Assembly (NCBI GenBank): GCA_963783695.1
Contig: CAWAOM010000006.1
Coordinates: 455,641 to 519,640 of the forward strand
Length of the DNA stretch: 64,000 bases
From: an uncultured Gammaproteobacteria bacterium
GTDB taxonomy: Bacteria; Pseudomonadota; Gammaproteobacteria; Steroidobacterales; BM003
Direction of reading: 5' to 3'
Shown here: positions 1-64,000 of the stretch, piece by piece
How positions within the stretch are numbered: position 1 is the stretch's first letter
Layout of the letters: the number at the start of each line of letters is the position of its first letter
Translations under genes and position numbers: made by a program
The notes under the pieces: model-generated
Told to the model about the DNA's origin: nothing
Database searches by the model: none
What the model saw: only the letters and a program-made list of their open reading frames with translations

Positions 1-235
1 GCTTGAACGCCGCCACCGACTTGCGCGCCAGCGTCATCAGTGGTTTCTGCCCTGCAATCTTGGTCATATCGCCAATCGCATTGTCGATAACCTTGCGGTC
101 TGCCAGTGCCTCGCCGACGCCCATGTTCAACGTGATCTTCTCGATCCGCGGCAATTGCATTTCGTTGGCGTAGCCGAGCCGCTCCTTCAACTGAGGGATG
201 ACCTGGTCGCGATAAAATTCCTGCAGTCTGGACAT
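1..235 (-). CDS. rplE: 50S ribosomal protein L5, N-terminal ~78 codons only (gene runs off the left edge)
   Basis: Hand translation of the minus strand from ATG (235-233) gives [65 protein letters not shown]... This matches the conserved L5 N-terminus (..[15 protein letters not shown]..). It lies directly downstream of rplX, as in the spc operon. It is absent from the ORF track because it has no stop in the window. Confidence 0.9.
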
Positions 236-248
236 GATCCTCTAATCC

Positions 249-566
249 TCAGACGTCAACGACTTCGTTGTCAGACTTGTAGACTCTGACCTTGCGGCCA
301 TCATCAAGCGTCTTGAACCCAACCCGGTCGCCCTTTTTTAGAACCGGATTCCACAACATCACATTAGAAGTATCGAGCGGCATCTCGATTTCGACGATTC
401 CGCCAGCCACACCTGCGTTCGGATTCGGCTTCTGATGCTTCTTCGCGATGTTGATGTTTTCGATGACGACCCGGTCGTCTTCGAGTACGCGTACGACAGT
501 GCCGCGGCGGCCTTTGTCACGGCCGGCAATCACGACAACTTCGTCACCTTTTTTGATTCTCTGCAT
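249..566 (-). CDS. rplX: 50S ribosomal protein L24
   Basis: 105-aa ORF starting [24 protein letters not shown] (KOW motif). It sits between rplN and rplE. Confidence 0.97.
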
Positions 567-580
567 GACCCACCTCGCCC

Positions 581-949
581 TTACAGCACTTCCGGCGCCA
601 GGGAAATGATCTTCATAAAATTGCCGGTCCGCAGTTCGCGAGTAACCGGCCCGAAAATGCGCGTGCCGATCGGCTCGAGTCGAGCGGTCAGCAGAACCGC
701 GGCATTGCCGTCGAAGCGGATCAACGAACCGTCCGGACGACGAACGCCCTTGCGCGTACGCACCACGACCGCGTTGTAGATCTCGCCTTTCTTGACCTTG
801 CCGCGCGGAATCGCGTCCTTGACGCTCACCTTGATAATGTCACCGACTCCGGCGTAACGACGCTTCGAGCCACCCAGCACCTTGATGCACTGGAGGCGAC
901 GCGCCCCACTGTTGTCCGCGGCATCCAGAACTGTCTGCATCTGAATCAT
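581..949 (-). CDS. rplN: 50S ribosomal protein L14
   Basis: 122-aa [31 protein letters not shown]..., the near-universal L14 sequence. Confidence 0.98.
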
Positions 950-992
950 GGTCGTATTTCCAACTTGCTCTGTAAAAAAACGGCGTCAACGC

Positions 993-1268
993 TTAGTCGC
1001 GCGACGGTCCCCGTTCCACAATATTGACCACCTGCCAGGCTTTACGCTTGGACATGGGGCGGCATTCAGCAATGGCGACCGTGTCACCCTGCCGGCATTC
1101 GTTACTCTCATCATGTGCGAGCAGCTTGGTGGTACGGCGAATGTACTTGCCATACATCGGATGCTTCACCAGGCGTTCAATGGAGACCGAAACGGTTTTG
1201 TCCATCTTGTTCGACACAACCCGACCGGTAACGGTGCGCTGTTGGTGCTGTTCCTGCTTCTCACTCAT
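993..1268 (-). CDS. rpsQ: 30S ribosomal protein S17
   Basis: 91-aa ORF containing [32 protein letters not shown]. It overlaps the rpmC stop by 4 nt. Confidence 0.97.
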
Positions 1269-1474
1269 GACGTCTCACCTGCCTGCCGCGTCAACTCGGT
1301 AATAACCGTTTTCACCCGGGCGATATCCTTACGAACCTTGCCGAACTGATCCGGACGCGCCAGCTGACCGGTTGCCCGCTGCATGCGCAGATTGAATTGC
1401 TCCTTGCGCAACGAGAGGAGTTCTTCCTCCAGCTCCGCAACCGACTTCTCTCTAAGCTCACTCGCCTTCATCAC
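1265..1474 (-). CDS. rpmC: 50S ribosomal protein L29
   Basis: 69-aa [35 protein letters not shown]. Conserved position between rplP and rpsQ. Confidence 0.95.
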
Positions 1475-1884
1475 ATCACCTGTCGCGTCACGAACATCGT
1501 GGCAACCGGCAATTTTGCCGCCGCCAGGCGGAACGCCTCACGAGCCACTTCTTCCGACACGCCTTCGATTTCGTACAACACGCGTCCCGGTTGTATCTGC
1601 GCCACCCAGTACTCGACGTTACCCTTGCCCTTACCCTGGCGAACCTCCAGCGGCTTGGTAGTAATCGGCTTGTCGGGGAAAATCCGGATCCATATCTTGC
1701 CGCCGCGCTTGACGTGACGCGTCATCGCGCGACGAGCCGCCTCGATCTGGCGCGCAGTGATGCGGCCGCGCCCGACGGCCTTGAGTCCGTACTCTCCAAA
1801 CGACACCGAGCCACCGCGCAGTGCGAGACCGCGATTACGGCCCTTCATCTGCTTACGGAACTTGGTTCTTTTCGGCTGCAACAT
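1471..1884 (-). CDS. rplP: 50S ribosomal protein L16
   Basis: 137-aa [24 protein letters not shown]... Confidence 0.98.
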
Positions 1885-1895
1885 CCGGCTAACTC

Positions 1896-2576
1896 CTAAC
1901 TTGCCTGCTGCTCAGCCGATTCGGCGGCAGCCTCGGGCCTGTCAAACTTCTCGCCCTTGAAAATCCAGACCTTGATGCCTATCACACCATAGGTCGTGCG
2001 CGCTTCGGCAAACCCGTAATCAATATCGGCCCGCAACGTGTGCAGCGGCACGCGGCCTTCGCGGTACCACTCGGAACGGGCAATTTCTGCACCGTTCAAA
2101 CGCCCACCGACCCGAACCTTGACGCCCTGGGCACCGATACGCATCGTGTTTGTCACGGCGCGCTTCATCGCGCGGCGGAACATCACACGCCGAACCAGTT
2201 GCTGCGCTATCCCCTCCGCCACCAGCTGGGCGTCCAGCTCCGGCTTGCGGATCTCGGCAATATTGATGCGCACATCGCCAAGCGGCATACCCATCATCTT
2301 GGCGACGTCACCGCGCAGACGCTCGATATCCTCGCCCTTCTTGCCGATCACGATGCCCGGGCGCGCCGTGTGAATCGTGATGTGCGCCTTCTTGGCCGGC
2401 CGCTCAATCCCGATTTTGCTTACCGACGCATCGGAAAGCCGCTTCTTCAGGAACTCGCGGATCTGCCAATCCGTTGCAACGTACTCCGGGTAGTTGCGCG
2501 AATCCGCAAACCATTTCGACTGCCAATCATGTGTGATTCCCAGCCGGATCCCGATTGGATGTACTTTCTGACCCAT
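1896..2576 (-). CDS. rpsC: 30S ribosomal protein S3
   Basis: 226-aa [27 protein letters not shown]... Confidence 0.98.
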
Positions 2577-2591
2577 TACGGCTCCTCGCGC

Positions 2592-2930
2592 CTACTCGTC
2601 CGAGACCTTGACGGTGATGTGACTGTTGCGCTTGATGATGCGCGTGCCGCGACCTTTCGCCCGCGCCCGAAACCGCCGAAACGACGGCGCCTCATCAACG
2701 TAAACGGAGCTGATCTTCAACTCGTCGACGTCCGCCCCATGGTTGTGCTCGGCGTTGGCAATCGCCGACTCGAGCACTTTCTTGACGATACGGGCGCCCT
2801 TTTTCGGGCTAAATGCCAGCGTCTGCAGCGCTTTCGCCACTGACTGACCCCGAACCAGATCGGCCACCAGGCGGCATTTCTGCGGCGAAATCCTGGCGTA
2901 TCTGAGTTGTGCAGCCACTTCCATCGTCAT
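2592..2930 (-). CDS. rplV: 50S ribosomal protein L22
   Basis: 112-aa ORF containing [20 protein letters not shown]. Confidence 0.97.
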
Positions 2931-2935
2931 CTCTC

Positions 2936-3208
2936 CTACCTCGCCTTGCGGTCCGCCGCATGCCCGCGAAACGTGCGGGTGATAGCGAACTCACCAAGCT
3001 TGTGCCCCACCATGTTCTCCGAAATCAGTACCGGAACATGATGGCGACCGTTATGCACGGCAATGGTCAGACCGACCATGTCCGGCAAAATCATCGACCG
3101 CCGCGACCAGGTCTTGATCGGCCGCCGGTCGTTGTTTTCCGCCGCCTTGATCACCTTGTTCATAAGGTGAGCATCGACGAAAGGACCTTTCTTAACAGAA
3201 CGTGGCAC
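2936..3208 (-). CDS. rpsS: 30S ribosomal protein S19
   Basis: 90-aa [22 protein letters not shown]...HNGRHHVPV. Confidence 0.98.
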
Positions 3209-3225
3209 AGCTGCTACCTCTCAAA

Positions 3226-4056
3226 TCACTTTCTGTTGCGGCGCCGGACGATTAAACCGTCAGTGCGCTTGTTGTTTCGGGTGCGGTAACCCTTGGTCGG
3301 CGTACCCCACGGGGAAACCGGGTGCCGCCCGCCCGAGGTGCGGCCCTCACCGCCGCCGTGCGGATGGTCAACCGGGTTCATGGCGACACCACGCACCGTC
3401 GGTCGAACACCACGCCAGCGCTTGGCCCCGGCTTTGCCCAGCTTCTGCAAGTTATGCTCGAAGTTACCGACCTCTCCAATAGTCGCCCGGCACGCAATAT
3501 GTACCTTGCGCATTTCACCGGAGCGCAGCCTGACTGTGGCGTACTGCCCCTCGCGCGCAACCAGCTGGGCCGAACCGCCGGCGCTGCGAACGATCTGCCC
3601 GCCCTTGCCCGGCTTCAACTCGATGTTGTGCACCAGGGTACCGACCGGAATGCTGCGCAATGCCATCGCATTGCCCGGCTTGATCGGCGCCTCGCTGCCG
3701 GCCATGACCGGGTCGCCCGCCTTCATGCCACGCGGCGCAAGGATGTAACGGCGTTCGCCATCCGCGTACAACACCAATGCGAGATTGGCGCTGCGGTTGG
3801 GATCATGCTCGATCCGCTCGATACGTCCGGGCACACCGTCCTTGTTCCGACGGAAATCGATCTGCCGGTAACGACGTTTGTGGCCACCGCCGCGGTGACG
3901 CACGGTAATGCGACCGAGGTTGTTGCGGCCACCGCTGCTGGAGCCTTTCTCCACCAACGCTGCGTGCGGTTCGCCCTTATGCAGGTCGGGACGCTTGATC
4001 TGAACGACGAAGCGGCGTCCTGCAGAAGTCGGTTTGGTTTTGATTACCTTTGCCAT
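3226..4056 (-). CDS. rplB: 50S ribosomal protein L2
   Basis: 276-aa ORF containing [22 protein letters not shown] and [14 protein letters not shown]. Confidence 0.98.
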
Positions 4057-4087
4057 CGCTGATTCTCTTTACTCGTAGCGCCGAGTG

Positions 4088-4384
4088 TTACTCACCACCG
4101 AGGAAATCGATGTCCTGGCCTGCCTTCAAGCGAACGTAGGCCTTTTTCCAGTCCGAGCGTTTGCCCATCGTCCGGCCAAAACGCTTTTGCTTGCCGCCCT
4201 GGTTGAGGATCTGTACACCCTCGACCTCAACTTCAAACATCATTTCCACAGCGCGCCGCACCTCGGTCTTACTGGCATCGCGGCGCACGCGGAAAACGAT
4301 CTGATTGTGGTCATCGGCCACGGTGGTGCTCTTCTCCGAAACATGCGGGCCGAGCAGGACCGTCATAAGTCTCTCGCGGCTCAT
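4088..4384 (-). CDS. rplW: 50S ribosomal protein L23
   Basis: 98-aa ORF in the conserved position between rplD and rplB, with a 4-nt overlap with rplD. Confidence 0.96.
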
Positions 4385-5001
4385 ACCAGTTTCTCCTCAA
4401 GCAGCTTCACTGCCGGCACGGTCATGATCACATTGTCGTAACGGATCAGGCTTACCGGATCGACCGCAGTCACCTCGAGCACCTCTACGTGCGGCAGATT
4501 GCGCGCCGCCAGATACAACGCCTCGTCGAACGCCTCAACGACGATCAACGCGGATTTGACCTCGAGCTCCTTCAGCCGGGTTGCGACCAGCTTGGTCTTC
4601 GGCGCCTCTACCGCGAACTGATCGACCACCTTGAGCCGGTCCTGGCGAATCAGTTCGGAGACCACCGCACGAATCGCAGCGCGGTACATCTTGCGGTTGA
4701 CTTTTTGCCCGTGGTCACGCGGCTGCGCGGCGAAGGTACGGCCGCCACCCACCCAAATGGGGCTGCGAATCGTTCCGGCGCGTGCCCGCCCCGTCCCTTT
4801 CTGCCGCCATGGCTTGGCGCCGCCGCCGCGAACCTGAGCACGCGACTTCTGCGCCTTGGTGCCAGCACGGCCACCCGACAGATACGCCGTCACGACCTGG
4901 TGCACCAGGGCTTCGTTGAATTCACTGCCAAACGCGGTTTCAGACACCTCGAGGGAGGCATCGCCGCCAGTGGCACCAACAACTGTCAATGTCTTGGCCA
5001 T
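4381..5001 (-). CDS. rplD: 50S ribosomal protein L4
   Basis: 206-aa ORF containing [29 protein letters not shown]. Confidence 0.97.
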
Positions 5002-5021
5002 GCTCGTTCGTCCCCTTCGCC

Positions 5022-5666
5022 CTAGGCCCTGGCCTTAACGGCCGGACGCACGATGACATCGGCGCCGCGCGCACCCGGAACGGCGCCCTTGATCAGGAGC
5101 AGATTGCGCTCCTGATCAACCCGCACGATTTCCAGATTCAGGTTGGTAGTCCGGGCATCGCCGAGGTGACCCGACATCTTCTTGCCCTTGAATACTCGGC
5201 CAGGCGTCTGGTTCTGACCGATGGAGCCAGGCACACGATGCGACAACGAGTTGCCGTGAGTGTTGTCCTGACCACGAAAATTGTGGCGCTTGATCGTGCC
5301 GGCGAAACCCTTGCCGATGGAAGTACCGGCAACATCGACCTTCTGCCCGGGAGCAAAAAGCTCGACCGTGAGTTCGGCGCCGGTTGCGAGATCCGCACCT
5401 TCTTCGCCTTCGAGACGAAATTCCCAAAGACCACGGCCTGCTTCCACGCCGGCTTTGGCGAAATGCCCGGCCTCGGACTTTGACAGCCGCGAGAGTTTCC
5501 GCGAGCCCGTGGTGACCTGAACGCCACGGTAACCGTCACGCTCGCCATCGCGGACCAGCGTGATGCGATTGGGAAGGGCCTCGATCACCGTCACCGGAAT
5601 CGACTGCCCATCGTCCGTAAATACTCGCGTCATGCCGCATTTGCGGCCGACCAAGCCGATAGCCAT
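5022..5666 (-). CDS. rplC: 50S ribosomal protein L3
   Basis: The ORF track gives 5022..5711. The conserved L3 N-terminus [16 protein letters not shown] starts at the internal ATG (5666-5664), which is preceded by AGAGGA. The upstream 15 codons are treated as a non-coding extension. Confidence 0.95.
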
Positions 5667-5843
5667 GTTGTCTGTCCTCTTTACACTGCACCGACTTCGA
5701 TTGGCCGGCACTGTCTCAAGCTAAAACCCGCCCACAACAGCAGCGCACTGGCCACCATCGGGGAGAGGGAACGGCAAAACAGCCCGGGCAATGATCACAT
5801 CGTGATCGCCGCCTTAGCGGCCTGCTTTGACATGGAAACTCAA

Positions 5844-5873
5844 GGCCCGGCACGAGTATTCTCGCACCGGGCC
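5844..5873 (-). promoter_or_regulatory. 13-bp stem-loop in the rpsJ-rplC spacer (attenuator, terminator-like or leader hairpin)
   Basis: Minus strand reads GGCCCGGUGCGAG-AAUA-CUCGUGCCGGGCC (two G-U pairs), followed by UUGAGUUUCC. It lies about 10 nt downstream of the predicted start of the promoter-like element at 5889-5916. Confidence 0.35.
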
Positions 5874-5888
5874 ATTAAAGAGCCGAAA

Positions 5889-5916
5889 ATTATAGCAGGT
5901 TTTGCGTCTAGTTCAA
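5889..5916 (-). promoter_or_regulatory. sigma70-like promoter with extended -10 (TTGAAC-N16-TGCTATAAT) overlapping the rpsJ stop
   Basis: Read on the minus strand: -35 TTGAAC at 5916-5911 (the last codons of rpsJ), a 16-nt spacer, TG at 5897-5896, then a perfect TATAAT at 5894-5889. Confidence 0.4.
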
Positions 5917-6222
5917 CTTAATCTGAACGTCGACGCCTGCGGGCAATTCGAGCTTCATCAGCGCGTCCACGGTCTTGTCCGTAGGCTCCATGATTTCCAT
6001 CAGGCGCTTGTGCGTGCGCAGCTCGTATTGGTCGCGTGCATCCTTGTTCACATGCGGCGAAATCAGGACGGTAAAACGCTCCATCTTCGTCGGCAAAGGC
6101 ACCGGGCCCCGCACCTGCGCGCCGGTACGGCGTGCCGTATCGACAATTTCCCGCGCAGACTTGTCGATCAGTCGATGATCAAAAGCCTTGAGCCTGATAC
6201 GAATATTCTGATTTGTCGCCAT
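5908..6222 (-). CDS. rpsJ: 30S ribosomal protein S10
   Basis: The ORF track gives 5908..6378. The conserved S10 sequence [27 protein letters not shown] starts at the internal ATG at 6222, and the 52-codon upstream extension is R/S/P-rich junk. Confidence 0.96.
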
Positions 6223-6247
6223 TTCCTGGTACCGCTGGTAGTAAGTC

Positions 6248-6274
6248 GGCGCCCGGGGCAGAACCCCGGGCGCC
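6248..6274 (-). promoter_or_regulatory. 11-bp GC stem-loop in the 61-nt tuf-rpsJ spacer
   Basis: GGCGCCCGGGG-(5 nt)-CCCCGGGCGCC, a perfect stem with no U-tract after it on the minus strand. Confidence 0.3.
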
Positions 6275-6280
6275 CGGTTC

Positions 6281-7474
<1,194 letters not shown>

Positions 7475-7502
7475 CGTCTTTACCTCGCAAATTTCAAGAT
7501 TC

Positions 7503-9596
7503 TCAGGATGCCTTCTTAATCACCGAATCGGCGACACTGTTGGGCACTTCGTTGTACTTGAGGAACTCCATCGAGTAGGTTGCGCGACCCTGGCTCATAG
7601 AGCGCAGATCGGTCGCATAACCAAACATCTCGGCAAGCGGAACTTCCGCGCGAATCACCTTGCCGGCCGGGGTATCGTCCATCCCCTGGGGCAGGCCACG
7701 GCGGCGATTGAGATCGCCCATCACGTCGCCCATGTAGTCTTCCGGGGTTACGACCTCGACCTTCATGATTGGCTCCAGCAAAACCGGATCGGCCTTCAGC
7801 GCACCTTCCCGGAAACCCATGGACCCGGCGATCTTGAACGCCATTTCACTGGAATCCACCTCGTGGTACGAGCCGTCGTAAAGAGTTACCTTGAAGTCGA
7901 CGACCGGATAACCCGCGATAACGCCGTTTTGCATTTGCTCTTGAATGCCCTTGTCCACCGCGGGGATGTACTCGCGCGGCACCACGCCACCGACGATCGC
8001 ATTTTCGAATTCGTAGCCGGCACCCGGTTCGCGCGGTTCGATCTTCAGCCAGACATGGCCATACTGGCCACGTCCGCCCGACTGGCGCACGAACTTGCCT
8101 TCCTGGTCAACCGCCTTGCGAATGGTCTCGCGATAGGCCACCTGCGGCTTACCGACATTAGCCTCGACCTTGAATTCACGCTTGAGCCGGTCAACGATGA
8201 TCTCGAGGTGCAACTCACCCATACCCGAGATGATCGTCTGCCCGGACTCCTCGTCCGTATGGACGCGGAAAGAAGGGTCTTCCTTGGCCAGCTTCGACAA
8301 AGCCATTCCCATTTTTTCCTGATCGGCTTTGGTCTTCGGCTCTACGGCGACCGCAATCACGGGCTCCGGGAACTCCATGCGCTCAAGGGTGACGACCTGC
8401 TTCAGATCGCACAGCGTATCACCGGTGGTAACGTCTTTGAGACCCACCGCGGCAGCAATATCGCCGGCCCGGACTTCTTTCAATTCCTTGCGGTCGTTGG
8501 CGTGCATCTGCAGCATGCGGCCGATCCGCTCTTTCCTGCCCTTGACCGGGTTGTAGACAGTATCTCCGGTCGCCAGAATACCGGAATAAACGCGGAAAAA
8601 GGTCAACGTACCGACAAACGGGTCGGTCATGATCTTGAACGCAAGCGCGGCAAACGGCTCATCGTCATCCGGCTTGCGCACAGCTTCCTGCTCGTCCTCG
8701 GTAATACCCTTGATAGCGGGCACGTCGACCGGGGACGGCATCAGCTCAACCACCGCATCGAGAACTGCCTGCACGCCCTTGTTCTTGAAGGCCGAGCCAC
8801 ACATCACTGGAACGATCTCGTTGTTGAGCGTACGCAGACGAATGCCGCGTTTGATTTCATCGTTGCTGAGGTCGCCCTCTTCGAGGAATTTCTCGAGGAG
8901 CTCCTCGTCACCCTCGGCGGCCGCCTCGACCATCTGCTCGCGCATCAGCTGGCAATCGTCGGCCATATCGGCCGGGATATCCTTCGCCTCGAAAGTCATG
9001 CCCTGGCTGTCTTCATCCCAGAAGATCGCCTGCATCCTGATGAGATCGACGACGCCGAGGAAGTTCTCTTCGGCCCCGATCGGCAACTGCAACGGCACCG
9101 GATTGGCGCCGAGCCGATCCTTTAACTGATCGACGACACGGAGAAAATCGGCGCCTGCACGATCCATCTTGTTGACGAACGCAAGCCGCGGCACGGCGTA
9201 TTTATTGGCCTGTCGCCACACCGTCTCCGACTGCGGCTCGACACCGCCAACCGCACAAAAAACAGCAACTGCGCTATCGAGAACCCTCAGGCTGCGCTCG
9301 ACTTCGATTGTGAAGTCAACGTGTCCGGGCGTGTCGATAATATTGATGCGATGCTCATCGAACTGCTGCTCCATGCCGCTCCAGAAACAGGTGGTCGCAG
9401 CAGAGGTGATCGTGATGCCACGCTCCTGCTCCTGCTCCATCCAGTCCATAGCTGCGGCGCCGTCGTGAACCTCACCGATTTTGTGCGACACACCCGTGTA
9501 GAAGAGCACACGCTCGGTTGTCGTCGTTTTGCCCGCATCGATATGGGCCATGATGCCGATATTTCGATAACGGGTAATAGGGGTGGTACGTGCCAC
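7503..9596 (-). CDS. fusA: Elongation factor G
   Basis: 697-aa [38 protein letters not shown]... Confidence 0.98.
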
Positions 9597-9640
9597 GGAA
9601 CTAGCCCTCGATGTGAATCTCGGTCGGCCGCTGGAGGAAA

Positions 9641-10120
9641 TTACCAGCGGTAGTGAGAGAACGCCTTATTGGCCTCAGCCATCCGGTGCGTGTCTTCGCG
9701 CTTCTTCACCGCGGCACCACGATTATCCGCGGCATCGATCAGCTCATTAGCAAGCCGCGCAGCCATCGATTTCTCACTGCGCTTGCGCGCCGAATCGATC
9801 ACCCAGCGCATTGCGAGCGTCTGCCGCCGCGCCGGACGCACTTCGACCGGAACCTGGTAGGTAGCACCACCGACGCGCCGCGACTTCACCTCGACTGCCG
9901 GCTTGACGTTATCGAGCGCCTGCGCGAGCAGCTCGAGCGCCTGCTCTTCGCTGACCTTGTTACGGTCGGAAATACGGTCGATCGCGCCATAGACGATACG
10001 TTCCGCCACGGATTTCTTGCCGCGGTTCATCATCATGTTGATGAATTTCGCCAACATATCGCTGCCGAATTTCGGATCCGGCAGTGCTGCGCGTTTTGGT
10101 GCTCTTGCTCTACGTGACAT
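9641..10120 (-). CDS. rpsG: 30S ribosomal protein S7
   Basis: 159-aa ORF containing [19 protein letters not shown]. Confidence 0.98.
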
Positions 10121-10147
10121 TGGTCAGACCTGTCCTGATGCTGGACC

Positions 10148-10519
10148 CTATTTGGGTCGCTTCGCTCCGTATTTGGAACGGCCCTGCTTCCGCTCGTTGA
10201 CGCCAGCGCAATCCAGCGTGCCGCGAACGATGTGATAACGCACACCGGGGAGATCCTTGACGCGTCCACCGCGCAGCATCACCACCGAGTGCTCCTGAAG
10301 ATTGTGCCCTTCACCGCCGATGTAACTGGTGACTTCATAGCCATTAGTCAGGCGCACGCGCGCGACCTTGCGCAAAGCCGAGTTCGGCTTCTTCGGCGTG
10401 GTCGTATACACACGAGTACACACGCCGCGCCGCTGCGGTGACGCCTCCAGCGCGGGGACGTTACTCTTGGCCGTTTTGGTCTTGCGCGACTTGCGCACCA
10501 GCTGATTGATCGTAGACAT
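10148..10519 (-). CDS. rpsL: 30S ribosomal protein S12
   Basis: 123-aa [16 protein letters not shown]...[20 protein letters not shown]. Confidence 0.98.
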
Positions 10520-10583
10520 TCGCTATTCTCTATTTCACTTGAGGTGACTTGCGCGGACTTCGCGTATGCCGCCCAGAGTAGAA

Positions 10584-10610
10584 CCGGGCCGCCATACTAT
10601 GGCGGCCCGG
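10584..10610 (-). other. Perfect 12-bp stem-loop (CCGGGCCGCCAT-ACT-ATGGCGGCCCGG) in the rpoC-rpsL spacer
   Basis: Read directly from the sequence. It lies between the rpoC terminator and the rpsL start. Function unknown; it could be a second terminator, a REP-like element or a leader structure. Confidence 0.3.
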
Positions 10611-10688
10611 GTCGAATTCCGTATCCGGCGCGATTGGGAAACGCGGCCGATGTAAAGCCGGGCATTCTAGATTCGCCCCAATCAGGTG

Positions 10689-10725
10689 TCAAGAAAGGCA
10701 GAGTGGCAAAAACTGCCACCCTGCC
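10689..10725 (-). terminator. Rho-independent terminator after rpoC
   Basis: Minus strand reads GGCAGGGUGGCA-GUUUU-UGCCACUCUGCC (12 bp, one G-U pair), followed by UUUCUU. It begins 8 nt after the rpoC stop. Confidence 0.6.
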
Positions 10726-10732
10726 CGGATCT

Positions 10733-13700
10733 CTAATCCTCCGCCACCGTCTCGGAAGCCTCCTCGGCCGGCTGATCATCGTCCTGGACGCTCTCCATGG
10801 CAGCCTGCGCCTGCTCCAGCGCAAGCAGCTCTTCCTTGGCCCGATCCTCGTGGCTGCGCCTGCGCTCGGCATGGTATGCGAAACCGGTACCAGCCGGGAT
10901 CAACCGGCCAACGATGACATTTTCCTTGAGCCCGCGCAGATCGTCGCGCAGGCCGCGTACCGCGGCCTCGGTCAGAACGCGCGTGGTCTCCTGGAACGAG
11001 GCTGCCGATATAAACGACTCCGTCGCCAGCGAGGCCTTGGTGATACCCAGCAGCATCGGATCGAATACCGCCGCCTCCTTGCCGGTAACCGCCATGGCCT
11101 CGTTCTCCTCGAGTGCACGGGCTCGATCGACCTGCTCGCCACGCAACAATTTGCTGCCGCCGGACTTGGCAACCTCAAGCTTGCGCAGCATCTGGCGGAT
11201 GATCACCTCGATGTGTTTGTCATTGATCTTCACACCCTGGAGGCGGTAGACATCCTGGATTTCGCGCACCAGGTAGTCGGCCAGCCTCTCGACGCCCTGC
11301 AAACGCAGGATATCGTGCGGATCAGGCTCACCCTCGGCAATCACCTCTCCACGCAGAACCTGCTCACCTTCAAACACGTTCAGGTGACGCCATTTCGGGA
11401 TCAGCGTCTCGTGTTTCTCACCACTGTCGTCGGTAATGATCAGGCGACGCTTGCCCTTGGTTTCCTTACCGAAGCTGGCGGTACCCGAATACTCGGCCAG
11501 AATCGCCGGGTCCTTGGGCTTGCGCGCCTCGAACAGATCGGCCACACGCGGCAGACCACCGGTGATATCGCGAGTCTTCGAGCTCTCCTGCGGGATACGC
11601 GCGATAACGTCGCCGACGCCCACCTTCGAACCATCGTCCATATTCACCACGGCGCCCGAGGGCAACGCGTAAGACGCGGGAATGTCGGTATTGGCGAAGC
11701 ATATTGGCTTGCCCTTGGTGTCGACCAGCCGCGCCGTCGGCCGCAGATCTTTCGACCCGCCGCGCTGCTGCACATCAAGCACCACGATGGCGGCCAGTCC
11801 GGTGATTTCGTCAACCTGGCGGGTAACGGTCACGCCGTCAATAAAGTCGTCGAAGCGCAGCTTGCCAGTCACCTCGGATACCACCGGGTGGGTGTGCGGA
11901 TCCCAGTTGGCAACAACCTGGCCGGACTCGACCGGCGAGCCCTCGTCCACGGCAATCGTCGCGCCGTAGGGGATCTTGTAGCGTTCCCGCTCGCGCCCGA
12001 ACTCATCCATCACACCGATCTCGCCGGAACGTGAGACGGCGACAAAATGACCGCGCTCATGTTTTACCGTCTTGATGTTGTGGAGGCGGATGACACCGGA
12101 ACCCTTGATCTCGACACTGTTGACCGCGGCCGCACGCGAAGCGGCCCCGCCGATATGGAACGTACGCATCGTCAGCTGGGTACCCGGCTCACCGATCGAC
12201 TGCGCGGCGATGACACCAACGGCCTCACCGATATTGATGCGGTGACCGCGGGCCAGGTCGCGGCCGTAGCACTGCGCGCACACGCCGTAGCGAGTCTCGC
12301 AGGTAATCGGCGAGCGAACATGAACCTGATCGACAGACAGCTCTTCGAGGGTATTGACCCACTTCTCATCGAGCAGCGTACCGGCCTCGACAATCACTTC
12401 CTCGCTGCCCGGCTTCAGAACCGGCGAGGAGACTACTCGTCCAAGCACGCGCTCGCGCAACGGCTCGACGACATCGCCCCCCTCAACCAGCGGAGTCATC
12501 ATCAGGCCGCGTTCGGTACCACAATCAACCTTCGTAACCACCAGGTCCTGGGCCACGTCGACCAGGCGCCGCGTCAGGTATCCCGAGTTTGCGGTTTTCA
12601 AAGCCGTATCGGCCAGACCTTTACGCGCACCATGCGTCGAGATGAAGTACTGCAGGACGTTCAATCCCTCGCGGAAGTTGGCAGTGATCGGCGTTTCGAT
12701 GATCGAGCCATCAGGTTTCGCCATCAGGCCGCGCATACCGGCGAGCTGACGAATCTGGGCCGCCGAGCCTCGCGCACCGGAGTCGGCCATCATGAAAATC
12801 GAATTGAACGATTTCTGATGCTGCTCCTTACCGGCCGAGTCGACGACATTTTCGCCGCCGAGCTTGTTCATCATTTCCTTGGCCACTTCTTCGTTGGTGC
12901 GTGACCAGATATCGACGACCTTATTGTAGCGTTCGCCGTTGGTAATGAGACCCGACGTGTACTGCTCCTGGATCTCTTTGACCTCCTCCTCGGCGGTGGT
13001 CAGGATGCCGGCTTTTTCCTCCGGCACCACCATATCGTTGACACCGATCGACACACCGGCCTTGGTCGCATAGTGAAAGCCCGTGTACATCAACTGATCG
13101 GCGAACACCACCGTACGTTTCAGCCCGAGGGTGCGATAGCAGGCATTGATAAGACCGGAAATCGCCTTCTTGGTCATGTCGCGATTGATCAGCTCGAATG
13201 CCATACCCTTGGGCATGACTTCGGCGAGAAGGGCACGGCCAACCGTGGTTTCCACGACATGCCGCTTGTGCTGAATTTCGCCTTCTTCGCTGAGGAAAGA
13301 GTCCTCGATACGGACCCGGACCCGCGCCTGCAGATCGACCTGGCGCGACTCATAGGCGCGATGCACTTCCCCGACACCGGAAAAACGCATGCCCTCGCCC
13401 TTCGCTTTGACGCGCTCGCGAGTCATGAAATACAGACCCAGAACGACATCCTGCGACGGCACGATGATCGGATCGCCATTGGCCGGAGACAGGATGTTAT
13501 TGGACGCCATCATCAGCGCCCGCGCCTCGAGCTGTGCCTCGATCGACAGCGGCACATGCACTGCCATCTGGTCGCCGTCGAAATCGGCATTGAACGCGGT
13601 GCAGACCAGCGGGTGCAGTTGGATCGCCTTGCCCTCTACCAGCACCGGCTCGAATGCCTGGATCCCGAGCCTGTGCAGCGTCGGCGCACGGTTAAGCATC

Positions 13701-26196: not shown

Positions 26197-27561
26197 TCAA
26201 CTTTCGACACACTCGGCCAGGATCCCGGTAATCGCATCAATATTGCTGGCATGGAGCGGTTTCATCAGGCACGAGCGCAGACAGGTCACGCGGTCTTCGT
26301 CAAATTCGACCTCCGCCCAGAACGGGGCCAGCATGTACCGCGGCAACTGCGCCAGCGCGAGATGCAGGCCGAGCTCGGCGGCCCTGTCGAAAAATGCTCT
26401 CGACATGCGGGAAATCTCGCTGCCAAGATTCGCTCGCGGCGCCCACACCACGATGTCGAGTTCAGGCGGAAACATCGTCCGGAAACCGTCATGGTTGTCG
26501 ACAAAATGCCACAAGGCCAGTGCGGCTTCGCGGCAGCGTCGCAGGTCCGCCGCGAATTCGCCTCCGGGCACCGGCGGCAACAGCCGCTGGGTCGCCCACA
26601 ACGCCACCGCCGCGGCACCCGGGCGCGAGCATTCCAGGCTGATTTCTCCAAGATGCAGGTCGGCAGAGGTGAAATACGTGTAGGCGGAGTCGTGCACATA
26701 AAATTTGCCAACACCGGGATCGGCAAACAAAACACATCCACAGCCATAGGGTTGCAGCCCGTGCTTGTGCGGATCCACCACCACTGAGTCGGCATCGCTA
26801 ATCCGGGCAAAGGCGTCACGCGCCTCGGGCGCGAGATTGTCGATGAGTCCAAAATACCCGCCATAGGCCGAATCCACGTGCACCCGGCAACCATGGCGGC
26901 GGGCGAGTTCAATTATTTGCGGCAACGGATCCATTGCGCCCGTGCCAGTGGTGCCGAGCGTCGCCACCACGAGCCCGATGTCGCCGCGCCCGAGGCGCTG
27001 TTCCAGTGCCTGACAATCCATACGCCCGCGGCAATCGGCCGGCACCGACTCGTACGGCAGCTTCAGCACGTTCGAGATACGGCCATGGGTGTAATGAGCC
27101 TGCTCGGAGGCAAGAACGGTTTTGCCCGGGTGCAGCTGCCCGGCAACCCACAGCGCCTCGAGATTGGCCATCGTGCCGCCGCCGGTCAGGTGCCCAAGAT
27201 AGCGGGTCCATCCGAACATCCGCGCCAGTTCGCCGACGGCCTCTTTTTCCATCGCGGACGAGGCTCGACCGCCATCCAGCGCATGATTATTGGGATTGAT
27301 CTGTAGCGCCAACTCATAAGCGATTCGCGCAACCGGGTGCGGGGGCTTTAGCATCTGTCCCGCATACAATGGCTGGTGATATGGAAAATTGTCAGCGAGG
27401 CGGTCGGCGACCTCGCTGATCACGGCATCGATATCGTGCCACTGGCCCGCTTCAAGCTCGACGGGCAGGCCATCGAGATGCCCCTCCAGCCGGCGCACTG
27501 CCCGATCGAGTATCCGCAATTCGCAATCGCTTCCTGTCACACGCGTCCCTCCGGGGATCAT
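26197..27561 (-). CDS. PLP-dependent group II amino-acid decarboxylase family protein
   Basis: Motifs HVDSAYGGYF and SVVVDPHKHGLQPYGCG (the PLP lysine in DPHK), plus GGGTMANLEAL. The start is uncertain: the ORF track extends to 27678, but that extension is R/W-rich, so I chose the ATG at 27561 (MIPGGTRV). Confidence 0.8.
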   Translation of the reverse strand: MIPGGTRVTGSDCELRILDRAVRRLEGHLDGLPVELEAGQWHDIDAVISEVADRLADNFPYHQPLYAGQMLKPPHPVARIAYELALQINPNNHALDGGRASSAMEKEAVGELARMFGWTRYLGHLTGGGTMANLEALWVAGQLHPGKTVLASEQAHYTHGRISNVLKLPYESVPADCRGRMDCQALEQRLGRGDIGLVVATLGTTGTGAMDPLPQIIELARRHGCRVHVDSAYGGYFGLIDNLAPEARDAFARISDADSVVVDPHKHGLQPYGCGCVLFADPGVGKFYVHDSAYTYFTSADLHLGEISLECSRPGAAAVALWATQRLLPPVPGGEFAADLRRCREAALALWHFVDNHDGFRTMFPPELDIVVWAPRANLGSEISRMSRAFFDRAAELGLHLALAQLPRYMLAPFWAEVEFDEDRVTCLRSCLMKPLHASNIDAITGILAECVES

Positions 27562-27632
27562 TGCCCAGCACAGTCTGGCACGGCGCCGCTTGCAGTAAAC
27601 TACCGGCTGCCCTGCTTCAGGTCCACGCCCCG

Positions 27633-28709
27633 ATGATGCCCAATTTACCGTTGTCCCTTCTGCTCGCGGTCCTGGCACCGTTCGCAGTGGTTGCCGGGCC
27701 GGACACGGTAACGACCCGGCCGTTGCCCGACCTGCCGCGAGCGATCAGCAACAACGCAGTTGCCGCGCTCATTTCCGACGCGGGCACGACCTACTTCAGC
27801 TTTCTCGGCCTGGAGACGGGAAAACAGTGGAGCGATGCGTCGGCGGCTGCGTTTGCACTGGCGCCAGACGCATCGGCGTGGCTGGAATTACCCGAGGTGC
27901 CGGGTGGCGAGGGCCGCCTCGCCGCCAGTGCCGTCGCCGTGGCGGGCCAGGTCTATATCTTCGGCGGCTATACGGTGGCTGAGGACGGCAGTGAAAAATC
28001 CGTGCCCCATGTGCACGCTTTCGATCCCGGACGTGGCCAATACCGGGCGCGGCAACCGATGCCGGTTCCCGTCGATGACAGCGTCGCCGTGGCGCACCGG
28101 GATCGTTTCATCTACCTGGTCTCGGGCTGGCACGACCACGGTAACGTCAACCTTGTCCAGCTCTACGATACCGTTACCGACAGCTGGTCGCAGGCTACCC
28201 CGTATCCAGGAACACCGGTATTCGGTCATGGCGGCGGCGTGGCCGGCAATACACTGGTTATCTGCGATGGCGTCGCCATCAGGGTCGCAAAACGGGAACG
28301 CCGCCGCTACGCGAGTTCGACGGAATGCTATCGCGGTGAAATCGACCTCCGCGACCCGCGCAAAATCGACTGGTTCCGGCTTGCCGCGCATCCCGGTCCC
28401 GGCCGCTACCGGATGGCAGCAACAGGGGTCGCCGACGATGGTGGCTGGGTGATTTTCGCCGGCGGCAGCGACAACCCTTACAACTACAACGGCATCGGCT
28501 ATGACGGCCGCCCGGCAGATCCGCTGGCGACCGTTATCGGATACTCGCTGGCGCGAGGGGAATGGCGCCAGCTCGGAAGGCTCGATACTGCGACGATGGA
28601 TCACCGCGCGCTCGTCGCCGCTCGCGGCCGTTTCGCCGTGATCGGCGGCATGCGCGAGAACCAGCGGGTCAGCGCAACCGCGCTGACCTTCCAGCTTGAG
28701 CTGCCGTGA
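27633..28709 (+). CDS. Secreted Kelch-repeat beta-propeller protein
   Basis: The ORF at 27561 was trimmed to MMPNLPLSLLLAVLAPFAVVAG (signal peptide). It has repeated Kelch-like blades: QVYIFGGYT, RFIYLVSGW, GWVIFAGGSDNPYNYNG and RFAVIGGMRE. Confidence 0.7.
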   Translation: MMPNLPLSLLLAVLAPFAVVAGPDTVTTRPLPDLPRAISNNAVAALISDAGTTYFSFLGLETGKQWSDASAAAFALAPDASAWLELPEVPGGEGRLAASAVAVAGQVYIFGGYTVAEDGSEKSVPHVHAFDPGRGQYRARQPMPVPVDDSVAVAHRDRFIYLVSGWHDHGNVNLVQLYDTVTDSWSQATPYPGTPVFGHGGGVAGNTLVICDGVAIRVAKRERRRYASSTECYRGEIDLRDPRKIDWFRLAAHPGPGRYRMAATGVADDGGWVIFAGGSDNPYNYNGIGYDGRPADPLATVIGYSLARGEWRQLGRLDTATMDHRALVAARGRFAVIGGMRENQRVSATALTFQLELP

Positions 28710-29626
28710 GCTCCGCAGAAAAAGACCGGTCGGGACCGGCGGTTCCCGCCCGGCACGGGTATGAACGCCGCGCAATGCTCTCATTGCTGGCGGGGGCGGC
28801 GATGATCAGCACGTCGGCAGTATTCGTCAAACTGACCACGGTACCGCCGACCACCAGCGGATTTTACCGGGTGCTGTTCGGAGGCCTGATCCTGACGCTG
28901 CTCGCCTGGAGGCACCCTGAGTCGCGTCCCCGGGGGTCGCGCGCCTGGACCGCGTTGATTGTCGCCGGGGTGTTTTTCTCGCTGGACTTATGGTTCTGGC
29001 ATCGCAGTATTCACTATGTGGGACCTGGTCTGTCGACCCTGCTGGCAAATTTCCAGGTATTCGTTCTCGCCCTTGTCGGCATCCTGGCTTTTGGCGAGAA
29101 GCTGCGGGCCGAGCTTCTCATTGCCATCCCGCTGGCACTGTACGGGCTGTCGCTGATCATCGGTTTCGAATGGCAGGGGCTGGCGCAGGATTACCGTGCG
29201 GGCGTGGTGTTTGGCCTGCTGACGGCGGTGTCATATGCCGGGTACATCCTGTCCCTGCGCTACGCGCGCACTGGCGGCAGCGGTGGATCGCCAGGCGCCG
29301 ATCTGGCCGTCGTATCACTCTGTACCGCCGCCTTTCTCGGCGCGAGTGCACTCGTGGAGGGAGTCAGCCTGGCAATACCGGGCTGGCGCGATGCAGGGTT
29401 GCTGATTGGCTATGGTTTTGTCGCACAGGTGCTTGGATGGATGCTGATTTCACACGGCCTGTCCGGCGTCACTGCATCACGGGTCGGTCTCGTCCTGTTA
29501 CTGCAACCGCTGCTCGCCTACATCTGGGATATTGCCTTTTTCTCGGGACCGGTCGCCGCGGCCCAGCTGGGAGGCGCTGCCCTGACCGTATTTGCCATAT
29601 GGCTGGGTTCGCGCCGCCGCAAGTAA
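28706..29626 (+). CDS. EamA/DMT-family permease
   Basis: 306-aa polytopic hydrophobic ORF with a duplicated EamA-like architecture. Its GTG start overlaps the Kelch gene stop (GTGA). An alternative start is the ATG at 28775. Confidence 0.8.
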   Translation: MSSAEKDRSGPAVPARHGYERRAMLSLLAGAAMISTSAVFVKLTTVPPTTSGFYRVLFGGLILTLLAWRHPESRPRGSRAWTALIVAGVFFSLDLWFWHRSIHYVGPGLSTLLANFQVFVLALVGILAFGEKLRAELLIAIPLALYGLSLIIGFEWQGLAQDYRAGVVFGLLTAVSYAGYILSLRYARTGGSGGSPGADLAVVSLCTAAFLGASALVEGVSLAIPGWRDAGLLIGYGFVAQVLGWMLISHGLSGVTASRVGLVLLLQPLLAYIWDIAFFSGPVAAAQLGGAALTVFAIWLGSRRRK

Positions 29627-29698
29627 GCTCACTACCTGCAAATTGGAACTGTGCGCGGATGTTACAATTCCGCGCCTGATTTCGGCGGCCGCGGACGC

Positions 29699-30358
29699 AT
29701 GCTTGAACTGGGTCTGAAAATTCTCGCAAGCTACCTTTTGGGGGCAATTAACGGCAGCTTGCTGATCGGGCGGCTGCGCGGCGGCATCGATATCCGCAAA
29801 CACGGCAGCGGCAACGCCGGCGCGACCAATGCGCTGCGCACCCAGGGAATCTGGTTCGCGCTACCGGCCATCGCGATCGACTTTTGCAAGGGTCTGATCC
29901 CGGTGTTGCTGCTTCCGTCGCTGATGCTGCCCGGCGTCGGCCTCGATCCCGCAGTTGACCGCGAGTGGCTGGCCGTCGCGTGCGGCGCGGCCGCAGTGGT
30001 CGGCCATTGCTATCCACTGTGGCACAGATTCGCCGGCGGCAAGGGCGCCGCCACCATGGCGGGCGTGCTATGCGCGCTTGCTCCCAATATGCTGCTGATC
30101 GTCGTCGTAATCTGGGCAGTCGTGCTGTTACTGACCGGCTATGTGGGGCTGGCAACGATGACGGCGGGACTCTCGCTGCCGATTGCGGTGGCCATCTCCG
30201 GCAACGCCCAGCTTTCCAATCCGTTTTTTGTGCTGACGATCGTTGCGGCGGCGTTCATTATTTTCACCCACAGGGTCAACATCGCACGGATGCGCGACGG
30301 CACGGAACAAGCTATCGGCCCGATTTCGCGGCGCGGTCGCCGCAAACACAATCAATGA
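29699..30358 (+). CDS. plsY: Glycerol-3-phosphate acyltransferase PlsY
   Basis: The ORF at 29651 was trimmed to MLELGLKILASYLLGAINGSLLIGRL...HGSGNAGATNALR, which is the PlsY signature. Confidence 0.92.
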   Translation: MLELGLKILASYLLGAINGSLLIGRLRGGIDIRKHGSGNAGATNALRTQGIWFALPAIAIDFCKGLIPVLLLPSLMLPGVGLDPAVDREWLAVACGAAAVVGHCYPLWHRFAGGKGAATMAGVLCALAPNMLLIVVVIWAVVLLLTGYVGLATMTAGLSLPIAVAISGNAQLSNPFFVLTIVAAAFIIFTHRVNIARMRDGTEQAIGPISRRGRRKHNQ

Positions 30359-31362
30359 CGCGTGCGAATGGCCCGACCGCCGACGAACGCCTGCTGCATG
30401 AACTGGCGGACGGCGAATTTCATTCAGGCAGTCGTCTTGCCAGCCATCTCGGCATTAGCCGCACGGCAGTATGGAAGAAAATTCATGCGCTTGGAGCGCT
30501 GGGTCTCAGCGTGACCGCCACTCCCGGACATGGCTACCAACTCGCCGGCGGGCTGGATCTTGTCGATCCCGAGCGCGTTCTCGCGCGCGCCGGCGACAGC
30601 GCGCGGAACCGGCTGCAGCGGATCGAATTTCTCGCCATCGCGAACTCGACCAACGAGCGCCTCAATGCCTGCTTGCCACCCGCGCCCGGTTTTGCTCATC
30701 TGTGCATGGCGGATTTCCAACATGCGGGCCGCGGACGCCGTGGACGAACCTGGGCGGCTCCCTATGCGAGCGGTTTGTGCCTTTCGCTGGGGTGGACGTT
30801 CCCATCGCAGCCACCCGAGTTTTCGGCACTGAGCCTGGTCGCCGGTGTTGCCTCGTGCCTCGCACTGCAGCAGACGGGGCTCGAGAATCCCGGTTTGAAG
30901 TGGCCCAACGATATTGTCTGCGGCGGCGCGAAACTCGGTGGCATCCTGATCGAGATTCGCGGCGAAGCGGACGGGCCGGTCTATGTCGTGACAGGGCTGG
31001 GCCTGAATGTGAGGCTGCCGGAGGCGGCACGGCGGGATCTGGCGGCAACTACCGCGTTACCACCCACCGACCTTGCACGGTGCATGAGCAACGTACCCGC
31101 TCGCAGTGATATTGCCGGACTGGTGATCAGGCATCTGATCACTGCATTCGATTCCTTCGGCCGCAACGGTTTCGCACCGTTCGCTGAGGCGTTCAGGGAT
31201 CTGGACGCTGCCGCCGGCAGACCTGTCTCCCTCCACTGCGGTGACGAAGTTACCGCGGGCATCGCTGCCGGCGTCGACCGTGACGGCGCGCTGCTGCTCG
31301 ATACGCCCCATGGTCGCAAGCGCTTTTACGGCGGCGAGATCAGCTTGAGATTCAGCCAATGA
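30355..31362 (+). CDS. birA: Bifunctional biotin-[acetyl-CoA-carboxylase] ligase / biotin operon repressor BirA
   Basis: The ORF at 29965 was trimmed to the ATG at 30355, which overlaps the plsY stop as ATGA. It has an N-terminal HTH (SGSRLASHLGISRTAVWKKIHAL), GRGRRGRTW and KWPNDI motifs. Confidence 0.92.
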   Translation: MTRANGPTADERLLHELADGEFHSGSRLASHLGISRTAVWKKIHALGALGLSVTATPGHGYQLAGGLDLVDPERVLARAGDSARNRLQRIEFLAIANSTNERLNACLPPAPGFAHLCMADFQHAGRGRRGRTWAAPYASGLCLSLGWTFPSQPPEFSALSLVAGVASCLALQQTGLENPGLKWPNDIVCGGAKLGGILIEIRGEADGPVYVVTGLGLNVRLPEAARRDLAATTALPPTDLARCMSNVPARSDIAGLVIRHLITAFDSFGRNGFAPFAEAFRDLDAAAGRPVSLHCGDEVTAGIAAGVDRDGALLLDTPHGRKRFYGGEISLRFSQ

Positions 31363-32120
31363 TGCTGCTGATCGATGCCGGTAATACCCGAATCAAGAGC
31401 GCCCTGCATGACGCCGACGGCATCGCGAACTTCAGCGCCATCGATGCGCATCGCGAGGACGCGCTGGGCGCGATTGTCGCGGCGGCACTGGCGCAGACAA
31501 AAGACGGTCTTGCGAGGGTGCTCGTCGCCAATGTCGCGGGCGAGCCCCTCGCCAGATCCCTGGTCGCGGTCTGCGGTGCCAGCGGGGCTCCCGAACCCGA
31601 GTTCGTCCGGTCGACGAGGCAACTGGGCGGCGTGACCAACGCCTACGCCGACCCCGCCCAGCTCGGCGTTGATCGCTGGTTGGCAATTGTGGCGGCTTTC
31701 GCTATGTTCCCCGGCGATGTTTGTGTTATCGACGCCGGGTCCGCACTGACGATCGACGGCATCGACAGCCATGGGCGTCATCATGGCGGATGCATCGCCC
31801 CGGGACTCGACATGATGCGCTCGGCGCTGTTGAACGAAACCAGCGACCTAGCCCATCTGAGCCGGGCCGGCGGCGACACAACCGCGGACTGTTTCGCCAC
31901 TGACACCCGGGCCGCGATCGCCAGCGGCTGCCGCAATGCGGTCGCGGGCCTGGTGAGGCAGGCGCTGGACGATATGACCGCGCGCACCGGCGCGAGGCCA
32001 CGTATAGTTATTACCGGCGGCGATGCCATGGCCGTCAAAGCGACAACCCGGCTTCCGGCCAGTCACGTTCCCGACCTGGTTTTGCGTGGCCTTGCCGTAG
32101 CCGCATTGGAGAACTCGTGA
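31359..32120 (+). CDS. coaX: Type III pantothenate kinase
   Basis: 253-aa ORF MMLLIDAGNTRIKSAL... with an ATGA overlap with birA. The birA-coaX pairing is conserved. Confidence 0.92.
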   Translation: MMLLIDAGNTRIKSALHDADGIANFSAIDAHREDALGAIVAAALAQTKDGLARVLVANVAGEPLARSLVAVCGASGAPEPEFVRSTRQLGGVTNAYADPAQLGVDRWLAIVAAFAMFPGDVCVIDAGSALTIDGIDSHGRHHGGCIAPGLDMMRSALLNETSDLAHLSRAGGDTTADCFATDTRAAIASGCRNAVAGLVRQALDDMTARTGARPRIVITGGDAMAVKATTRLPASHVPDLVLRGLAVAALENS

Positions 32121-32962
32121 AGCTCTTGTTTCTTTCGCTGCTTTTGGCGAACGCTCTGGTTTTTGCATGGACTCGATGGTTCGAGGCGCCGTCCGCACCT
32201 CCCCCTGCAAGCAGAGCGGCAGCACCCACGCTCACACTGGCATCCGAACTGCCGCCCCGCAGCGAATCCAGCGCGATCGATTTCGCCGCCAACGCGGCGG
32301 TTAACCCTCCGGTTGCTGCGGCCGCATCCGAACCGGCCGACATGACCGGGCAGCCCGCCGCGGCCAACCCGGACATGCGCCAGGGCACCGGGCCCGGCGA
32401 GGACGAGGGCCAGCGCGAACCAATGGTGGCGCGCGACGACACTGTCAGCGTGGCCGATGCTGCGAACATCGCCGCGCCACTGCTGTGCCTGAGCCTGGGC
32501 CCGTTTCGTATTGAGAATGATGCCCGAGATGCCGCCGCCCTTCTGCAGAGCGAGGGTCTGGCGCCGCGCCAGCGTAGCGCCGAAGACGTCGTCGGCGGCG
32601 GCTATTGGGTCCACCTGCCACCTTATCCCAGCCGTGCTGATGCCCGCGCCGCAGTCGCAGAAATTAACGAAAAAGGCGTACCGGATGCCTACATCGTTCG
32701 CACCGGCGAAAACATCAACGCCATTGCACTGGGCATGCTGACTGAACTCGATCGGGCACAACGCCTCGCCACGCAGGTGCGCGCAATCGGTTTCGATGCG
32801 CAGATTGCCGAGCGCACCCTGACCGATACCGTTTTCTGGGTCGATGTAGATGTCGATGACCTTGCCCGGGTCGACCCCACGAGATTCCAGTCATCTTCGC
32901 GGCGCGTCGCCCGGCTCCGGGTCGAGAACTGCCCCGGCCCCGAGCCGGCAGCGTTGGACTAG
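32117..32962 (+). CDS. SPOR-domain protein (N-terminal membrane anchor, Ala/Pro-rich linker, C-terminal SPOR-like domain)
   Basis: 281-aa ORF with a GTGA overlap with coaX. It has a TM segment (LLFLSLLLANALVFAW) and a C-terminal alpha/beta repeat region. A gene of the same position and type follows coaX in many gammaproteobacteria. Confidence 0.7.
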   Translation: MKLLFLSLLLANALVFAWTRWFEAPSAPPPASRAAAPTLTLASELPPRSESSAIDFAANAAVNPPVAAAASEPADMTGQPAAANPDMRQGTGPGEDEGQREPMVARDDTVSVADAANIAAPLLCLSLGPFRIENDARDAAALLQSEGLAPRQRSAEDVVGGGYWVHLPPYPSRADARAAVAEINEKGVPDAYIVRTGENINAIALGMLTELDRAQRLATQVRAIGFDAQIAERTLTDTVFWVDVDVDDLARVDPTRFQSSSRRVARLRVENCPGPEPAALD

Positions 32963-33000
32963 ATCGGGCTTCGACCCTAAACTACGCGGCCAGCGCCAAC

Positions 33001-33076
33001 GCCGGAATAGCTCAACTGGTAGAGCAACCGCCTTGTAAGCGGTAGGTTGGGGGTTCAAGTCCCTCTTCCGGCACCA
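33001..33076 (+). tRNA. thrU: tRNA-Thr (anticodon UGU)
   Basis: GCCGGAATAGCTCAACTGGTAGAGCAACCGCCTTGTAAGCGGTAGGTTGGGGGTTCAAGTCCCTCTTCCGGCACCA folds as a cloverleaf. The anticodon loop is CTTGTAA and the CCA end is encoded. Confidence 0.95.
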
Positions 33077-33284
33077 CTGCTGCATCGCGCTGCAACGCCC
33101 CCCACATTCGCCGCATCAAATCGCTGCCCGATTCGAGAGAGACGCTGCGTTACCGGCCGCGCCGGCTACGGAAATCCCAGGCTGCTGCCAACCGACAAAT
33201 CCGGGGCTGGTGCGCATTGTGACTACCCAAGCTGACCTGCCCCAACTACACTGGATGGCGATCGCCATATCGGAGACGAAAAAA

Positions 33285-33746
33285 ATGCGCGAAACCATTC
33301 GTCAAAAATGCGCACCGGCTCTTGCTGCCGTCGCATCGATTATTCTCACCTCGGGCTGTGCGACCACCGATTCCGGCACGCTGGATCCGGTCTGGGGCCC
33401 ATTTAGCGAGCGCCAACCGGTACCGGTAATCTACATCAACGCGACAATCTCGGGTCCCGGCGGCGACATCAGCCTCACCACCCCGGACGGCGTCACCTGC
33501 ACCGGCAGATGGGGCCGGCAGGCTGGCGGCCAGCCATTGTTTTCCGAAAGCAACGTTACCGGCGGCAAGGGTCTCGAGTTTTATCGCGCCTGGTCGACCT
33601 ACACCGGAAGCAGCAATCTCGCCAAGGCCACGGCAACCTGTTCTGACGGCTCGACCTTTTCAGCTGAGTTTCTTGCCGTCCGCGGGTCGCCCGGCGTAGG
33701 CATCGCTGGCGACACGCATGGCAATGTCTATCGCGTCACCTTCTAG
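33285..33746 (+). CDS. Hypothetical lipoprotein
   Basis: The ORF at 33210 was trimmed to MRETIRQKCAPALAAVASIILTSGC (lipobox LTSGC). I recognise no family. Confidence 0.6.
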   Translation: MRETIRQKCAPALAAVASIILTSGCATTDSGTLDPVWGPFSERQPVPVIYINATISGPGGDISLTTPDGVTCTGRWGRQAGGQPLFSESNVTGGKGLEFYRAWSTYTGSSNLAKATATCSDGSTFSAEFLAVRGSPGVGIAGDTHGNVYRVTF

Positions 33747-34780
33747 CGCGTAGCGCCGGCGGCCGCAGCCTGGCGGCGGCCGCGGAAACGGCCGGGCGCC
33801 TCTCCGGTCCAACCGCGGAAGGCACGGCTGAAGTTGGCAGGATCACCGAAGCCGAGGCGAAACGCTATTTCCGCGACCTGCAGCTCGCTGTGCAGCAACA
33901 GGTCGACTGCCAGTGCACGATGCACCTCATCGAGAATTCTCTGATAAGAGGTGCCGGCACGTTTCAGGCGGCGTATCAGGGTTCGCGGGGAAATGAACTG
34001 CGAGCGCGCGACCTCCGCCAGCCCCGGCATTTTACCGCGCGCGGCCAGCAGTTCGGCCCGCACCGCAACTTCGATATCCGATTCGCCGGTCACTCGCCGC
34101 AGTAGTTCGCGACAGCGACTGGTCGCGGCGCGATGCAACTGATCGTCATACAGGGCGCAGGACTCGTCCAGCCATTCGCTCGGAAGCCGCAGACAATGGC
34201 CGTCGCCAGCAAACCGCAACTCGCCATCGAATGCCGCTCGCAAAGCCTCATCATAATCCGGTGCCGCATACGCAAGCTCCAGGCGCGCGCCCTCCAGTTT
34301 GCGGCCGACGATGCCCGCCACGATTGACTGCAGCGCCAGGAACATCGTCTCCAGCAACAGTTCGCGAACCGGCCCCAGGTCTACCGACTCGACCACCTTG
34401 ACGGTGTAGTAGTCGACACCGGGTTGCCCGCTAAGCCAGACGTAGGGCGCGCGAATTTCGGTATAACGCATAAGCACATCGAGGGCGGTGCGCAGATCCG
34501 GCGCGGTAGCCGCGGCCACCCCCAGCGGCCCGTGGGAGGTGATCGACAGATGTGAGGCAAGCCCCAGATGCCAGCCCGGCGCTCCCAGGCGCATTGATAG
34601 GTTGCGCATCAGATCGCGCATTGTCGCCAGACTGACATAGGCGTCGCTTTGCCGCAGACGCGACAGCGTCAGTCCCGTGCCGGCGAGCATGGCCCGATGA
34701 TCGTTTTCGTCCAGCAAGAAATCCCGCAATGCAATTCGGAGATAGGTCACGGGCATTTGCTTTTTCTGAAGATCGGACAC
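33743..34780 (-). CDS. AraC-family transcriptional regulator
   Basis: 345-aa ORF with a C-terminal double HTH (...ISPRTLIRRLKRAGTSYQRILDEV...VAEIAFRLGFGDPANFSRAFRGWTGEAPGRFR). It is divergent from alkB. Confidence 0.88.
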   Translation of the reverse strand: MSDLQKKQMPVTYLRIALRDFLLDENDHRAMLAGTGLTLSRLRQSDAYVSLATMRDLMRNLSMRLGAPGWHLGLASHLSITSHGPLGVAAATAPDLRTALDVLMRYTEIRAPYVWLSGQPGVDYYTVKVVESVDLGPVRELLLETMFLALQSIVAGIVGRKLEGARLELAYAAPDYDEALRAAFDGELRFAGDGHCLRLPSEWLDESCALYDDQLHRAATSRCRELLRRVTGESDIEVAVRAELLAARGKMPGLAEVARSQFISPRTLIRRLKRAGTSYQRILDEVHRALAVDLLLHSELQVAEIAFRLGFGDPANFSRAFRGWTGEAPGRFRGRRQAAAAGATR

Positions 34781-34922
34781 TATTGCGCTGCAATATAATG
34801 ACGAATAGCCATGGAAGTGGCAGTATATGACAATCTGGTGTCAGTTATAACGCTCCACCCTCGTGCGCTCTCACCTCATAGTGGACCCATCGACGCCCGT
34901 TAGCCGAGAGGGAAGCTGCACC

Positions 34923-36116
34923 GTGAAAACCTACGTTCTGGAACATCCCGAACACGGACGGATTACCTACACCGACCGCAAACGCTATCTGTGGCTGCTT
35001 TCCACGGCCTACCCGTTGCTGCCGTTCCTGGGCATGTATATCGCGGTCAAAACGGGTTCTGACTGGGGACTGTGGCTGCCGCTCGCGCTGGTCTATGTGG
35101 TCGTACCGATCCTCGATTTTCTGTTCGGTCAGGACCAAAGCAATCCGCCCGAGGAGCTTGTGCCGCAGCTGGAAGAGGACCGCTACTATCGCGTGCTGAC
35201 TTACCTGACGGTTCCGATGCATTTCATCGCGCTGGTCGGCGGCGCATGGTACGTCGCGACCCAGCCGATCGGTATTGGCGGTTTCATTGCTCTGGCGCTA
35301 ACCGTCGGGCTGATGAGCGGGCTGGCCATTAACACCGGTCACGAACTCGGCCACAAGTCCACAAAACTGGAGCGCTTTTTGGCCAAGGTCGTCCTGGCGG
35401 TCCCTGCCTACGGCCACTTCACGCTTGAACATACGCTCGGCCATCACGGCGCGGTCGCGACACCCGAGGACACCGCGAGTTCGCGTTTTGGCGAGTCCAT
35501 CTACAAGTTCGCCCGGCGCGAGATGCCCGGGGGCATCCGCCGCGGCTGGCAACTCGAGGCTCAGCGTCTCCAGCGCAAGGGTAGAAAAGCGTGGTCGGTT
35601 CACAATGAGATTCTGCAGTCCTATGCGCTGACGTTCGTCCTCTACACCGGCCTGATCGCGGCCTTCGGCTGGATCGTAGTGCCTTTCCTCGCGGTCCAGA
35701 CCTTTTATGCCTGGTGGCAACTTACCAGCGCAAACTATGTCGAGCATTACGGCCTGCTGCGCGAGAAAAAGGCGAATGGCCGATACGAGCGTTGCAAGCC
35801 ACACCATTCGTGGAATGCAAATCACATCTTCTCCAACGTCATCCTGTTTCATCTCGAGCGGCACTCGGATCATCACGCCTGGGCCGCCCGGCGCTACCAG
35901 TCGCTGCGCAACTTCGACAATGTCCCCGAGTTGCCCAACGGTTATTTCGGCATGTGGTCGATTGCCCTGATTCCATGGGCCTGGCGCAAGGTCATGGATC
36001 CCAAGGTTATCGAACTGGCGAAAGGAGACATGACGAAGGTGAACATCGATCCCGATGTGCGCGAACAGGTAATGGCGCGCTACCACCAAACGCGCCAGCC
36101 CGCCATGGCTGCATGA
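34923..36116 (+). CDS. alkB: Alkane 1-monooxygenase (integral-membrane di-iron hydroxylase)
   Basis: Collinear similarity to Pseudomonas putida GPo1 AlkB as I recall it. It has histidine boxes HELGHK, EHTLGHH and LERHSDHH, plus NYVEHYGL. The ORF track starts at 34863; I prefer the GTG at 34923, which is preceded by GAGGGAAG. Confidence 0.93.
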   Translation: MKTYVLEHPEHGRITYTDRKRYLWLLSTAYPLLPFLGMYIAVKTGSDWGLWLPLALVYVVVPILDFLFGQDQSNPPEELVPQLEEDRYYRVLTYLTVPMHFIALVGGAWYVATQPIGIGGFIALALTVGLMSGLAINTGHELGHKSTKLERFLAKVVLAVPAYGHFTLEHTLGHHGAVATPEDTASSRFGESIYKFARREMPGGIRRGWQLEAQRLQRKGRKAWSVHNEILQSYALTFVLYTGLIAAFGWIVVPFLAVQTFYAWWQLTSANYVEHYGLLREKKANGRYERCKPHHSWNANHIFSNVILFHLERHSDHHAWAARRYQSLRNFDNVPELPNGYFGMWSIALIPWAWRKVMDPKVIELAKGDMTKVNIDPDVREQVMARYHQTRQPAMAA

Positions 36117-36173
36117 ATTCGGAGCCGGATCGGCAACCGCAAAAGCATGACCTACACAAGACCATGCTAATTT

Positions 36174-36200
36174 AGCCCTATCTGAAGATAGGGCTTTTCC
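36174..36200 (+). terminator. Rho-independent terminator after alkB
   Basis: AGCCCTATC-TGAA-GATAGGGCT, a perfect 9-bp stem followed by TTTTCC. Confidence 0.7.
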
Positions 36201-36492
36201 TTCGGCCTACCCGAAACATCAATTCTCTTCTTCTTCGCGCCCGCGAAACCCGCCTAGGCATAATTCACTAGCCTCGCGGGACCAATCCGAATTGTCGCGT
36301 CAGCGCCACCCCCTATCCTCGAAAAACGCAATGCGCGCACTCAGAGCGCAGCGGAAACCGAACAACAGGGGAGTTTCGTGGGTTTCCTAATTAGCAGGGC
36401 AACTGAACCCGCCAGGTCACTCGACCCCGGCATCACGAATCTCCGTCATTTTTCTGCAATTCCCACACATCTTTTTGGAAGGAGGTAACGCC

Positions 36493-36846
36493 ATGGCTGC
36501 GAGACACAGAGCGCTAGCAGGCGCATTGGCCTGCGCGGTCGCCATGAGTGTTTTTGGCACCGCACAGGCTGCCGATTCGGATGGCCAGGCCCTGTTCAAG
36601 GACAACTGCAATAGCTGTCACGGCGATGGGTCGCCAAACGGTGAATACACACCGATGACGTTGATACAGGATCAGTGGACGCGCTTTTTCGAGCGCAAGT
36701 TCGAGCGCACCCACAAAGACGTCATGGATCCGGCCAACGGCAATCGCCCGGTAACCGAAACCATCTCACCCGAGGAACTGGAGGCGATCAAGAAATTTGC
36801 CGTGGATCACGCCGCCGACTCCGAAAACCCGATGACCTGTGGTTAA
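36493..36846 (+). CDS. Small periplasmic monoheme c-type cytochrome
   Basis: The ORF at 36475 was trimmed to the ATG at 36493, which has GGAGG about 8 nt upstream. It has a signal peptide (..AMSVFGTAQA/AD) and a single CNSCH heme motif near the mature N-terminus. The precursor is 117 aa. Confidence 0.8.
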   Translation: MAARHRALAGALACAVAMSVFGTAQAADSDGQALFKDNCNSCHGDGSPNGEYTPMTLIQDQWTRFFERKFERTHKDVMDPANGNRPVTETISPEELEAIKKFAVDHAADSENPMTCG

Positions 36847-36860
36847 AAAAGGGGACAATC

Positions 36861-38645
36861 ATGTTACGCAAAAGCATCTTTACCGCAGTCGCAGCGCTGG
36901 CGGTGATCATGGGTGCGCCACCGCCTGCTGCGTGGGCGGACTCCGATGAACTGAGCATGGAGGAACTGACTCAGCAGGTCGAAGCCATGCAAGCGCAAAT
37001 GGCCGTGTTGATGCAACGCCTCGAAGCCATGCAGCAGGAAGGCGAAGGCCTGCGCGAGGAAACCACCGTCCTGACCGAGGACATGGAGGACATGGACGAC
37101 CGGATGATGGTCGCCGAACGCCATGCGGTACTCGACAAGGTCAGGTTCAGTGGCGACTTCCGGACCCAGGTGCACTCGATCCAGGGCTCGATGATCGACC
37201 GGATCGACGGCATCAATGTGCAAAAAGACCTGGTCAATACGCTGTTTTTCTTCGGCGCGACAGGCTCGCCGCCGCAAACGCCGGACCTGAGCGATGTCGA
37301 CTCTTTCATACAGAACAATTACGACGACTATCTCTACTATCTCGACAACGTCGTCAGCTTCGACTTTATTCAGCAACAGGTTGGCGGACTGATGGAGCAG
37401 AATCCCGACATGGCTAACCAGCTGCTGCAGTTGCTGGCATCGCAGCAGGACAGCTTCATCGAGGGTTATGACCACGACAACGACATCGTCTACACCAGCC
37501 GGCTGCGCTTCCGCACCCAGGCCGACGTGGCCGAAGACGTTGTCTTCGACGGCCGCCTGTCGATGTACAAGGTCTGGGGCGACTCGACCGGCGTGCAGGT
37601 ATTCAACGGTCAGCCGACGTCGATCAACTGGGACGGCACCACATCCAACGTGCCGAATTCCGATATTCTCCGGGTCGAGCGCGCCTACTTTACCTGGAGC
37701 GATATTGCCGACCTGCCGATGTATCTCTCTGTCGGCCGCAGACCCTCGACAGGTGGTGTCCCGCTGAACTTCCGTGAAGACGAGCCACGCGGCGGCACGC
37801 CGATCGGCTCGTTGTTCAATTATCAGTTCGACGGTATCACCTGGGGCTATCACCTGAGCGATATCTCGACGTTCCGTATCTGCTACGGCCTTGGTTACGA
37901 GTCCGAGTGGGGTAATGGCAGCGAATATTTCGATTCGAACAATCGGCTCGACGACGCCTGGTTTATCGGCGCCGTCTGGGATGTATGGGACACCGACCGG
38001 ATGTTCGTCCAGTTGAATGCCGCCACGGCCCAGGATATTACCGATGGATTCAATGGCACCGTCGTGATTCCGTTCGACCCGGTCTCGGGTCAGAGCGCAC
38101 CGGCGCCGGCGGTAATCCGCTACACGCCGACCGACAACATTGGTGACATGAATCTCGCCGGCGTAGTGGTCGTGCGTCACGACGGACCGTTCGATTACTT
38201 CGCGAGCCTCAACTACAGCGAATCCGACCCGCAGAATGTCACGACGCCGTTCGGCGGACTGTTCGCGGATCCTTTTGACACGCCTGATGACGAAAACGGC
38301 CACATGTACTACCTCGGTGGGCGCTACAATTTCCCCAACGGCGTAACGAAGCTGGGTCTCGAGTTCAACCATGGTTCGAAGTACTGGTTCAACTTCGCGC
38401 TGGCCGAGGACGACTTTTTCGCCCCCAAGACCAGCACCCGCGGCGACGTGTGGGAGGTCTATCTCACGCACCGAATCCGCGACCGTTTCATCGTGAAGCT
38501 GGACTACATGTATTACGACTATGACTACTCCGGTTCCGGCTGGTTGCTGGGCGCACCGAAAGACGTGGACGATCTCAATATTCACGCCACTCCGGTCTAC
38601 GAAGATGCCAGCAAGGTCATGGCGAGCTTCCACGCACGCTTCTAG
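36861..38645 (+). CDS. Outer-membrane beta-barrel protein with N-terminal periplasmic coiled coil (resembles my recollection of the DUF3373 family)
   Basis: The ORF at 36675 was trimmed to the ATG at 36861, 14 nt after the cytochrome stop and preceded by AAAGGGG. It has a signal peptide (..PPAAWA/DS) and a heptad-repeat Met/Gln/Glu-rich segment. About 500 aa of alternating aromatic/polar strands follow, ending ...SFHARF (the C-terminal Phe OMP signature). Confidence 0.7.
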   Translation: MLRKSIFTAVAALAVIMGAPPPAAWADSDELSMEELTQQVEAMQAQMAVLMQRLEAMQQEGEGLREETTVLTEDMEDMDDRMMVAERHAVLDKVRFSGDFRTQVHSIQGSMIDRIDGINVQKDLVNTLFFFGATGSPPQTPDLSDVDSFIQNNYDDYLYYLDNVVSFDFIQQQVGGLMEQNPDMANQLLQLLASQQDSFIEGYDHDNDIVYTSRLRFRTQADVAEDVVFDGRLSMYKVWGDSTGVQVFNGQPTSINWDGTTSNVPNSDILRVERAYFTWSDIADLPMYLSVGRRPSTGGVPLNFREDEPRGGTPIGSLFNYQFDGITWGYHLSDISTFRICYGLGYESEWGNGSEYFDSNNRLDDAWFIGAVWDVWDTDRMFVQLNAATAQDITDGFNGTVVIPFDPVSGQSAPAPAVIRYTPTDNIGDMNLAGVVVVRHDGPFDYFASLNYSESDPQNVTTPFGGLFADPFDTPDDENGHMYYLGGRYNFPNGVTKLGLEFNHGSKYWFNFALAEDDFFAPKTSTRGDVWEVYLTHRIRDRFIVKLDYMYYDYDYSGSGWLLGAPKDVDDLNIHATPVYEDASKVMASFHARF

Positions 38646-38655
38646 GAGCAGAAAA

Positions 38656-40116
38656 ATGGCATTCCGTCTCCTCGTAACAATCCTGATTACAGCCACGATG
38701 AGCACGGCTGTGCAGGCAGAGCCGAAACAGTGGCGTCACGCCAAATTTTTCGACGAGTACGAAGGCACCAGCACATGCCTGAGATGCCACGAAGAGGAGG
38801 CGGAGTCTTTCTTCCATAGCCAGCACTACCAGTGGCGCGGTGAGACTCCCGCCGTCGTAAACAGCGACGGCGAGGGTCTCGGTAAACTATCGATGATTAA
38901 CGATTTCTGCACCAACCCGAGCGGTAAGCAGTGGATCGGCAAGGTCAAGAACGCGGATGGCAAAACGCTCGCCAAAGGATGCTCCACCTGCCATGCCGGT
39001 CTCGGCAAGGTGCCCGCTCGCGAAGTCAGTCGTGAGCAACTGGAAAATATCGACTGCCTGATCTGTCACAACTCCGGCTATCGGCGAGACCTGTACGCAA
39101 ACGACGACGGCAGTTGGGAGTGGCGGCCGATACTGTGGAAAAACAAGGAAGGCATGAACGCAGTCGGTCAGCGTGTATCTCTGCCGAACCGAACCATGTG
39201 TCTGCGTTGTCATTCAGCCTCAGGCGGCGGTCCGAATTACAAACGCGGCGACCTCGAATACATTCTCAAGGACCCGCCGCGTAAACACGATGTGCACATG
39301 GCGACGAATGCCAACGGCGGCCCCGACCTGTTGTGCATCGACTGTCATGGCGGTGACGGCCACCGCGTCCTCGGCCGCGGCGTCGATCTCGCCGCAAGCG
39401 ACAGCCCGGACCAACGCCTGTCCTGCGAGGGCAGCTGCCACGGCAGCACCCCACACAAGGTCGCAGCCCTGGACGGCCATACCAGCCGTGTCTACTGCAC
39501 CACCTGTCATATCCCGCGGTTCGCGAAAAGCGAACCCACCGATATGTTCCGCGACTGGTCCAATATTTCGTTCTCCGAGGAAAAGGGAAAATACACCTAC
39601 AGCGTGCGGCGACTGGAAGCGGACGTGGAACCGGAATACGCCTGGTTCAATGGCGAAAGCTGGTTGCAGCTTGCGGGCAAACCCGTACGCCGCGACAAAA
39701 ACGGAATCATCGAAATGGTCCTGCCGGAAGGCTCCCGCGATGATCCGGATGCGCGCATCGTCGGCTTCAAGGTACACCAATCGATGATGCCGGTATTGAA
39801 GGGCAAGGACTGGCTGCTGCCGATTCACACCGAAGAGGTCTATGCAGACGGCAACGTCGACAAGGCTGTACGCGAAGCGGCGCGTGAATTCTACGGGCTC
39901 GAAAACATCGATTATTCATGGCAAGAAACCAAACGTTACATGGGTATCTACCATGGCGTCGCTCCGGCGGAAGAAGCACTCCGGTGTCTCGATTGTCATG
40001 GCCCGGATGGGCGAATGAAGTGGACCCAACTCGGCTATGAAGGCGATCCGCTAGAGCAACGCTTCGGCAGCGCAGCCGGCGGGGCAACCGAGACCTCCAT
40101 CGCCGCAAAGAACTGA
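38656..40116 (+). CDS. Octaheme c-type cytochrome (7 CXXCH + 1 CX3CH), Sec-exported
   Basis: The ORF at 38521 was trimmed to the ATG at 38656, 10 nt after the barrel gene stop and preceded by AGGAG. It has a signal peptide (..MSTAVQA/EP). The heme motifs are CLRCH, CSTCH, CLICH, CLRCH, CIDCH, CEGSCH, CTTCH and CLDCH. Confidence 0.85.
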   Translation: MAFRLLVTILITATMSTAVQAEPKQWRHAKFFDEYEGTSTCLRCHEEEAESFFHSQHYQWRGETPAVVNSDGEGLGKLSMINDFCTNPSGKQWIGKVKNADGKTLAKGCSTCHAGLGKVPAREVSREQLENIDCLICHNSGYRRDLYANDDGSWEWRPILWKNKEGMNAVGQRVSLPNRTMCLRCHSASGGGPNYKRGDLEYILKDPPRKHDVHMATNANGGPDLLCIDCHGGDGHRVLGRGVDLAASDSPDQRLSCEGSCHGSTPHKVAALDGHTSRVYCTTCHIPRFAKSEPTDMFRDWSNISFSEEKGKYTYSVRRLEADVEPEYAWFNGESWLQLAGKPVRRDKNGIIEMVLPEGSRDDPDARIVGFKVHQSMMPVLKGKDWLLPIHTEEVYADGNVDKAVREAAREFYGLENIDYSWQETKRYMGIYHGVAPAEEALRCLDCHGPDGRMKWTQLGYEGDPLEQRFGSAAGGATETSIAAKN

Positions 40117-40141
40117 CTCGATTGCATTGGTTTACAATCGT

Positions 40142-40174
40142 CCCGGGCGCTACCACTGTGGCGCCCGGGTTTTT
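40142..40174 (+). terminator. Rho-independent terminator after the octaheme cytochrome gene
   Basis: CCCGGGCGC-(10 nt)-GCGCCCGGG followed by TTTTT, starting 25 nt after the stop codon. Confidence 0.7.
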
Positions 40175-40187
40175 CGTGGGGGTCTTC

Positions 40188-41252
40188 ATGCGCAAGGTAT
40201 TGCTGGTCGCGGTCCTGATCGGAGCTACGATAGCGGCATTCGCGCTGGTGCCGGGCCGGGTTGACCCGGCTGCCTGGCTGCCTCCTCCGGCGCCGCCGCT
40301 TGGCGGCGCCTTTGCCCCCAACGACTCGCTCAAAAGTGCCGAGCTTCTTGCGCTCGGCCAGGTTTATGGTCCCGAGGACGTCGCGGTTGATGACGAGGGC
40401 CGGGTTTACGGCGGTACCCAGGACGGAAAAATCATCCGCGTACTGGCTGACGGCGCGGTCGAGACCTTCGCGGAGACAGGTGGCCGGCCGCTCGGCCTGC
40501 ACTTCGACGGCGCAGGCAATCTGATCGTTGCCGATGCCTATCGCGGCCTACTATCACTCAGCCCGGGCGGCGACATCGCCGTTCTGACAACGGCCGCCGA
40601 TGGCGTCCCATTCGGCTTCACCGACGATCTCGATATCGGCAGCGACGGCACGATCTATTTCAGCGATGCAAGCAGTAAATTCGACCAGGCCGAATACATG
40701 CTGGACCTGCTCGAAATGCGTCCGCACGGACGACTGCTGGCTTACTATCCCGCAACCGGCGAGACCCGCGTATTACTAGATAGCCTGTACTTCGCCAACG
40801 GTGTCGCACTGTCGCGGGACGAGTCCTTTGTGCTCGTCAACGAAACCTGGGCATACCGGATCCGGCGGCTGTGGCTGCGCGGCGACAGGGCCGGCACCTC
40901 TGACGTTTTCGTCGACAACCTGCCCGGGTTCCCGGACGGAATCTCGGCCAACCGCAATGGCCGGTTCTGGCTGGCACTGCCGACCACGCGGCTGACCAGC
41001 ATCGACAGAATGCATCCGCACCCGTGGATCAAACGGCTCTCGTCACGCCTGCCGGATTGGCTCAAACCGAAACCCGTCGCATATGGACTCGTGGCGGAAC
41101 TCGACGAACAGGGGAATGTACTTGCCAGCTACCATGACAGCGATGGCCTCCACCTCCAGGAAATCACCTCGGTGGAGGAGCACGGTGGCTACGTCTACCT
41201 CGGCACGCTGCACGGAGACCGCATCGGCCGGCTGAAACTGCCCGAACGTTAG
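40188..41252 (+). CDS. Membrane-anchored strictosidine-synthase-like / SMP-30-gluconolactonase-type six-bladed beta-propeller protein
   Basis: The ORF at 40122 was trimmed to MRKVLLVAVLIGATIAAFALV (N-terminal anchor). Motifs GPEDVAVDDEGRVY, GRPLGLHFDGAGNLIVADA, FTDDLDIGSDGTIYFSDAS and YFANGVALS are typical of the family. Confidence 0.75.
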   Translation: MRKVLLVAVLIGATIAAFALVPGRVDPAAWLPPPAPPLGGAFAPNDSLKSAELLALGQVYGPEDVAVDDEGRVYGGTQDGKIIRVLADGAVETFAETGGRPLGLHFDGAGNLIVADAYRGLLSLSPGGDIAVLTTAADGVPFGFTDDLDIGSDGTIYFSDASSKFDQAEYMLDLLEMRPHGRLLAYYPATGETRVLLDSLYFANGVALSRDESFVLVNETWAYRIRRLWLRGDRAGTSDVFVDNLPGFPDGISANRNGRFWLALPTTRLTSIDRMHPHPWIKRLSSRLPDWLKPKPVAYGLVAELDEQGNVLASYHDSDGLHLQEITSVEEHGGYVYLGTLHGDRIGRLKLPER

Positions 41253-41286
41253 GCCGGACATCGGCTAAAGCCGGCCCAACAGAGTG

Positions 41287-44200
41287 CTACCCGGCCTTGC
41301 GCCGGGAGCGCAAAAACCGGCGCAGGGCTTTCGCCGTGTGCGAACCAGAGCGTGTTTTCGCTACCTGCTCGGGGGTACCCGAAGCGACGATCCGACCGCC
41401 GTCCGCTCCGCCTTCCGGGCCCAGATCGAGCACCCAGTCGGCTTCCGCCACGACATCGAGGTTGTGCTCGATCACAACGACGGAATTACCGGCATCCACC
41501 AGTCGATGCAATACCGTAATAAGTTTTTCCACATCGGCCATGTGCAGACCCACAGTGGGCTCATCAAGAACGTAAAGACACGGCTTGCTGCGGCGACCTC
41601 GCGGGCCCGGCAATTCGGGCCGCGCTTTGGCCAGTTCGGTAACCAGTTTGATGCGCTGCGCCTCCCCTCCGGACAAGGTCGGACTTGGCTGGCCGAGGGT
41701 CAGATAGCCGAGACCGACATCCTTCATCAACTGCAGCGCATGGCTGACCTTGGGATGCACCGCAAAGAACTCGACGGCTTCGTCGACGCTCATCGCGAGC
41801 ACCTCCCCGATATTGCGGCCGCGAAAGACCACCTCGAGCGTTTCCGCAGCGAAACGCGCGCCGCGGCAAACCTCGCAGCCGACACGAACATCTGGCAGAA
41901 AACTCATCTCGATCCGTTTTACACCCTGCCCCTCGCAGGCCGAACATCGTCCGCCCGAAACGTTGAACGAAAAACGTCCCGGCGAATAACCGCGCAATCG
42001 CGCTTCTTCAGTTCGGGCGAACAGACGTCGTACCTCATCCCAGATTCCGACATACGTGGCGGGACAGGACCGCGGCGTTTTCCCGATCGGCGTTTGGTCG
42101 ACCTCGAGAATACGCCCGAGACCGTTCCAGCCCTCGATCGCCCGACAACCTGCAAGCTTCGGTTTTCTGCCCGATTTCGCTTTCCGAGCAAGCAGCCCCC
42201 TGACATTGCGATGCAGGACATCACGCACAAGCGTACTCTTGCCACTGCCGCTGACACCCGTCACGCACACAAGCGCGGCAAGCGGAAATCGCACATCGAC
42301 ATCGGACAAATTATGAAGTGACGCTGCCACGATAGTGAGCCCCGTCGCAGCGTTATCGCCATTGATCTCGCGGCGCGTCCCGCGCAGTGGATGGCGCAAT
42401 GGCGCGGCCATCATGCGGCCGGTGACGGAGTCGGGGTCACGCAGCAATTCCTCGATGGTGCCGGCCGCAACGACTTCGCCGCCGCGAACACCCGCGCCCG
42501 GCCCAAGATCGATGACATGCCGGGCCCGCCGGATCGTATCCTCGTCGTGCTCCACGACCACAACAGTGTTGCCTTTGCGCGCAAGACGCTCCAGCGCGTC
42601 GAGCAGCCTGCGATTGTCACGGGTATGAAGACCGATGGTCGGCTCGTCCAGGATGTAACAGACACCGCGAAGATTCGATCCGAGTTGAGCGGCAAGTCGA
42701 ATACGCTGTGCTTCGCCACCCGACAATGTCGGCGCCGCCCGATCCAGCCCGAGGTAGCCAAGCCCGACCTGGTTTAAAAATTTCAGGCGGGTCCTCAGTT
42801 CGGCAAGAATGTCGCGCGCAATTTCGCGATCACGGGCCGCCAGACGAAGGCGCGCGAAACGCCGCTCCGCCTGCGCCACCGACAGCGCGGTCATTTCCGT
42901 GATACTGACATCCTGATAACGAATCGCGCGCGCCTCGCGATTCAGTCTCGCGCCGTCGCAAACACTGCAAACCGCATGTTCCGTGCCCGCCTCATCGCTG
43001 AGCCACATATTCTCTTCGCCGCTTTGTTCGGCATCAAAGTCCTGCAGTTGCAAGCCGGTCCCAAAACAGGCCGGACACCAGCCATGGCGGGAGTTAAACG
43101 AAAACAACCGCGGGTCTGGCTCCGCAAAACTGCTGGCGCAACCCGGGCAGGAGCGGTTTATCGAAAACAGATTGTCGGCTTTCCTGCGCCCGCTCGCGGC
43201 GCAAACCAGGACATTGCCCTTGCCAATCTGCAGCGCGGCATCCAGCAGCGCACCCAGCCTCGCGTCGTTGCCAGGCGTGACGTCTACCTCGCCAACGGGC
43301 AGTTCAATGTCGTGCTCCCTGAAGCGGTCAAGCCGCGGCCATGGCTGTACCGGCACCATATCGCCGTCGACGCGCAATTCCGCGTACCCCCGCGACTCCG
43401 CCCAGCGCGCCAGGTCGGTGTAGTAGCCCTTGCGCGCAACCACCAGCGGTGCCAGGACTCGCACCTTGCGGCCACGGTACTTTCTGAGTATCCCCGCCCG
43501 GATCTGGTCGCGCGTCTGGGGTTCGATCGGCAGGTCGCAATCGGGGCAGTACTGCGTGCCGAGCTTGACGAACATCAGGCGGAGAAAGTGATATATCTCG
43601 GTTAACGTTGCGACGGTGCTTTTGCGTCCGCCGCGACTGGTTCGTTGTTCAATTGCCACGGTTGGAGGAATACCGGTGATTGCATCGACGTCCGGGCGGC
43701 TGGCCGGTTGCACAAACTGGCGGGCGTAAGCATTCAGGGACTCGAGATAACGGCGCTGGCCTTCGGCAAACAGGATGTCGAAGGCAACCGTGCTCTTGCC
43801 GCTGCCACTGACGCCGGTAATGACGGTAAAGCCGTCGCGCGGAATATCGAGATCGACGTTTTTGAGGTTGTGCTCGCGCGCATTGCGGACAGAAATCATG
43901 GCGTTGCGGTCAGCCGAATACGCTGTCGCCGCTTCGGCGACGCTGCGCGGCAGTCGCGCCCGGTCAGCCAGTTCTTGTTGCGAGATACGGTACGCGGCGA
44001 GCGCGCGACCGGTTTGACTCGCCGCGCAGTCAAGTAAATCCGCGACCGTTCCGGCAAAGACCAGTTCGCCCCCGCCCTCGCCGCCTTCCGGACCGAGATC
44101 AATTACCCAGTCGGCCGCGCCAATGACATCGAGATTGTGTTCAATAACAACGATTGCATGACCATCGTCCAGCAGCTGATCAAATGCCCAAAGCAGCCGT

Positions 44201-46893
44201 GCAATGTCATCAAAATGAAGTCCGGTCGTCGGCTCGTCGAAAAGGAACAGCGTCGGCAAGCCCGCGGCCGAGCGGCGTGATTTACCGCGCCCGCCGGCTA
44301 AATGGGCCGCGAGCTTCAGACGCTGCGCTTCACCGCCGGATAGAGTCGGTACGGGTTGCCCGAGCCGCAGATAATCCAGTCCAACCGCAGCCAGTGGCTC
44401 AAGGCGTCGCCTTACCTCTGCATCATGGCCGAAATAGGTAATTGCTTCCGCCACGGTCAGCTCGAGCACGTCCGCCACCGACAATGCACGCCGCGCCACC
44501 ATGGCATCCTCATGCAGCGGCGGCACCAGTGTTACGTCGAGCACTTCCGGCCGATAGCGCCGCCCGTTGCAATCGGCGCAACGCAGGTACACATCGGACA
44601 GAAACTGCATTTCCACGTGTTCGAAACCGTTGCCGCCGCACGCCGGACAGCGGCCGTCGCCGGTATTGAAACTAAACGTCCCAGCGGTATATCCACGTTC
44701 CCTAGACAGCGGCTCTGCGGCAAACGCTTTGCGAATTGCAGCGAATGCGCCGACGAAACTCGCCGGGTTCGAGCGTGTCGTTTTGCCGATGGGAGACTGA
44801 TCGACCATCACCACATCGCCAACATGATCCATCCCGCGCAATTCGCGATGAGCGCCGGATGGATCTTGCGGCTTGCCCAGTTTTTCCAGTGCGGCGCGAT
44901 ACACCACATCCTGCACGAGCGTCGATTTTCCCGAACCGCTTACGCCGGTAACGCAAACCAGTCCATGCAATGGAAACTCGACGTCCACGTTCTTGAGATT
45001 GTTCTCGGCGGCAGCGGCTACCCGCAGTCGCGGCGTGCGATTGTCGACTGCCACGCGTGCTCTGACGCCACGATCAACGACCCGTTCGCTGCGCAAGAAC
45101 CTGGCGGTCGGCGACACGTCGGACTCGAGCAGCGCCTGGGGCGTACCGAAAAACACGATTTCGCCACCGCGTTCGCCCGGCCCCGGGCCCATGTCGAGAA
45201 TCCTGTCTGCGGCCACCATAATCTGCGGATCATGCTCCACGACGAGCAGCGTGTTTCCGGCATCGCGCAGGCGCGTAAGGATGCCGACAATCCGTTCGAC
45301 ATCGCGCGGATGCAGACCGATACTCGGCTCGTCGAGCACGAACAGCGTATTGACCAGCGAAGTGCCCAACGCGGTGGTCAGATTGATGCGCTGGACCTCG
45401 CCTCCGGACAGCGTCCGTGACTGGCGATCAAGCGTCAGATAACCGACACCGACCTCCTCGAGATACTGCAGACGAATACGAATCTCCGCGAGCAGACGCG
45501 CCACCGCCTCGTCCATCGGTGGCGGCAATTCGAGTCCAGCGAAAAAACGCCGACAGCGTTCGATCGGCAGGCACATCACATCATGGACATTCAGCCCTGG
45601 AAGAGAATCGAAACGGCGCGGTTTGATCGCTACGCCTTGCGGCCGGAATCGCCGCGCCGGCGCAAGGCAGGTATCAGCATCGCCGCGACTGCCGAGGCGC
45701 CACAACAGACTATCGGTTTTCAGACGGGCCCCGGCACATCCCGCGCAGACGTTGTAGGCCCGGTATTTGGATAGCAGCACCCGAATGTGCATCTTGTAGG
45801 ACTTGGTTTCGAGCCAGGCGAAAAAACGCCGGACGCCATAGAACTTGCCGTCCTCCCAACTGCCCTCGCCCTCCAGTACCCATTGCCGATGGCGTTCGTC
45901 CAGCTCCGACCATGGCCGGTCGGCAGGTATGCTGCGCAGACGCGCAAACCGGATCAGGTCGTCCTGGCACTCGCGGTAGCTCTTTGATTGCCACGGCCTG
46001 ACCGCACCCTCGGCGAGGCTCAGCGATCCATCCGGCACGACCAGGCGGAAATCGATGTCCATGCTGCGACCAAAACCGCGGCACTCCTCGCAGGCACCAA
46101 GCGGGGAGTTGAACGAAAAGCGGTTGGACAAGGGGTCATCGTAATGGATATCGCAGGCGGCGCAGTGCAGATCGGCGGAGAAGCGGATCGTTTGCAGCGG
46201 CGGGTCCAGCAGCGCCACTTCGATCCGGCCGGAACCGTGTTGCAGTGCCGCCTCGACCGCTTCGAGCAGACGCTCACGATTGCGTTTTTCGAGCCGCAGC
46301 CGATCCTGCACGACCTGCAGCCGATCCGCAGCCAGCTTATCGACCCGAACGTAACCCTGCTGGGCAAGGTAGGCGCGAATCTCCGCCTCGGTGAAATTAT
46401 CCGGAATAGCGACGTCGAACGTTACACTCGCGCGAACGCCCCGTCCGTCACCGGACTTTGCTGTTCGCATCAGCGCGCGGACGATCCGTTGCGGATCATC
46501 CCGCACCACCTCGGTACCGCAGTCGCGACAAAACAGCCGTGCCGCACGGGCAAACAAAAGCTTGATGTGATCGTTGAGTTCGGTCATTGTCCCGACCGTC
46601 GAGCGCGAGGTCCGGACAGGATTCGTCTGATCTATGGCTATGGCCGGCGGGATCCCGTCGACACGTTCGGCACGCGGCTTGTCCATACGATCGAGAAACT
46701 GCCGCGCATAGGGCGAGAAGGTCTCGACATAACGGCGCTGCCCTTCCGCATAAACCGTGTCGAACGCCAGCGACGATTTGCCCGAACCGCTGACCCCGGT
46801 GACGACGATCAGCTCATTGAGGGGCAGATCGATGTCGAGATTGCGCAGATTGTTCTGCGCAGCGCCCCTGATTGATATGCAGTGGTTTGACAC
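41287..46893 (-). CDS. Tandem-fused double UvrA-like ABC ATPase (1868 aa; two complete UvrA units in one ORF)
   Basis: It has four Walker A motifs (GVSGSGKS at aa 33, 650, 1027 and 1546) and four LSGGE signatures (aa 495, 851, 1390 and 1740). Cys-pair zinc modules occur in both units. Unit 2 begins at aa ~999 with a typical UvrA N-terminus (MISVRNAREHNLKNVDLDIPRD). Confidence 0.9.
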   Translation of the reverse strand: MSNHCISIRGAAQNNLRNLDIDLPLNELIVVTGVSGSGKSSLAFDTVYAEGQRRYVETFSPYARQFLDRMDKPRAERVDGIPPAIAIDQTNPVRTSRSTVGTMTELNDHIKLLFARAARLFCRDCGTEVVRDDPQRIVRALMRTAKSGDGRGVRASVTFDVAIPDNFTEAEIRAYLAQQGYVRVDKLAADRLQVVQDRLRLEKRNRERLLEAVEAALQHGSGRIEVALLDPPLQTIRFSADLHCAACDIHYDDPLSNRFSFNSPLGACEECRGFGRSMDIDFRLVVPDGSLSLAEGAVRPWQSKSYRECQDDLIRFARLRSIPADRPWSELDERHRQWVLEGEGSWEDGKFYGVRRFFAWLETKSYKMHIRVLLSKYRAYNVCAGCAGARLKTDSLLWRLGSRGDADTCLAPARRFRPQGVAIKPRRFDSLPGLNVHDVMCLPIERCRRFFAGLELPPPMDEAVARLLAEIRIRLQYLEEVGVGYLTLDRQSRTLSGGEVQRINLTTALGTSLVNTLFVLDEPSIGLHPRDVERIVGILTRLRDAGNTLLVVEHDPQIMVAADRILDMGPGPGERGGEIVFFGTPQALLESDVSPTARFLRSERVVDRGVRARVAVDNRTPRLRVAAAAENNLKNVDVEFPLHGLVCVTGVSGSGKSTLVQDVVYRAALEKLGKPQDPSGAHRELRGMDHVGDVVMVDQSPIGKTTRSNPASFVGAFAAIRKAFAAEPLSRERGYTAGTFSFNTGDGRCPACGGNGFEHVEMQFLSDVYLRCADCNGRRYRPEVLDVTLVPPLHEDAMVARRALSVADVLELTVAEAITYFGHDAEVRRRLEPLAAVGLDYLRLGQPVPTLSGGEAQRLKLAAHLAGGRGKSRRSAAGLPTLFLFDEPTTGLHFDDIARLLWAFDQLLDDGHAIVVIEHNLDVIGAADWVIDLGPEGGEGGGELVFAGTVADLLDCAASQTGRALAAYRISQQELADRARLPRSVAEAATAYSADRNAMISVRNAREHNLKNVDLDIPRDGFTVITGVSGSGKSTVAFDILFAEGQRRYLESLNAYARQFVQPASRPDVDAITGIPPTVAIEQRTSRGGRKSTVATLTEIYHFLRLMFVKLGTQYCPDCDLPIEPQTRDQIRAGILRKYRGRKVRVLAPLVVARKGYYTDLARWAESRGYAELRVDGDMVPVQPWPRLDRFREHDIELPVGEVDVTPGNDARLGALLDAALQIGKGNVLVCAASGRRKADNLFSINRSCPGCASSFAEPDPRLFSFNSRHGWCPACFGTGLQLQDFDAEQSGEENMWLSDEAGTEHAVCSVCDGARLNREARAIRYQDVSITEMTALSVAQAERRFARLRLAARDREIARDILAELRTRLKFLNQVGLGYLGLDRAAPTLSGGEAQRIRLAAQLGSNLRGVCYILDEPTIGLHTRDNRRLLDALERLARKGNTVVVVEHDEDTIRRARHVIDLGPGAGVRGGEVVAAGTIEELLRDPDSVTGRMMAAPLRHPLRGTRREINGDNAATGLTIVAASLHNLSDVDVRFPLAALVCVTGVSGSGKSTLVRDVLHRNVRGLLARKAKSGRKPKLAGCRAIEGWNGLGRILEVDQTPIGKTPRSCPATYVGIWDEVRRLFARTEEARLRGYSPGRFSFNVSGGRCSACEGQGVKRIEMSFLPDVRVGCEVCRGARFAAETLEVVFRGRNIGEVLAMSVDEAVEFFAVHPKVSHALQLMKDVGLGYLTLGQPSPTLSGGEAQRIKLVTELAKARPELPGPRGRRSKPCLYVLDEPTVGLHMADVEKLITVLHRLVDAGNSVVVIEHNLDVVAEADWVLDLGPEGGADGGRIVASGTPEQVAKTRSGSHTAKALRRFLRSRRKAG

Positions 46894-47052
46894 GTGAGCG
46901 GGTTCGCTATGGCATGGTCAGGTGGATGCATCGTTTAGTGTTCGCCGCGCCATCGACCCCCGGGCGAACCCGGCAGCAGCCAGGCTGCGCCTCATCCGGT
47001 TGCAGCGAGCCCTGTTGCGCGCGGCCGCAAAGCAAGATTTCTCTGCCCTGGC

Positions 47053-48906
47053 CTAACCGCCGCGGCAGCCAAGCCAGCGGTCACGCCGCGCAACCGCTGC
47101 CGGGTCGCCATCCTCGCAGGTCAGAAAAACCACGTTGGCGGCAGCGGGCTGTAGTTCGACATCGAACGCAAGTAGCTGATCGCGGCGAAATATCATGACC
47201 GGCACGCGTTCACCGGGGTCGAAGGGTCTGAGCAACTCCGCAATATTCGCGGCCGTTACCCGCAGACCATCGATGGCGACCAGTTCATCTCCTGCCGCCA
47301 ATCCGGCTCGACATGCTGCACCGTCTTCGCTGATCTGACGCAGCAGGACCTTATCCGGCTTTAGCTCCAACGCGACGCCCAGTGCAACGTTGGGGCCGGG
47401 CGACCTCGCATCCGGCTTGCCGCCAAGGTCACCGGGACCGGTCGAGTGACGCCGCCCGCTACTTACCGCGAACTGCACGAGCAACTCCTCGAGCGGCAGA
47501 TCTCCGGTGCCACGGATCGCCTCGTCAAAAAACTCATCCATTGCGAGACCGGTTACCTCGCCCACCAGCTTCTCGAAACCGTCCTCGGGCATGCCCGCGC
47601 CGGCAACACCGTAGCGCTGCCATGCCGCGCGCATCACATCATCGAGCGAAAAACGCTCCTCGCTGTGTAGCCGAATACGGAGATCCAACGCGAGCGCCAC
47701 CAGCGAACCCTTGGCGTAATAACTGACGATTGCGTTCGGCGCGTTCTCATCCTGCTTGTAGAACCGCGTCCACGCGTCGAAACTCGACTCCGCCAGGCTC
47801 TGTTTGAGACGTCCGCTGCCGCCAATCACCCGGGTGACCGTCTGCCCCAGCAGCTCAAGATAACTGGCCGGGGCGATGAGCCTGCTACGCACCAGCGCCA
47901 GGTCATCGTAATAAGAGGTGATCCCTTCGAACACCCACAGCAGCGAAGTGTAACTTTCGTGCGCGAGCTCGTAGGGCGTGAATGCTTCGGGCTTGATCCG
48001 CTTGATATTCCACAGATGGAAATACTCGTGGCTTGCCAGCCCCAGAAAGCGGCGATAGGCATCGCTCACGGCCGCGCTTCCCGGCAATGGCAAATCGCTG
48101 CGACTGCACAACAGGCTGGTCGAGTCACGATGCTCGAGACCCCCGTAGCCATTGCCAAGCGCGGTCACCTGAAACAGATAGCGGCCCATCGGCGGCTCGC
48201 CACCGAAAAGATCGATATGGGTCTGACACAGCTGCGCGAGATCGGCGCAGAGCCGCTCCAGGTCGGCGTAATGATGACCCGTAATTGCAATCTGGTGCTC
48301 GACGCCGCCGGCGCTGAAACTGGCCAACGTAAAATCACCGATCTCGACCGGGTGATCGATCAACTCATCATAGTTTGCGGCGTGGTAGCGACCGAAGCCG
48401 CTGCCGTCGACATTCTCCGCGCGCATCGCCGTTGCCACGCGCCAGTGACTAAACTCGTCGTTCGCCGGAGCATCAATATCGACGACGCAACCCGCTTCTG
48501 CATGCCCCACGGCACGCAGGAATAGTGCTGCCCCGTTGAAGTAAGCATGAGTCGTATCGTAGTGGGCCCCGCGCACCGACAGGTCGTTGGCGTAGACCTC
48601 GTATTCGATTTCCAGCGGTCCGTCGCACGGCCCACAGACCCAGGTCGACTTGTCGCGTTTCCGGACATCGACCGCGATGTCGGCGCACCGTGCCCGGAAC
48701 GAAATGATATGCCGGGCAAAGTCGCGTATCAGGTAACTGCCGGGTATCCAGTTTGGCAGGTCGAACGCCTGACCCGCCGGATCGGGTTCGGCCACCAGGC
48801 AACGCACATGCAACACGTGACGCCCGGGCTGTAATGGGCGGACCGCATAACTTATTGACGCAGCCACGCTCACGACGGCGGCTCCGAAAGCCGCAGCGTC
48901 AGACAC
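47053..48906 (-). CDS. M61-family (glycyl aminopeptidase-type) metallopeptidase with C-terminal PDZ domain
   Basis: 617-aa ORF with HEYFHLWNIKRIKP (HExxH) and a PDZ-like region GLAAGDELVAIDGLRV. The start may instead be the GTG at 48873, giving a GTGA overlap with the upstream gene's stop. Confidence 0.88.
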   Translation of the reverse strand: MSDAAAFGAAVVSVAASISYAVRPLQPGRHVLHVRCLVAEPDPAGQAFDLPNWIPGSYLIRDFARHIISFRARCADIAVDVRKRDKSTWVCGPCDGPLEIEYEVYANDLSVRGAHYDTTHAYFNGAALFLRAVGHAEAGCVVDIDAPANDEFSHWRVATAMRAENVDGSGFGRYHAANYDELIDHPVEIGDFTLASFSAGGVEHQIAITGHHYADLERLCADLAQLCQTHIDLFGGEPPMGRYLFQVTALGNGYGGLEHRDSTSLLCSRSDLPLPGSAAVSDAYRRFLGLASHEYFHLWNIKRIKPEAFTPYELAHESYTSLLWVFEGITSYYDDLALVRSRLIAPASYLELLGQTVTRVIGGSGRLKQSLAESSFDAWTRFYKQDENAPNAIVSYYAKGSLVALALDLRIRLHSEERFSLDDVMRAAWQRYGVAGAGMPEDGFEKLVGEVTGLAMDEFFDEAIRGTGDLPLEELLVQFAVSSGRRHSTGPGDLGGKPDARSPGPNVALGVALELKPDKVLLRQISEDGAACRAGLAAGDELVAIDGLRVTAANIAELLRPFDPGERVPVMIFRRDQLLAFDVELQPAAANVVFLTCEDGDPAAVARRDRWLGCRGG

Positions 48907-49697
48907 TTTGCCGAGCCACCGGCCTTGATGAACTCCGACAGCGGCGTCTGGTGAACGACAAAGCCCAGCGATTCGAGGCGGCCGCGCAACTCACCGGACA
49001 TCCGGTTGACGAAAATATGCTTGCCGATGTTCACCGCGTTGCAGGCAAAATTACCGGCATCGGCGGTATCGCAGACGATCCGGCGCCGCGGCGGAATGCG
49101 TTTTTCGATCTCCAGCCGGGATTCATAATCGAATGCCGGCGGATGCCACAACAGGTAACCGGCCACCAAAGGACAGAAACAGGTATCGATGTGATAGAAG
49201 CGCGAATCGGTCAGCCTGATCGAAACGAGCTCGTGATCACTGAACCACTTGTGCAAATGCTCATGAGCCTCGATTTCGGTGCGAAAACCATGCCCGACCC
49301 ACAGCCATGGACCGCCGCGATCGAACAGCGAATCTCCGGCGCCCTCGAACCCAACATCGTCGGGCAGGTCGTATAAATCGAACCCGTTGTCGGCAAACCA
49401 CTTCTTGAAGTGGGCCTCCTCGGCCCGTCGTTCCAGCGGCAAAAAGTGACTGGCAATCGCCTTGTTGCCCCACACAGTTCCTGCATTCGCAGTAAACACC
49501 ATGTCGGGAAGGTCGGGCTGCGGGTCTATGGTTACGACCTCAGCCACCTCCTCGATTCCGGCTTTCAGAGCCAACCATTGTTCTTTTGCCAGCTCAAGCG
49601 ACAGATTTCCCTCCATGCCGTCCATCCATGGATTGATTACATAATCGACGGTGTAAAAATCCGGCGGGCACATCAATATCCGGTCACGCTCGTTCAT
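48870..49697 (-). CDS. Amidinotransferase-fold (guanidino-group-modifying) enzyme, DDAH / arginine-deiminase-type
   Basis: The ORF at 49796 was trimmed to MNERDRILMCPPDFYTVDYVINPWM. It has the YHIDTCF motif and a C-terminal GGSAKCLTL (catalytic Cys context). Confidence 0.8.
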   Translation of the reverse strand: MNERDRILMCPPDFYTVDYVINPWMDGMEGNLSLELAKEQWLALKAGIEEVAEVVTIDPQPDLPDMVFTANAGTVWGNKAIASHFLPLERRAEEAHFKKWFADNGFDLYDLPDDVGFEGAGDSLFDRGGPWLWVGHGFRTEIEAHEHLHKWFSDHELVSIRLTDSRFYHIDTCFCPLVAGYLLWHPPAFDYESRLEIEKRIPPRRRIVCDTADAGNFACNAVNIGKHIFVNRMSGELRGRLESLGFVVHQTPLSEFIKAGGSAKCLTLRLSEPPS

Positions 49698-49948
49698 TTT
49701 TCTCCCCATACCTGTACGGAGCGCCTGCGCTGCACCGGTCCGCCATGGCGAACGCCGGCACCACGAACACGGCTGGCAAATCCCATCCTTGCGCACCTGG
49801 CGAAGGACACGTAATGCGCACCGGGGAAAGGCCTGTCCGTAAACTCAAAAAGACTTTCGGCTGTTGGCGGCAGGCGCCACGGACAATGATTGCACCGCTT
49901 CGGCTGATGTCCGGCAACATCCGGAAAAGAACGCAATTGTAACGACTA

Positions 49949-50905
49949 TCAGCCCCCGGCGGTGGGCAAAAATATTTCCGCGACCATGCAGCGTACGCTT
50001 CCGCCGGCGCTGCGCTCTATATGTTCGACCGGCGCGGTCACGATCTGCGCATACGATTCCAGAGTGCGCACTTGCTCCGCATCCAAACTCTGACGCGCCT
50101 GAGCGGACATCAGCAGCAGCTCACGATCCTCGCCACTCCTGAGCTCAAGCATGTTTCCGGCAAACCGGGCAACCTGATTACGGCTGATTGCGACAATCTC
50201 ATGACCCGAACTACCCAGCCGCCTAAGGACGGCTTTGCGCTGTTGCGCGGTGGCGATAGCATCGACGCATATCACGGCGAAGCGCGTGCCAATACACATC
50301 ATTACATTGGTGTGATAGATCGGCCGCCCCGAGCGACCGACAGCATCGAATGCAACGACATCGAAATTCATTCGCTGACCAAATTCCGCCAGCACATCCA
50401 GATGCGTTCGCGAGGACAGGCAGGCATAGGCAACGCGATTGCTGCGGTCGAGAACCATACTTCCGGTGCTCTCGAGATAACGACCGTCGCGCTCATGATA
50501 GGAGAGATCAACAATATCGCTGATCCGGTAACCCCCCTCATTGCTAAGCGCCTCGATAATGTCCATGCGCCGCTCGCGCCGGCGATTCTCCGCTTCCATC
50601 GGATAGAGGACAACCGTGCCATCCGCATGAAAGCTGACCCAGTTATTCGGGAATATCGCATCGGGCGTGTGCGGCTGCGCCGTGTCGTCATAAACAATGA
50701 CTTTTACCCCGGCGGCGGTTAGCGCCGTGACGAGGCCATTAAACTCGGCGAGCGCTGCCTCCTGCTCCTGTGCCGGAGCGAGGTCGAGTTGCACCGCCTG
50801 AAATGCATTGGAGGAAAGTGTCTGCGGATTGCGCTGAAACCGCTCCGGCCTGACCATCACCACGGTATTTGTTGTCTGTCGCCAATTCGTATCGGTCGCG
50901 CTCAT
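49949..50905 (-). CDS. Second amidinotransferase-fold enzyme (arginine-deiminase-related / CtlX-like)
   Basis: 318-aa ORF with TVVMVRPERFQRNPQT, IYHTNVMM and a C-terminal GGSVRCMVAEIF (catalytic Cys context). Confidence 0.75.
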   Translation of the reverse strand: MSATDTNWRQTTNTVVMVRPERFQRNPQTLSSNAFQAVQLDLAPAQEQEAALAEFNGLVTALTAAGVKVIVYDDTAQPHTPDAIFPNNWVSFHADGTVVLYPMEAENRRRERRMDIIEALSNEGGYRISDIVDLSYHERDGRYLESTGSMVLDRSNRVAYACLSSRTHLDVLAEFGQRMNFDVVAFDAVGRSGRPIYHTNVMMCIGTRFAVICVDAIATAQQRKAVLRRLGSSGHEIVAISRNQVARFAGNMLELRSGEDRELLLMSAQARQSLDAEQVRTLESYAQIVTAPVEHIERSAGGSVRCMVAEIFLPTAGG

Positions 50906-50960
50906 CGCTGATCATCACTGCAGTGTCGGGGCGGGAATTGTACTCCTCGAAGCCCGGCAT

Positions 50961-50989
50961 AAAAAAAGGCCCGGGTCGCAACCCGGGCC
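50961..50989 (-). terminator. Rho-independent terminator after the DUF4397 lipoprotein gene
   Basis: Minus strand reads GGCCCGGGU-UGCG-ACCCGGGCC followed by UUUUUUU. Confidence 0.65.
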
Positions 50990-51036
50990 GTAACTGCCCG
51001 AATATCGCTCCGGGCACTGTGGACATGCATGTCCGT

Positions 51037-52605
51037 TCAGGTGGTGCAGGCGGCTACTGCCGTCTGGTCGATGACGAGGAGCTGCGGCAGCGGACCTTCG
51101 CTACCATCGGTTTGCGGGTCGCGCGCGATGACATCGAGCACTTCACCGCCGACCAGACCCAGGTCCTGCACTTCGATTGCTACCACCGATTTGTCACCGG
51201 CCGGCGTCACATAGACGTCGTAGGTAGCCGGGGCAATCGACAGGATGCCGGTATCGCCGGTAAACGGTACTGCTGCAAAGTCGGGGCTGACATCGGGATC
51301 ATTGAGATCGGCACCATCGAGCAACAGGTAGATGTCGACCGGACCGGTACTCGGCGAACCGTGCGTGATCCTCAGTTTTGATTCGGTCACGATGCTACGC
51401 GAGCTGTTGACCAGCGGCAGCGCCTGGATCTCCGGTGTGCTGGTCGCGAACCCGGTCACGATCGCAGTCAGTTCGTCGCCCTCCGTTACGGACAACGGGA
51501 ACTGCAGCGCGACCGACGAAGGGTCCCCGGCGACCGTTACGCTGATCGTGTAATCACCCGGGGCCGGCACGGCACCGATTTCACAGAGTTGGGTGAACTC
51601 GACGTTGCTCGCCAGCGTAATGGCATCGTTCTCGGCAGTACTCTGGTCATCCGCCAGGATATCCACCGCCGGCGCATCGGGTGAGGCATGGACGGCAACC
51701 ACCGCAGCCGGTGTGGCCGCGTCAAAAATTACCGCGCTGCCGGTTCCGTCGAGCGCCACCAGCTGAATCGGCGTGGCCCCCGGCCCGGTGTTCTCTACAG
51801 CGGCAATCAACAGATCGCTCCCTGCGGCGAGATCTGCAGCGCCGGAATCGTAGACCACGGTCTGCGGATCTCCAGCGAGGGTTACGCGCACCTGGTAGGT
51901 ACCGGCCGGGACCTCCACCTGACCGGTGTAGTCCTGGTAGGCCAGCGGTTCATCGTTGATCGGCGTGCTCGCCGACAGGTCGGCGTCAGGCGCGGTAACG
52001 TAGACATCGACCGGCGGAGCGTCAGGAGCTGCATGGAGGACCTGGGCACGGATGTTTCCCTCGAAAACCTCGGTGGTCGGGTTCACAATCAAAAATGCAG
52101 CAATCGGATCGGCAACGTTGCCGATGGCGACGACGTTGTAGTCGTTGCGATATTCGAGATCAACGGTTTCGTCGATAACGACAGGATCATCGCCGGGAAC
52201 GATCGCCTCGACCTGAATCCGATACTGGTCCGGGTCGAGAACGAGGAAGCCAGATCCCTGAGTGTAGTCAACATTGGTCAGCGCCGGGACCCCGTCCACG
52301 AGGATATTGACCGGTGGCGCATCGGGAGAGGCATGCAGTGCACGCAACTGCGGCGCCGTGGCGCAGTCGAGGAATGTCGTGTTGTCGACTTCGTCGGGAT
52401 CGAGAATGCCGTTGCGGTTCGCATCGAGACCACTCTCGAAAACGAGGCCACCACCCGGGCAGTTCGCGTCGCCCATCGGCAACTCGCGGGTGTTGACCAG
52501 CGAATTCAGGCCATCGCTTCCGTCGTTACCATCATCGCCGTCATCGCAGGCGCTGAGAAAAACAGCAGATGCCAGGACTGGAAGTATTAGACGATTTTTA
52601 TACAC
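51037..52605 (-). CDS. Lipoprotein with four DUF4397-type repeats and an Asp/Gly-rich N-terminal module
   Basis: 522-aa ORF with the lipobox FLSAC. Four repeats each open with an HxSPDAPxVD-like motif: LHASPDAPPVNILV, LHAAPDAPPVDVYV, VHASPDAPAVDILA and THGSPSTGPVDIYL. Confidence 0.7.
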   Translation of the reverse strand: MYKNRLILPVLASAVFLSACDDGDDGNDGSDGLNSLVNTRELPMGDANCPGGGLVFESGLDANRNGILDPDEVDNTTFLDCATAPQLRALHASPDAPPVNILVDGVPALTNVDYTQGSGFLVLDPDQYRIQVEAIVPGDDPVVIDETVDLEYRNDYNVVAIGNVADPIAAFLIVNPTTEVFEGNIRAQVLHAAPDAPPVDVYVTAPDADLSASTPINDEPLAYQDYTGQVEVPAGTYQVRVTLAGDPQTVVYDSGAADLAAGSDLLIAAVENTGPGATPIQLVALDGTGSAVIFDAATPAAVVAVHASPDAPAVDILADDQSTAENDAITLASNVEFTQLCEIGAVPAPGDYTISVTVAGDPSSVALQFPLSVTEGDELTAIVTGFATSTPEIQALPLVNSSRSIVTESKLRITHGSPSTGPVDIYLLLDGADLNDPDVSPDFAAVPFTGDTGILSIAPATYDVYVTPAGDKSVVAIEVQDLGLVGGEVLDVIARDPQTDGSEGPLPQLLVIDQTAVAACTT

Positions 52606-52797
52606 TTTTTACTCCTTGCATAGACAAAATTATGTCAGTTGGCTCTCTTTTCGCGCTGCCCGCAGAAATGGATGCGAAATTGACTGAATCGGCGATTATC
52701 TGCAGCCGGCCCGCCGTGAGCGGGTTATTCGCGCGGCAGTTCGGCGTTACCATTGCCAAATCGCGCCGCCGCAGGCTGCCCGAAACGGAGATAACGA

Positions 52798-53790
52798 GTG
52801 AAAACCCGCGCAATCCGGATCCACGCCCATGGCGGACCCGAGGTCCTGCAATACGAGACCCTCGATATCGGGGAGCCCGGAGCGGGCGAAGCACGAATCC
52901 GCAATTCTGCGGTCGGACTGAATTTCATCGATGTCTACAGCCGCAGCGGTCTGTATCCAGTCGCGGGGCTGCCGAGCGGTCTCGGCTTCGAGGGAGCAGG
53001 CATCGTCGATGCCATCGGCGCCGGCGTAAGCAACGTCGCTCCGGGAGATCGCGTGGCATATGCCACGGGCCCGGCGGGGGCCTACGCAGAGGTACGAAAC
53101 CTGCCGGCCGCGCACCTGCTCAGGCTACCGCCCGAAATTGACGAACGCAGGGCGGCCGCAATGATGCTGAAGGGGATGACCGCGCAGTATCTGATCCACA
53201 GCACCTTTGCGGTAAAACCCGGTGATCACGTGCTTTTCCATGCCGCCGCGGGCGGCGTAGGCTCGATTGCATGCCAGTGGCTGAACGCGATGGGCGCAAT
53301 CGTAATCGGGACTGTTGGCTCCGCCGAGAAGGCCGCTCTGGCTCGGGCCAGGGGCTGCGCCCACACGATCAATTATCGCGATGAGCACATCTCATCACGG
53401 GTGCGCGAGATCACCGGTGGAGACGGCGTGGCGGTGGTGTATGACTCGGTCGGCGCCGCGACTTTCGAGGCGTCACTGGACGCGCTGCGTTCGCGCGGTC
53501 TGATGGTGAGTTTCGGTAATGCCTCGGGGCCGGTGCCGCCATTTGCGCCAGCGATCCTGGCGCAAAAAGGATCGCTGTACCTGACCCGCCCCACTTTGTT
53601 CGACTATGTCGCGAAACGGCACGACCTGGTGGCATGCGCAGAAGACCTGTTTGCTGCGGTGATTAGCGGTGCGGTAAAGATCGAGATTGGACAGACCTAC
53701 CCGCTCGCCGCCACCGCGCAGGCACATCGCGACCTGGAAAGCCGCAAAACCACCGGCTCGACAATCCTGCTCCCGGAAGACGCGGGCTGA
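52798..53790 (+). CDS. qor: NADPH:quinone oxidoreductase (zeta-crystallin / MDR family)
   Basis: 330-aa ORF with a GTG start. Motifs include GLNFIDVYSRSGLYP and the AAGGVGS nucleotide-binding motif. Confidence 0.88.
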   Translation: MKTRAIRIHAHGGPEVLQYETLDIGEPGAGEARIRNSAVGLNFIDVYSRSGLYPVAGLPSGLGFEGAGIVDAIGAGVSNVAPGDRVAYATGPAGAYAEVRNLPAAHLLRLPPEIDERRAAAMMLKGMTAQYLIHSTFAVKPGDHVLFHAAAGGVGSIACQWLNAMGAIVIGTVGSAEKAALARARGCAHTINYRDEHISSRVREITGGDGVAVVYDSVGAATFEASLDALRSRGLMVSFGNASGPVPPFAPAILAQKGSLYLTRPTLFDYVAKRHDLVACAEDLFAAVISGAVKIEIGQTYPLAATAQAHRDLESRKTTGSTILLPEDAG

Positions 53791-54863
53791 TGAAGCAACC
53801 GCGGCCACAAACCCAGCGCTATTTTCAGACGGGAAACCGTATTCCCGATTTTCGCCGCAACGACCACACGGGCGAGATCGTGATGCTTTATCGCGATCTC
53901 CACCATGGTCAGCCAATACTGTTTCTGCGCAACCCTGGCGCTGCCGAACTGGTCCAGATCAAAAAGACCGTAATGGAGATTGCCGCAGCGCCTGCGCCAT
54001 CGCTGGTCACCCTGATACCGGGCACCGTGACGGATCTGGCCGGTTACCGTATCGCCGCAAGCGAAGACTCGGCGGTTCTTGCCGATGATGGCAGCCTGCT
54101 CGAGGCGCTTCGCGGCTCAGGCCGTGAGAACCCCTGGGGCATCCTGACGGACAACAACCTCAGGGTACTGACCCGGTTGCATGGCCCCCTCTCGCACAGA
54201 AGCGAAGAACTGCGGACCGCGTTGCTGCCCCTCGCACCGGTCGATCCGCTGCAGGTCTCGGGACCCGCGCCGGTGCTGGTAATACCGCGGGCGTTGGATA
54301 CCGGTTTTTGCGATGAACTGATTGCCGAATTTGAATCGCGCGGCGGACAACCCTCCGGGATTTTTGTGTTTGAGAATGGCAAACGAACCTGGCGGCCCGA
54401 CCCCAACGTCAAGGATCGCAGCGATGTCTATATCCATGACGGCGACCTGTACGAGAGGATTCAAAGTGAACTCGCGCGAACCGTACTGCCAGAGATCCAG
54501 CGCGCGTTTCACTACCGGGTCAACCGGCACGAACCGTTCAAACTGATTTGTTACCGCTCCGAAAGCGGTGGCTACTTCCGTCCGCACCGGGACAACGTCA
54601 GTCATGACGCATGGTACCGCCGGTTTGCGATGACAATAAATCTGAATACGGGCGACTATGAGGGCGGCGAACTGCGTTTCCCGGAGTACGGCCCGCACCG
54701 GTATCGGCCGGAGCGCGGCGGAGCGGTCGTCTTCTCTTGCTCACTGGTCCACGAAGCACTGCCGGTGACGGCCGGCAAACGCTATGCGTTATTGTCGTTT
54801 TTCTTCGATGACGCCGCCGAGCAGGCGGCGATACGGGCAGGCGGAAAACCAGCACCGCAGTAA
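53790..54863 (+). CDS. 2OG-Fe(II) oxygenase (prolyl-hydroxylase-like) with N-terminal thioredoxin-fold-like extension
   Basis: 357-aa ORF. Its ATG overlaps the qor stop (TGATG). The C-terminal half has FRPHRDN (HxD), YEGGELRF and VHEALPVTAGKRYALLSF. The N-terminal ~130 aa resembles an AhpC/TSA-type fold opening (IPDF...GEIVML...GQPILFL) but has no Cys. Confidence 0.8.
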   Translation: MKQPRPQTQRYFQTGNRIPDFRRNDHTGEIVMLYRDLHHGQPILFLRNPGAAELVQIKKTVMEIAAAPAPSLVTLIPGTVTDLAGYRIAASEDSAVLADDGSLLEALRGSGRENPWGILTDNNLRVLTRLHGPLSHRSEELRTALLPLAPVDPLQVSGPAPVLVIPRALDTGFCDELIAEFESRGGQPSGIFVFENGKRTWRPDPNVKDRSDVYIHDGDLYERIQSELARTVLPEIQRAFHYRVNRHEPFKLICYRSESGGYFRPHRDNVSHDAWYRRFAMTINLNTGDYEGGELRFPEYGPHRYRPERGGAVVFSCSLVHEALPVTAGKRYALLSFFFDDAAEQAAIRAGGKPAPQ

Positions 54864-54933
54864 GGTGGAAACCGCGGCGGATGCGCAACCCGGGCCGGCG
54901 ACGAACCGGCAACGACCCGGCAACGGTGCAAGA

Positions 54934-55791
54934 CTAATCGGGAATGGCCTGCAGCTTGTACAGCGCTACAAGGACGGGATGCGGCGTGGGCGACAGTTCG
55001 CTGAACCAGCGCTGATATAGCTTCATGATCTTGCCACTGGAAAACAACCGCGACAGCGCCGTGTTGGCGGCCAGCAGAAAATCAGCATCGTCGCGCCTGA
55101 CCACCAGCGCATACGGTTCGTAGGAAAACGTACCTTCGATCATTGCGTAGCGCTCACCGTCGGTGTCGCGCAGGGCCTGTGCGGCAAGAACAACCTGGTC
55201 CGCCGCATAGGCAGCGACCTTGCCTTCATTCAGCAGGCGCATGCCCTCGGTATGGGTCGGCACCTCGAGCACCGTCGCCGCGATCATCTCATTGGCAAGA
55301 AACTGCGACAGCGCCGCCTGGGTGGTAGTCCCGCTGGTCACCGCGACACTTTTGCCCTGCAAGCCGAACAGCGACTCGATACCCGACTCGGCAGTGGTCA
55401 GCAACGTTCCTCCGGTGACAAACGTAAGGTGGGTAAATTCCACCTGTTTTTGCCGCGACAGGGTCCGTGTTGTCGCCCCGCATTCGATATCGACACGACC
55501 GCTGGCGACGGAATCCAGCCGATTTTCGCTGGTTACCGGCACATAGCGAATTTCCAGCTTTTCCAGATTGAGCTGCTCCTGAACGGAACGCGCAATTACC
55601 CGGCACAGGTCGATCGAAAAGCCTTCGACCACCTCGGCGTCTGTCAAATAGGAAAACGGCGGAGTATTGCCACGATAACCCAGCACAATCTGCCCGGTTT
55701 CCCTGATTTTCGCGAGTGTGCCCGATTCCGCCGCGACAAACGCCGGAATGCCCATAAAACAACAAGTTATAAACAGGATGATCTGCTTCAA
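54934..55791 (-). CDS. Amino-acid ABC transporter substrate-binding protein (family 3)
   Basis: 285-aa ORF with a signal peptide and typical family motifs (LGYRGNTPPFSY, GFSIDLCRVIA, DIECGATT). Confidence 0.85.
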   Translation of the reverse strand: MKQIILFITCCFMGIPAFVAAESGTLAKIRETGQIVLGYRGNTPPFSYLTDAEVVEGFSIDLCRVIARSVQEQLNLEKLEIRYVPVTSENRLDSVASGRVDIECGATTRTLSRQKQVEFTHLTFVTGGTLLTTAESGIESLFGLQGKSVAVTSGTTTQAALSQFLANEMIAATVLEVPTHTEGMRLLNEGKVAAYAADQVVLAAQALRDTDGERYAMIEGTFSYEPYALVVRRDDADFLLAANTALSRLFSSGKIMKLYQRWFSELSPTPHPVLVALYKLQAIPD

Positions 55792-55913
55792 GACTCAGTT
55801 ACCTTTGTGATTGCAGGCCGGAAAGATCTGTGAGCCGACCTGCCCTGCCCCAATTCAGGGGCCAAGCATAGCCGCCACCGCGAGTTCTGCAAACCCGGGC
55901 ACGCAGCCGCCGC

Positions 55914-57899
55914 TCATCCGCCAATCCCATGCTTGCCCAGCGAAACCCGTAACGGCTCCAGCCATGGTTCGTAATTGCGCCAGCGCCCGACCGAGCGGCG
56001 GTAGATCGGTTCGCGCACTTGCCAGGCGCTCAGCGTTCGTACCGCGCCGCCGCGCTGATGAAAATCGAGGCAGCCGGGTTCCCAATCCAGCCCGAGAAAA
56101 TCGAGCAGGGAGCGCACCTCGTTCTCGGGTGAATCGACCAGTGTCTCGTAGCGCAGCGTGTGGACACGTCCGATATCGCAGGTGCTCCAGTGTTGCATCA
56201 GCCGCGAATACTGCGCATAGACAAAGCCGATATCCTCGAGATCATTGAAAACGTACGCTCGCGTGGCAAAAGAACCGAAAAACAGCGACAGGCCGTTATC
56301 CATGGGATCGCGCACGCAGTGGACTATCCGCGCCTGCGGGAAAAGCAGGCGCAAAAAACCGATGTAATTGAAATTGAATGGCAACTTGTCCACGACCCGG
56401 CTCGCGCCGGGGTCAGCAATGGCTTCGACCTGCTGCAGATACTCGCGCGCAAGCTCTACCCGCTCGTCAGCACCCAGCGCGGCCACGGTGGCCGGCAACT
56501 GGCTGCGCAAAGCGGCATCGCCGAAGCGCTGATTAAAAATATCGGACATGGCCTTGATTTCACCGACACCGTCGGCGTTCGGGTGAGCGCGAATGATCTG
56601 TTCAGCCAGCGTCGTGCCGCTTCGCGGCATGCCGAGCACGAAAACCGGCAATTCCGAATCGCAGCCGCCAGCTTGTGCGCTGCTAAACAATGATGCGGGG
56701 AACGCATCGATAATCGTGTCGACAAATTCGCTGAGATCATCGCGATCGAGACGTTGGACCTCGTGCTGTATCTCATTGGCGGCGGCATATGAGGCAAACG
56801 CTTCGTGGTAGTCACCCCGCTCATCGCAGATTTTCCCGAGCGCAAAATGCAGCCCCGCGCGCTTGTCGTCGTCGAGTCCGCCGCGGTGTAACAAGGCCCG
56901 AATCGCCGCCTCTTCTTCCGAGCCGGGCGTATCGAACCGCCGCATCTGAGCCAGCAATCGCCACGCATCTGCCGCGTGCTCGGGATCGGGTATCGCACGC
57001 CGCAATGCTACTGTGGCCTCCTCCTTTTGCCCGAGCAGGTACAGCGTCGCACCAAGCTCGAACTGAACCGGCAAACTGTCCGGATCCTGCGCCTCGGCGT
57101 GCTGCAAACGGGCGAGCGCTGCGTCGAATGTACCGGCATCGCGTTCGATGCGGGCAAGTTCCAGCAACGACGGCACATGGTCGGGATCGCGGTTCAGTGC
57201 CTCGGTAAGTGCCTCAACAGCCGCAGCGGACTTGCCTGCCCCAATGCGTGACGCCGCGATGCCAAACCAGCCTTCCGCCGGCCGCGGGTCGATAGCCACG
57301 GCACGGGAAAAAGCCGACTCGGCGTCGCCAAATCGCTGCTGACGGAGTTTGAGGTTGCCGAGATTCTGCCAGCCAATCCGGTTGTCGGGTTGCGCCGCGA
57401 CGATTGCCTGATAAGCGATAATTGCCGCATCGAAGCGCTCGAGCTCGACAAGGCGCCGGCCAAGTTGATTCCATGCGCCGAGGTGATGGGGCGCAAGACG
57501 CACGCAGGCCTCGAACGCACGAATCGCCTCATCGAGCTTGCCATCTTCGACCAGAACACGGCCGAGCAGGTAACAACATTCGGGCGCTTTCGGTTGTAAC
57601 GACAATGCGCGGCGAAAAGCCTCGGCCGCCGCACCCCACTGACCACGATCGGCCAGCAGGCGGCCGAGCCCGATATGAAACCCGGGCCGCTCCGGTTGCG
57701 TCTCGACCGCCTGTCGGAGCAGCTCCGCGGCCTCGTCGCGGCGGCCTTCCTGGTGCGTCAGAATTCCGAGCAGATGCAAGGCGTCGGGCTGACCCGGATT
57801 CTCGGCCAGCACCTGGCGATAAATCTTTTCCGCTTCCGCGACACGTCCGGACCGGTGCATTTGACTGGCTTCGGCCAGCTTATGTTGGATCGTTTCCAT
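55914..57899 (-). CDS. TPR-repeat protein with C-terminal sulfotransferase domain
   Basis: The ORF at 58097 was trimmed to METIQHKLAEA. About 10 TPR units are followed by VLGMPRSGTTLAEQI (the 5'-PSB PAPS-binding loop) and the rest of a sulfotransferase fold. Confidence 0.85.
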   Translation of the reverse strand: METIQHKLAEASQMHRSGRVAEAEKIYRQVLAENPGQPDALHLLGILTHQEGRRDEAAELLRQAVETQPERPGFHIGLGRLLADRGQWGAAAEAFRRALSLQPKAPECCYLLGRVLVEDGKLDEAIRAFEACVRLAPHHLGAWNQLGRRLVELERFDAAIIAYQAIVAAQPDNRIGWQNLGNLKLRQQRFGDAESAFSRAVAIDPRPAEGWFGIAASRIGAGKSAAAVEALTEALNRDPDHVPSLLELARIERDAGTFDAALARLQHAEAQDPDSLPVQFELGATLYLLGQKEEATVALRRAIPDPEHAADAWRLLAQMRRFDTPGSEEEAAIRALLHRGGLDDDKRAGLHFALGKICDERGDYHEAFASYAAANEIQHEVQRLDRDDLSEFVDTIIDAFPASLFSSAQAGGCDSELPVFVLGMPRSGTTLAEQIIRAHPNADGVGEIKAMSDIFNQRFGDAALRSQLPATVAALGADERVELAREYLQQVEAIADPGASRVVDKLPFNFNYIGFLRLLFPQARIVHCVRDPMDNGLSLFFGSFATRAYVFNDLEDIGFVYAQYSRLMQHWSTCDIGRVHTLRYETLVDSPENEVRSLLDFLGLDWEPGCLDFHQRGGAVRTLSAWQVREPIYRRSVGRWRNYEPWLEPLRVSLGKHGIGG

Positions 57900-58018
57900 C
57901 GCGCGATTATACCGACTGCGCGGGTGGACAAACGGTTGCCGCCCGCACGCGCGTAAACCCCCTGCTGCTGCTACACTCGCGGCTTCTTCTGCCACCCATT
58001 TTTCCCGACCCGAATCCC

Positions 58019-59077
58019 ATGCATCCAGACAGCGAGGGAAGGCTGTGGTTAAGACAGGTCTTGCCGACTCTGCCTGTCGACCCGTCGCTTTACCCACAAC
58101 AGATCGATCTCGAACAGAAACTGGCCCTGATGATCCAGATGGCCGAAACGGATTACGAGCAGGCCGCGTTCCTCGATGAGCGGATCATTTCGGCCTCGAC
58201 CCGCGGCAGCTGGCTGCCGTTGCGCGGGCTTGTGGATCTGCGCGGGCGGATCAGATGTCACCGGCCGCCGGCGTGGCTGTTCCATATCGGCCATTGCGGA
58301 TCGACGCTGATCTCGCGACTGCTTGGGGCTCACCCGAATGTACTGGCGCTGCGCGAGCCAGGCGTGCTGCAGGCGCTGGCGTATTCCCGCCGCACGGCTG
58401 CCGCAGAGTGCGGGCCGGAGTTATTCGAGTTATGCGTGGCACTGCTATCACGCAGCTATCACGAATCCCAGCGCGCGCTGATCAAGCCGACCTCCGACTG
58501 CAGTAATCTGATCGAACCGCTTCTCGAGCATGACAGCACAGCTCCAGCGATCCTGCTTTTCGTTGGACTCGACACCTACGCTGCGACGATGCTGCGAGCA
58601 ACGGCGCTGCGCCGCGATGTTGAAACCCGCCATCCGGCTCGGATAGAGGACTTCGAAAAGCGCCTGGGCGCATCTGTCGGAGCGTGCTCGGACGATGCCC
58701 GGCGGGTAGCGGTCAGCTGGCTTGCCAGTATGAGTGCCTTCGCCGACGCCGCCGCCAGTTTCGGTAACCGTGTGATGTGGCTGGATTTCGACGACTTTTT
58801 GGCCCGGCCCGGGCAGCGTCTTGGCGAAGCCGCGGCATTTCTCGACACTCCGTACACGGCCCACGAGACGACCGCGCTCGTCAATGGGCCGCTGCTGAGG
58901 CGCTACTCCAAAAATCTCGACAAGGGCTACAGCGAGGCCATTCGCAACCAACAATTGAGCGACTCACGCGATCGCTACGGCAACGAAATCGCCACGACAC
59001 TGAACTTCGCCGAACACCTCGCCGCCCGATTCGAAAAAATCGCGGCTCTGCAACGGCGGTTTCAAAGTGCCGGCTGA
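58019..59077 (+). CDS. Hypothetical protein, possible divergent sulfotransferase-fold (P-loop-like HIGHCGSTLISRLL)
   Basis: The ORF at 57422 was trimmed to MHPDSEGRLW (ATG at 58019). It is divergent from the TPR-sulfotransferase gene across 119 nt. The family call is weak. Confidence 0.55.
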   Translation: MHPDSEGRLWLRQVLPTLPVDPSLYPQQIDLEQKLALMIQMAETDYEQAAFLDERIISASTRGSWLPLRGLVDLRGRIRCHRPPAWLFHIGHCGSTLISRLLGAHPNVLALREPGVLQALAYSRRTAAAECGPELFELCVALLSRSYHESQRALIKPTSDCSNLIEPLLEHDSTAPAILLFVGLDTYAATMLRATALRRDVETRHPARIEDFEKRLGASVGACSDDARRVAVSWLASMSAFADAAASFGNRVMWLDFDDFLARPGQRLGEAAAFLDTPYTAHETTALVNGPLLRRYSKNLDKGYSEAIRNQQLSDSRDRYGNEIATTLNFAEHLAARFEKIAALQRRFQSAG

Positions 59078-59285
59078 CGAAGTTCCGGATGTCGCCTTTA
59101 CGGCGGCGCCGAGCCAATCCGTGCGGCAAGTGTCTGGACTCCGGGAGAACCTGCCGGTAGAGTGCCCGGTCTGAACGAATTGCCTCCCGGCCCGACTGCC
59201 GCCTGCCGCGCCGCTACACTTGCGAGGCCGCTCATCCCGAGCGGGTACGAGAGCGCCAGACACCGGTCACATGCACGGAGTTACC

Positions 59286-60656
59286 ATGCTCAAACGAATC
59301 GTTTTCCTGGCGGCGCTGTCATCGCTGGCTGTGCTGATCGGCTGTAACAGCAGTGGCGCCAGTATCTTTTATCTGCAGGGTTTCAACCTGCTATCGGATG
59401 GTCCGCAGTTATCGTTCCGGCAAAATGGCCTCACGGTGTCAAATGGCCTGCCTTACGGTACTTCGAGCGGATTCCTGCCCGGCACGATTGTCGGCAGCAA
59501 GAGAATCGAAGTTCAACCGGTTTTCGCCGATCTGAGTCTCGGCGATGCGATAATCGATACTAATGTAGACGTTAGCAAGGACATCGAAACGACCCTGGTC
59601 ATTGCCGGCCATTATGACGAACCCGAGCTAATCGTCGTGACGGCCGACAGGCGACGCCGGCCAATCTCCGAGGTTTACTTTCAATTCGTCCATGCCGTGC
59701 TGGCCCAGGATACGATCGACGTCTATGTGACTGCCCCCGACGTTGATCTTTCTACGACGGCGCCGCTGACCACCATTGCGCAATACGATTTTTCGACGTC
59801 CATGCAAATCCCGTTTGGGGAGTATGTGATTTCCGTCACGCCGGCGGGCAATCCGGGACAAGTGATCTATGCATCCGATGTTCTGACGTTCGTTGATTTC
59901 CCGGAGACCGATCTCGACGGAGTAGAATGGCTGATCGCGGTGGTGGACAACCAGTCCATCGGCGACTCGTCGCTTCGTCTGTTCGTGTCCAGCGAAAACG
60001 GCGGTTTCGCACTGGATGCTGAGGGCACCGGCTCGGCGTTGCGAGTCGGTAATGCCTCACCCGGCGCCCCCGCGCTGGATACCTTCATCGACGACGATTT
60101 CAGTGCCCCGCTGACCAGCAACACCGGTTACGCGGAGCGCTCCCCGGTTACGCCAATCCCGGCCGCCGAAGTGAAAGTGAGCGTCACAGCAACCGCAACC
60201 ACCGACCCGATCATTAGCGAGTACCAGCGTGAGTATCTGCAATCCAATATTTACGATTCGATACTGGTTCGCCCACTCGACGAAATAACCAATCTGACTT
60301 TTGCCGGGAATCCCAGAAGCGTCATTACCGATGGCAAAATGCGCTTTGCCAACGTCTCACCGGACACCTCGTTCATTTCTGTCTACCTGGCCGACAGCGG
60401 TTCATCGGATCTGGATGAAAATGACCTTATCGTCAGGGATTTGCCATTCCCGGCCGCGACCGACTACCTGCGGCTGTTGCCTGGCGACTACTCGCTGATC
60501 ATTACCGACCGCTCGAGCACCGACAATGAGACGATCATCTTCGGACCGATACCCTACGAGTTTGTTGGCGGCGAAGTACAGACCGGCCTGATCATTCTTC
60601 CCGAGTCCGGCGGCAACGAGGAAGAACTCCTGGTCTACGACGATCTGCTGCCCTAG
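59286..60656 (+). CDS. Lipoprotein with diverged DUF4397-type repeats
   Basis: The ORF at 59220 was trimmed to MLKRIVFLAALSSLAVLIGC (lipobox). Repeat openings are FVHAVLAQDTIDVYV, VGNASPGAPALDTFI and FANVSPDTSFISVYL. Confidence 0.6.
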   Translation: MLKRIVFLAALSSLAVLIGCNSSGASIFYLQGFNLLSDGPQLSFRQNGLTVSNGLPYGTSSGFLPGTIVGSKRIEVQPVFADLSLGDAIIDTNVDVSKDIETTLVIAGHYDEPELIVVTADRRRRPISEVYFQFVHAVLAQDTIDVYVTAPDVDLSTTAPLTTIAQYDFSTSMQIPFGEYVISVTPAGNPGQVIYASDVLTFVDFPETDLDGVEWLIAVVDNQSIGDSSLRLFVSSENGGFALDAEGTGSALRVGNASPGAPALDTFIDDDFSAPLTSNTGYAERSPVTPIPAAEVKVSVTATATTDPIISEYQREYLQSNIYDSILVRPLDEITNLTFAGNPRSVITDGKMRFANVSPDTSFISVYLADSGSSDLDENDLIVRDLPFPAATDYLRLLPGDYSLIITDRSSTDNETIIFGPIPYEFVGGEVQTGLIILPESGGNEEELLVYDDLLP

Positions 60657-60904
60657 CTTTGCGCGCCAAGGCGTGCGAGCGGTTTCTGCAGCCGTTGCAT
60701 ATATGGCAATCTTTGGCGACAGGCGTGTCGTCTGCCCCGCCATGCCGGCCAGCGGGTCGGCCGCAATGACCATGCGGTGCCGCGCAATGGCAGCCTCCGC
60801 GCCAATGGCGCCCTGACACCCGGTCGTTACAAGGCTCGCCGACATCCTCTCTTCAGCCAGCGTTGGGACGATCAATTCATGACCCCGAGCTTCGGAAAAC
60901 AGCA

Positions 60905-62041
60905 ATGACACGCCGCGTCGCTCATCTGACCAGCGTCCATCCCTGGACTGATCCGCGTATCTTTCACAAGATGTGCGTTTCGCTTGCGCAATCCGGTTAC
61001 GACGTTCATCTTGTCGCGGCACGCGGTCCCGTACCGGCATCGGAGCAGGTCGATGGCGTGACGCTGCATTTGCTGCCGCGTCCGCGCAATCGGCTGCAGC
61101 GCATGACCCGCACCGCGTGGCAGGTCTACCGCAAGGCGCTGACACTCGACGCCCGGATCTGTCACTTCCACGACCCGGAGCTGATTCCGGTAGGCGTCCT
61201 GCTACGCCTGCATGGACGCAAGGTTATTTTTGACGTCCACGAAGACATGCCGAAAAGAGTCCTCGACCGGCAATGGATACCCGGACTTCTGCGCCGGCCG
61301 GCAGGCTGGCTGATCGCGCTGGCGCAAAAGACCGCAGGCGCGGTCTATGACGCGGTGGTCACTGCCACGCCAACCATCGCCGAACGCTTCAATCCCGCCA
61401 CGACCGTCGCCGTTCGCAACTTCCCGTCTCTTGCAGAATTTCCCGATCCTGCCGACGACTGGTCAAGGAAAAATCCCGCCATTGCTTTTATCGGCACAAT
61501 CGATGTTTCACGCGGCGTTCTCGAACTCATCCGCGGTTTCGCCCAATCAGCGATCAATTCCAACGCCCGCCTGGTTATCGCCGGGAGACGTCAGGGCGGC
61601 GAGTACGATGCAGAGATCGACGCCGCAGCGCAAGGACTGAATGTTGAATTTCCGGGCTACCTCGACCGGTTACAGGTGCAGCAACTGCTCGACGATTCGA
61701 TGATTGGAGCAATAACCAACCTGCCGAGCGAGACCGCAAACGAAGCCATCTCGACCAAGATGTTCGAGTACATGGCTGCAGGAATACCGGTTGTAACGAC
61801 CAATATGCCGTTATGGGCCGAGGTGGTTGAGCGCCACCGCTGTGGCGTCGCGGTGGATCCTTTCGATCCGGCGGCGGTTGCCCGCGCGCTCGATGACCTG
61901 CTCAGCGATACTGATCGTGCAATCGGCGCAGGCCGCAACGGTCGCAAAGCCATCGAGGAACACTACAACTGGGCAGGAGAGTTTGCTGTCCTGCTCGATG
62001 TCTATGAAAAACTCATCGGTAAATCGATCGCGACTTCGTGA
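60905..62041 (+). CDS. Glycosyltransferase, GT4 (GT-B fold) family
   Basis: The ORF at 60863 was trimmed to MTRRVAHLTSVHPWTDPRIFHKM. It has the C-terminal E..K..EYMAAGIPVV motif. Confidence 0.85.
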   Translation: MTRRVAHLTSVHPWTDPRIFHKMCVSLAQSGYDVHLVAARGPVPASEQVDGVTLHLLPRPRNRLQRMTRTAWQVYRKALTLDARICHFHDPELIPVGVLLRLHGRKVIFDVHEDMPKRVLDRQWIPGLLRRPAGWLIALAQKTAGAVYDAVVTATPTIAERFNPATTVAVRNFPSLAEFPDPADDWSRKNPAIAFIGTIDVSRGVLELIRGFAQSAINSNARLVIAGRRQGGEYDAEIDAAAQGLNVEFPGYLDRLQVQQLLDDSMIGAITNLPSETANEAISTKMFEYMAAGIPVVTTNMPLWAEVVERHRCGVAVDPFDPAAVARALDDLLSDTDRAIGAGRNGRKAIEEHYNWAGEFAVLLDVYEKLIGKSIATS

Positions 62042-62114
62042 GCAACGGGCGGGCGCGGGTTGGCGGCGCCCTGCGCGGCCAGCCAATATCATCAGACTGA
62101 CTGCCCAGGGGCAC

Positions 62115-62143
62115 AAAAAAGCCCCGCCGAACGGCGAGGCTTT
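62115..62143. terminator. Possible bidirectional terminator between convergent genes
   Basis: AAAAAAGCCCCGCC-GAAC-GGCGAGGCTTT. The stem has one mismatch and is flanked by an A-run and a T-run. Confidence 0.45.
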
Positions 62144-62167
62144 AACCGCCAGTATCAACGAAATTTT

Positions 62168-62641
62168 TTAGTCGGGCATGGCCACCGGCGCGAAATTGGC
62201 GTGCACCAGCATCCAGTTGCCGTTCTGCTTTATGTAGACACGGGTGGATTTCGCCGCAATAGGCTCATTCTGGCCATCCTTGTTCTGGCCGACGCCGATA
62301 TAGTTGTAGGTGAGAATCGCGGTGTCGCCGTAAATCTGTACCTTTTCGTTGGTCATCTCCGAGGCGATCGTCTTCGAACCGTCTTTCAGCGCGGCTTCCG
62401 CCAGCGTCATACTGAGCGCCTTGCCGTCGAGTCGGGTCGGGTAGGCCGGGTTGAACTCCGTGTAATCGTCGGCAACGGTCTCCATCTGCCTGGTCGCCGA
62501 AGCCATGCTGATGCCGGCCGCCCACTGCGCCTTGGCAGCGGCGATAACATCGGCGGCATCGTCAGCCATTGCACTGGATACACCGAGGCAATAAACGGCA
62601 GCCATTGAAAACGCCGCCACTGTGATTCTTGTTCTTTTCAT
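62168..62641 (-). CDS. Secreted SnoaL-like / DUF4440 (NTF2-fold) protein
   Basis: 157-aa ORF with a signal peptide (..GVSSAMA/DD). The C-terminal YIKQNGNWMLVHANF is typical of the fold. Confidence 0.7.
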   Translation of the reverse strand: MKRTRITVAAFSMAAVYCLGVSSAMADDAADVIAAAKAQWAAGISMASATRQMETVADDYTEFNPAYPTRLDGKALSMTLAEAALKDGSKTIASEMTNEKVQIYGDTAILTYNYIGVGQNKDGQNEPIAAKSTRVYIKQNGNWMLVHANFAPVAMPD

Positions 62642-62842
62642 TAAAACACTCCCAAATGCCCTGCTGTTTTGCAGGATGCACTAACCATAGACGACAACCG
62701 CCATTTTGCGAGTCTCACACCGGGCGCAACGAAAAACTCCCGGCATTGCGCAGTAATGCGTGTTCTTATAGTCTTTTCTCCCCATATACTGTGAGTCATT
62801 CTCGCGCAATCGGGCTATCCCACCAGCGAAAACCGCATCGAT

Positions 62843-64000
62843 ATGAGATTCCGGCAATTAGCCAGCCTGCTCGTACTCGTGTCCGCGCTTGCACATGGCG
62901 AGAGTCTCGCCGTCGAGCCGCCTCCCGTCGCGGATTTCGTTCGCGCCGCGGAATTCGACACGGCGCGGCTCTCTCCTGACGGACGCTACCTGGCAGTAAC
63001 GATCAACAACAACGGCATCGCGTCACTGCTGGTTCTGGAAGCCGGTAGCGACCGCGCCACGGCCAATATCAGGTTTGACCTGTTCGAGGGTATTGCCTGG
63101 TTCACCTGGGTCAATGAAGAGCGCCTTTTGATCAGACTGCAGGCGACTTTCGGTCAGCTTGACCGGCCGCTTCCTACCGGTGAATTGTGGGCGGTCAATG
63201 CAGACGGAAGCGGCTACAAACAGGTCTTTGGTTTTCATACCAAATATCGCGCCAGGAGGGGTACAGCGGCAAACACGCGATCGTATGCGCAACTCTGTTC
63301 GCGGCTATCGGAGGATCGCCGCCATGTGATCGTTGCCGCACACCCGGTCGAGGGCGGCGTACCCGTCGTTTACCGCGTCAATGTCTACTCCGGAAAACGC
63401 CAGGAATTGGCGCGCGGACCCGTCGAGTCTTCTTTTGGCGAGGCGTTGACCTCGGCCATCGTGTGTGACTCGGAAGGGATCGCCAGGGTCGCAACAGGCC
63501 TGACTCGCGACGGCAAGGAACAACTGCACTACCGATCCGCCCCGAATACGCCCTGGGTTTTGCTCGCCGACCTCCCTCTAGCGCCCGACAGTACCGTGGA
63601 ACCGATCGCCATCGCTCCCGACGGCAAGCGTTTTTTTGCCTATGCGGCGGCGCAATCGGCCACCCGGGGTCTCTACCTGGTCGACCCTGACCAACAGCAG
63701 ATGGAGCTGATATACAGCCACCCGATTGCCGACATCGACCACGTTGTCTGGGCACCGGACCGCAGCGAGATTGTCGCTGTCGGGATGACCCCTGATATCG
63801 CGCAAATCGTGTTCCTCGACAGCACTCATCGCACTGCACGCCTGCACGAGGCCCTGGCCGAGGCGTTCCCGGGTGAGTCCGTCAACCTGGTCAACTGGAC
63901 CAAAGACGAAAGCCGGGTCCTGCTGTACGTCTACTCCGACCGTAACCCCGGGGCCTACTATCTTTTCGACACCAGCAGCAACGATGCCCAATTCCTGTTC
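62843..64000 (+). CDS. Secreted protein, probable S9-family (prolyl oligopeptidase/DPP-type) peptidase N-terminal beta-propeller; 3' end beyond the window
   Basis: Hand translation from the ATG at 62843 gives MRFRQLASLLVLVSALAHGESLAVEPPPVADFVRAAEFDTARLSPDGRYLAVT... The frame stays open for 386 codons to the window edge. It is not in the ORF track because it has no stop. The product call rests only on SPDGRY- and APDG-type propeller motifs. Confidence 0.6.
   Translation, partial: MRFRQLASLLVLVSALAHGESLAVEPPPVADFVRAAEFDTARLSPDGRYLAVTINNNGIASLLVLEAGSDRATANIRFDLFEGIAWFTWVNEERLLIRLQATFGQLDRPLPTGELWAVNADGSGYKQVFGFHTKYRARRGTAANTRSYAQLCSRLSEDRRHVIVAAHPVEGGVPVVYRVNVYSGKRQELARGPVESSFGEALTSAIVCDSEGIARVATGLTRDGKEQLHYRSAPNTPWVLLADLPLAPDSTVEPIAIAPDGKRFFAYAAAQSATRGLYLVDPDQQQMELIYSHPIADIDHVVWAPDRSEIVAVGMTPDIAQIVFLDSTHRTARLHEALAEAFPGESVNLVNWTKDESRVLLYVYSDRNPGAYYLFDTSSNDAQFLF

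What the first reader, a model, noticed from the sequence alone, without database searches (positions are those of the whole stretch)
36201..40174. Terminator-bounded three-gene operon: monoheme cytochrome c, coiled-coil outer-membrane barrel and octaheme cytochrome
Seen in sequence:
- Three plus-strand genes (36493-36846, 36861-38645, 38656-40116) are separated by only 14 and 10 nt.
- Each has its own Shine-Dalgarno sequence and a Sec signal peptide.
- The unit is bracketed by clean stem-loop/T-tract terminators at 36174-36200 and 40142-40174, with a ~290-nt untranslated upstream region.
- Gene 1 carries one CXXCH. Gene 2 has the hallmarks of a large OM beta-barrel (alternating strands, terminal Phe). 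Gene 3 carries eight heme motifs.

Established knowledge:
- Outer-membrane electron conduits (MtrAB, PioAB, MtoAB plus the monoheme MtoD, Geobacter Pcc/Ext clusters) pair a periplasmic multiheme cytochrome with a barrel, and often with a small soluble carrier.
- Cyc2 fuses a monoheme cytochrome to a barrel.

Inference:
- This operon has the same three-part logic, but its parts do not look like MtrA/MtrB: heme density is lower and the barrel has a coiled-coil extension. It may be an uncharacterised trans-outer-membrane electron-transfer module.
- Alternatively, the barrel resembles my recollection of the uncharacterised DUF3373 family. The ~50-kDa 8-heme protein matches the size and heme count of the octaheme tetrathionate reductase (OTR) family, whose physiological role is itself unresolved.
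- By eye the operon also uses more A/T-ending and rare codons (aga, cta, gga) than the flanking genes. I did not compute this.
Basis: partly seen in the sequence, partly recalled or inferred. Interest (0 to 1): 0.8.

Follow-up and report, generated by a model that had tools for sequence, protein, structure and literature searches.

The report
Octaheme reductase operon with cytochrome–porin pair
This is a real three-gene operon, a distant and very widespread relative of the Shewanella "octaheme tetrathionate reductase" operon, and its small cytochrome and outer-membrane porin turn out to be a conserved partnership that nobody seems to have described and that could help settle what this enzyme family does.

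Summary
Three co-oriented genes sit 14 and 10 nt apart between two good terminators. They encode a monoheme cytochrome c, a DUF3373/Omp50-family porin and an octaheme cytochrome.

The MtrAB-like conduit reading and the codon-usage remark are not supported.

- **Barrel:** about 16 strands, the size of an ordinary porin.
- **Octaheme protein:** an enzyme. It keeps the lysine haem ligand and active-site cysteine of the solved Shewanella OTR.
- **Codon usage:** the same as in the flanking genes.
- **Same triad elsewhere:** the same gene order flanks canonical OTR in Shewanella algae and Marinobacter, at 32-37% identity for each protein. It also occurs in 66 of 68 related loci from at least six phyla.

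New here: the cytochrome–porin pair is the conserved core. In one deep clade the cytochrome ends in an invariant cysteine and the barrel carries one invariant cysteine that appears to face the lumen. That clade sits next to OTR, PhsA/PsrA-like molybdoenzymes or a thiol peroxidase. The cysteine-less sister clade sits next to chemoreceptors or c-di-GMP enzymes.

Most likely function: a periplasmic reductase system for sulfur compounds (less likely nitrogen compounds), with its own porin and electron carrier.

The parts
36174..36200 (+). Intrinsic terminator of the upstream alkB-like gene. It marks the 5' boundary of the unit.
   Evidence: 9-bp stem with a 4-nt loop followed by TTTTCCTT. Folding energy -15.3 kcal/mol, z -2.6.
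36201..36492 (+). 292-nt non-coding leader and promoter region. It contains the inverted repeat GGAAACC(36353)...GGTTTCC(36381-36387).
   Evidence: No ORF, no Rfam hit and no sigma-70 consensus. The repeat block is identical in the 85%-identical relative L004, but its fold is no better than shuffled sequence. Function unknown.
36493..36846 (+). g1: exported monoheme c-type cytochrome, 117 aa. Haem site C39-H43 (36607-36621). Invariant C-terminal Cys116 (36838-36840) in the motif AADSE-P-TCG.
   Evidence: PF13442 31.6 bits against a cutoff of 27. The AF2 model has pLDDT 85, with only weak class-I cytochrome fold matches. All 73 tail sequences examined carry the cysteine (70 window-clade relatives plus the window, S. 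algae and Marinobacter). 37% identical to the cytochrome of the S. algae otr operon.
36861..38645 (+). g2: outer-membrane porin of the DUF3373/Omp50 family, 594 aa. Signal peptide; periplasmic coiled coil aa 33-92 (36957-37136); helical insert in loop 1, aa 117-193 (37209-37439); about 16 strands; a single Cys341 (37881-37883); C-terminal Phe.
   Evidence: PF11853 366 bits. PDB 10aw (Omp50) matches at 2e-14, including the coiled coil, but lacks the insert. AF2 model and DSSP. Foldseek best matches are 16-18-strand porins. Cys341 is present in 70 of 70 sequences (the window plus 69 relatives).
38656..40116 (+). g3: periplasmic octaheme cytochrome of the OTR family, 486 aa. Eight haem sites. Lys77 (38884-38886) corresponds to the OTR Lys56 haem ligand, and Cys85 (38908-38910) to OTR Cys64.
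   Evidence: PDB 1SP3 matches at 1.8e-55 over residues 33-471. PF11783 88 bits. TIGR04315 299 bits, below its cutoff of 375. K77 and C85 are invariant in 19 diverse homologues.
40142..40174 (+). Intrinsic terminator closing the operon.
   Evidence: 12-bp stem with 10 G-C pairs followed by TTTTT. Folding energy -27.7 kcal/mol, z -3.2. The next gene starts at 40188.

Best explanation
**What it is**
- The locus is a self-contained operon for a periplasmic reductase system. It is a deeply divergent counterpart of the Shewanella SO_4142-SO_4143-otr operon.
- g3 is the enzyme: an octaheme cytochrome whose catalytic haem is ligated by a lysine, with a cysteine beside it.
- g2 is a roughly 16-strand Omp50-type porin with a periplasmic coiled-coil stalk.
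- g1 is the enzyme's dedicated small cytochrome.

**Inferred mechanism**
- A small inorganic substrate crosses the outer membrane through g2. [quoted passage not shown]
- The substrate is reduced at the lysine-haem of g3, with electrons handed over by g1.
- g1 and g2 act as a pair. The invariant C-terminal cysteine of g1 and the single lumen-facing cysteine of g2 suggest that the cytochrome's tail reaches into the periplasmic mouth of the pore, as a disulfide tether or a thiol relay for S-S-bonded substrates.

**Shown**
- Gene structure, family memberships, retained catalytic residues, barrel size, conservation of the triad, and the pattern of cysteines and neighbouring genes.

**Inferred**
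- The substrate, the direction of electron flow, physical contact between g1 and g2, and any chemistry at the cysteines.
For: **Family assignments and catalytic residues**

**Conservation of the triad**
- The same order occurs in 66 of 68 related loci with enough upstream DNA. These come from Gammaproteobacteria, Acidobacteriota, Krumholzibacteriia, Kiritimatiellae, Fibrobacterota and Planctomycetota.
- No fourth gene is conserved beside it.
- Canonical OTR of S. algae and Marinobacter has the same cytochrome-DUF3373-OTR order. All three proteins are 32-37% identical to the window's, so the unit has diverged as a block.

**Porin-sized barrel**

**The cytochrome-porin pair is the core**
- A g1-family gene directly precedes DUF3373 in most clades sampled from metagenomes.
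- In the clade that has both cysteines (35 of 35 pairs, plus 70 of 70 barrels and 73 of 73 cytochrome tails in the window clade and Shewanella-type operons), the third gene is OTR, a PhsA/PsrA-like molybdoenzyme (530-590 bits to NF012032) or a thiol peroxidase.
- The S. algae triad lies next to a true PhsA.

**Literature**
- otr of Ca. Sulfomarinibacter, the family that supplies seven of my loci, rose 36-fold after tetrathionate addition (PMC8528874).
- A Beggiatoaceae OTR homologue lies next to phs/psr genes (PMC6449678).
- The only partner tested for Shewanella OTR, STC, binds at Kd 1.6 mM (PMC4484225). That leaves room for a dedicated carrier.
Against: **No experiment bears on this locus.**

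**Doubts about the substrate**
- In Shewanella ANA-3 and MR-1, OTR is dispensable for tetrathionate respiration. Its best in-vitro activities are with nitrite and hydroxylamine (PMC12949373). The substrate is therefore open, and sulfite or nitrogen compounds remain possible.

**Doubts about the porin's role**
- The cytochrome-porin pair also occurs with no enzyme gene nearby, and next to chemoreceptors when it lacks the cysteines. A plain 'substrate pore' role does not explain why a cytochrome always accompanies the barrel.

**Limits of the cysteine evidence**
- On a tree of the barrels, the two cysteines map to a single gain or loss (Fitch changes 1 and 2). This is strict co-retention, not repeated covariation.
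- Some barrel clades with the cysteine have no g1 gene nearby.
- The lumen-facing orientation of Cys341 is inferred only from the alternation of residues in the strand.

**Other gaps**
- The distal haem ligand of g1 is unknown. Met55 is not conserved, and His74 or Cys116 are candidates.
- g3 scores below the curated OTR cutoff and carries a 14-residue insertion next to the active-site cysteine. Its specificity may differ from that of Shewanella OTR.
Confidence: 0.55

Rival explanations
1. **Split porin-cytochrome electron conduit or redox sensor, Cyc2-like in logic.** The monoheme cytochrome g1 docks in or at the 16-strand barrel g2 and exchanges electrons with something outside the cell. The octaheme protein g3 is the periplasmic sink or source.
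For: - The cytochrome-DUF3373 pair, not the enzyme, is the conserved core. It is found with quite different third genes, including chemoreceptors and GGDEF-EAL proteins, which would suit redox sensing.
- The parts list is the same as Cyc2: one haem plus a barrel of about 16 strands.
- Each partner carries a conserved cysteine.
- In Sulfomarinibacteraceae the triad lies beside a true MtrA-like and MtrB/PioB-like pair.
Against: - g1 is a separate soluble protein with its own signal peptide and no lipobox.
- The barrel lumen must also hold an 80-residue helical insert.
- g3 keeps a catalytic lysine-haem and cysteine, which is typical of an enzyme rather than a relay.
- No extracellular cytochrome is encoded.
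- No Fe or EET marker families hit.
- Homology to Cyc2 could not be tested.
Confidence: 0.18
2. **Nitrogen-oxide system.** g3 reduces nitrite and/or hydroxylamine to ammonium, for detoxification or ammonification. g1 is the electron donor and g2 an anion pore.
For: - Nitrite and hydroxylamine are the best in-vitro substrates of the OTRs studied. The fold is related to NrfA and HAO (PMC12949373, PMC4484225).
- The catalytic Lys is retained.
Against: - In my loci the neighbours of the Cys-type pair are sulfur-type enzymes (PhsA/PsrA-like, thiol peroxidase), never nitrogen-cycle genes.
- Tetrathionate induced otr in Sulfomarinibacter (PMC8528874).
- The three conserved cysteines have no obvious role in nitrite chemistry.
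Confidence: 0.15
3. **Oxidative direction.** g3 oxidises a reduced substrate (for example thiosulfate to tetrathionate) and passes electrons through g1 to the respiratory chain of an aerobic or facultative host.
For: - The window's host carries aerobic-type genes next door, such as an alkB-like hydroxylase.
- g1 resembles class-I cytochromes, which usually serve oxidases.
- The tetrathionate/thiosulfate couple is high, +198 mV (cited in PMC8528874).
Against: - Reported thiosulfate oxidase activity of OTRs is very low (PMC12949373).
- In Shewanella the operon is listed in the anaerobic Fnr regulon (PMC3424579).
- The ligation and potential of g1 are unknown.
Confidence: 0.08

Closest known systems
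Shewanella octaheme tetrathionate reductase operon (SO_4142 monoheme cytochrome c, SO_4143, SO_4144 otr; OTR structure PDB 1SP3)
   Same: - Same three genes in the same order, read here in S. algae and Marinobacter.
- Eight haem sites.
- The Lys haem ligand and the active-site Cys.
- The C-terminal ...TCG of the cytochrome.
- The single cysteine and the helical insert of the barrel.
   Different: - Only 32-37% identity per protein.
- g3 falls below the curated TIGR04315 cutoff (299 against 375 bits), has a 14-residue insertion next to the active-site Cys, and has CX3CH at haem site 6.
- The clade lives mainly in uncultured sediment and soil Gammaproteobacteria and Acidobacteriota, where every source calls it 'hypothetical'.
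Campylobacter jejuni Omp50 (PDB 10aw/10dn; TCDB 1.B.60/1.B.62 porins)
   Same: - N-terminal coiled coil followed by a porin-sized barrel.
- Pfam DUF3373 (PMC4827864).
   Different: - Omp50 lacks the roughly 90-residue helical insert after strand 1 and the cysteine in the strand.
- Its alignment with g2 is remote (E 2e-14).
MtrAB / PioAB / MtoAB(+MtoD) porin-cytochrome conduits
   Same: - An operon that combines a barrel, a multiheme cytochrome and a small monoheme cytochrome.
   Different: - The barrel is a different family and size (16 strands rather than 26; no PF11854 hit).
- The multiheme protein is a catalytic OTR-type enzyme, not an MtrA-type wire (TIGR03508 40 bits against 192).
- True MtrA-like and MtrB/PioB-like genes are recognised next to the triad in Sulfomarinibacteraceae, so the tools can tell the two apart.
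Cyc2 fused cytochrome-porin of iron oxidisers
   Same: - One c-type haem plus a barrel of about 16 strands. This matches the conserved g1-g2 core found here.
   Different: - Two separate polypeptides, each with its own signal peptide.
- Homology not tested.
- No link to iron in any neighbourhood examined.
Octaheme MccA/SirA sulfite reductase and pentaheme NrfA
   Same: - Related multiheme fold, with a catalytic haem that has an unusual ligand. A sulfite-reducing role has been proposed for OTR (PMC12949373).
   Different: - No match to MccA or NrfA family models above noise.
- The mcc and sir clusters carry different accessory genes. This last point rests on my own knowledge, not on a test here.
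Cysteine-arm sulfur carriers (SoxY C-terminal GGCGG; Sud of Wolinella)
   Same: - A conserved cysteine at or near a C-terminus of a periplasmic protein that works with a sulfur-compound oxidoreductase. This is a resemblance in logic only, from my own knowledge.
   Different: - No sequence relationship.
- g1 is a cytochrome.
- No evidence here that its cysteine carries sulfur.

Membership tests
OTR family (TIGR04315 / PF11783; type member S. oneidensis OTR, PDB 1SP3) | Full-length sequence homology to the solved OTR | tested here: met
   phmmer E 1.8e-55, query 33-471 against chain 14-438. PF11783 88.4 bits against a cutoff of 22.1.
OTR family (TIGR04315 / PF11783; type member S. oneidensis OTR, PDB 1SP3) | Eight covalent haem-binding sites in the conserved order | tested here: met
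   Seven CXXCH plus CX3CH at site 6. All eight align with the eight sites of 1SP3.
OTR family (TIGR04315 / PF11783; type member S. oneidensis OTR, PDB 1SP3) | Lysine (OTR Lys56) that ligates the catalytic haem, and the neighbouring Cys64 | tested here: met
   K77 and C85 align with them and are invariant in 19 homologues. Actual ligation is not observable here.
OTR family (TIGR04315 / PF11783; type member S. oneidensis OTR, PDB 1SP3) | Score above NCBI's curated cutoff for 'tetrathionate reductase family octaheme cytochrome' | tested here: not met
   299.3 bits against a cutoff of 375. It is a separate clade of the wider family.
OTR family (TIGR04315 / PF11783; type member S. oneidensis OTR, PDB 1SP3) | Tetrathionate, nitrite or hydroxylamine reductase activity | not testable with these tools
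   Needs purified protein.
DUF3373 / Omp50 porins (PF11853; PDB 10aw) | Pfam model above its gathering score | tested here: met
   366 bits against 26.1, covering profile positions 1-409 of 409.
DUF3373 / Omp50 porins (PF11853; PDB 10aw) | N-terminal coiled coil followed by a porin-sized beta-barrel ending in an aromatic residue | tested here: met
   Helices 33-92 and 16 strands by DSSP on an AF2 model of pLDDT 73. Foldseek best matches are AlgE, OprB, OmpF and MOMP. Omp50 aligns over the coiled coil and the barrel. The protein ends in ...HARF.
MtrAB / PioAB / MtoAB outer-membrane conduits | MtrB/PioB-type barrel (PF11854, about 26 strands) | tested here: not met
   No PF11854 hit. About 16 strands. 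No MtrB among the best fold matches.
MtrAB / PioAB / MtoAB outer-membrane conduits | MtrA/DmsE-family decaheme partner | tested here: not met
   TIGR03508 scores 40.4 bits against a cutoff of 192.2, over residues 37-143 only. The protein has eight haems and a catalytic site.
MtrAB / PioAB / MtoAB outer-membrane conduits | Cytochrome threaded through the barrel | not testable with these tools
   Only single chains can be predicted here.
Cyc2 fused cytochrome-porins | Monoheme cytochrome domain and barrel in one polypeptide | tested here: not met
   Two genes, each with its own Shine-Dalgarno sequence and signal peptide.
Cyc2 fused cytochrome-porins | Sequence homology to Cyc2 | not tested
   No Cyc2 model in the libraries offered and no reference sequence in hand.
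Class I c-type cytochromes (PF13442 / PF00034) | Family model above cutoff, with a single N-terminal CXXCH | tested here: met
   PF13442 31.6 against 27 bits; PF00034 24.2 against 21.3 bits.
Class I c-type cytochromes (PF13442 / PF00034) | His/Met axial ligation | tested here: inconclusive
   The only well-conserved Met (M55) is replaced in close relatives and absent in the wider family. His74 and Cys116 are alternatives. Fold matches are weak (best E 0.06).

The most novel reading that the evidence does not exclude
The small cytochrome and the Omp50-type barrel form a previously unrecognised outer-membrane module. The cytochrome's C-terminal cysteine reaches the single cysteine lining the pore. 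Together they capture S-S-bonded sulfur (tetrathionate, polysulfide, perhaps elemental sulfur) at the outer membrane and hand it, along with electrons, to periplasmic reductases such as OTR or Psr/Phs-type enzymes. A cysteine-less sister version feeds chemoreceptors and c-di-GMP enzymes as a sensor. If so, this would be the thiol-bearing outer-membrane protein long postulated for sulfur mobilisation, and it would explain why the physiological substrate of OTR has been missed in assays with the enzyme alone.
Probability: 0.15. Interest if true: 0.85.

Novelty: new variant of a known kind. Interest (0 to 1): 0.6.

Why it matters
**An open question about OTR**
- OTR has had a crystal structure since 2004, but a 2026 study still states that its physiological function has never been established.
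- That study, and the interaction work before it, looked at the enzyme alone or with general Shewanella carriers. Neither mentions the co-encoded cytochrome or porin.

**What this analysis adds**
- The enzyme nearly always travels with a dedicated monoheme cytochrome and a special porin, across at least six phyla and in hundreds of species-level genomes.
- The cytochrome-porin pair is itself a conserved unit. In one deep clade it keeps a cysteine in each partner and is linked to sulfur-type reductases.

**Experiments this makes possible**
- Knock out SO_4142 and SO_4143.
- Make the Cys-to-Ser variants.
- Look for a cytochrome-porin adduct.

**Ecological relevance**
- The window's clade is common in marine-sediment Acidobacteriota and Gammaproteobacteria that are implicated in cycling sulfur intermediates. 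Its function therefore bears on sediment sulfur budgets.

Tried and rejected
- **Foreign origin by codon usage:** rejected. CAI and GC3 match the flanks. The whole region is syntenic at 85% with two related MAGs.
- **Riboswitch or known RNA in the 292-nt leader:** none found. The conserved inverted repeat folds no better than shuffles.
- **Sigma-70 promoter:** none found.
- **A fourth conserved gene (membrane anchor, regulator, maturation factor):** none across 80 loci, only neighbours specific to single clades.
- **g3 as an MtrA-like wire, or g2 as an MtrB-like sheath:** rejected.
- **Met55 as the haem ligand of g1:** rejected as a family feature.
- **Cysteine covariation as statistical proof:** the raw table (35/35 against 1/19; an earlier tally gave 32/32 against 1/20, Fisher p 2.6e-13) collapses to a single event on the barrel tree. 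I report it as co-retention only.
- **Structure of g1 with an alignment of locus translations:** Redone with proteins from the representative search.
- **Distant g1 relatives:** one was next to unrelated genes (DUF4136, an MCP on the other strand) and three sat on contigs too short to read, so the pairing is not universal for remote relatives.
- **Literature searches:** searches for DUF3373, SO_4142 and SO_4143 gave no functional study of the partners.

Full report
**1. The observation**

The three ORFs exist as described: g1 36493-36846, g2 36861-38645 and g3 38656-40116, all on the + strand, separated by 14 and 10 nt. Each has a purine-rich ribosome-binding site. Each N-terminus looks like a Sec signal peptide with an AxA cleavage site and no lipobox; this is read from the sequence, since no predictor was available.

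They are 36174-36195 (-15.3 kcal/mol, z -2.6) and 40142-40169 followed by TTTTT (-27.7 kcal/mol, z -3.2). The first ends the upstream alkB-like gene. The next gene downstream starts at 40188.

The 292-nt leader has no sigma-70 consensus and no Rfam match.

g1 has one CXXCH. g3 has seven CXXCH and one CX3CH (C257-H262), and the eight sites line up with the eight haem sites of the solved OTR.

CAI is 0.69, 0.76 and 0.70, against 0.686 +/- 0.044 for 17 flanking genes, and GC3 lies within the flank range. The whole neighbourhood is syntenic at about 85% nucleotide identity with two gammaproteobacterial MAGs, one of them labelled Chromatiales.

**2. What the three proteins are**

*g1.* It passes the Pfam thresholds for class-I cytochromes c (PF13442, PF00034), but its confident AF2 model (pLDDT 85) has only weak fold matches (best E 0.06).

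*g2.* It is a full-length DUF3373 protein (PF11853, 366 bits). A relative has been solved: the 50-kDa outer-membrane protein (Omp50) of PDB 10aw. That structure aligns both over the N-terminal coiled coil and over the barrel, so the coiled coil is a trait of the family.
- The AF2 model (pLDDT 73) shows a signal peptide, helices 33-92 and a first strand.
- A well-predicted helical insert (residues 117-193) follows, then 15 more strands. That makes 16 in all, with both termini on the periplasmic side.
- The best structural matches are 16- to 18-strand porins: AlgE, OprB, OmpF, MOMP and OmpM1.
- Omp50 lacks the helical insert.

*g3.* It aligns end to end with Shewanella OTR (PDB 1SP3, E 1.8e-55). 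Counting along that alignment, OTR Lys56 (the haem ligand) and Cys64 correspond to K77 and C85, and both are invariant in 19 diverse homologues. g3 scores 299 bits on NCBI's OTR model, below the cutoff of 375. It also carries a 14-residue insertion between the active-site Cys and haem site 2. It therefore belongs to the OTR superfamily but to a separate clade that no source has named.

**3. The triad elsewhere**

A scan of one genome per species found at least 578 relatives of g3. Among the best 80 loci, 66 of the 68 with enough upstream DNA have g1, g2 and g3 in the same order. They come from Gammaproteobacteria (Woeseiaceae, Halieaceae, Chromatiales), many Acidobacteriota (Thermoanaerobaculia, Holophagae, Blastocatellia, Ca. 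Sulfomarinibacteraceae), Krumholzibacteriia, Kiritimatiellae, Fibrobacterota and a planctomycete. No further gene is conserved beside the triad.

I then looked at canonical OTR genes. In Shewanella algae and Marinobacter hydrocarbonoclasticus the OTR gene is preceded by a 108-aa cytochrome c and a DUF3373 protein, in the same order. In Malonomonas the OTR gene stands alone. The window's three proteins are 37, 36 and 32% identical to the S. algae ones, so the unit has diverged as a block.

In S. oneidensis these genes are SO_4142, SO_4143 and SO_4144. SO_4142 is listed as a periplasmic monoheme cytochrome of unknown role (PMC5789149). SO4142, SO4143 and otr all appear in an Fnr regulon list (PMC3424579).

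I found no paper that discusses the partners. A 2026 study of OTR in Shewanella ANA-3 never mentions a monoheme cytochrome or a porin. 'DUF3373' occurs in only three papers of the library, none about OTR.

**4. The cytochrome-porin pair**

All 73 g1 sequences examined (70 window-clade relatives plus the window, S. algae and Marinobacter) end in ...AADSE-P-TC(G).

g2 contains a single cysteine, C341, and it is present in all 70 sequences compared (the window plus 69 relatives). It lies in the strand F-R-I-C-Y-G-L-G-Y-E. R339, C341, G343, G345 and E347 (invariant or nearly so) alternate with hydrophobic residues, so the cysteine most likely faces the lumen, a few residues above a short periplasmic turn. 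This orientation is an inference from the pattern, not from coordinates.

Sampling distant DUF3373 genes from metagenomes gave three results.
- A g1-family cytochrome gene sits directly upstream of the barrel gene in most clades.
- Wherever the cytochrome has a C-terminal cysteine (tails TCG, AKCK, AKCG, VPSC), the barrel has a cysteine at the C341 column: 35 of 35 pairs.
- Cytochromes without the cysteine (tails AAGLK, AAIPK, VPGL and others) pair with barrels that have Ala, Gly, Val, Ile or Met there: 18 of 19. In the one such barrel I aligned in full (L085), the helical insert is also missing.

This pattern is not repeated covariation. On a neighbour-joining tree of the barrels the two states form two sister groups, so the pattern reflects a single event. 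What is shown is strict co-retention of both cysteines across a very deep clade and their joint absence in its sister.

The third gene differs between the two groups.
- Pairs with cysteines are followed by OTR, by a PhsA/PsrA-like molybdoenzyme (three loci, 530-590 bits to the PhsA model, below its cutoff) or by a thiol peroxidase.
- The S. algae triad lies back to back with a true PhsA.
- Cysteine-less pairs are followed by methyl-accepting chemotaxis proteins or a GGDEF-EAL protein.
- Some barrel clades that carry the cysteine have no g1 gene nearby.

**5. How it most likely works**

The barrel is the size of an ordinary diffusion porin. g3 is a globular enzyme with its catalytic residues intact. 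g1 is a soluble periplasmic cytochrome. The simplest model is a periplasmic reductase with its own outer-membrane entry pore and its own electron carrier.

Four observations point to sulfur intermediates as the substrate.
- The gene company kept by pairs with cysteines.
- The position of the Beggiatoaceae OTR homologue next to phs/psr genes (PMC6449678).
- The 36-fold induction of Ca. Sulfomarinibacter otr by tetrathionate (PMC8528874). That family supplies seven of my loci, though I did not confirm that its gene is the same as those in my loci.
- Three conserved free cysteines, one per protein.

Against a simple tetrathionate role: OTR is dispensable for tetrathionate respiration in Shewanella, its best in-vitro substrates are nitrite and hydroxylamine, and a sulfite-reducing role has been proposed (PMC12949373). 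I therefore put 0.55 on the general model and treat the substrate as open.

The constant presence of a cytochrome beside the barrel, even where no enzyme gene follows, is not explained by a plain pore. It keeps alive a Cyc2-like 'split porin-cytochrome' reading, to which I give 0.18.

**6. Comparison with known systems and novelty**

By homology and architecture this is the OTR operon, in a divergent clade. It is not an MtrAB-type conduit. True MtrA-like and MtrB/PioB-like genes are recognised right next to the triad in Sulfomarinibacteraceae, which shows the tools can tell the two apart.

I rate it a new variant of a known kind.
- conservation of the triad across phyla;
- the cytochrome-porin pair as the core unit;
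- the split between pairs with cysteines next to reductases and cysteine-less pairs next to signalling proteins.

Together they give a direct experimental handle on the unresolved function of OTR.

Noticed in passing
L085 5001-8957; L093 3599-7670; L095 3582-7744; L124 3616-7470: Cysteine-less versions of the cytochrome-DUF3373 pair are followed on the same strand by methyl-accepting chemotaxis proteins (HAMP + MCPsignal) or a GGDEF-EAL protein. In L085 a CheA-type kinase also follows. This looks like a sensory use of the same two-protein module.
   Followed up: partly
L123 3743-8281; L130 2199-7330; L134 3488-7710; L160 2938-6105; L082 1-2244: Pairs with both cysteines but no OTR are followed by PhsA/PsrA-like molybdopterin oxidoreductases, or by a thiol peroxidase in L160. 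In S. algae a true PhsA (1354 bits) lies divergently next to the otr triad.
   Followed up: partly
L043 8755-9723 and L047 11545-11955 (also 13-14 other Sulfomarinibacteraceae and related loci): About 0.7 kb downstream of the triad these genomes encode an MtrA-like multiheme cytochrome (paired-CXXCH domains) and, further on, a fragment matching the MtrB/PioB porin family. A genuine porin-cytochrome conduit therefore sits next to the OTR operon in this one lineage.
   Followed up: partly
L112, L113, L116, L118, L121, L128: A different arrangement: DUF3373 first, then a gap that ranges from a few hundred bases (L118, L128) to about 2.2-2.8 kb (L112, L113, L116, L121), then a g1-family cytochrome ending in ...AKCK. 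The OTR-like multiheme gene follows within 20-100 nt in four loci and 1.2-2.1 kb further on in L118 and L128. CXXCH counts on the three ORFs examined were 8, 10 and 6.
   Followed up: no
L143 2668-3430; L162 2-629; L037 725-1776: Two tandem copies of the g1-family cytochrome precede the barrel gene in L143 and L162. L037 carries a second, apparently broken, cytochrome-DUF3373 copy upstream of the intact triad.
   Followed up: no
L056 6749-8335; L058 5393-6805: Two close g3 homologues (about 53-56% identity) have several kb of upstream DNA but no g1 or g2. They are solo copies within the window's clade.
   Followed up: no
window 36353-36387: Inverted repeat GGAAACC-N21-GGTTTCC in the leader, inside a block that is identical in the 85%-identical relative L004. 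Its predicted fold is no better than chance. It could be a regulator binding site.
   Followed up: partly
window 33743-36116: An AraC-family regulator (- strand) lies divergent from a membrane fatty-acid-desaturase/AlkB-type hydroxylase with histidine boxes (+ strand), immediately upstream of the operon.
   Followed up: partly
window 41287-46893 (- strand): A 1868-aa ORF with UvrA interaction and DNA-binding domains and several ABC ATPase P-loops spread along its length, roughly twice the size of ordinary UvrA.
   Followed up: no
window 40188-41252: A strictosidine-synthase-like / SMP-30 beta-propeller protein with a signal-peptide-like N-terminus begins 14 nt after the operon's terminator.
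   Followed up: no

What the first reader, a model, noticed from the sequence alone, without database searches (positions are those of the whole stretch)
41287..46893. 1868-aa single ORF encoding two complete UvrA units in tandem, with the second unit missing the segment between zinc modules
Seen in sequence:
- One uninterrupted minus-strand ORF carries four GVSGSGKS Walker A motifs and four LSGGE signatures.
- Unit 2 starts at aa ~999 (nt ~43899) with an intact UvrA-type N-terminus that includes its own Met. A ~35-aa linker follows a recognisable UvrA C-terminus (..ASQTGRALAAY..), so two full genes have fused.
- The spacing between the second and third Cys pairs is 112 aa in unit 1 (C271 to C383) but only 33 aa in unit 2 (C1276 to C1309).

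Established knowledge:
- Canonical UvrA is ~940 aa and works as a dimer.
- The region between these zinc modules is the insertion (DNA-contacting) domain.
- I recall comparative surveys mentioning double-length 'class III' UvrA paralogues with no assigned function, but I cannot verify that here.

Inference: this is a covalent pseudo-dimer with asymmetric DNA-binding parts. It is probably not the housekeeping excinuclease, and could act in a specialised repair, drug-resistance or DNA-surveillance role.
Basis: partly seen in the sequence, partly recalled or inferred. Interest (0 to 1): 0.6.

Follow-up and report, generated by a model that had tools for sequence, protein, structure and literature searches.

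The report
Tandem double-length UvrA repair protein
This gene encodes two UvrA DNA-damage-sensor units fused into one protein; it belongs to a widespread but functionally unstudied family in which each half has lost a different accessory domain, so the protein is probably a built-in asymmetric version of the normal UvrA dimer.

Summary

It is not an artefact or a rarity. At least 120 database proteins and at least 597 species-representative genomes from several phyla carry the same uninterrupted fusion, annotated simply as "uvrA".

"Two complete UvrA units" is only partly right. Unit 2 lacks the insertion domain but keeps a canonical UvrB-binding domain. Unit 1 keeps a reduced insertion domain, and its UvrB-binding domain keeps the fold but has lost the canonical sequence. 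This complementary loss holds in all 76 relatives examined. All four ATPase sites are invariant, and the linker is unconserved.

Most likely it is an intramolecular pseudo-dimer that senses damage and recruits a single UvrB, working alongside a canonical UvrA. That coexistence is shown for Cupriavidus metallidurans CH34 but not for this genome. Several Burkholderiales relatives have LexA boxes upstream; this gene does not.

The gene is a new member of a known kind, which I recall as "class III" UvrA. Its function is untested. The architecture mirrors the asymmetric UvrA2-UvrB1 intermediate seen by cryo-EM in 2025.

The parts
41287..46893 (-). Whole tandem-UvrA ORF, 1868 aa with a GTG start, stop codon included.
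   Evidence: An exact match, P0001, exists in public data, and the same start (MSHNCISIRG..) is seen in the 89%-identical P0002.
43999..46893 (-). Unit 1 (aa 1-965): two ABC nucleotide-binding domains and three Zn modules, with a degenerate UvrB-binding domain and a reduced insertion domain.
   Evidence: NCBIfam UvrA PRK00349 scores 928 bits over 3-966. Alignment to E. coli UvrA gives 38.8% identity. The AF2 model best matches class I UvrA structures, TM 0.59-0.65.
46165..46518 (-). Unit 1 UvrB-binding-like domain (aa 126-243), between the Zn1 Cys pairs C122/C125 and C244/C247.
   Evidence: Pfam UvrA_inter scores only 26.5 bits and covers profile columns 61-107 of 109. There is a 15-aa deletion, and LAP..RKG is replaced by VTFDVAIPDNF. 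Only 12 of 34 positions shared by E. coli and unit 2 are kept. The region is nevertheless confidently folded, pLDDT 85-92, with the same order of strands and helices as unit 2's domain.
45748..46080 (-). Unit 1 insertion (DNA-binding) domain (aa 272-382), reduced and all-helical, between the Zn2 Cys pairs C268/C271 and C383/C386.
   Evidence: Pfam UvrA_DNA-bind scores 48 bits over profile columns 1-65 of 110. About 19 aa are deleted where canonical UvrA has the beta-hairpin. The domain is well conserved in the family, consensus fraction 0.72. Mtb Y323 aligns to invariant C309, and invariant Y306 lies one helical turn upstream.
43900..43998 (-). Inter-unit linker (aa 966-998).
   Evidence: Median identity to relatives is 16% and the consensus fraction is 0.28. 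Its length is 23-73 aa in the family, median 35. pLDDT is below 50.
41290..43899 (-). Unit 2 (aa 999-1868): two ABC nucleotide-binding domains, three Zn modules and a canonical UvrB-binding domain, with no insertion domain.
   Evidence: NCBIfam PRK00349 scores 1072 bits. Identity to E. coli UvrA is 43%. The AF2 model matches class I UvrA structures at TM 0.71-0.78.
43150..43536 (-). Unit 2 UvrB-binding domain (aa 1120-1248).
   Evidence: Pfam UvrA_inter scores 90.5 bits over profile columns 1-105 of 109. The E. coli UvrB-binding domain matches this half in 76 of 76 relatives, median 35 bits. The LAP..RKG..T, R.DG and H.IE motifs are shared with E. coli.
42970..43065 (-). Site of the insertion-domain deletion in unit 2: 32 aa between C1276 and C1309.
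   Evidence: The spacing is 33-55 aa in all relatives that have 12 CxxC motifs. The E. coli insertion domain never matches unit 2. pLDDT is below 50 here.
46774..46797 (-). Walker A motif 1 (aa 33-40).
   Evidence: K39 is invariant in 76 of 76 relatives.
44923..44946 (-). Walker A motif 2 (aa 650-657).
   Evidence: K656 is invariant.
43792..43815 (-). Walker A motif 3 (aa 1027-1034).
   Evidence: K1033 is invariant.
42235..42258 (-). Walker A motif 4 (aa 1546-1553).
   Evidence: K1552 is invariant.
44569..44649 (-). Unit 1 C-terminal zinc finger, Zn3 (C749, C752, C772, C775), in signature domain II.
   Evidence: The adjacent DNA-binding motif VDQSPIGKTTRSNP is conserved.
41866..41946 (-). Unit 2 C-terminal zinc finger, Zn3 (C1650, C1653, C1673, C1676).
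   Evidence: The adjacent motif VDQTPIGKTPRSCPAT is almost invariant.

Best explanation
The gene encodes a member of the widespread tandem (double-length) UvrA family.

**Shown**
- One polypeptide carries two UvrA-type units joined by a variable, probably disordered tether of about 33 aa.
- All four ABC ATPase sites and both signature-II/zinc-finger DNA-binding surfaces are intact.
- Only the C-terminal unit keeps a canonical UvrB-binding domain. Only the N-terminal unit keeps an insertion (DNA-clamping) domain, and that one is reduced.

**Inferred**
- The two units fold back on each other as an intramolecular equivalent of the UvrA2 dimer and bind DNA across both signature-II surfaces.
- Unit 1's insertion domain engages the distorted site.
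- Unit 2's UvrB-binding domain, unobstructed by an insertion domain of its own, recruits a single UvrB (or Mfd).
- The protein therefore feeds lesions into the ordinary UvrB/UvrC excision pathway as a fixed-asymmetry A2B1-type sensor. It acts as an accessory to a canonical UvrA and probably has a different lesion or DNA-structure preference.
For: **Identity**
- The UvrA models and motifs are all present.
- Both halves match class I UvrA better than class II, by sequence and by fold. For half 1, sequence scores are 732 bits against Bst UvrA and 531 against DrUvrA2. For half 2 the corresponding scores are 849 and 602, and its best class I hit overall (9gxk) scores 871.

**Reality of the fusion**
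- 120 full-length homologues at 64-89% identity.
- At least 597 species genomes, from Nitrospirota, Thermodesulfobacteriota, Gamma- and Betaproteobacteria, Verrucomicrobiia and Spirochaetaceae.

**Complementary domain loss, conserved in the family**
-.

**Catalytic competence**
- Walker A Lys, Walker B Asp-Glu, LSGGE and the H-loop His are invariant at all four sites in 76 members.
- The linker is unconserved and variable in length.

**Fit to canonical mechanism**
- In Mtb UvrA2-DNA one insertion domain is the recognition-ID and the other the support-ID.
- The first UvrB binds the protomer whose insertion domain has been released, because UvrB binding and insertion-domain contact with DNA exclude each other within one protomer.
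- The lesion is proposed to pass from the recognition-ID to the UvrB held by the opposite protomer (PMC11985968).
- UvrB also contacts signature II of the other protomer (PMC12796330).

**Link to the damage response**
- LexA-type boxes lie 60-190 bp upstream of the gene in Bordetella, Pandoraea and Cupriavidus loci: 4 of 72 loci against 0.56% of background windows.

**Accessory status**
- CH34 has uvrA1 on CHR1 and this tandem gene on CHR2.
- The gene also sits on the secondary replicons of 134 Ralstonia records.
Against: - There is no experiment on any family member in the literature held here.
- The intramolecular pseudo-dimer could not be modelled: at 1868 aa the protein exceeds the 1200-aa limit of the structure predictor.
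- Unit 1's UvrB-binding-like domain is still well folded and has invariant surface residues. It may bind UvrB weakly, or another partner.
- Unit 1's insertion domain lacks the beta-hairpin, and a Cys aligns with the Tyr that the Mtb study found important for retention on damage. Recognition may therefore differ from the canonical mechanism.
- This gene has no LexA box and no repair genes as neighbours. The family has no conserved gene context.
- A canonical uvrA in this genome was not demonstrated.
Confidence: 0.6

Rival explanations
1. It is the organism's only, housekeeping UvrA. A tandem version would simply replace the homodimer, as the double-length UvrA of Chlamydia is thought to do.
For: - Only 64 kb of the genome is visible, and it holds no other uvrA.
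- All catalytic and DNA-binding motifs are intact.
- A curated NCBIfam model exists for a double-length UvrA, NF001885 (1809 positions), which shows that long UvrAs can carry the UvrA name.
Against: - C. metallidurans CH34 has both uvrA1 and this tandem gene.
- In Ralstonia, Cupriavidus and Burkholderia the gene lies on secondary replicons.
- It is not next to ssb or any conserved partner.
- It scores 1090 bits against the 3054-bit cutoff of the Chlamydia-type model.
- Each half alone falls below the PRK00349 equivalog cutoff.
Confidence: 0.1
2. It works without UvrB, like class II UvrA proteins (DrrC, Ecm16). It would be an ATP-driven DNA-binding protein that displaces intercalators or other non-covalent DNA ligands, or otherwise protects DNA.
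For: - UvrA paralogues lacking UvrB-binding function confer drug resistance independently of uvrA, uvrB, uvrC and uvrD (PMC9328131).
- Unit 1 has lost the canonical UvrB-binding sequence, and the Burkholderiales subgroup has even lost its Zn1 cysteines.
- Other tandem families lack the UvrB-binding domain in both halves.
Against: - Unit 2 keeps a complete UvrB-binding domain, conserved in 76 of 76 relatives.
- Both halves are nearer to class I than to class II structures.
- There is no biosynthetic cluster or efflux gene nearby.
- LexA boxes occur upstream in some relatives.
Confidence: 0.15
3. It is an assembly or frameshift artefact that joins two adjacent uvrA-like genes.
For: None beyond the unusual length.
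Against: - The junction is in frame, has no homopolymer run, and the alternative frames are full of stops.
- The identical architecture is found in at least 120 proteins and at least 76 independent genomes, including complete genomes such as G. metallireducens GS-15, T. thiocyanaticus, CH34 and R. pseudosolanacearum GMI1000.
Confidence: 0.01
4. It is a component of an anti-phage defence system related to MADS.
For: PADLOC mad3 scores 505 bits and mad8 scores 228 bits.
Against: - E. coli housekeeping UvrA scores 342 and 124 bits on the same two models, more than either half alone, so this is generic UvrA homology.
- No methyltransferase or other defence genes are adjacent.
- There is no conserved neighbourhood.
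Confidence: 0.02

Closest known systems
Class I (canonical) UvrA, e.g. E. coli UvrA, B. stearothermophilus 2R6F/3UWX, M. tuberculosis 3ZQJ/9GA3, C. thermocellum 9GXK
   Same: - Each half has the full two-NBD ABC core, three Zn modules and the signature-II DNA-binding motif.
- These are the best sequence and fold matches.
- Unit 2 has a canonical UvrB-binding domain.
   Different: - There are two units in one chain instead of a homodimer of about 940-aa chains.
- Unit 2 has no insertion domain.
- Unit 1 has a sequence-degenerate UvrB-binding domain and an insertion domain without the beta-hairpin.
- Each half alone falls below the PRK00349 equivalog cutoff.
"Class III" double-length UvrA paralogues. 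I recall this term from Goosen & Moolenaar 2008 (DNA Repair); the paper is not held and could not be verified.
   Same: Double length, tandem UvrA units, no assigned function, and found alongside a canonical uvrA. An example is uvrA2 (Rmet_4549) of C. metallidurans CH34.
   Different: None detected; this gene appears to be an ordinary member, 56-89% identical to relatives. Whether the published class description includes the complementary domain loss could not be checked.
Class II UvrA (D. radiodurans UvrA2 2VF7; Ecm16 7SH1; DrrC)
   Same: Like these proteins, unit 1 lacks canonical UvrB-binding sequence. Both are UvrA paralogues that coexist with a canonical UvrA (PMC9328131; PMC5128194).
   Different: - Class IIa proteins lack Zn1 and the whole UvrB-binding domain and are single units of about 800-840 aa.
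- Here unit 1 keeps Zn1 and the domain fold, and unit 2 has a full UvrB-binding domain.
- Similarity to class II is lower than to class I.
Chlamydia-type long UvrA (NCBIfam NF001885 / PRK00635, 1809 positions)
   Same: Double-length UvrA.
   Different: The score is 1090 bits against a cutoff of 3054, and the best stretch aligns unit 2 to the first half of the model. This is a different, independently arisen tandem family.
Other tandem UvrA architectures found here (P0139, P0146, P0222 types)
   Same: Two UvrA units in one chain.
   Different: - P0139 (2334 aa) has both accessory domains in both halves, plus an extension.
- P0146 has its UvrB-binding domain in half 1 only, and insertion domains in both halves.
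- P0222 (about 1658 aa) has no UvrB-binding domain at all.
- Both halves of 21 such representatives are closer to E. coli UvrA than to this protein's halves.

Membership tests
UvrA superfamily (ABC ATPase damage sensor) | Two ABC nucleotide-binding domains per unit, each with Walker A, signature LSGGE, Walker B and H-loop. | tested here: met
   Four complete motif sets are present, and they are invariant in 76 relatives.
UvrA superfamily (ABC ATPase damage sensor) | Overall UvrA fold. | tested here: met
   The AF2 models of both halves (pLDDT 69.5 and 72.9) have UvrA structures as their top Foldseek hits, E 1e-69 to 1e-80, TM 0.59-0.78.
Class I canonical UvrA | A single unit of about 940 aa that homodimerises. 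| tested here: not met
   The chain is 1868 aa and holds two units.
Class I canonical UvrA | UvrB-binding domain in every unit. | tested here: not met
   Unit 2 scores 90.5 bits with a complete match. Unit 1 scores 26.5 bits with a partial match. Family-wide the E. coli domain scores a median of 35 against 6 bits.
Class I canonical UvrA | Insertion (DNA-binding) domain in every unit. | tested here: not met
   It is absent from unit 2, where only 32 aa lie between the Zn2 Cys pairs. In unit 1 it is reduced.
Class I canonical UvrA | Reaches the NCBIfam equivalog cutoff (PRK00349, 1147 bits). | tested here: inconclusive
   The whole protein scores 1995 bits, but only as the sum of two units. The halves alone score 928 and 1072, below the cutoff. 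TIGR00630 (cutoff 730) is passed by each half.
Class I canonical UvrA | Supports UvrB loading and UvrABC incision, and complements a uvrA mutant. | not testable with these tools
   This needs biochemistry or genetics.
Tandem ("class III") UvrA family | Two UvrA units in one uninterrupted polypeptide of about 1800-2000 aa. | tested here: met
Tandem ("class III") UvrA family | Coexists with a canonical uvrA in the same genome. | not testable with these tools
   Only 64 kb of this genome is available, and it holds no second uvrA. Coexistence is shown for the relative CH34.
Class II UvrA (UvrA2 / DrrC / Ecm16) | Lacks the Zn1 module and the whole UvrB-binding domain; single unit. | tested here: not met
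   The Zn1 Cys pairs are present in both units. Unit 2 has a full UvrB-binding domain. Class II structures score lower than class I.
Chlamydia-type long UvrA (NF001885) | Reaches the model's cutoff of 3054 bits. | tested here: not met
   The score is 1090 bits.
MADS defence system (mad3 / mad8) | Specific match beyond generic UvrA homology, with mad gene neighbours. | tested here: not met
   The E. coli UvrA control scores 342 and 124 bits on the same models. The neighbours are unrelated.

The most novel reading that the evidence does not exclude
The tandem protein is a genetically hard-wired version of the transient asymmetric UvrA2-UvrB1 damage-recognition intermediate. Unit 1 would be a permanent recognition protomer, with an insertion domain and no working UvrB site. 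Unit 2 would be a permanent loading protomer, with a UvrB site and no insertion domain to displace. The protein would then load exactly one UvrB in a fixed geometry relative to the lesion. If so, a single UvrB and a single insertion domain suffice for excision repair, and nature would have supplied a reagent to settle the A2B2 versus A2B1 question and the question of how the damaged strand is chosen.
Probability: 0.3. Interest if true: 0.65.

Novelty: new member of a known kind. Interest (0 to 1): 0.4.

Why it matters
How UvrA picks the damaged strand, and whether it hands DNA to one or two UvrB molecules, are still open questions. PMC11985968 states that the stoichiometry (A2B2 or A2B1) and the way the strand is identified remain unclear.

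A natural UvrA pseudo-dimer with four conserved ATPase sites, but only one canonical UvrB-binding domain and one insertion domain, sited on opposite units, is a ready-made asymmetric mutant that a homodimer cannot provide. It allows each site to be mutated separately within one chain.

The family is also common: at least 597 species, including Ralstonia, Bordetella, Burkholderia, Cupriavidus and Geobacter. It is annotated as plain "uvrA", so genome-based inventories of repair capacity miscount it. For this particular window, however, the gene is an ordinary member of that family.

Tried and rejected
- **Literature.** All ten full-text searches found nothing on tandem or class III UvrA (class III UvrA, UvrA2, paralog, duplication, tandem and similar). 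Goosen & Moolenaar 2008, Marszalkowska 2013 and Pakotiprapha 2009 are not held. The class III label and the UvrA-UvrB interface residues therefore rest on memory or were left out.\n- **Source genome.** The exact protein P0001 is not on record for a contig look-up and carries no name. The organism and its other uvr genes could not be examined.\n- **Conserved neighbourhood.** ORFs from 80 loci were clustered, and no neighbour family occurs in more than 9 loci. Rejected as a source of functional clues.\n- **SOS control of this gene.** There is no CTGT-N8-ACAG box anywhere in the window. The promoter and terminator scans were at background level.\n- **Defence-system reading.** The PADLOC mad3 and mad8 hits were rejected after the E. 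coli UvrA control.\n- **Split-gene precursors.** P0151 is a fragment cut by a contig end. P0267 is a genuine stand-alone unit resembling unit 1, but its partner, if any, lies beyond the contig end.\n- **Recent internal duplication.** Rejected: the halves are no closer to each other than to E. coli UvrA.\n- **Whole-protein structure.** The full protein, and with it the pseudo-dimer, could not be modelled because of the 1200-aa limit. Only the two halves were modelled.
Full report
**1. The observation**

Window 41287..46893 on the minus strand is a single 1868-codon ORF with a GTG start. A motif scan gives the following:
- GVSGSGKS at aa 33, 650, 1027 and 1546.
- LSGGE at aa 495, 851, 1390 and 1740.
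- Four Walker B DEP motifs and four H-loop motifs.
- Twelve CxxC pairs, arranged as two sets of three zinc modules.
- C271 to C383 is 112 aa and C1276 to C1309 is 33 aa.

Unit 1 ends with a recognisable UvrA C-terminus (..ASQTGRALAAY). A stretch of 33 aa follows, and then M999 opens a second UvrA N-terminus. The junction is in frame, has no homopolymer run, and the other two frames are full of stops.

**2. It is real and common**

- A database search returned the exact protein plus 119 further full-length relatives of 1834-2021 aa at 64-89% identity. They include Geobacter metallireducens GS-15, Thiohalobacter thiocyanaticus, Ca. Manganitrophus, Geoalkalibacter and Nitrosoglobus.
They come from Nitrospirota, Thermodesulfobacteriota, many Gamma- and Betaproteobacteria, Verrucomicrobiia, Spirochaetaceae and Chitinispirillaceae.
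- The gene is on the secondary replicons of 134 Ralstonia records and of Cupriavidus, Burkholderia, Mycetohabitans and Caballeronia. Where it is annotated, it is called simply "uvrA: excinuclease ABC subunit UvrA".
- That name is explained by NCBIfam. The UvrA equivalog PRK00349 (cutoff 1147 bits) is passed by the whole protein at 1995 bits only because two units add up. Each half alone scores 928 or 1072.

An assembly artefact is excluded.

**3. Anatomy**

I aligned both halves with E. coli UvrA, scanned them against Pfam, and modelled each half with AlphaFold2. The models have mean pLDDT 69.5 and 72.9, and their best fold matches are class I UvrA structures. Each half has the complete two-NBD core and three zinc modules, but the accessory domains differ.

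Unit 2 (aa 999-1868):
- It has a canonical UvrB-binding domain at aa 1120-1248. Pfam UvrA_inter scores 90.5 bits over profile columns 1-105 of 109.
- It has no insertion domain. Only 32 aa lie between the Zn2 cysteine pairs.

Unit 1 (aa 1-965), insertion domain at aa 272-382:
- Pfam matches only 65 of its 110 columns.
- About 19 aa are missing where canonical UvrA has a beta-hairpin, and the model is all-helical.
- The Tyr that the M. tuberculosis study found important (Y323) aligns with an invariant Cys (C309). An invariant Tyr (Y306) lies one helical turn upstream.

Unit 1, region equivalent to the UvrB-binding domain (aa 126-243):
- It is confidently folded (pLDDT 85-92), with the same order of strands and helices as unit 2's domain.
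- It has a 15-aa deletion.
- It has lost 22 of the 34 positions that unit 2 shares with E. coli, including the LAP..RKG motif.

So "two complete units" is not accurate. The two units have lost complementary parts.

**4. The pattern is a family trait**

In 76 relatives taken from the genome loci:
- The Zn2 spacing is 113-121 aa in unit 1 and 33-55 aa in unit 2.
- The E. coli UvrB-binding domain matches unit 2 in 76 of 76 relatives (median 35 bits) and unit 1 only weakly (median 6 bits). The E. coli insertion domain never matches unit 2.
- A Burkholderiales subgroup has even lost the Zn1 cysteines of unit 1.
- Walker A Lys, Walker B Asp-Glu, LSGGE and the H-loop His are invariant at all four sites. 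The signature-II DNA-binding motif is conserved in both units.
- The linker is the least conserved segment, at 16% median identity. Its length ranges from 23 to 73 aa.

**5. Origin and relatives**

On 629 well-aligned core columns the two halves are 47.6% identical to each other, while they are 49.8% and 55.9% identical to E. coli UvrA. The fusion is therefore ancient, or the halves come from already diverged genes. It is not a recent internal duplication. Both halves score higher against class I than against class II structures.

An exhaustive search with unit 1 against representatives of 50%-identity clusters showed that tandem UvrA proteins are numerous. Nearly all of the best 150 hits are 1550-2340 aa long. 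They fall into several architectures:
- 29 representatives share this protein's arrangement.
- Others have both accessory domains in both halves (P0139).
- Others have a UvrB-binding domain only in half 1 (P0146).
- Others have no UvrB-binding domain at all (P0222, about 1650 aa).

The Chlamydia-type long UvrA model is not matched: 1090 bits against a cutoff of 3054. One genuine stand-alone protein resembling unit 1 exists (P0267). Another candidate, P0151, was a fragment cut by a contig end.

**6. Context and regulation**

The neighbours in the window are unrelated to repair:
- DUF3373
- a multihaem cytochrome
- a strictosidine-synthase-like protein
- an M61 peptidase
- two DDAH-like proteins

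Across 80 loci no neighbour family recurs in more than 9. The window has no LexA box and no second uvrA.

In relatives, however, exact LexA-type boxes lie 60-190 bp upstream of the gene; an example is TACTGTTTATATATACAGAT. They occur in two Bordetella, one Pandoraea and two Cupriavidus loci. That is 4 of 72 scanned loci, against 0.56% of random windows. This ties the family to the DNA-damage response in at least some lineages.

PADLOC hits to MADS mad3 and mad8 are generic. E. coli UvrA scores higher on those models than either half does.

**7. Is it the housekeeping enzyme?**

This could not be tested for this genome. In C. metallidurans CH34 the genome paper lists uvrA1 (Rmet_0313, CHR1) and uvrA2 (Rmet_4549, CHR2) (PMC2864759). 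CH34's CHR2 carries the full tandem gene at 1154970-1160758. Coexistence with a canonical uvrA is thus shown for one relative and is likely for the Ralstonia and Burkholderia megaplasmid copies.

**8. Mechanism**

Steps marked *shown* rest on the results above; steps marked *inferred* do not.

- *Shown:* two UvrA units in one chain; four intact ATPase sites; two DNA-binding surfaces; one canonical UvrB-binding domain on unit 2; one reduced insertion domain on unit 1; a flexible tether.
- *Inferred:* the units pair within the chain like a UvrA2 dimer.

Recent cryo-EM of M. tuberculosis UvrA (PMC11985968) reports four things:
- The two insertion domains divide labour, one as the recognition-ID and one as the support-ID.
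- The first UvrB binds the protomer whose insertion domain has been released, because UvrB binding and insertion-domain contact with DNA clash within one protomer.
- The result is a UvrA2-UvrB1 intermediate.
- The lesion is proposed to pass from the recognition-ID to the UvrB held by the opposite protomer.

The C. thermocellum work adds that UvrB also contacts signature II of the other protomer (PMC12796330).

The tandem protein looks like this intermediate made permanent. The insertion domain is on unit 1, and on unit 2 the UvrB site has no insertion domain to obstruct it. I therefore favour an accessory damage sensor that loads a single UvrB.

Several caveats remain:
- Unit 1's UvrB-binding-like domain is still folded and under constraint, so it may bind something.
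- Its insertion domain lacks the hairpin, and a Cys aligns with the Tyr used for lesion retention, so substrate choice may differ.
- No experiment exists in the literature I could reach.

**9. Verdict**

The gene is an ordinary member of a large, already catalogued but uncharacterised family. I recall this family as "class III" UvrA, which I could not verify. Interest is moderate. The gene itself is no surprise to a specialist, but the architecture offers a direct handle on the open questions of UvrA-UvrB stoichiometry and strand choice.

Noticed in passing
P0121-P0270; examples P0139, P0146, P0222: Tandem UvrA proteins are very diverse. Besides this family there are types with both accessory domains in both halves plus a C-terminal extension of about 450 aa (2334-2343 aa). 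There are also types with a UvrB-binding domain only in half 1, and types of about 1600-1680 aa with none. This suggests several independent fusions.
   Followed up: partly
L011:1986, L030:9980, L063:9859, L080:9925, L087:2832: Exact LexA-type boxes (CTGT-N8-ACAG with an AT-rich centre) lie 60-190 bp upstream of the tandem uvrA in Bordetella, Pandoraea and Cupriavidus. They occur in 4 of 72 scanned loci against 0.56% of random windows. The window's own gene has none.
   Followed up: partly
window 41287-46893; PADLOC models PDLC04135 (mad3) and PDLC04140 (mad8): The MADS defence models mad3 and mad8 are UvrA-like. E. coli housekeeping UvrA scores 342 and 124 bits on them, so any UvrA will be flagged by these models unless gene context is also required.
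   Followed up: yes
window 41287-46893; NCBIfam NF001503: The UvrA equivalog cutoff of 1147 bits is passed only by the sum of the two units (1995 bits). Each unit alone is below it (928 and 1072 bits). This explains why pipelines name these 1900-aa proteins plain "UvrA".
   Followed up: yes
L049, L051, L056, L057, L061, L063, L065-L067, L069, L071, L073-L077, L080: A Burkholderiales subgroup of the family has 9 instead of 12 CxxC motifs. Both Zn1 cysteine pairs of unit 1 are gone. The first Zn1 pair of unit 2 also no longer reads CxxC, although E. coli has CPDH at that position, so this loss may be only apparent. It looks like further decay of unit 1's UvrB-binding module.
   Followed up: partly
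L085:6001-8922 (P0267, 973 aa): A stand-alone single-unit UvrA with its own stop codon. It resembles unit 1: its insertion domain is like unit 1's and its UvrB-binding region is weak. It could be a relative of the fusion's precursor. The contig ends 151 bp downstream, so a neighbouring unit-2-like gene cannot be excluded.
   Followed up: partly
window 36675-41252: A DUF3373 protein, a multihaem c-type cytochrome of about 530 aa (its ORF overlaps the DUF3373 ORF by about 125 bp) and a strictosidine-synthase/SGL-like protein lie on the plus strand, ending convergent with the uvrA gene. This may be an outer-membrane electron-transfer module.
   Followed up: no
window 47053-50905: An M61 glycyl aminopeptidase with a PDZ domain lies directly upstream on the same strand. 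Beyond it are two adjacent DDAH-like (dimethylarginine dimethylaminohydrolase family) genes, one a strong match and one a weak match.
   Followed up: no
window 41284-42321 (+), 44356-45420 (+), 45988-46875 (+): Long antisense ORFs of 295-354 aa lie inside the uvrA gene. They are shadow ORFs typical of 62% GC DNA, not genes. Similar antisense ORFs of about 2000 aa appeared in some related loci.
   Followed up: partly
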